A DNA stretch of 64,000 bases from Glycera tridactyla (lineage: Eukaryota), in assembly GCA_965644265.1 (NCBI GenBank), contig OZ286459.1, forward strand, positions 92,690,001-92,754,000. The letters run 5' to 3'. A model generated the notes under the pieces. That model was not told the origin of the DNA, ran no database searches, and worked only from the letters and a program-made list of their open reading frames with translations. The stretch's first letter is position 1. The number at the start of each line of letters is the position of its first letter. Of the stretch, positions 1 to 64,000 are shown one piece after another. Made by a program: the position numbers and the translations under genes.

Positions 1-529
1 GAACACATGGGAAATGATGGGGTGAGGGAAAGAGAAATAACATGAATTGTAGAAAATACATACTCATACTCCTTGATAGGAAACATGTCATATCTATATC
101 GATGTTTGCAGAATGGTCTCAAATGAAATGATAATGACTTTCCTGATCTTATCACCAGATTATCACTGTATTCACATTAAACTCAAATTCTTGCTTGATT
201 GGTTTGCCTAGGCAGAATTTTGGATGAAAATTCATGCAATATTTCTCACAAGTCGAGACATTCAATGGAGCAAACTGAATTCTGACCATTAGAAATAGTT
301 GATACAGATTTGCTAGGGAAAGTTGAAGCAGAACATGTCAAATTTCGACACAGATTTTTCCATGCCTCGTCTATGCCTCTTTCACTCAGCATTTCTGTCA
401 TTTTCCAGCCTATTGTTGCCTTGAACACACTATTGTGCTTCACTGAGTCACAGTAGCGACATATTGTAGACACCAATCATGCAAGGAAAATGTTTCCAAC
501 GTGACCAGTGTTTTTGTCAGTGACACCCA

Positions 530-1461
530 CAGGGATGTGCTTTTCCCATTTTTAACGGAAAAACGTCGGTTTTAACAGAAATTGCCACTTTTGTGGCACA
601 ATCATGGAAACACTTATGAAAACGGCAAGGTTGCGGAAATCTGGTAAAAAGCGGAATTTCCATGAAAAACCACTGTTTATTTAGCGAATCCTGTATGAAA
701 AACCAACCAACAACTCAATGGATATGGGTTCCCCGATGACGTCATCATGATTTTGACGTGAATAAACCCCAATCCTAACCATCCCGTGTCTCACCATGTT
801 CTGGCGCATGTGACCTCGTACCCAGCAAGTGTGAATCAAACATGATATTGAATAAAAAAATTGAAAGCTGGAAGGGTAATGTAGGGAATATAGTATGACG
901 GACACGATCATTTATTATGCAAATGAGGGTGTTTCCCTCCTGAAGTCATGCTGGTAAGTTGCAGGCAGTTGTGGCGGAGAGCGTGAATAACGGCAATTTG
1001 ACAAACTTTTTGGGAACCAAAATCCAAGGGTGGCTTGCATATGACTCGCACCGGGAGGACCGCTGCCCCAGATTCCTGAAAGAGGGCTTGTCACTACCCC
1101 CCCCCCCCCCCACCTGTCCGAACAACGTGTTCTTGGAGGTGGGTGGTGATGGGGGAGGTGATGGGGATAGTGGGTGTTGGTTGTGGTGAGGGTGGTGGTG
1201 GTTGTGTTGGGTTGGTGGTGGTGGGTAGGTGGTGGTGTGTATTGCTTGAGTTGGGGTGGTGGTGGATGGTAGTCCTAAATGCTATTGGATGATTATCATG
1301 CAACTTCTCCATGAAAAATCAAAGAAAGGCTATTTTCGTGATGAAGTTGGACATTTGAAGCGGAAATCATGGAAATGGCTCTTTTTAAAACCAACGTTAC
1401 CGAAAACACAATTTTAAAAACGGAATTCGATTTTTTTTTAAACGGGAAAAGCACATCCCTG
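530..1461. mobile_element. Non-autonomous DNA transposon (hAT-like), 932 bp
   Basis: Perfect 18-bp TIRs CAGGGATGTGCTTTTCCC (530-547, 1444-1461); CACCCA on both flanks (524-529, 1462-1467); CGGAA-type subterminal motifs. Confidence 0.75.
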
Positions 1462-2191
1462 CACCCACATGCTGGTGGTGTTTCATTGTGCAGAGATTGG
1501 AGCCTATCATGTTTAAATCATATTTTGGACTCAAGAAGTACTATTGATACCATATTTTAGCAAATATTGCTAAAGAATAATTTTATTTGCTAAAATGGCT
1601 GCTGAAATAGTATTCATTCCCGCTGGCATGTAGGTGGGGGTGGGGTTTTTGTAGCTGAACATTTTCTCAAATTCATTTGTTTTGGTAACAAAATTTAAAC
1701 AAAATTGATTTTGCATGAGATTGTCGTATATTTTCAATTTGGTGAACTGATTCAATGATATGCTCTCTGGTTGTCTACAAAATATTTTCTGAACTGCTGA
1801 AATTATGTCCATTATGCTAAAATCATTCATTAAAGTGTTGTTCATACTAGAGGGATCCCGGGAATGGTATGATTTAGTTTTGGCACTCATAATGATTCTT
1901 GGGTAAATCTTTGATTTAGCCAGACATGGACACATTAAGGAAAATGTGCTTTATTTTCATGTTTGAGAGGAGCATTGCTACATTCAATCCTGATTCAAGA
2001 ATATATGTCCTATATCAGTAGTAGATTGGAAGGCCAACTTTGTCTGAGGGGTGCGTTATCACAACCACAGTCTCTACTTTGAGGATATTCATGTACACTA
2101 TGACTTGCAAGGAAAGACTGCAGTAAGTGTCACCAAAATGTTGTCCCTCGAAAGGAGGAGGTATCAGAGGTACATTTGGCTACATCAAATA

Positions 2192-2277
2192 CAGGAAAAC
2201 CTGCGACGAGAGACCGCCCTAAATGTCTCCCGTCAGAGGTGGTCTTGTCAGGGGGTCTCTCATTGCAGGTTTCACTG
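2192..2277. mobile_element. Tc1/mariner-type MITE
   Basis: TA-flanked imperfect TIRs CAGGAAAACCTGC/GCAGGTTTCACTG. Confidence 0.55.
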
Positions 2278-3859
2278 TACAGATGATCTGAAGAAGTGGT
2301 CTCTGGTCAGAGGTGGTCTTGCTGCAGGGTTTCTCGTCACTGGCTCCACTCTTTACATATATGGGAGCATTCTATGGGTTCTGATTGTGCTAGTCCATTA
2401 CAAGGAATTCAAAAGGAGGGCTTCCAGCATGACCTGAACAGAGGTGGGTCTTTAGCCAGGTCACACACCTGTAATACTCAACATTATATCATGGGCTTTT
2501 GCAGGTATTGCACAGAAGGTTGTTTTGTACTGGTGATTGTTGCACCTCCTCTATGGCTTCATCTTGCTGCCACCAATGAAAGCCACTGATTGGGTTCATG
2601 CTCTGTGCATCCTAACAGGTGCTGGCTACTGGTACATTCTGACCTCCCGCGAGCTCCAAATGCACTCAAAACAGGGAGGTTTCATCAGTAAACTATAACA
2701 ACTATGTGGAACAACTTTGCATTATTATTGAACCATCACAACCTTGGTATTGATCAAAACATGATGAGATAGAAGAGAGCTGTGGCAGGAAGAGTTTGTT
2801 TGCCACACAGGGAAGCTATTTCATCACAGAGAGGGGATGTGGTTGAAGTCCCTGTGATGTCAAACGTGATTGAAAGAGGCTGCAGTCAGCAGGCTCTTGT
2901 ATAATTGCCAATGAGATACCACCATGTAGCCATGAGATTTGCCTTTAGACGTTCTCTAAAGTTTGAAAAACCACAGTGATCTCTCAAATGAGGTGGTCTA
3001 GTCAGAGGTATGTTTGAGAATATGTCAATCAGGGTATATTTGAATATGTAAATTAGAGCCCTATGTTGCTACCTGTGGGTAGCCAATGGCTACCAAATTT
3101 ACCCTCTTGCAACCATATTTTTCAAGTTGGTAGCCCATAGTCCATTGAAACTGTCCAAAGTAGAACTTTGATCAAATGGAAATACTTGCCTGAAAAGGTT
3201 GGCTTCCATTAGAGGTGGTCTCCCATCATGATGTACAATACAATATTCTATGTATTATTTGGCATATAGAGGCTGTTTTTTGAATGCATCCTGTGATTCT
3301 CTGATGGTGATATCGTGCATACATCTATTGAACACTTATCTCACTGAGGTTTCTTTATCCATTTCCTTCTGAAGATTTAGATTCACAGTTGGACAAGAAT
3401 GACGACAGATGGAGCCTTGGCTGGACTGCCAACGCTCCAGCTTTATAGGTTTGACATTTGGCACGCCTCATGACCTATGTAACTGTGCCTGCGCTATTTC
3501 TCATGCCACTGAGGATGCCCTGAGTGCAATATGTTCATGACATTTGCCTTCAGTAGTTTCCAATTGGAGTTGTTATTGCAGCCAAATAAGTTGGCACTAA
3601 TGCCAGACGAGTTGGGAAATTGGTGTTGATGTTTAGGTGGATATATTACTAGCCCAACCTAACCATCAAATTTCCTACCAATTTGGCATGAACTGATTTG
3701 GGCAGACCACCAAAATTGTGAGCTGTACCACCAAGTTGTCTAATTTGTCCACTAACTTGGTTACTCCTCTTTGCAGCACAGCCAGACAATACCTCAAAAA
3801 AATAAGCCTGTTATGTTTTCTCACATTCTGAAAACATCTCTCTCATTCTCCTGTTCCAG

Positions 3860-4034
3860 CATGACCCTGAGACGGATGATTGTTCTCCTGGTGGTGAAGA
3901 TGGGAACTACATAATGTTTGCACGTGCAACATCGGGCGACAAACCGAATAACAACCGATTCTCATCCTGCAGCAAGTCCAGCATGGCTCCTGTGATGGAA
4001 GCCAAGGCACGACATAGTGGTGGTTGTTTTATTG
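3860..4034 (+). CDS. ADAM10: ADAM10 exon: end of metalloprotease domain with Met-turn
   Basis: ttccag|CAT GAC; [38 protein letters not shown]...GCFI; G|gtgagt. Confidence 0.95.
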
Positions 4035-7000
4035 GTGAGTTGATAGTCATATTTGTGGTCAATCAGAGTAGGCGACCAAGAGTTCCCCTCCATCAGTCTC
4101 GGTCCTGTTAGTTCTATGCCACCTGATGCAATGCGGAAGGGGATTTACTGGTATATGCACAAGACAAGCATGTGTTGCTGCTGATTATAATCCATTTGAA
4201 TCAATTCACTTTTTCACTGCCATCCACTGCCCACAGCTCAAATCCATTCATATCTAGTCAAATCCGATGAGACTGATGTCAGAATCTACTATTCTCCTTC
4301 AGCCAGCTTCAGTCTGATGAAAGGTTGAATGTGCTTTTGTAAATGGTGGAGAACAGCTCAATTGTCAGTTCATAATCCAAAATCCATCACTGGGTTCCTA
4401 TTTGAAATTCATCATCCTATTGAAATAGACTAAATTAACCCTGGAGTTTTAGATTGCCAGAAATTCGTAACTGGATTTGTCTTTGAATATTGTTCACATG
4501 CAGCTGTCAACCCCTCACCATGGCACGCCAGATCTTGTGGCAATATGATGGAAACTCTCCATGTTTTGCTGAGTTTGATTCAGTTGAGTCCAGAAACATT
4601 ATTTAACATAATCACTGACATGAGTCAGTGAAAACAGTCTGATATTCCTCATGATCATGAACCAGGGCTCTACATTGGTCTAAATATCTAGGAACGGCTC
4701 CTAAGTTGACATTTTTGGTAGCCGGTGCGAAATTTTGGTAGCGCATCAATACATTGCCAATTATAACCTCTCAAACTTTTAGGGGCGGCTGGCTCCTAAC
4801 TTTCAAAATATGGTAGCTAGAGGGTAAATTTGGTAGCCATTGGCTACCCACAGGTAGCAATGTAGAGCCATACTCACTGGACTGATCTGATGATGAACCT
4901 GCCAGATAGATCTTGGATGGCTGGCTGTGTTCAGACACTCACAATATTGGCACGATCACCAACTTTTGGATTAATCCGATCATTGACCTATTTCTTGAGA
5001 GACAGACAGCATGCCCCGGGAATTGACTCCACCTCCAGGTCTGCTGGGTTGGAAATGTTGTGGGCCCGAGGCTCCGGGGCAACCAGGAATGGGTGTCGGG
5101 CAACTGATCACTAGATATTGTGGCTCCATCGGGCCACCAACTGTGTGATACTACTGATTAGTTGCCATGGTAACTGCCCAGTACCTACCATGCTCATCAA
5201 CATCTGGAATGAATTCAAGATGAGCTTGTATACGATCAGTGACAACACTCCTTGATACTGTCCCCACTCTCAGTTCTTTTCAATTCATATAGATCTGATT
5301 GTATGCGCTGTCAATCTCTAATTTCCAATAGCAAAAAAATGTTCTTCCAACTAATTTCTGAGTATACACTGGTGAAACTTAATTTCGCTGGCTCGGGTTA
5401 TGTGATGAGATGTTCCAAGTGATAACATTTTGTTTAGTTTTCATATAAGTTCATGTATTGCAAAACATGCAGAATATTGAACCTGCATGATGAATTAGTG
5501 CACCAAGTCTTACTCGTTCCATGTCTCACAGTGTGTTGTGATTTTCTTCACCCAAATAAGCTTCCAACAGTATGATTCACCAAGTCCTCCTCCATCATGT
5601 AAGGCTAGATCTTGAAATTAGAGTCAAATTATTATTCTCCAGTGCCGTTTCTCTTTCAAAATTTCCGGGCTACTACACTATCCTTTCGGGCAACCACAAC
5701 TTGAGATCGGGCAACCACGATTTTTGGATCACTTCTAACACTGGTCTGACCTTGCTGATTTGGTTAGATTCTCTTTTTCATTGAACTGTGGTTGGTCAGC
5801 AGTCGTACATCACCAGCTTCAACACCAGCACCTATAGCCTCTGCTACGCCAGAATTGATGCTGGCGGCCACATGAATTCATAGCAGACTTCAGGGCTGTA
5901 TGTTGGCCATAATATTTAGGAGCCAGCTGGCCCTGATGGTGATATTTCTGGTAGCCAATCAATACATCATATGTTATAGCCTCTCAAAATTCAAGCAGCC
6001 ATTTGCTACTAACTTTTGAAATACAATATCTGGTAGGTATTGGTATTCACAGGTAACAATGTGGAGTTTGGGATGCCTCTATTTTATATCAGAGTCCATC
6101 GTACATGGTTGAGAATTTTACTGCCGTCATTTTCATTAGGTAATAGCATGCATCTTCGAAGCTGGATGGGTTTGCTAGTCCAAATATCTGAAGCTGTTAA
6201 GTATCAGTCAATGAAACTTTGATGAGGTCTTCATTCACCCCACTTAACTTCATGCTCTGCATAGCTTGCCGGGGGGGGGGGGGGGGGGGGGTACAAACCC
6301 CATCTGTGGTTGATATTCATTGTCACTTCAAACCCAAGCTGGATGATTTTTGATGCGCATGAAGGAAGTATGACATTTTTATCACATGAGGTGATTAGTG
6401 GAAAAAGTGACTGCATTCATATTTTTTTCAAATACCCTTCTTCACGCTGCCAGAGTGATACAGTATGAGGTTCCAGGCTAGCTATCTGTGCATGCATGGC
6501 CACCTCGGGACCATAGAACTAGCATGATGCCTTGAATGGAATTTTTGTGAATTCGCTCGGGTAAACAATTACAAGAATGGTGATTTGTCAAATTGAGTGC
6601 TGGAGAGATGCCCTGACCGCCAGTCTTCCAAAAACCAACTCTCATATCAGATATGCATTCTTCAGCCACTCTCCTGCGGGAGAGCCGACTGAAAAATCAC
6701 TCTCCCAAAAACATATTCACATACCCGAATTTGTTCAAAGGTGAGAGCAAGACATTTGTGTGTGTAAAAGCCTTATCAAGACGTGAATGTGATGGACTAT
6801 CTAAGTAACACCAACCCATTGTTTGCACAGGTTCGCCCTTCACAATTTATCATGTGCAGGAATATGCAAAGTCATCTTGGAGGGAATAGGGATTTCTGTT
6901 GGAAGAGTCAAAACTGTATTGTTCTGTCTTCAGAAAAAAAATCATAACTTTCCAGTCAGCTGGAAACGTTAGTTTGGTCTTTTCACTCTCCAGAAACCAA

Positions 7001-10000
7001 ATTCACTCTCCCCGGAATTCGAGAGAGTGGCTAAATTTGAAGACTGCATTACATTCTCTTCATGTATCAGGTGAAATCTGTCCTGTTGCTCTGCTTTACG
7101 CTCAGGAAGTCGTCCTCCCTTATCAGACTTGTAGGACTTTCTATCTCCAAAGCATGTAAAGTGGTAGATCTATTTGGTTCAAATATTAGCAAAATATTTC
7201 CCATCAATGATCAAATTGATTTTGATTTTCGAAATGTCAATTTTTTAAAATTTCAACCTCTTATGAATGTTCAAAATGTCAATTAAAAAAAATTTCAACA
7301 AGAGTATTTTGACTTTCCAACTGTAATTTTTGGAAATCCCAACCTGTAATGGAATTCAATTTTGATTTTCAATATGTCAATTTTTTTATATATTCAACCT
7401 GTGATGAAGAAGGATCTAAGGATCTAATCACCCCAGACATCAGCCAATATGGCTGCTTAGATTTGTTTTTAATCGATAGCTTATCCACGTGCTAGAACAC
7501 CTAGTCTTCTCTAGAGTAGCAGTGGTTTGAGACTAATCCTCATCTGCTATATATCAACTAACACTGTCCTCTCTTGGTGGAACTACCGTAAATGACGTAA
7601 TAATTGCTCATACTTCAATAAATGTCCGGCCCCTCAAATTTGAGGGGTGGGCGCTTGGGAGAGGCCAATCAACCATGTGTTAAGCTAGGTAATCAGCAAC
7701 AAGTGAAGTGAGACATAAAAGACACCCATGTAGAGAAGCCGAGTCACGCCTTACCCTGGCCATTGTTAGATGGTTCGTGCCGCATACTTCAATGATTTGT
7801 GGTTCCCGCTGCTGAAAATATGTGTCAATGCCAACTAAGCAAGTATTTCATGATAACAACGAAAGACCTGCATTTTTGATAGAGACTTGGGCACCATAAT
7901 AACTCTAATCATGTACCTGCCGAGTGTTTTCATCATGTTTAGGGCGAAAATGTCGGGATTTTCTCCAAAATGATCATCAAACATGCAAGTAGAGTCACTT
8001 ATTGCATATTTGATAGTTTGAGCATTCCGAGAGCGACTCGGATTTGTGAAAAACATTATTTTCAGCATAAGTTTTCACCAGTGAGTTCACCCGGACATGA
8101 TATGGCTGTAATGATCGCCCGCCACTTCTACACTCAGGGAGAATCCTGATAAATGCTCAAGGCGATTATCATGTTATTTAAAATATTCTGGTCCATACTT
8201 CCCTCTCCCTTTTGATGTAATAGCTTATTTTGGCTCCACTCATCCCATGTATTGTAGCATGGGGCATATCCTGTTTTTACCATGTGAATACCACATTATC
8301 TTCCCGGCCATCTGCAAACTAACTATCGGTTCATTATTCAACAACTCTTGTTCAATCCTATTTATATTCAGTGTTGTATGTATTGTGTCCAGTTCAGCAT
8401 GTTTTATAGGTCTGTGCTACAGATATCTAAAGTCTTTAAATTGAAACCTGCTGTCTTGGTTGCTGTTGTAGCGCCTACAAGCTCCATCTGTGGCAATGGT
8501 GTGGTGGAGCTGGGGGAGGAGTGCGACTGTGGATGGGAGGACGAGTGTATCGACATCTGTTGTTGGCCGCAGACATCGGGCGACCCCGGGTCGCATTCGC
8601 CCTGCACCCGACGACCCACTGCCATCTGCAGGTAAGTCCTGCGTATCGGAATACGAAATACAGTCGAACCTGCTCTATAAAGACCACCCTGACCTGCGAC
8701 CGTGGTAGTTCTTTCAACAGTAAACAACCTCTCTATAAATACCACCTGCCCATGAAAACCACTTTTTAATGCGACCGAAGGCGGTATCGATAGACAGGTT
8801 CGACTGTACATGATACGAAATACAAAATTCTTTATTGTGTTAGATATATATATATACAATATTTACAATGTGATTACACGAGACCCCAAAACAGGTCATA
8901 TTACGTGCTAACGCACATAGGGTTATTCAACAACAAATATCCAATACAGCAATGTATCTAAATAACCAACCCTGCACCACACTGGAGTTCTTGCCAATTT
9001 TGAACCAATTTTCAAAGTCCAAGTTTTACACAGTCTGTCAATGATAATGACTATTTCATGTATTGGGAACATGAATATCGTCATCATTTTTTTTGTGGTG
9101 AATTCGCCAAATTGTTTCATGACATGAATTGAAAGCATCATCATCTTGCTTCCTTCATGCTGGAGTTGCAAAGCAAACATGAGATGAAAGTCATTCTTCT
9201 CCCGCAAAATGATGCTGGTGACCTCCTGGACGATCACAACACATATTTCTTTCACCACTTTGGTGTGTTAGTGTTCATTCACTATTGGCATCTCCAAATA
9301 TATCATCATAGCCCAAGAGTTTGCCTCATGAATTTTTTTCTTGACTGCAATAACACATTCACAGTTCATTATGTAGTTTTGAAAGTGATTGAAATGTTGA
9401 CATGTAAGCCTTTGCAGCTGGAGATAGTATTAACCGTGCATATGTCATCAGCTATGTGAGGCAGAGAACTAGTAATTTTGTCCATATTCAAGCTACCGTC
9501 CTATGTGTGTTGACTCATGCACCTGATGTATTTTTGGGACAGATTATAAGTCTTCTTGGAAAACATTTTCAGCTACTCTTTCATTGGGAGAGCAGACTGG
9601 AAGAATCACTATCCCAGGAATAAACTCACTCTCCCGAATTTGCTTAAATTCCAAAAAGAAAAACAAGACATGAGTAAGCACCTTTTCAGCACATGAATAT
9701 CAGACTATGAGTGACTTCCTTAATACCAATCAGCCCATGTCTTGCTGGTCTTTGATCTTCAGAGGAGTAAATGTGCCGGCATATGCAAAGTCATCTTGCA
9801 GGGTCATCTTGCAGGGAATAGGGTGTTGTATCAGTGGAGTTGAAATTGATGTGTTCTGTCTCCACAATAAGTTGGTCACCCCCATTAACTGAAAAATTCA
9901 CAATGGGAGAGTGAGTTTGGTCATTTCACTCCCACAAAATCCAATTCACTGTCCTGGGAACTCGGGAGAGTGGCTAAATTTGAGGACTGGAATATGGTAT

Positions 10001-13000
10001 TTGCAGCAGGTAAATATGTGCGGTTCATCAGGAGGTGTATTCAGCCATGCAATTCGTGGGATAGGGTGTCAAAATTTCAGGATGGTTGGTCGTTTATGTC
10101 CGATTAGTACAGTTTGGACTATATTCAGACTCCTAGTGGGGCGCAGTAGGAGGTGTGAATTTAAGAAATGTCAGAAACTTCAGATAGGAGTTTACGTTGG
10201 TGTACACATAGACCTGCATTAAAGTGATAGTTTGCTCTGTCAAATGATTCAGAAGAAAGTATGGGGGACGACTCCCAAATTTCTCAGGCTCAATTGCCTA
10301 TTTTGGAATGGTCTAGCTTTCAGCGAGGAGGAAGTAAAATGTATCATGTGGGGATCGTGATGAATGCTATCACCTGTACCAACTCTAGTACATTATCCTA
10401 CCATCCTTTTTGATTTATTTATACTCTGTCAATCACATTGATGGAGCGCAGGCACACTATAGATATCTATCGGTGATGAGCTACCTAGCATGTGCAGCAT
10501 AGCATATATGCACAATAAAGAGAATATTATCTTGCCTCTATGAGTGAATTCAGTTGAAAGCACAGATGATGTATATCAGAATCGAATGAACATAGTATGA
10601 GTCCATCGTGGATGACAAAGCAATATGAAGTCTCAGTTAGAAGTGTATTTGATTTTGTCAAAATGAAAAGTGGTCCTTCAAAAGAGGCATTCTCCTGCCA
10701 TGAACTTTTAACTTCACCTGTTCATCAGGCATGTGGAGTGAAAAAGTTACCTGCCCTCTTAATTTTCACCTGCCTTCATCCAAAATATTAAAAGCCTTAG
10801 ACCTGCCAAATGACCTGTCCTAACAGTCATTATTCCAGTTTGTGACAGTGGAGCATGGCTGATTCAACGACCAACCAACCAACCAATTTTGTTCAAAGTT
10901 TCTCTGTTTTTAGAAAAGAACCTTTCAAGTGGAGGAAGTGTTGGCCAAATGTCCGTCTAGCATGACAGCAAGGTGAAATATGAAATTTTGATGTCACTGT
11001 TGATGCCTAGACCACCTGATCGCCTGTTCAACCATGTGAGCTGAGTTTTAGCAGTACACAATTTAATATGCAATGTAACAACCAATGACCTCACAGATGA
11101 ATAGGTATGGTGTCTATGATGTCACAGAATGGTTGCTCGGATTTAGATGGGGGGGGGGGGGGTCACATCGTTCAGGGTCCGGTGGCTATAGTCTGATCTT
11201 TCTACGAAAAGGCAAGAATGAACTAAAGAACAACGAATCGAAAAAACAAAATTGACATTCAAGGAAACACCCTTTTACTAAATCCTACGGCTAAAAAAAT
11301 GTCTGTGGTCTCTTGACCATCTCTTGATATTATTATGACCCTGTATTTGTGTTTATGTGTTACAGTCCAAGTGAAGGTCCGTGTTGTTCGGAGATGTGCG
11401 AGCTGATAGGAATCTCCTCCAACAGGACGTGTAGACAGTCATCCTCCTGTAAAAGTGCTGCCTTCTGTGAATATCCTTGACTCATCAAAGTTGCCAACAA
11501 GTGCTGAAGTGATCTGAGGCTCTGCTCACTATCTTGACAAATTACAGTTATATTTAGAGTCCTAGGAGATCCTGTCCCTTAAGATCCGCCGTTTGCAGTC
11601 AAATTTAGGTTCTTGCTATTTGAGAGGAATACCTACAGTAAAACCGATGAGATATCATGTGATGAGAGACCATCATCTGTGATCCCTTTTCCGCTTCAGA
11701 CCTCCAATAAGAGACTACCTCTTCCGCAAGACCAGTTTTTGTTGGCATCTAGGGTGGTCCCTTATAGCGGGTTTCACTATAATGTTGATGCAGCTGCAGT
11801 TCTCCGTATGAAAGTGTTTATTTTGGGCCACTGAATTGCATGCTTCATGAAATTTATTTGATACATCAGGCTACTGGATTCTTGCCTGGGATAAAGAATA
11901 TTTGAATTATCGGGTGCAGGTGGCTCCGAATGGTTCTGCCAAATACGCCATACCTGGTATTGGCTGACCATATCCTTGCACTTGTTGAAAAAATCTTCAC
12001 AATGGGAGTCAGTTCAGCTGGGTTTTTTCATTAGGACTGACATGGTATGTGTGCATGTACATGTGAGTGGGTGTCGGCCGGTACATGCGTGATTGTACAC
12101 CTGCGTGTGTCTACAATCATGTTCTCATGCAAGCATCAATCGGTATCCCAGCAACCATTTCTAGCAATAGGAAGACAGCATGTAAAATCATATGAGATGG
12201 GAAGGCGTCATTGGAGACAGAATGGATCTGTATTTTGTGCTGAAGGGCATAATTCATGAATGTCAAATGCTGAAGACATGTACAATTTAGCAGATCAGAT
12301 TTCATGGTTTTTGTTGTGTCGACAGTGGGTGCGCCAAAAAAAAGAAAAGAATCATCAACCTGGAAATCATTGTTATCAAGCTCCAACTCGATTTGGACTG
12401 CATATGAAGATGAGTGAAATAGGCCCGAGAAAGTGGTCTATTAGGGAGACAAGAATAGCAGGCAGCTAATGGCTTGGTAATCGTGGCATCATGTTCCCAC
12501 TGCAACTTCTGAAGGTTAGATCCGACTAATCACCCCACACAGACAATGGCACCATGATGGAAGAAAGCTGCTTGAAATGCTTCGTATTTCATCCCTATTT
12601 ATCATACTATGGCACCATGATGGAAGAAAGCTGCTTGAAATGCTTCGTATTTCATCCCTATTTCTCATACTATGGCACCATGATGGAAGAAAGCTGTTTG
12701 AAATGCTTCCTATTTCATCCCTATTTCCCATACTATGGCACCATGATGGAAGATAGCTGCTTGAAATGCTTTCTATTACATCCCTATTTCTGATACTATG
12801 GCACCATGATGGAAGATAGCTGCTTGAAATGCTTCCTATTACATCCCTATTTCTAATACAATGGCACCATGATGGAAGATAGCTGCTTGAAATGCCTGGT
12901 TTTACATCCCTATTTCTCATACTATGGCACCATGATGGAAAATAGCTGCTTGAAATGCTTTATATTACATCCCTATTTCTTATACTATGGCACCATGATG

Positions 13001-16000
13001 GAAGATAGCTGCTTGAAATGCTTTCTATCACATCCCTATTTCTTATACTATGGCACCATGATAGAAGATAGCACCAATGTTTCCATCATAAACGTGATGA
13101 ATTGACTTGGCAGGTATAATCATAGGGGAGTGCTCTGCCATCTTGAACCCCACCAGGTTTGAGAAAGCTGATAAGGACAATAATAGTGGCACCTCACTAT
13201 TGGGGGTATGAAACAAAAAACTGCCAGAGAGAGGCCAGTCGCCCAATTGTGACTCGACACAACAATGACACCCAAATTGCTATTGAAGGTTCTGGCCTTT
13301 CAATTTTGTGATGAAATATGGGAATATTTGACTTTTCCATGAGTTCTCTGTGGTGTAGATCGTCTCATCATCCAGGGGATACCAAAAAACCTAGAAGTAT
13401 GAAGGCACAAACTGCTTGACAGTAGCCCTTCTCTGCTGTATTTCATATCTGGCATTGGTCGTGTTTGACAGGTGGCCACTATATATACTGGTAAAATATA
13501 GAGGAAATACAATGACTGATACTGATAGTGGTTGCTATAGACAGGGATTCACTTTATTGGGGCAGTGTTGGCTGAAGTGAGACATTTGTCTTGCCACTAT
13601 ACAAAATGTGAGACATTGACACAAATATGAAACAAATGTTACGAGTGTTTGCTCTGGAATGTGACTGAAGTGAGACATTTGTCTCACCACTTTTCAGAAT
13701 GTGAGACATTACACTCAAGTGGATGACAAATGTCTCGCAATCTCCCCTGATATCCATTGAATGACATGAACAACTTTGGGTGGTACCTCCACAACCATTA
13801 ACAATGCATGCATATGATTGACAAGTTGCTGACAATTTATGAAAAAGAATTGCTTGGCTTGCATTCCAGGTTTGTCAATTATCATAAAATAATGAAAGAG
13901 AGAGAAAGAGGGAGAACCCCCCCCCCCCCCACACACACAGACATGTGCATACACCTGATTCCTCAGGCTTGAGTGTCAGCTTTCAGCCAGTTACATAGAT
14001 ATGCCAGCATAGGTTTATTCATGTATATGCAGAGTAGGTAGAGGTGTGTCTGAACTGTCAGCCACTTCCGCTTGCCAACATTTCAGATCCCCATTATCTT
14101 GTGTTCAGGGTTTGTGAGAGTGATATCTGCAGGGAAGAGAACATCTAGCTCTCATTAACAATGAATACACGGCATACATAACCCTAGGGTTGATACACGC
14201 CATTAAACCTCAAACAAACAAAAACTGTATCCTATGATATTGATGTTGACTTAACCTTAACTGCTGTGCACTGGGAGCGGCCCGCAGTGTCCTCCATCCC
14301 AGCAGAAGGCTGACAAGACGCTCTGTGAGGATGACTACGTGTGTTACAGAGGGGTGAGTACAGGCACCTTTTTCACTTATTTCTATTCTCTCATCTTCTC
14401 TCATCTCACCTCTACCAAACTATAGTCGAACCTGTCTTGAAAGACCACCCTTGATTGCATCCAAACATGATCGTTTTAGACAGGTAGTCTTTATAGAGAG
14501 GTTGTTTACTGTAGAAAATACCATTATAGTGGTCTTTATATAGAGGTGATCTCTTGAGCAGGTTTGACTTTTTTTGTGTCATGGAACAATAGTGGATTTC
14601 ATGGTGTGTGGTTTTCTTAGTGAAGAACACATGCACACATACACAGATAGACACATGTACATGCNNNNNNNNNNNNNNNNNNNNNNNNNNNNNNNNNNNN
14701 NNNNNNNNNNNNNNNNNNNNNNNNNNNNNNNNNNNNNNNNNNNNNNNNNNNNNNNNNNNNNNNNNNNNNNNNNNNNNNNNNNNNNNNNNNNNNNNNNNNN
14801 NNNNNNNNNNNNNNNNNNNNNNNNNNNNNNNNNTGCCCAATTAGCTCACCTGTCTTCTTTACAGGGCATCTCTGTATCTTCTAGTGTATTCCGGTCAGCC
14901 AACTTCTCCATGTTTTCCATATTCAAGAGGCAGTGACCGATAGCGCAGCCCATTTCTCTTGACATAAACTGTTATCCAGGGAGTGACCGTGGCCCCTTTA
15001 TAGGTGCACCAGCACTAATGTAGTTAAAAAGGGCACCATTGTCCACTTAAAGCCAGTTCATCTCACGCTGGCTCATGCCAACAAGCCTAAGTGGTGGTCT
15101 CATAAAGTATGTTGTACTGTCTGGTGTGTGGGCTAAACAGGGCATAAGACATGAAATTAGTCAGGTAAAGCATGGTAGCTGTCAGCGGGTCTGCACCACA
15201 ACAGTGCATCTTCCATGTTTGGCTTGCTCTACACCTACACCTACCTGTCTCCTCATGTTCCATTTGTTGCTTCCTCCCTCATCGCAACATCAGGAGCTAT
15301 ATTGGGATGCTCATGTATCAAGCATGGACTGGAATCATTCTAGAATCCTCCTCCAGGATCCTCTTTGAGAAGTGAATGCTTATTGGATCCATGGGCAGTT
15401 TTCATTGAGTAGACATCGAGGTCATTTCAGATTGTGTAGCAGCTTTCAGCCAGTTTGTTTCCATGTCAGGATGCTCTTGACCATAACAATAGACCCCTTC
15501 TTACAGGGGTCAGCTCATTCAGGTCTGTCTTTCATTTCCTGCAATTCTTAATGGTGTCTGAATCTATAAACTGCATATCACTGAATGTGTAGACCTCAAT
15601 ATCCATCATTGGCTATCATGCTAACTGTAGTGGCTCCTAGTCTTCAGTGTGAAACAAGTTCACTTACTTTTCCTATTATATTCCTTGGTAGGCCAGTTCA
15701 AGTTTGAGCATTTCTCATCTCCCACAAAGACAGCGTTAAAGGCATGGTTGGAACAATACACAGTCACCACCACTGATGTTCCACTCAGCTTTATACAGGG
15801 ATGCCTCCATGAATGAGAAGCACAAATCATGTAGACCTGTGTACTGCTACAGGTCTGATATTGAATGGTGAAGCTTGTAGCCAGTTTGATTTTGTCGAGA
15901 ACTTGAGTGATGGCACTTTAATAGTCCAGACACCATGGCAGTCTTCAGCAGATTTTATATTCACTTGATGCCTGCAGCTTAGTAAATTTTATGGAAGTGT

Positions 16001-19000
16001 TTGCATGAATACTTGTTTTGATCATTTATGGGATGTCAATTGTTGACTGCAGGAATGTACGGGATCCATATGTCTGGCGTATGAGCTTGAGTCTTGTCAG
16101 TGCCCACCTGAATCTGAAGATGACTTCAAGGACCCAAACCTCTGTAAACTCTGCTGTAAATTGCCAGGAGAAGGGGCCAGATGCAGGTTGGTAACATTCA
16201 TATTAGTTGATTAGTTTGGGCGATCTCATATGACGACAGAAAGTACATCCAGCTATGATGGATAATTGGTAAAAGCCAGGCAGATCAGGGCAGCCAATAA
16301 AACTTCACAAAGCCATGATATTTTACCTCACAACTCGCCATGTTGGAAACTAGAATTATGAAGCCATTAAAAGCTCCCCCACCCCATGTGCCTCTGACAA
16401 ATTTGGGCAGTTTCAGATTATTGAGAAAGGTCATCTCATGAGACGTGTGACACCATTACTGAGGTACCTAATTGTAAGAAAAGTGCTCGTTAAATGAAAT
16501 ATCTCATAATTGCAGTAGATATAGTAGAAACTATGGTGAGGGACTTCCTGATGGGAGACCATCTTTTTGAAATGACTTTTATGAAAAGGTTTTCCATCTT
16601 ATTCTATCCTCGAAAGGTTTACCCAACATTACATTGATGTTTGGTATAAAGTTGTTGAATCAACTGCCAGGGTCTCTGCCGACTCTGATCATATTGATTG
16701 AGCATGTTGTAAATGATCATCATGCCATATAGCCAAGTGCATATTTACCTTATTCCATCAAATAGACACACCTGCTTGATTAGACACACCTCCTTCTGAA
16801 AGCCCAACAAATCCCAAAAAGGAAAATGCATCTTGCCAAAATATCCTCTTCTTGGTAGGTACATTACTGCATATTTCACACATTCATTAGTAATGAATGC
16901 TTCATGCATTTAAGGGTGCATTCTCAATCATTCTTTCACCAAGGTGATTGTATGCACGAGTCTGCAATCACCATGATTAGAAGGTACCACTATCAGAATG
17001 CTTAATATTGCCCACTGTCAGCTATCCAATATGTGAGTTGTAGCATTATACTGTCATAGGAATATTTCATGTACCCACATATTTCGAGTTATTCCTACAC
17101 TTGGTAGCTCTATTGGCAAAATATGTTTCATGATGCAAAAAGTGAGTGAAAAACAAGATGGCGGCGGTGGAATTCCCCCCGTTTGTTCTGCACTGCTTGT
17201 CCTTTGTCGCATATTTTGATAAGATATATCTGTTTGAGCACTTGAATGTGCATACCAGTTGATGGAGATCCCAGCTTCCCCAGCCTCCTACATCACCATT
17301 TCTTGTGGGACCTCCTGGAAAACCCCCAAAATATGTAGAATTGCTCACTCCCAAGTTTTGATGTCAACTTGACTTTTCGCTAGATACAGGTTGGTGGGCT
17401 CCACGGGACCGAATATGGCATTCCAGTGTTCACGTTAGACAGGTTTCCACTATATATACAGGTCAGTTATAGTGAAAAAACCTTTGGGTGGACCATGGGG
17501 TATGTGCTGTAGACAGGATTTTGCTGTGCACATGATCGTGCTCAGGCAGGTTTTACAGTATGTATATGTATCAAAGTGTATATTTTTGTATACAAAATGT
17601 ATACCCTCACTTGCATNNNNNNNNNNNNNNNNNNNNNNNNNNNNNNNNNNNNNNNNNNNNNNNNNNNNNNNNNNNNNNNNNNNNNNNNNNNNNNNNNNNN
17701 NNNNNNNNNNNNNNNNNNNNNNNNNNNNNNNNNNNNNNNNNNNNNNNNNNNNNNNNNNNNNNNNNNNNNNNNNNNNNNNNNNNNNNNNNNNNNNNNNNNN
17801 NNNNNNNNGTCTGCTGCAGGTCGTCTTATGAGTGGAACTCAGCACCTTACGATGTGCCTGACATGATGGCCAAACCTGGCACTCCCTGTAATGATTACAA
17901 AGGCTACTGTGATGTCTTCCATAAGTGTAGAGAGGTCAGTAGAAATTTACTCGATCTAGTCAGCAGCTCTATTTTCAAAAGTACTCTCATGAATTCCCCA
18001 TATTATTGCCAGTCAGAGTCCCCGCTAATGACCTTATTAAGGACATGATATTGATTCAGGTTTCAGGGATATTCTTTGAAAATCTGAAGCCTTCGTGAAA
18101 CATTGAAAAAATTCAGATACAATTTCTGCCGGTTGGGCTACACAGTTGTATTATTGAAAAAAACATAAAGTATATTGGCACATCTTGCAAGAAATGCAAA
18201 ATGAGCTAATTGTATTTCTTTGAAGACAAGAAGCTGATTCAGGGTCCCTCAAAGAAATAAAGTTCATGAATGGAAATCATCAGTGTGGTGCTGTACTTCT
18301 GATGGGCACAATCAGATTTTCTACCTAGAACCTAGATCAGAGATGGGGGTACACTTGATACTGTGTACATTTGTAATGCTGGATATTGCATTCCATGAAA
18401 CCATGGTTTCTGGGAAGCTTGTTCCAATATATCGTTAATTATTAATCGATGGAGAGAACTGACTTCAATATGGGCGGGGATTTTCAGACTAGCCTTTCTC
18501 TTCTTTGAATTACTCCCTTTTAAAATCCCAATTACTACCCGTGGTAAAATATCTGTTCACATCTGGGCCGAGTGGAGTGGTTAGGTTCTACTCAGTTGGC
18601 TCCACATCGAAGAGCCTCCAATTTGAGAAGTGCAGGTCCTGTATCACTTTTAAATATCTTTGAATGGGTCACCCATCCGAGCTCAAACTCTGCTTCTTGT
18701 GTAGCAACACTGTTCGATTGAGAAGCCGAGTGACCAAACCTAATGCATTCCCTGTTGTTTATTCATGAAGGTTGATCCGTCTGGGCCGTTAGCCAATCTG
18801 AAGAAACTTATCTTCAGTGAGGAAGGTATGCAGTCGATGAGAGAGTGGTTGCAGAGTTACTGGTATGTCGTTCTCACTGCAGCAGTAGCATTCATTATAT
18901 TCATGGTGAGTACCTGTCTGTCTGTCTGTCTGTCTATCTGTCTATCAGTGTTTGACATGTTATATTTCTATACATGTTGCTGAGAAGAAAGGCATGAGTG

Positions 19001-21437
19001 AGTGATGTACCAGGGTGCTTCACTTCCACAGTATTCTGTGTAATATCTCATATTAAGTAGGAGTTCCACATTCTATTATATCAATCTAGGTCACAATTGC
19101 CAATCATATCCCTCAACATGTTTGCTGAGTGATGTTTCATGTATAGGAATTCTTGCTACATGCCTAGTTTGATCCAATCTTCAGTGTACAGTAGTGCTCC
19201 ACCAAACAATGCAAAGATCAATTTAATTGACGATTCTGGGTGCCGATCCGATTAATCAGCACTCATTTTGGGGTTAAAAATGGCTAAAATGAGCAGATAA
19301 GCACCATTTCTCACAGGACAGAAGGAATTAATGAACACATGACGAATATTTGCCTAATGCAGATTGGTGTCTGTATAAATCTTGAAAATCTATCGAATAT
19401 TCTTGAAAAATGTGTGAGATGAGCAGCTGTATCATCATGACATCTTTATTTGAGGCATCTCTCTTGCCCAGTTTGCACGGGAATGTTGAATATCCAGGGG
19501 TTCCTACTTCAAGAAAAGACCGATCTAAGATTGATCATCATTCGCTCACCATGCTGATTAATCGATGCTGGTTTTCGGCACCGAGTCCGAACACTAGTGT
19601 ACGATCGTTTTGTCATTCATGCGCATGACATGAGAAGCTAAGTCAGATGCAGCTGACATGTATGTAATGGTTGGTGAGATGCTAATGTGCTTATTTATGG
19701 CATATGTAATTTATATGCATGGCCGGTGGGAGCCTCTTACCATACCTCATACATTGTCATTATTCCCTAACTCTGCCTTTGTAAGTCGGTGCTTGTGTCC
19801 GATTTAGCATTCCCTCTCTACCATTCATCAGACATCACTCCTTATAGCCTGTGATGATATGAAGGCCATCTTAGTCATGTAGCAGTAGTGACTTCTGTAA
19901 TCTCAGAGAGGCAATTTCCAAGAATTTTGCTGGTCTACTTTGAGGCGGTACATGAAAAAAAGATTTATTTGTACTTGAGCATGAGCCATAAAACTCGCTG
20001 AGCATAAGTCATTTCAGCCATGACATTTTTTGAGCATGAACTATTTTCAGCCACGACAGTTGTTGAGCATGAGCCATTTTCAGGCATGAAATTTGATGGA
20101 TTCGCATATATGACCTATATTCAGGAAACATTGTTATGGCTTGCCTCCACCGAGACTCACACAATGGGAATACAGTGAAAGTGGTGATGAGAGACCCTAA
20201 AAAAGAGACTGCTGTGTGAGAGAAGACCACTTTCTCAGTTTGGCATAGCCTAAAACACCCCCGATGAGAGCCCACCTGTTTTGAAGGACCATTTCCCTCT
20301 GTAGTTATTTGCTCTACGGTCATCTCAGAGGGAATTCATATCAACTTGCACTGTATATTGCTGGTTGGATTCAGCAAATTGTTTGTAATATTTGATACAA
20401 TAGTGGAGCAGATGTGTGTTGCTTATTATCTCTACTTAAAATGTGATTGAAAACCACACATGTATGTATGGAGTGATGTAACGCCAGCTTCCAACAGAAG
20501 CCAAAATCATTTACTTATTCATTTATTGTAAGCACTTTTGTACATGTAATGTAATGCAACTTACTGCTACTACAGTTGTTGTTACATCAATGTCAGTAGA
20601 ATTGAAAATGTAATACTGAGATTTAACATATTTTCTTATACCACGGATTGGTCAATATGAGTGGAATAGTGGGGTGTTGAATATAACTTGACTATTCCAC
20701 ACCCAGCTAGAACATGCGAGAACTGCGTCGGCAGCAGGAGACAATAGCGAGTTATGTGACTTTGCATTATGACGTAGAAGAGGCAGCATGGGTGCACGTC
20801 TCAACTGATGCTCTTATCGGCTGGTTCTGAAGGTAATTTCACCCCGAGTCAACTAAAATTCTGACAAATCCATGGTATGAATGTGAGAAACCACGCCCAT
20901 GAAATATGCAAGTGATATCCAGCCGTGACTCTCACCTCATTAGATATAACTTGAATATTCCACGGGCGTGGTTCCTCACTATGATATTACATGCTTTGCT
21001 TGATCAAGTGATGTCTATAATCACAGCATGGAACAGACTCTGTAAGTAATATCTACCAATGTTTTGCGATGTTTCAGGCGATGTTTGTGAAAGTTTGTAC
21101 CCCAAAGAAGCAGACTTTAATAAAACCGTTGAAGCCAAAAACAGAGATGGATAATCATGGTGTGCATGTACACATGCAGCCAGTTCACCAGGTGATACGG
21201 AGTACGACACCAACACATGAAAATACGGAGCAACATTGGGCCAAACGAGCCAATCGTATTCCGCCGACTGCCACGGGTACTCTCCCGAACTTCTCCAAGC
21301 TGGAAAAACCGGGTCAAGTCAGCAAACAAAACAAAGCCACAAATACGAAGCAGCCATTGCCAGCCATGAAAGTACTTCAGTCAAGGACTAATTTTCCTGT
21401 GACACGTAAATTCCGCCGACAAGAGGGTTGGGTATGA
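3860..21437 (+). CDS. ADAM10: ADAM10/kuzbanian metalloprotease-disintegrin, 3' part (5' exons including HExxH not found in window)
   Basis: Exons 3860-4034, 8472-8631, 11366-11470, 14272-14353, 16053-16186, 17820-17934, 18771-18905 and 21078-21437 splice in frame. The product has ADAM10 motifs [57 protein letters not shown] and [12 protein letters not shown], then a TM helix. Confidence 0.95.
4666..4869. mobile_element. MITE with 12-bp TIR; related partial copies at about 3056-3136 (inverted) and 5886-6035
   Basis: GGCTCTACATTG/CAATGTAGAGCC; shared GGTAGCCATTGGCTACCCACAGGTAGC block. Confidence 0.65.
6621..7046. mobile_element. MITE-like repeat, copy 1
   Basis: CAGTCTTC/GAAGACTG ends and AGCCACTCTC/GAGAGTGGCT subterminal inversion; diverged copy at 9549-9989. 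Confidence 0.55.
8472..8631 (+). CDS. ADAM10: ADAM10 exon: start of disintegrin domain
   Basis: ttgtag|CG CCT; [30 protein letters not shown]...AIC; AG|gtaagt. Confidence 0.95.
8661..8806. mobile_element. Tc1/mariner (pogo-like) MITE; related copy at 14423-14568
   Basis: TIR CAGTCGAACCTG/CAGGTTCGACTG with TA on both sides. Confidence 0.75.
9549..9989. mobile_element. MITE-like repeat, copy 2
   Basis: Shares TATGCAAAGTCATCTTG, AATTCACT and GAGAGTGGCTAAATTTGA blocks with 6621-7046. Confidence 0.55.
11366..11470 (+). CDS. ADAM10: ADAM10 exon: disintegrin, ends at a U12-type donor
   Basis: ttacag|T CCA; [34 protein letters not shown]; GA|atatcctt. Confidence 0.92.
12545..13072. repeat. 63-bp minisatellite, about 8.5 copies
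   Basis: ATGGCACCATGAT recurs at 12546, 12609, 12672 and so on to 13050. Confidence 0.95.
13963..14225 (+). repeat. Dispersed ~260-bp repeat with AAAC-type end
   Basis: Similar to 41703-41973; minus-strand copies at about 55615-55786 and 63690-63880; split copy around the PLE. Confidence 0.8.
14272..14353 (+). CDS. ADAM10: ADAM10 exon: disintegrin/Cys-rich junction
   Basis: gcac|T GGG; [27 protein letters not shown]; |gtgagt. Confidence 0.9.
16053..16186 (+). CDS. ADAM10: ADAM10 exon: Cys-rich domain
   Basis: ctgcag|GAA TGT; [17 protein letters not shown]...[15 protein letters not shown]; AG|gttggt. Confidence 0.93.
17820..17934 (+). CDS. ADAM10: ADAM10 exon: Cys-rich domain
   Basis: ctgcag|G TCG; [38 protein letters not shown]; |gtcagt. 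Confidence 0.93.
18771..18905 (+). CDS. ADAM10: ADAM10 exon: stalk and transmembrane helix
   Basis: atgaag|GTT GAT; [19 protein letters not shown]...[16 protein letters not shown]; |gtgagt. Confidence 0.93.
20636..20979. mobile_element. Two abutting MITE-like hairpin units (20636-20880, 20883-20979)
   Basis: TTATACCACGGATTGGTCA/TGACAAATCCATGGTATGA and GTGAGAAACCACGCCC/GGGCGTGGTTCCTCAC; both contain ATATAACTTGA. Confidence 0.55.
21078..21437 (+). CDS. ADAM10: ADAM10 probable terminal coding exon (cytoplasmic tail)
   Basis: tttcag|GCG ATG TTT GTG AAA GTT TGT. AMFVKVC completes the TM/juxtamembrane segment in phase 0; open to TGA at 21435-21437. Confidence 0.72.
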   Translation, partial: AMFVKVCTPKKQTLIKPLKPKTEMDNHGVHVHMQPVHQVIRSTTPTHENTEQHWAKRANRIPPTATGTLPNFSKLEKPGQVSKQNKATNTKQPLPAMKVLQSRTNFPVTRKFRRQEGWV

Positions 21438-21804
21438 CACGTGCTGGGCTATACATATGATTCACTGCAGATGTCTATATACTGCTCTCTTTTATGATCA
21501 TTTGACAAAATATTCAATGTCAGATAAATATAGCTTCCAGTCCCCATCAGCTACAACACTTATAGAATTGGAATCTATATATTGTGGTTACCGCATTATT
21601 GATAATTTCTGTCAGTACTAGTCATTTATAGTCATAGGAAACTGTGATGAGGTCACACAGTCAATCAGTCATGCCATCCGTCAAGTTGACAATCCATGAA
21701 TACAGCCAATAAGCATTATCATCTTATCCCATGAATAGGGTTGAAAAAAACGGATGGAAGACATTGCTTTGGAAAAAATGCAGATCTCCCACTCTTGCCG
21801 GTGC

Positions 21805-21807
<3 letters not shown>

Positions 21808-21878
<71 letters not shown>
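21808..21878. repeat. Compound microsatellite (TG)n(TGCC)n
   Basis: Direct reading. Confidence 0.9.
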
Positions 21879-24800
21879 CATGCGGGCAGGCATGCGTGTA
21901 TGCATGATTATTTGAGGTGTAAAAAGTTACTGGTATTCACTTCATGTGAAGAATAATGCGGATGGTTCTCAATATACTTTCAAACCTACAGATGTGAGAT
22001 TATGCTCCAGTTCTTCTCAACTCTCTCATGATCATACTGAGCCTGTCAGACAAAAGTTGACTACATGGGCTCAGCATCCAATAGCTGCAATCACTGCCTG
22101 TAGCGATGCATACATTCACACCTGGATGAAGCAGGGTACAGAGGTGCAGCTCGAAGTCAAATTCCTATGATGAATACAAAATTTGCTTAATTTGGAACGA
22201 TTGTTTAAACGATTTTGACGATGTTTCGACTCCGCCTAGGGAGTGTGGATCAAATGATGTTACATGCAATCCGTCAAAATTGTTTCAACAATTGTTCCAA
22301 AGTAAGCAAATTTTGTATTCATCATAAATCAGAAAAAGATCAATGTCATCTCTACTTCCATTCCTATGTTAGAAATGCAGATGATGTGGATCTGTGTGGT
22401 GATAATGCAGTTCCAGCATTGGATGGTCAACTTGTCAATTATAGTCACCCATCTGACAGAGAAGTTGGCTCACCGTTGGATAACACTGCAGTGTAAAAAC
22501 CAACTGGAGAATATCCTAAGGACTTGCAGCTTTTATCGGTGTTTCACAATGAGGTGCTTTCTATTGTGCTAGTATTTGCAAGCAAGATTTCATGAATTCC
22601 GATCTCACCGCAGTTTCGCCCTGAAAGGCGTGGTAGTTGTTGAAGCGAATCATTCTGCTACGATAGCATGAAAATGTGACCTCACACCAACAGTCCGCCC
22701 TCCCCAACAACAAAAATCCCCATCTTGACTGAAATTTGATCTTACGCTGATTGTAACTACATGTACTTGTAATATCAGAATAAGTGGTAGCATATGGCGG
22801 ACATATGCACATGGGTGATTGGAATATTTATCTGATGTTCTTATTTTTTGTCAATCCTCTCTGATTCAGGTTTATATGCAACTTTGTACAAACTTGTATT
22901 CTCATGACAGTGGTCGATACTATTCCATGGAATGCTGGGAAAGGGCAGAACAGAGATGCGGTATGGTGTCCCATAAGTGGATTATCAGAAATTATCACAA
23001 CCTTCATTTTGTTAAACATTTGCATCATGGTGGAAATATTACCTCCATGTTGAAAATATTACCTCGAATGTAGAAATATCACCACCATGTTGGTAATGAA
23101 TTCATGCCGTGCTGGAAATGTTTGGACCATAGTGGTAATTATTTCCAATGACGTTAGAAATGATTCCACCACAGTCGGAATGTTTGCACCACGGTGGAAA
23201 TTTGCAAAACTGGAGGTTGTAATTATATTTTTGATGTCACTTATGTACCACCATAATGTGGCGCTAAGGCAACAAAACAAACAAGTGACAGAGATGGTTG
23301 ATTCGTTGGCTTGTCAGTTTTGGGCTTGTTCTCACATCCGCTGTATGATTGCGGCATTCCATCGGATGGTATCGCTCCAGAACGGCTGGCACAATTGTCT
23401 ACATGCCACGGATTCACTCCAAGCAGTGCTGCCTCAAATATTTTTGTACACATTTTCATTTCTCGTCAGTGGCCAAGCAGTTAGACATGCCTCTATTGGT
23501 TGGAGACTGTGTAAAAAATATAGCTTTTGAGATGCATATGCTGCCTAAGATATTGACCAGAATGGGAAAGTACTATTCGCACAGGCTTGAGTCTCTTGGC
23601 GTTTACCCCCAGCTCATTTACATACCTAACAACATTATGAATGACTCCACAGTGGCAGGATAATTGTTGAACAATATAAAGTGGTCACTCAAAGATGCTC
23701 ATCATTTTGTTTGTGAAGGGATGTTATGGACTGATTTCTGTTCATTGCAGGTAATTGCTCTCCAAAGGCTCGGGCATTTATGGTTTCATACACAGATTTT
23801 GATTTGAATTCATGTGACTATCAATCAATATGGTTGCCAACATGGCTGGTTTTGTGTTGCTGGGTCATGCTTTATTGTTAAGAAAAATCCAGTTGCAGGG
23901 GGTCTTCTTTAAGCCTCATTCAATCTCAGGATGATAATACTAAATTTGCTCTCGAGAAAAGTCCTGTGATTAAGAAAAATATCAAACAGTCTCATGTAAT
24001 TTATATTCAGGGATGTGATAGTTATGTGCTTGAGCTCTCATTATCCTCACAGAATTTGAAAGAGTAGTTCTTGTTCTGCCCCAGGAAATATCAGATCAGT
24101 AGATGGAGGGAAGTGCACTATATTGATTCTCCTGAATATTTTGAGTATCCAGTAGGCTGTATCTATGCAGTGTCTTATCAGATAACTCAAACTGCAATCC
24201 CTTTCCCTCAACAGTTTTTTGTGTGGGTACAAACTGCATCAAAGTTCGCTGTCATCAGTCTATAGGAATTCTGTTCCAAAATGACATTATCATCAGATTT
24301 ATTTCCACATATGGTCTGTCCTATCAAGCTCTAAGTCAGAATGAAATCATGTTTCCAGACACACCATTGAAATGTACAAATTAGATTTTTTTTTAAATTC
24401 ATCCAATACCTGATGCTTCAATTCTTACAGTCTATTCCACTTCTTTTGTGGCCCTTGTTTTTCACGATTTCTCTGCGATAGGAACTATTTTTCTCTGTGA
24501 AATATGGGCGACATCAATTTCTGCTACTGTTGGTATATACACAACTAGTAGTCAAACCAGGTATCATCGATAAGAGAACTGTAAATAAATGCAGTCTGTA
24601 CTCATTAACCCCTGCGACGTTACGAAACATGCCACCATAAGACATCTGACCGGCAGTCATGACATAGAATGGCGGGATTGCAAGTCATCAATACATAAGC
24701 AATGTGACCAAAGTCAGGAACTCAGCAATCGTAAATAATTAAGATTGCATCACCCGTGGAAGAATGGTCACAACCAAAGTGGAATTGACTATATGTGAAA

Positions 24801-25764
24801 TGGTCTCATGTGGAGATGGTTGATGGTTTGCCTGTTTCACTATTGTTGCTTTGAACCAAATGGGTATCAGGCACACCAGTTCTGGGTTACCAGTGCATTC
24901 CAATTTCCTTGTGATGCTCATTTATCTTTTTGCTGATGCTCAAGTACCTTCAGACAACCTCATGAAAACAGCATTCATAAACATGGTAGTCATTTGATAA
25001 TTTTAAGAAATCGGATAGATTCTCGGTACTCACAGTGAAAGTTTTTGATGGTAGAAGCTTTCAAAATTCATCTGGATTCCATCTTCAGCTACTGCGGCAT
25101 TTGCTGTCGCTGTTGTGTGGAGGGTGAGCCGGCCCTGATCCCATTTGAGTGCTGGCTGGGTGGTGGTAATATGGATCGCCTCATCCATATCGGTTGGTAT
25201 CTATGATGCTGAAAGAAATGATTGCATGAGTGTATTTGGAGACAACCTCATGCATCCATTCACAATTGTAACATGAGTATTGGGACTGGATTCCACGTTA
25301 ATTACGAAATCACTTACTTTGCTGCTGCGGGCGATTACCTTCTGCTTATGTCATCAACGAACACTCGCGACACACCACACTGGTCGATTCAGAAGAATGG
25401 TGATCATAAATCATACTGTATTGGGTGAAAATGGATTGACTGTAAAAATGGAAGAAATCCATATCAAAATTATTTTCGAAAATGAATTCATGTTAAAAAA
25501 AATGTATGATAGCAGCAGTAGGTCATTTTGCCTTGGCAGCTCAGGTGATCCACGGATGATATTTTCATGATGAAATCATGTTTGAACGCCATTCCTATAC
25601 AGCCTATCGGTCAAAGAACGCTCCTGACCTGATGCATTTGCTTTGAGGGGGGGGGGGGGATAGTTCCGAGCCTTGCTTGAAAAGCATTGCTGTCAGGTTC
25701 GAGTGCTGGATTCTGGCCAGTTACATACATGTAGATATATATATATATATTTTTTTTTTTTTTT

Positions 25765-25823
25765 CGTCATTCCGAGTCTCACCTTGAGCGACGACGGACG
25801 CTTGGCCACGTATACAACATATA
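25765..25823 (+). repeat. Left terminal direct repeat of the PLE (59 bp)
   Basis: CGTCATTCCGAGTCTCACCTTGAGCGACGACGGACGCTTGGCCACGTATACAACATATA, identical to 31849-31907. Confidence 0.95.
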
Positions 25824-25867
25824 AATTTGCTGTCCGCTCGCTCATACCGACACGGAACTGACTGAAA

Positions 25868-28486
25868 ATGGAGGAGAGAGAATCGCAACTATCAGATACT
25901 GATGAAGGGTTAGACACTGAGCTCGAATCCGAGCTTAGCGACTTTCCCGAGCAAACGCAACAACTTGAGAAACCTCCCGGGACCATCAGGAAGGTGACTC
26001 GGGGGGCGCAGGTAGAGCATACGCAACGGTCCCGTGGAGACACCGATAGACGTAGCTCACACCATGCCCGTAGCCGTAGTGCTCCATCAAAATCTAACAA
26101 AAGCAACGCATCTAGGATTCGCACGAAATCACCAGAGAGGGTGAATTCGGTGAGTTTGAAGAGTAATCAGATCAGATTGAAAGTTCAAGGCGCTGTCAAA
26201 GTCAGTGAGGTCGATCCTCGCCAGACAAACAATGACAAGCACCAGAACCGAATTGATACTGTCATTACACCCGAAGAGCCGAGGGAAAACCGTAATATCC
26301 CTGCCTCGGCAACCGAGTATGATTCAGATGGGTTTAAAATGGTTGGAAGACGGTTTTGGACCAATTCCACGAGAGCCTCGAACGCGTACGCGTGCGCTGC
26401 TGGCGGTAACGCGCCCGCACACGCGTCACGCTACGCGGCTCTCGAGGAAATTGCGGAATCCACCAAAACAACCAAATCAACCAAATTGACTCCAAAAATA
26501 CCATTTTACCCATCTTACGCCAGCGTAACAAAGGGATGGCACCCCACATTCAACTATGACCACAGCCAAGCAGCTACTAATAGCAATAACAATGCAGCTG
26601 GCAGTGAGAAGCAAGATAATAAAAACCAGGGAAAGAAACTTGAAAGAAAGGATAACGTTCCCCCAAAGGGCTCCAGTGGAAACATCCATACATACTTTCA
26701 AACAAAACAAATGTCAGAAAGTAAGGAGGATACCACTAGTTCCATGAAGGGAGGAACTAGCCCTATAGCCGGGACCCCCCCAGAAGATTCCCAGGATATC
26801 CCACTAGGACAAATTCCGAGGGACTCTGATTTGGATGTAACACAAACTGACTCATCTCTGACCATAGTGTCCTCATCCCAACGGATGGTGGCAACACCTA
26901 CCCGTCGGACGAGTAAGATGGACAGTTTGGATACAATTTCCATGTCGGGTATCTTTGGCTTAGACGCCTCTCAGGTTGACCTTAAGAATTCTAACCCCCA
27001 ACAGGGAGGTAGTAAAAGAAAGAATTCAGGGAAAACCAGTACCACGAATGAAGAGCATGAAAAAAAGAAGCTAGCAACGGATCCGAAGCTAGCCTTCCAC
27101 GAGAGATCACTAGAAGCAGTTCATACCCAATCCTTGGAGGACCTCGGAAATTTATCTATATCCGAAGGTAATCCTATGGAACTGGAGGAACATACTGAAA
27201 GTGAGGAACACATTGAATCTCATGAGCCATCTAAAGACCCTGAGAATACTTTGAATTCCCCAACATCTAGGAGAAATTTGAAGATACTCAAAAACCTTGA
27301 AAGTGACTCTGACCTTGAACTTAATTTTGACCAAGGTTATTCTCATGTGTTTCAGAACATCAGCACCCGGGAAGTGGAGATCCCGGAACGAGCTACCAGG
27401 GGCATCAGACAAAGTCGTAGGGAAACGATCGCTAGTGAAAGCAAGAAACTGGCTGCCAATCACCTTACAGAACTTCGCCGCCAAGACCTGGTACCACGCT
27501 ACGCCATGGGAATGGACCCATGGCCATCCTGGCTTCCCGAAAGTGAAGAACTGAGAAGCAAACTTTTCAATCTGAAAAGAAATCAGGCACTGGACACGAT
27601 GAAGGCAGTCTCGGAATGGCTACGTGAGGAAGCCATATTGGACGAGACCGACTCGAGGGCCAGTCTTCAAACAGTTCGACATCACTTCAGAATGAATCCA
27701 AACAGTTTTGATGACGCAAAGAACATGATCAAAAGACAAGTTGCCAGAAACCTCGAGGGAAAAGAGGAAAATCTTCATCGCATGAAACGACGTCTGCAGG
27801 AAAAGAAAGTCACCAAAGAAGAGTTCATCTCAAAAATGGTGACCCCGAAAAGTGAACCGGTCCCCACAGACGACAACCGCCCGTTTACCTACCACCAGTC
27901 ACTCACAGAAGATGACCGTGAGCAACTGCTAAAAGAAAAGAAACGGAGGAGAAACAAGGCGGTCTACGAAAAACGCAAGCAGATCTACAAAAAAGCAAAG
28001 GAGATTCTGCAAAAGAAGACCACAAACGAGGATGAAGTCGTTCCGGACGAGATGCCGAACAGAGAGGAGAGTAAGAAGGGTAAAGGGACCCCAAAAAACT
28101 CACCAACATCTGCTCAAGCATCTCGGAAGGATAGACGTCCTAAGACCAGAGACGACACTCCACCAAAGTCGGGAGGCTACAACAAAAAGCAACCACAGAA
28201 ACCGACAACGAAGTGGAATCCTGGAGAGGGCTCCTCGAAGGATTTTGGTGGCGGGCTAGTCGTAGAGTTGACCAACGGACGACGAACCCCGCGGTTAGAG
28301 ACGGCGAGTGTACCACCGAGCCGCCGCCAACCAAACGGCAAACCGAGAAAAGACCAACGAGCACCAAAGAACTCGAAGGGGGAACCGAAAGAAAAGAAGC
28401 AGAAAATGGCTTCCATGTTGAGCAAGGCACTGAGCCAGATGCTCAAACAGATGGAAGACTCGGACCTGGAATCAGACGACGAGTAG
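25868..28486 (+). CDS. PLE ORF1, 872 aa: disordered Ser/Thr/Lys/Glu-rich protein with a central helical/coiled-coil block
   Basis: Uninterrupted ATG-TAG ORF just inside the left terminal repeat. No recognisable catalytic motif. Confidence 0.8.
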   Translation: MEERESQLSDTDEGLDTELESELSDFPEQTQQLEKPPGTIRKVTRGAQVEHTQRSRGDTDRRSSHHARSRSAPSKSNKSNASRIRTKSPERVNSVSLKSNQIRLKVQGAVKVSEVDPRQTNNDKHQNRIDTVITPEEPRENRNIPASATEYDSDGFKMVGRRFWTNSTRASNAYACAAGGNAPAHASRYAALEEIAESTKTTKSTKLTPKIPFYPSYASVTKGWHPTFNYDHSQAATNSNNNAAGSEKQDNKNQGKKLERKDNVPPKGSSGNIHTYFQTKQMSESKEDTTSSMKGGTSPIAGTPPEDSQDIPLGQIPRDSDLDVTQTDSSLTIVSSSQRMVATPTRRTSKMDSLDTISMSGIFGLDASQVDLKNSNPQQGGSKRKNSGKTSTTNEEHEKKKLATDPKLAFHERSLEAVHTQSLEDLGNLSISEGNPMELEEHTESEEHIESHEPSKDPENTLNSPTSRRNLKILKNLESDSDLELNFDQGYSHVFQNISTREVEIPERATRGIRQSRRETIASESKKLAANHLTELRRQDLVPRYAMGMDPWPSWLPESEELRSKLFNLKRNQALDTMKAVSEWLREEAILDETDSRASLQTVRHHFRMNPNSFDDAKNMIKRQVARNLEGKEENLHRMKRRLQEKKVTKEEFISKMVTPKSEPVPTDDNRPFTYHQSLTEDDREQLLKEKKRRRNKAVYEKRKQIYKKAKEILQKKTTNEDEVVPDEMPNREESKKGKGTPKNSPTSAQASRKDRRPKTRDDTPPKSGGYNKKQPQKPTTKWNPGEGSSKDFGGGLVVELTNGRRTPRLETASVPPSRRQPNGKPRKDQRAPKNSKGEPKEKKQKMASMLSKALSQMLKQMEDSDLESDDE

Positions 28487-31116
28487 AGAGTGAGGTCATA
28501 GACCCACACACAGACTCAGCGCCGATAATTGACTCAGAGAACTCTAACAATAGCAATAGACATTCTCGAGACAAAAATTCGACGAAAGTCAATAAAGATT
28601 CCCCCATAAAACTTTACTCAGCTTGTGTCATTGCTGTCAACCACTTGTTCAAGCACAGACTAAAGGTTTTCATTGAACAACTGAATGAGAAAGACAAAGC
28701 CATTGTGAATTTATCTGACTTCAAACTCTCTGCAGATCATGAAGCACTTCTGCAAAAAGGTCTCACCTTCTGTCCCACACCAGGTGAGCCCTCATCAGCA
28801 GAATTGCGTCGTGACCTGGATACCTTTCACCGACAAATGAAACTCAATTCATTTTTTGGGAAAGAATCGAGAGAGAATGAACAAAGGGCACAGATCAAAA
28901 AGACCAAACGGGGAGTTGTCCATACACAAACACAGGACACACCCACACCAGCACAGGGTTTTTCCACCCACTCCTCGGTTGGCCCATTTGATCACAAGGA
29001 CTTCAGTCCAAAATCCACTTGGACACCCGACAATATCCCTACAATGTTGGATTGCTTCATCTCGGTTAATGAGCTTGAACTAGCTAAAATGAAATTGAAC
29101 TCACCAGTCAGACAAAATCTGAAACAAACCGAGAAAAAAGCACTCCAAGACCTACAACAACAAAGGGACATTGTCATAAAGAAGGCCGACAAAGGATCCA
29201 GCTTTGTAATCATGAACGTAACTGACTATAAAGCAGAAGGCCTGAGACAGTTATCTGATACTAATTTTTATCATAAAACTGACAATGACTTGACGGAGAC
29301 CCACAATGCCCTCGTCCGGGACAAGATTTCTGAACTCAGAACGTATGGGGAGATAAGCTCTAATACAGAGAAATATCTCACAATTGATAGCCCACGCACG
29401 GCGCAATTCTATCTGCTCCCAAAAATTCATAAAGGACTCGAAAAACCACCAGGAAGACCGATTGTGTCTGCGAATGATTGCCCCACAGAGCGAATCTCGG
29501 AATTTGTAGATTTTTTCTTAAAAGCATTCATGACCGAGATACCCTCTTTTCTGAGAGACACAAGCCACTTCCTGTCGGAGATCGAGAAAATCGGTCAGAC
29601 ACCAAAAGGAAGCATCCTGGTGACTATGGATGTCACTAGTCTATACACAAACATCCCCATAGATGAGGGGATTGAAAGTGTTAAAAGATTCCTGAACATC
29701 CACAGACTAACTACCTCCAAGCCCCGAAATGAAAGTATCTGTGAACTACTGGGACTTACCTTACGTTGTAATAATTTTCAGTTTGACGACGAAAATTATT
29801 TACAAGTAGGAGGCACAGCAATGGGAACAAGGGTAGCACCAAGCTTGGCGAATATCTTCATGGCAAACTTTGAAGATAAATTCGTCTACCCTTATCCACT
29901 GCAACCTATCTTCTATAGAAGATTCCTGGACGACATTATTTTTGTCTGGACCCATGGTCTGGACGCCCTCCAGGACTTCGAAAAACATCTTAATGGAAGC
30001 CATCCAACCATCAAATTCACCATGGAGACCTCACCCCATTCAGTGAATTTCTTGGACACAACCCTCCATCTAGATGAAGTGGGCCATTTGTGGACAGATC
30101 TGTACAGCAAACCAACAGATAGTCATACATACCTACACCACAGATCAGCTCACCCCTCTCATTGCAAACGCAGCATCCCATACAGTCAATTATTGAGGAT
30201 ACGCCGCATTTGTAGCAGAAGGGAGGACTACACGAGACACGCCACAATCCTGTGCTGCCACTTCCTCCGAAGACAGTATCCCATGAAAACCTTGATAGAA
30301 GCTCTGAACAAAGCAACTTCAAGGACTAGAATGGAGCTATTGACAGCACAGGAAGAAAAACTAAAGTCTCAAACGACATGTTCGGAAAATGACAAAGACC
30401 AGGTCTTTCTAATAACCACATTCACTCCAGAGTTTGGTGGCATGAAAGACATGATCTTGAATCATTGGGACTTGCTAAAACGATCGACAGCGACAAAAAC
30501 ACTATCAGAATATAAAGTAGTTTTTGCCAACCGACGACCACCGAACCTACAGAGTCTATTGGTCCGTGCCCGACTACCCCAACGAAAGACGGACACACAG
30601 ACCAAACACCCATGCAGCCAATATCGGAACAGATGCACTTACCGAAAGTGCAAATTCTGTCCATTGCTGGAAAAAACAGGGAGAATTAGGAGCAACTATA
30701 CAGGCAGAGAATATAACTGTAAAAAGAATATCACCTGCCAGAGTAGCAACCTAATATATTGCATCACATGCAAAGTCGGTTCAATCCAATATGTAGGACA
30801 GACAGGCAACACTATACATGAGAGATTTGGGGCACATTCAGGTAACATTACCAGAAACAACCTCAAAGAGGATGTCAGCAGACACTATCTCTCTGACAGA
30901 CACCACGGACTCCAGGATATGAAGATTTCAGTATTAGATTTCATTCATACCGCCCCCAAAACCAGATATGCACTGACACTGAGACTCCAAATTGAATTCA
31001 ATTGGATTCAGAGACTCAGAACATTGCTACCATTTGGTTTGAACACCAAAGATAGAAGTCCTCAGGAGGTGGGATGTAGAAATTGGAGACACTATAGAGA
31101 CACTAATAAGTACTAA
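28213..31116 (+). CDS. PLE ORF2: reverse transcriptase plus GIY-YIG endonuclease (true start uncertain)
   Basis: VNLS..L...LLQKGLTFCPTP, PPGRPIVS, LVTMDVTSLYTNIP, GTAMGTRVAPSLANIFM, RRFLDDI, FLD, LYSKPTD, Cys cluster CTYRKCKFC, NLIYCITC...YVGQT, ERFGAH, PFGLN; no internal stops. Confidence 0.96.
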   Translation: MESWRGLLEGFWWRASRRVDQRTTNPAVRDGECTTEPPPTKRQTEKRPTSTKELEGGTERKEAENGFHVEQGTEPDAQTDGRLGPGIRRRVESEVIDPHTDSAPIIDSENSNNSNRHSRDKNSTKVNKDSPIKLYSACVIAVNHLFKHRLKVFIEQLNEKDKAIVNLSDFKLSADHEALLQKGLTFCPTPGEPSSAELRRDLDTFHRQMKLNSFFGKESRENEQRAQIKKTKRGVVHTQTQDTPTPAQGFSTHSSVGPFDHKDFSPKSTWTPDNIPTMLDCFISVNELELAKMKLNSPVRQNLKQTEKKALQDLQQQRDIVIKKADKGSSFVIMNVTDYKAEGLRQLSDTNFYHKTDNDLTETHNALVRDKISELRTYGEISSNTEKYLTIDSPRTAQFYLLPKIHKGLEKPPGRPIVSANDCPTERISEFVDFFLKAFMTEIPSFLRDTSHFLSEIEKIGQTPKGSILVTMDVTSLYTNIPIDEGIESVKRFLNIHRLTTSKPRNESICELLGLTLRCNNFQFDDENYLQVGGTAMGTRVAPSLANIFMANFEDKFVYPYPLQPIFYRRFLDDIIFVWTHGLDALQDFEKHLNGSHPTIKFTMETSPHSVNFLDTTLHLDEVGHLWTDLYSKPTDSHTYLHHRSAHPSHCKRSIPYSQLLRIRRICSRREDYTRHATILCCHFLRRQYPMKTLIEALNKATSRTRMELLTAQEEKLKSQTTCSENDKDQVFLITTFTPEFGGMKDMILNHWDLLKRSTATKTLSEYKVVFANRRPPNLQSLLVRARLPQRKTDTQTKHPCSQYRNRCTYRKCKFCPLLEKTGRIRSNYTGREYNCKKNITCQSSNLIYCITCKVGSIQYVGQTGNTIHERFGAHSGNITRNNLKEDVSRHYLSDRHHGLQDMKISVLDFIHTAPKTRYALTLRLQIEFNWIQRLRTLLPFGLNTKDRSPQEVGCRNWRHYRDTNKY

Positions 31117-31623
31117 GCATCTCCATCCTACACCAGAAACGCCATATAGGAGACCTCCACCCCGGAAAATTAATACATAGGGCCAAAGAAATTACCTTGA
31201 AAATTCAATAAATTTTGAAATTTCAACCTGACCCTACAATTATGCCCTACCAGCAGGTAGTTGGGGGTATCTGCCCCCATATGGATGGATAATGAATGGA
31301 CTCACCTGTGCTTGCCTCGTCTACACAACATCATATTAATCACAGTGATCCACCCATAATCCACCTCCTACACTCTGGTGCAGACATCCCCCAATTCAGC
31401 AAATAATTGGGGAATGCCGCCCTCCCAACCGCCTTGATATACATGCACTCTTAGAATCATGACACACTCAAATGTGTCTTCATGACTATAAGTGCACCAA
31501 TCACCTTTAAAAGATCTTCCTATAATTATAGGAAGATCCACCACTAGGTGGACCACCACCAGACAATTTTACAATTACCCTAATGGGATAATGTGAAACC
31601 ATTGATTATATTAACCAATCATT

Positions 31624-31868
31624 AGGTGACTGATGAGGCCCATATGGCCGAAACTCGGGATGGTACTGAGGCACAGCATACTGTAATTGGTACAATCACA
31701 CAGAACAATGGAACAAAGGGCGGTTCCAGGTTCTATGAGTCACAGTGGGATGCATCTCTAGGGATACACTAGATGTCACTATAACGACGCCTAGTGGCCT
31801 AGTGACGCAACGCCCTGTGACGTCATCAACGGCGGTTGTAAACATTTCCGTCATTCCGAGTCTCACCT
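31624..31868 (+). ncRNA. Type I hammerhead ribozyme with a 189-nt insertion in loop III
   Basis: Stem I AGGTGA (31624-29)/TCACCT (31863-68); core CTGATGA (31630-36); stem II GGCC-catat-GGCC; GAAA (31650-53); stem III CTCGGGATG (31654-62)/CATTCCGAG (31852-60); GTC cleavage triplet ends at 31862. Confidence 0.88.
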
Positions 31869-31907
31869 TGAGCGACGACGGACGCTTGGCCACGTATACA
31901 ACATATA
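31849..31907 (+). repeat. Right terminal direct repeat of the PLE (59 bp)
   Basis: Identical to 25765-25823, followed by (AT)n. Confidence 0.95.
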
Positions 31908-32834
31908 TATATATATATATATACCATTGATCATCACAGTGAGTCATATGATATGGACATAGCTGTGCCTGAACTATCAGCTTGACAACCATTCAGGTTC
32001 CTTATCATTTAGTTTACAGGGTTTGTGAGAGTGTCAAATGTCGAAGCTGACAGCACACATTCCCCACAAGTGGTGGTAAGACATTATGGTAAGACATCAA
32101 TGTGGCCAGTGTATCATGTATTATAATACTATCCATTCGCACAACTACGGCCATTTCCAGTGGATATTGGATTCAATTCAATTCAATCAAAATTTATTTA
32201 TACTCGTAATAATCATTTGAATGCATTGTTCATTATGTTCCTTTGAAAAATCTCTACCCAGGAAATTGTTTCAGCGGATGGAGTTTTGTTTGAGGGTCAC
32301 ATTGATATGCTTATACTGTCTCACACAATATTCCAGCTGTTCTGAATAACATTCCAATGTCGTTCCATGCCATGGCTTTTTGGGGAATTTTGGAACAATA
32401 ATGGACACAATTGCTTGGCGGCCAGTATTGCTGTACATCAGGTGGACATTATTGGTGCCGTGATTGGCACACCAAGTGTATTATTTATTGTGTGATATTT
32501 ATGGTGATACTGTGTTTTTACCGATACATAAATGGTGTATCTCTACTTCATTTGAAGAATTGTATGACCTTGAAGCACATTCCAGATTGAGCCAACAAGT
32601 TGGTCTCCTCGTAATGACTTTTTTGCGGTTTTTATTGTGTTGTATGGGTTTATATTGAGTGGATGCTGCTGTACCTGAGCGATTGCAGGTCCAAGTTATC
32701 ATCTCATCTCACTTGCTTTCCAATTTTTCACATTCGTCCTGAGCTTGGCAGTTTGCCAATTCTTTTCACAAGTCATCATTTTCAGTTTAAATACATTCAA
32801 AAATGGTACACTCTCTTCCTTTTATTCCAAACTA

Positions 32835-32919
32835 CAATTGAACCTGTTCTGACCTGCAACTCATTAGGAATTCGAAAACTGGCTGTTAGTAGAGTGGATG
32901 CTCAGGACAGGTTAAATTG
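32835..32919. mobile_element. Short Tc1-type MITE
   Basis: TA-flanked CAATTGAACCTGT/ACAGGTTAAATTG. Confidence 0.55.
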
Positions 32920-34975
32920 TACCTAGACATTATATTGCAACAGAGCAGAGTTGGTCTGAGAAATACAGTAGATTTGGAGGAATAGTATGATGATGCATAT
33001 TCATGAAGAACCTAGATTACCTCATGGTTCTCCTATGTCAGCAACCACAATTTCTCATTATTGCAAGAGAAACATATCACCAGTGCACCACCTTTGTCCA
33101 AGCTGGATGTTTCTCATTTCATTGCTCATTCGACTATCAAGATTCTAGAGTGAAATCGTATTTGATCTCAAGATGAAACATTTCTGAGGATGGTTTTCAC
33201 ATCAGACTTCACACTTTTTTTATACAATATCCTGAATGTCTGTGAAATATGTTCAAGTTAAAAAAGTCACTAGTCAAAGCTGAAAGATGCCACAAGTTAT
33301 AAGTGATAATGTTATGTTATACTATTGTTATTATTTTAGTTACAGTTTTTTTTTGAGTGATACCGATTGATCTCCTAAATCAAATGTTTTTATTTCCAGG
33401 TTAGTCTTTCCTGTGTTTATCATGGTATTATTTCCTCATTGCACTCATCCATTTTTGGGCCCAGCTCAGTCAATTATGGTATCCATTCTTGCATACGTTT
33501 CATGAGGTGGACTTGATTGGACACAACACTGGTGGGTGGACTATATATGATGTAAGGATTGCTGTATATTCAGATTTGTATTATATATGTATTATATTGT
33601 GTTTGAAGGCCAGAGAGAGAGACAGACAGACAGAGAGATAGAGGGGTGGGGGGGGGGGGTGGGGGGGGAGAGAGTGTAGCTGTCATGATCAAATAATGGC
33701 CAGTTTTCCCATCTGGATTCATTCCTTGTCTGGTATGGTACCCACCATATTGCCTCAGTGAGTGTATGAACTGAGGACCGTCATCACTTGATGCCATCCA
33801 GGTTTTCTGTTTGCCGTATCATAAATCATGTGGAGCAGTATCTGTTACAGAAGAGACATTCCACCCTCAAGATCTGGGAAACTTGGTGATTACACCATTT
33901 TTTCATTGCATAGTATTTTCATTCATGGTTATCATACCATGATATGGATCACTGCATCAGCATGCAATGAAAATGGATGCCACTACAATGCCACAATCAT
34001 TTGAAGCACCCTCATATGGAAATACGGTAGCTATATGGAAAAAAATAACCACATGCATGATTGCCATAACATGCCCATATACATATAGTATAAAAAGTAT
34101 TCTTGTATATGTGAAATTATTGTCATCAGTAAACCATTAAATGTGAATTTTTTAACTTATGTACCATGTTGGGATAATCAGATAACATTTTTACTTGCTG
34201 GGTGTTACAGTCCTTCAGTTGGGAATTGAGATATCTTCAAGATTTCTTCCAAAGCAGTTTGCTGACTGAATCATATCTTCTGGTTTGTGGTCGGGAGATC
34301 TAAATGGTGTTCTGTGATGACCATGAGTGCTGTGAAACTGTGAAGACACACTGCCCAAATGAAAGAAACTGTTTCATGAAGCCACCTTTTTGAACACCAG
34401 AAAAGATTCATCAGTTTCATTGATGCTGCAGTCTCGAAGAGCTCTAGTTAGATAAACAAAAGTAAATTTGCTCAATGGTAATGACATTTCAGTGCTCATC
34501 TTCATTTCAGCTGTGACTACTCCTTGTGGTCCAGTGAGAGCCATAGGAATTGATTCATGGGGTAACACGGTGGTTAACATATTTATAACAGAAATGATTT
34601 GCACATGTATGAGGACTATTCAGACATGTAACCATGTGTCACTGTATTGTGGCATCAGAAGTGGCGCTGTGAGTGACCCTAAATTGTATAAATTTACACC
34701 TTTAGATGGGATCAGAGAGAAAAGGTCTGGAAAGATCCCACCCATGCCTATTTCTTGGGTGTCACAATAAAGCCCATGTATTGCAGACATGAAGTGCAAT
34801 TAGCATTACTAAATTGCCAACCTGCAGTTCAAATGTATATGAGATTGGGCTGGATGAGAAATTCCTTACTATCTTTCGAGAATATGAGATTGAAGTTGAG
34901 CACATTTTAAAGTGATATTGAGTGCTCAACACATTTTGAGCTGTAAATCCATTAAGTACATGATGGATGTGTCTA

Positions 34976-35302
34976 CTGTATATCACCGAATATACGCACA
35001 GTGCGCGAAGGTGTAGCCAAGTACCGTGCGTGTCTATTTGGAAGCAAATCTGAGGAAACATCGACCTCGCCATGTGTAATAGCAATACAATGATTTTGGC
35101 GTATCCCGGTCATCCACAAACGCCCACATGTTGATAAGGTATGAATGGATACTGCCAAACACTTATGAATCGAGAAAATTTGTATGTTCGATGATCTTAT
35201 ATTAGTATAGATTACGGGGTGCACGTCTGATTGGGTATTGGTGATTGGGCGTGCACGTCTGATTGGGTATGGGTGATTGGGCGTGTATACGGCAATATAC
35301 AG
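34976..35302. mobile_element. TA-flanked MITE with internal ~32-bp tandem repeat
   Basis: CTGTATATCACCGAATATACGC/GCGTGTATACGGCAATATACAG imperfect TIRs; GTGCACGTCTGATTGGGTAT twice. Confidence 0.55.
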
Positions 35303-36645
35303 TAATATGAAATTTTTCATGGCAACAACTCAGAGAAATACCATAAGAATGCAAAGTGGTGACTCGATAATTATACCAAGCCTCATTTACACAGTTTGTA
35401 AACATTCAAATTCCCATCAGACGCAGTTCATCAAATATGACTCAGTATATTATTTATCATTAATCGATGGATGTTGGTGGTGGAATTGCTAATCTTATTC
35501 AAATATTGATGAGGCATAGTCCAAGAGAAGATGGTTATACAGTTGTAGTATGGGAGTGGCAGTTCTATGTGTGAACATGAGAATTATGTGGTATATATGA
35601 GTGGGATCCTTATAAGTCTTAGCATTTCAAAATAAGCACAGTATGTGTGTCCGAACTGGGGCTCAGTCCAATAGTTGTCTGTAGACATGTATCCATACCT
35701 CCTCTTTTGTATTCAGCTCTTAGAAGTTTTGTATTCAGCAATGACTGAATGCATTCAAGTGGATAAGCATACTGGTATGATGTGAGAGTGATATTTGCCT
35801 TGCTATATATACTCCTTGATATTATGATTTGTCTGTATGATCATCATCTACTCATCCATCCTTCATGAAAAATATGAACCTGAAGGTATTTGAATGAAAT
35901 TTATGTTCCTTGGCTCCACTCACCTTCTATCAGCATGATCAGTCTCAGACATACATATAGGGTATTTTGCTATCAGGAATTGAACAATACAATTTTCACC
36001 TACTATGTTGAAAGTTGGCAAAAGTTATGAAAAAAAGATATATACAATTGGTATTCATCAGGGACCTACAGGTAACTTTGTTCAACACTGGCAGCAAGAG
36101 TCTATAACACATGATGTCATATTTTGTCTGTTGCCACAGTCAAGAGGTTGTAGTTGTCTCAAGACAAAGCCTCTCTTGTACTTGTGGATTCCATTTAAGC
36201 TATCAAACTAAACAAATACTATCGGTAATATCAGGTGGCTAGGTTGTGACCACTTGAGCTGTGATGATCTGACAGAGAGAAAACATAGACATGCTCAAGC
36301 AGACACTAAAACATATTCTCCCTTTGTTCACGAGGCCGAGAAAAAAGATGAAATGGGTTGCTTAGTGCAAGATCATACTTAGAACTGGTCAGTTGTAAAA
36401 AATACTCATTGGATGGATGCCGAAAGTTACTTTCATGGCATATCTGAACTTTTTTCACCTGCTGGTTTACTGTCAAATATACGTTGCACCGGGATTTAAA
36501 TTTATAGCTCAAATGGACTTCATGAGGCTCACCCATTGATGCTGGATGTTTTATATGCTGAAAGCTATAGTGATGAACCCATCATACTCTCACAGATTAA
36601 TTTCCTCAGTCGATGGCAGTGCTGGGAACTGCCAGGAAGGATCAA

Positions 36646-36647
<2 letters not shown>

Positions 36648-36707
<60 letters not shown>
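36648..36707. repeat. Compound microsatellite (AT)n(AG)n
   Basis: Direct reading. Confidence 0.9.
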
Positions 36708-36708
<1 letters not shown>

Positions 36709-63545: not shown

Positions 63546-64000
63546 CTGTAAAAGGCAGAATAATACATCAATTGTACGACATTGAACATTTCCATATCAG
63601 ACTGAACAAATAAGGTATATTTTTGTCTGGTTCATGATCGTCATCTCGACATAATATGAGCTATAGCTCGGTCTGATTGAGCCAGATGGTTGAAAGCCAG
63701 GTGTTCTGTCCCCTACCGGCTTCACTTGAACAAACCCTGAACATAAGATGATGGGGAATCCGAGAGATCGTTCAGTGGGAGAAACTGACAGTCCAGACAC
63801 ACCTCTAAGTATATTTCATGGACACGGTGAACCTAAAGATGGTATATCTAGATATGTAAGTTGCTGGGAGCTGTCACACCATATTTATGTACCATTTATG
63901 TGCCATTACTGGACTTCCAATGTGAGGTATCATCCTATGGTCTATTTATATAAGTACTTGATGGCATGATGTGTATCTATGATATATCCCTCTTGAATAT

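Follow-up and report, generated by a model that had tools for sequence, protein, structure and literature searches.

A two-ORF Penelope-like element of Glycera tridactyla with a 59-bp pseudo-LTR and a predicted hammerhead split by a long loop 3

Penelope is typically arranged as partial tandems whose upstream copy is truncated to varying extents, with a promoter in the pseudo-LTR (pLTR); the available account gives no known mechanism of pLTR regeneration (PMC2377424). Single-ORF Penelope-like elements (PLEs) with an endonuclease (EN+) have been contrasted with two-ORF PLEs that lack one (EN-) (PMC6431247), and in the Craig supplement (PMC8557442) an upstream ORF1 was found only for Chlamys of Chara, where the endonuclease is N-terminal. 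Cervera and de la Pena 2014 (PMC4209133) proposed for PLEs that RNA is cleaved, ligated to circles and reverse transcribed over more than a unit. The regeneration of PLE pLTRs and the role of the hammerhead are named as open questions in the available accounts (PMC2377424, PMC8557442, PMC11167929).

We analysed a 64,000-nt stretch of the Glycera tridactyla genome (contig OZ286459.1, positions 92,690,001 to 92,754,000), hereafter the window. It contains an intact PLE on the plus strand, with a reverse transcriptase (RT) and, at the C terminus, a GIY-YIG endonuclease (Pfam RVT_1 and GIY-YIG, above the cut-off). Judged by its sequence, it is a young, intact PLE with an extra 872-aa ORF1. The sister copies L031 and L032 show 99% identity and have both lost their 5' part; among the genomic relatives, partial-tandem pLTRs of varying length and 5' truncation are found, as in EN+ PLEs. 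ORF2 (28144–31116) is a 990-codon open frame encoding the PLE RT (motifs KGLTF, DKG, GTAMG and FLDD), a CX4CxxC linker at 30634 (CTYRKCKFC) and the endonuclease. Likeness to Neptune and Nematis rests on this linker, which fits the CX2-5CxxC pattern between RT and endonuclease, and on microsatellite targeting, with (TA)n at the 3' ends.

ORF1 (25868–28486) starts with the first ATG, which follows the left cut site described below by 89 nt, and departs from the single-ORF organization of EN+ PLEs, being separate and upstream of ORF2 in nearly all intact copies. It matched no Pfam family and gave no match in two word-based searches. Its conserved helical domain (approximately 27386–27883) carries a GxxxWPxWxP motif, and a profile search with this domain matched 160 proteins, with no known family among them. 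Weak phage-like look-alikes in Atlas were discounted. ORF2 lies in the -1 frame relative to ORF1 in the window; across families the offset is either -1 or +1, and this variation led us to reject a conserved frameshift signal linking the two ORFs. In the window family, ORF2 has no Met ahead of the conserved KGLTF motif (28144–28760; also in L032), and many sister families have an ORF2 Met about 70 codons upstream of KGLTF.

The preliminary description of this locus had reported identical 59-bp repeats 6,084 bp apart, and 25765–25823 and 31849–31907 do agree exactly. The left repeat, a very short pLTR, begins 14 nt before the predicted cut, as had been stated, with the GTC triplet at 25776–25778 on the left and at 31860–31862 on the right. 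It is also without a catalytic core, as claimed, and carries both substrate strands together with an initiator-like TCATTCC at 25767–25773. It was further said to contain exactly the ribozyme substrate: the whole 3' strand of stem III (plus one base) and the 3' strand of stem I are there, followed by some 39 further bases that the word 'exactly' does not cover. Upstream lies a 5' truncation scar (25734–25764), in which a remnant of the (TA)n target precedes a T15 tract (25750–25764), and the same scar occurs at arbitrary 5' ends. The element's 3' end, about 41–45 nt past the right cut, merges into the (TA)n remnant of the 3' junction (31903–31923). The 59-nt repeat was rejected as a target-site duplication, being element sequence common to all copies with (TA)n as the target. 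The T tract was rejected as a templated poly(T)/poly(A) tail, as it follows (TA)n at arbitrary 5' ends.

The predicted ribozyme is split. The enzyme strand (31624–31664) comprises the 5' strand of stem I, CUGAUGA, stem II, GAAA and the 5' strand of stem III, and is separated by a 185-nt loop 3 (31665–31849) from the substrate strand (31850–31868), which holds the 3' strand of stem III, the GTC and the 3' strand of stem I. Stem I (31624–31629/31863–31868) has 6 bp and stem II 4 bp, and stem III (31653–31664/31850–31861) has 12 pairs, including an A-U at the core and three G-U, and closes the loop. The preliminary description was right that there is a single 3' core: the only CUGANGA...GAAA core in the window with a stem II of at least 3 bp is at 31630–31653. 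The best substrate sites for this core within the 6.1-kb element are the two GTC sites, with 17 pairs each, the next best having 8. The conserved core, NUH triplet and three stems are those of a type I hammerhead whose cleavage is predicted, but the absent or short palindromic helix III of minimal dimeric PLE hammerheads is replaced by a long helix III and the 185-nt loop. Rfam models gave no match at the gathering score; we infer that the long loop would break them. In the window copy, the core is predicted by folding to be masked by a local hairpin (stem I probability 0.0). Both stems exceeded 0.5 in 13 of 54 variants and the core is hidden in many, so that activity may need protein, by analogy with the Poseidon element PAc of Anolis.

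Long-range pairing between core and substrate strand, as the preliminary description supposed, is conserved in the relatives, with compensatory changes among families. Among the 91 G. tridactyla loci with a 3' core, 76 have a stem I of at least 5 bp and a stem III of at least 6 bp at a distance of 20–280 nt (shuffles, 1 of 2,160), and five of the 15 loci that miss these thresholds have a 4-bp stem I. In a set of 54 variants, chosen for their pairing and mutually related, homologous positions of stem I switch among T-A/C-G/G-C and among A-T/G-C/C-G, with stem III changing in concert. Split-hammerhead elements that are more distant and have other stem sequences were seen nested in or beside two copies (L085:3773 and L146:3329, oriented coordinates).

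A search of metagenome contigs with the exact split-ribozyme pattern gave no match; a protein-led scan then retrieved relatives at 79 loci in contigs from other organisms. The split hammerhead was present in 36 of the 40 scorable loci, with a span of 138–496 nt (shuffles, 25 of 2,000, at looser thresholds), and the ORF1 domain was matched in 33 of the 79. Three loci (L206, L261 and L269) carry a short palindromic CCGGTC hammerhead, and the split form looks like this short motif with an insert in its loop. There is thus a two-ORF Penelope-like clade with a covarying hammerhead split by a 140–500-nt loop 3, present also in contigs of other organisms. The literature available for comparison yielded neither a PLE hammerhead with a long loop 3 nor a two-ORF PLE with a C-terminal endonuclease, and we regard the novelty of both the ribozyme layout and the clade as provisional.

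Loop 3 and the adjoining substrate strand contain promoter-like motifs. TGACGTCA, which we take to be ATF/CRE-like, occurs in 47 of the 54 variants of this genome, nearly always 33–45 nt before the cut (31818–31825 in the window). YYANWYY, presumably an initiator-like motif, has its A at -10 in 50 of the 54; in the window it reads TCATTCC (31851–31857), inside the 3' strand of stem III. Its C and A are kept in 53 of the 54 variants and paired in only 18 and 37, respectively. A promoter inside loop 3 is likely on these motifs. A transcription start at -10 would give an RNA whose head has only the substrate strand and whose core lies only at the far end; this matches the geometry of the preliminary description, with no need for ADAM10. 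A universal initiator at -10 was rejected, as YYANWYY falls in the last 30 nt in only 7 of 36 metagenome loci; in 21 of the metagenome loci, CAGTT or TCATT lies at -16 to -25, frequently within a small hairpin.

The window copy itself lacks the loop-3 motifs at its 5' end and is therefore probably promoterless unless host transcription reads in. ADAM-type exons do lie upstream on the plus strand, co-oriented as had been noted, with the coding sequence ending about 4.3 kb upstream: the last coding exon is at 21058–21437 (start read from the sequence) and its frame stops at 21435–21437. We take this gene to be ADAM10; a Reprolysin_2 search gave no match at the locus. An AATAAA at 24584 lies between this exon and the element. 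The preliminary description had the unit released from ADAM10 read-through; as a mechanism of the family this is ruled out, with copies spread genome-wide that have promoter-like motifs of their own. Host read-through could possibly matter for the window copy alone, with the AATAAA intervening. Elsewhere in the window, several exons on the minus strand (54233–63036) face the element and encode a repeat protein, presumably PLAT/LOXHD1-like, and at 22166–22326 there is probably a MITE, 161 bp long, whose 55-nt inverted arms are 93% complementary.

To collect copies, we queried the same genome with the element's 3' end (of 536 candidates, 40 were scored), its 5' end, a junction pattern and an ORF1 domain (150 scored of 936 candidates). 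The 107 loci analysed were drawn from 40 found by DNA searches, 100 of the 150 ORF1 matches (long open frames favoured) and seven earlier loci, a sample biased toward intact copies; junction-bearing loci with an unclear 5' end (L066, L110, L113 and L128) were excluded. In this sample, 44 insertions reach the head of the unit, 39 with a single junction and five as arrays with two or three; L138 is the start of an array and not a short copy. In one three-junction array (L091, L092 and L095, G000:C39), the units of 6,197, 6,176 and 6,187 bp are 0.1–0.2% apart in sequence. Head-to-head inverted insertions of these elements, as described for other PLEs, were seen at L118–L121, L122 and L177. The redundancy of the 39 single-junction insertions runs from 59, 111, 126, 158, 180, 208, 219 and 456 bp up to about 6.1 kb, with a median of about 1,020 bp, and the 59 bp of the window copy is the shortest among the 44 insertions. 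At many 5' junctions, e.g. L133, L135 and L171, (TA)n is separated from the truncated end by a T tract that can reach about 30 nt; these tracts are probably untemplated additions by the RT.

No 5' end among the 44 falls at the cut, and only that of the window copy lies within -16 to +5 of it. With a background of about 0.5 stops per kb, one stop in this 21-nt interval is expected by chance with P of about 0.3–0.35. Three 5' ends within 30 nt of the cut (+24, +12 and -14), with about one expected, make a weak excess. Arbitrary 5' truncations show the same (TA)n+Tn scar (e.g. L032, L033, L037, L055, L099, L106 and L133). The preliminary description had equated the redundancy with the substrate strand for a mechanistic reason, which these counts do not support; redundancy lengths compared across genomic copies show 5' ends unrelated to the cut, the outcome that it had itself named as evidence against its reading. 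Given the varied 5' ends, the chance probability and the shared scar, it is most likely a coincidence that the 59-mer matches the substrate strand. It is very improbable that the window copy is instead a complete copy of a capped, uncut transcript begun at or just before the initiator-like site, which would make its left end a start site and not a random stop. That left end precedes the initiator-like A (25769) by 4 nt, and the two further ends within 30 nt of the cut point the same way, but no other of the 44 insertions stops there, one such stop is within chance (P about 0.3), and the window was chosen for its short repeat.

Genomic head-to-tail junctions show a unit of 6.0–6.7 kb, so the unit posited by the preliminary description is real, and its proposal that copying runs past the junction is borne out: 49 of 50 junction encounters were passed, giving a 95% upper bound of 9% for stopping there. 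The 3' end lies 38–53 nt past the cut in all 80 scored copies and at the cut in none, so that the RNA on which each scored copy began ran uninterrupted through the cut site. Over the 36 nt after the cut, head and tail are the same in 31 of 41 copies; a copy's own head and tail are the closest pair in 19 of 23 informative copies, and tails of different families differ at a median of 20 of the 36 positions. Long repeats within a copy are mostly 0–1% apart and nearer each other than to other insertions. Heads and tails are thus homogenised within copies, which implies that both come from one template segment; linear uncut RNA with a separate head and tail would give two drifting lineages, which were not observed.

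These patterns bear on a distinctly unlikely reading in which arrays and long-pLTR copies are the sources, transcripts are uncleaved multimers, and the hammerhead would serve RNA turnover or cap-independent translation of ORF1. Multi-unit arrays do make up five of the 44 insertions, the upstream pLTR is where Penelope transcription begins (PMC2377424), cleavage by hammerheads in viral UTRs can promote translation (PMC13725137), and the ATG of ORF1 is the first after the cut. However, at about 0.5 stops per kb redundancy would shrink in each generation unless regenerated, the account of Penelope offers no evident mechanism for pLTR regeneration (PMC2377424), and the separate head and tail lineages that this reading predicts are absent from the comparison above. 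At this stop rate we infer that redundancy must be regenerated, and the favoured template is one head joined to its own tail, whether as a circle or through a very efficient jump.

From DNA copies, an efficient template jump and a covalent circle are indistinguishable. With a jump, the RNA would be linear, its ends held by the ribozyme stems, cut or uncut, and the RT would pass from the head to the 3' region via shared sequence, the 59 bp again being a random stop. The same seamless junctions and homogenised ends would follow, PLE RT initiates inside its template (PMC11167929), and folding gives a gain of approximately -12 to -15 kcal/mol for pairing of the enzyme and head strands even without stem I. 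We consider this reading unlikely, as the jump would have to succeed more than about 90% of the time right after initiation and on each lap (49 of 50 encounters; three laps in the C39 array), and 5' ends do not pile up at the cut or at the initiator-like site.

Our main reading, to which we give about an even chance, is that the window holds one full unit of a two-ORF PLE plus a 59-bp pLTR, the product of an RT that went once round a head-to-tail joined RNA, most likely a circle generated via the predicted split hammerhead, and stopped by chance 14 nt beyond the junction. The transcript would come from a copy with a longer pLTR, driven by the loop-3 promoter, and the single 3' core would pair both with the substrate strand at the RNA head and with the one 200 nt downstream, cutting both. 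The 5'-OH and cyclic-phosphate ends would be joined, probably by an RtcB-type ligase. The endonuclease would nick (TA)n, the target would act as primer at a short AU-rich patch about 40–45 nt beyond the junction, and the RT would continue until it fell off at random, leaving the T tract. A more specific version, tentative and rather unlikely, places the transcription start within the ribozyme, 10 nt ahead of the cut, so that the hammerhead could assemble only once the capped head had reached the catalytic strand 6 kb downstream. The one core would then decap the head, trim the tail and set up ligation, so that only full-length RNA would serve as the circle for rolling reverse transcription, in a two-ORF Penelope clade that would be both widespread and undescribed.

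Cleavage followed by circularisation, as the preliminary description had it, was already proposed for PLEs (PMC4209133), and the ligation step is supported by analogy with metazoan retrozyme monomers, which were circularised by RtcB in vitro (PMC7229834). Several observations count against a circle. In PAc, the one PLE studied in vitro, hammerhead mutants left insertion in vitro unaffected and uncleaved RNA was the main substrate, and the same report describes no RNA-seq reads ending at the cut (PMC11167929). Naiads form partial tandems and yet are reported without canonical hammerheads (PMC8557442). A ligated circle would also rebuild an active-looking ribozyme and could recut itself.

The clade described here offers a strong predicted ribozyme that looks competent as a monomer, intact young copies and a census that limits the template models, and the choice between circle and jump becomes directly testable in it. 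The split form is missed by standard descriptors and Rfam, and some 'hammerhead-free' elements may therefore carry a split one.

Compared with EN+ PLEs bearing partial-tandem pLTRs, which the available accounts describe as single-ORF (PMC2377424, PMC8557442), the window clade adds a conserved upstream ORF1 of 800–950 aa. It shares with the PLE hammerheads of PMC4209133 a type I hammerhead within the pLTR. The metazoan motifs described there have little or no helix III, act as dimers and were found with a descriptor that has no long loop 3, whereas helix III in the window clade is 5–12 bp and closes 140–500 nt. Poseidon PAc resembles it in AT-rich targets and in internal RT initiation downstream of the hammerhead, which defines the tail, but its compact hammerhead overlaps its single ORF and is dispensable in vitro (PMC11167929). 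Metazoan non-LTR retrozymes also combine a type I hammerhead with tandem copies, and their circles have been shown and are ligatable by RtcB (PMC7229834; bioRxiv 10.64898/2026.07.22.740005). Retrozymes are non-coding units of 170–400 nt with a complete ribozyme in each repeat; the window element, in contrast, is a 6-kb autonomous element.
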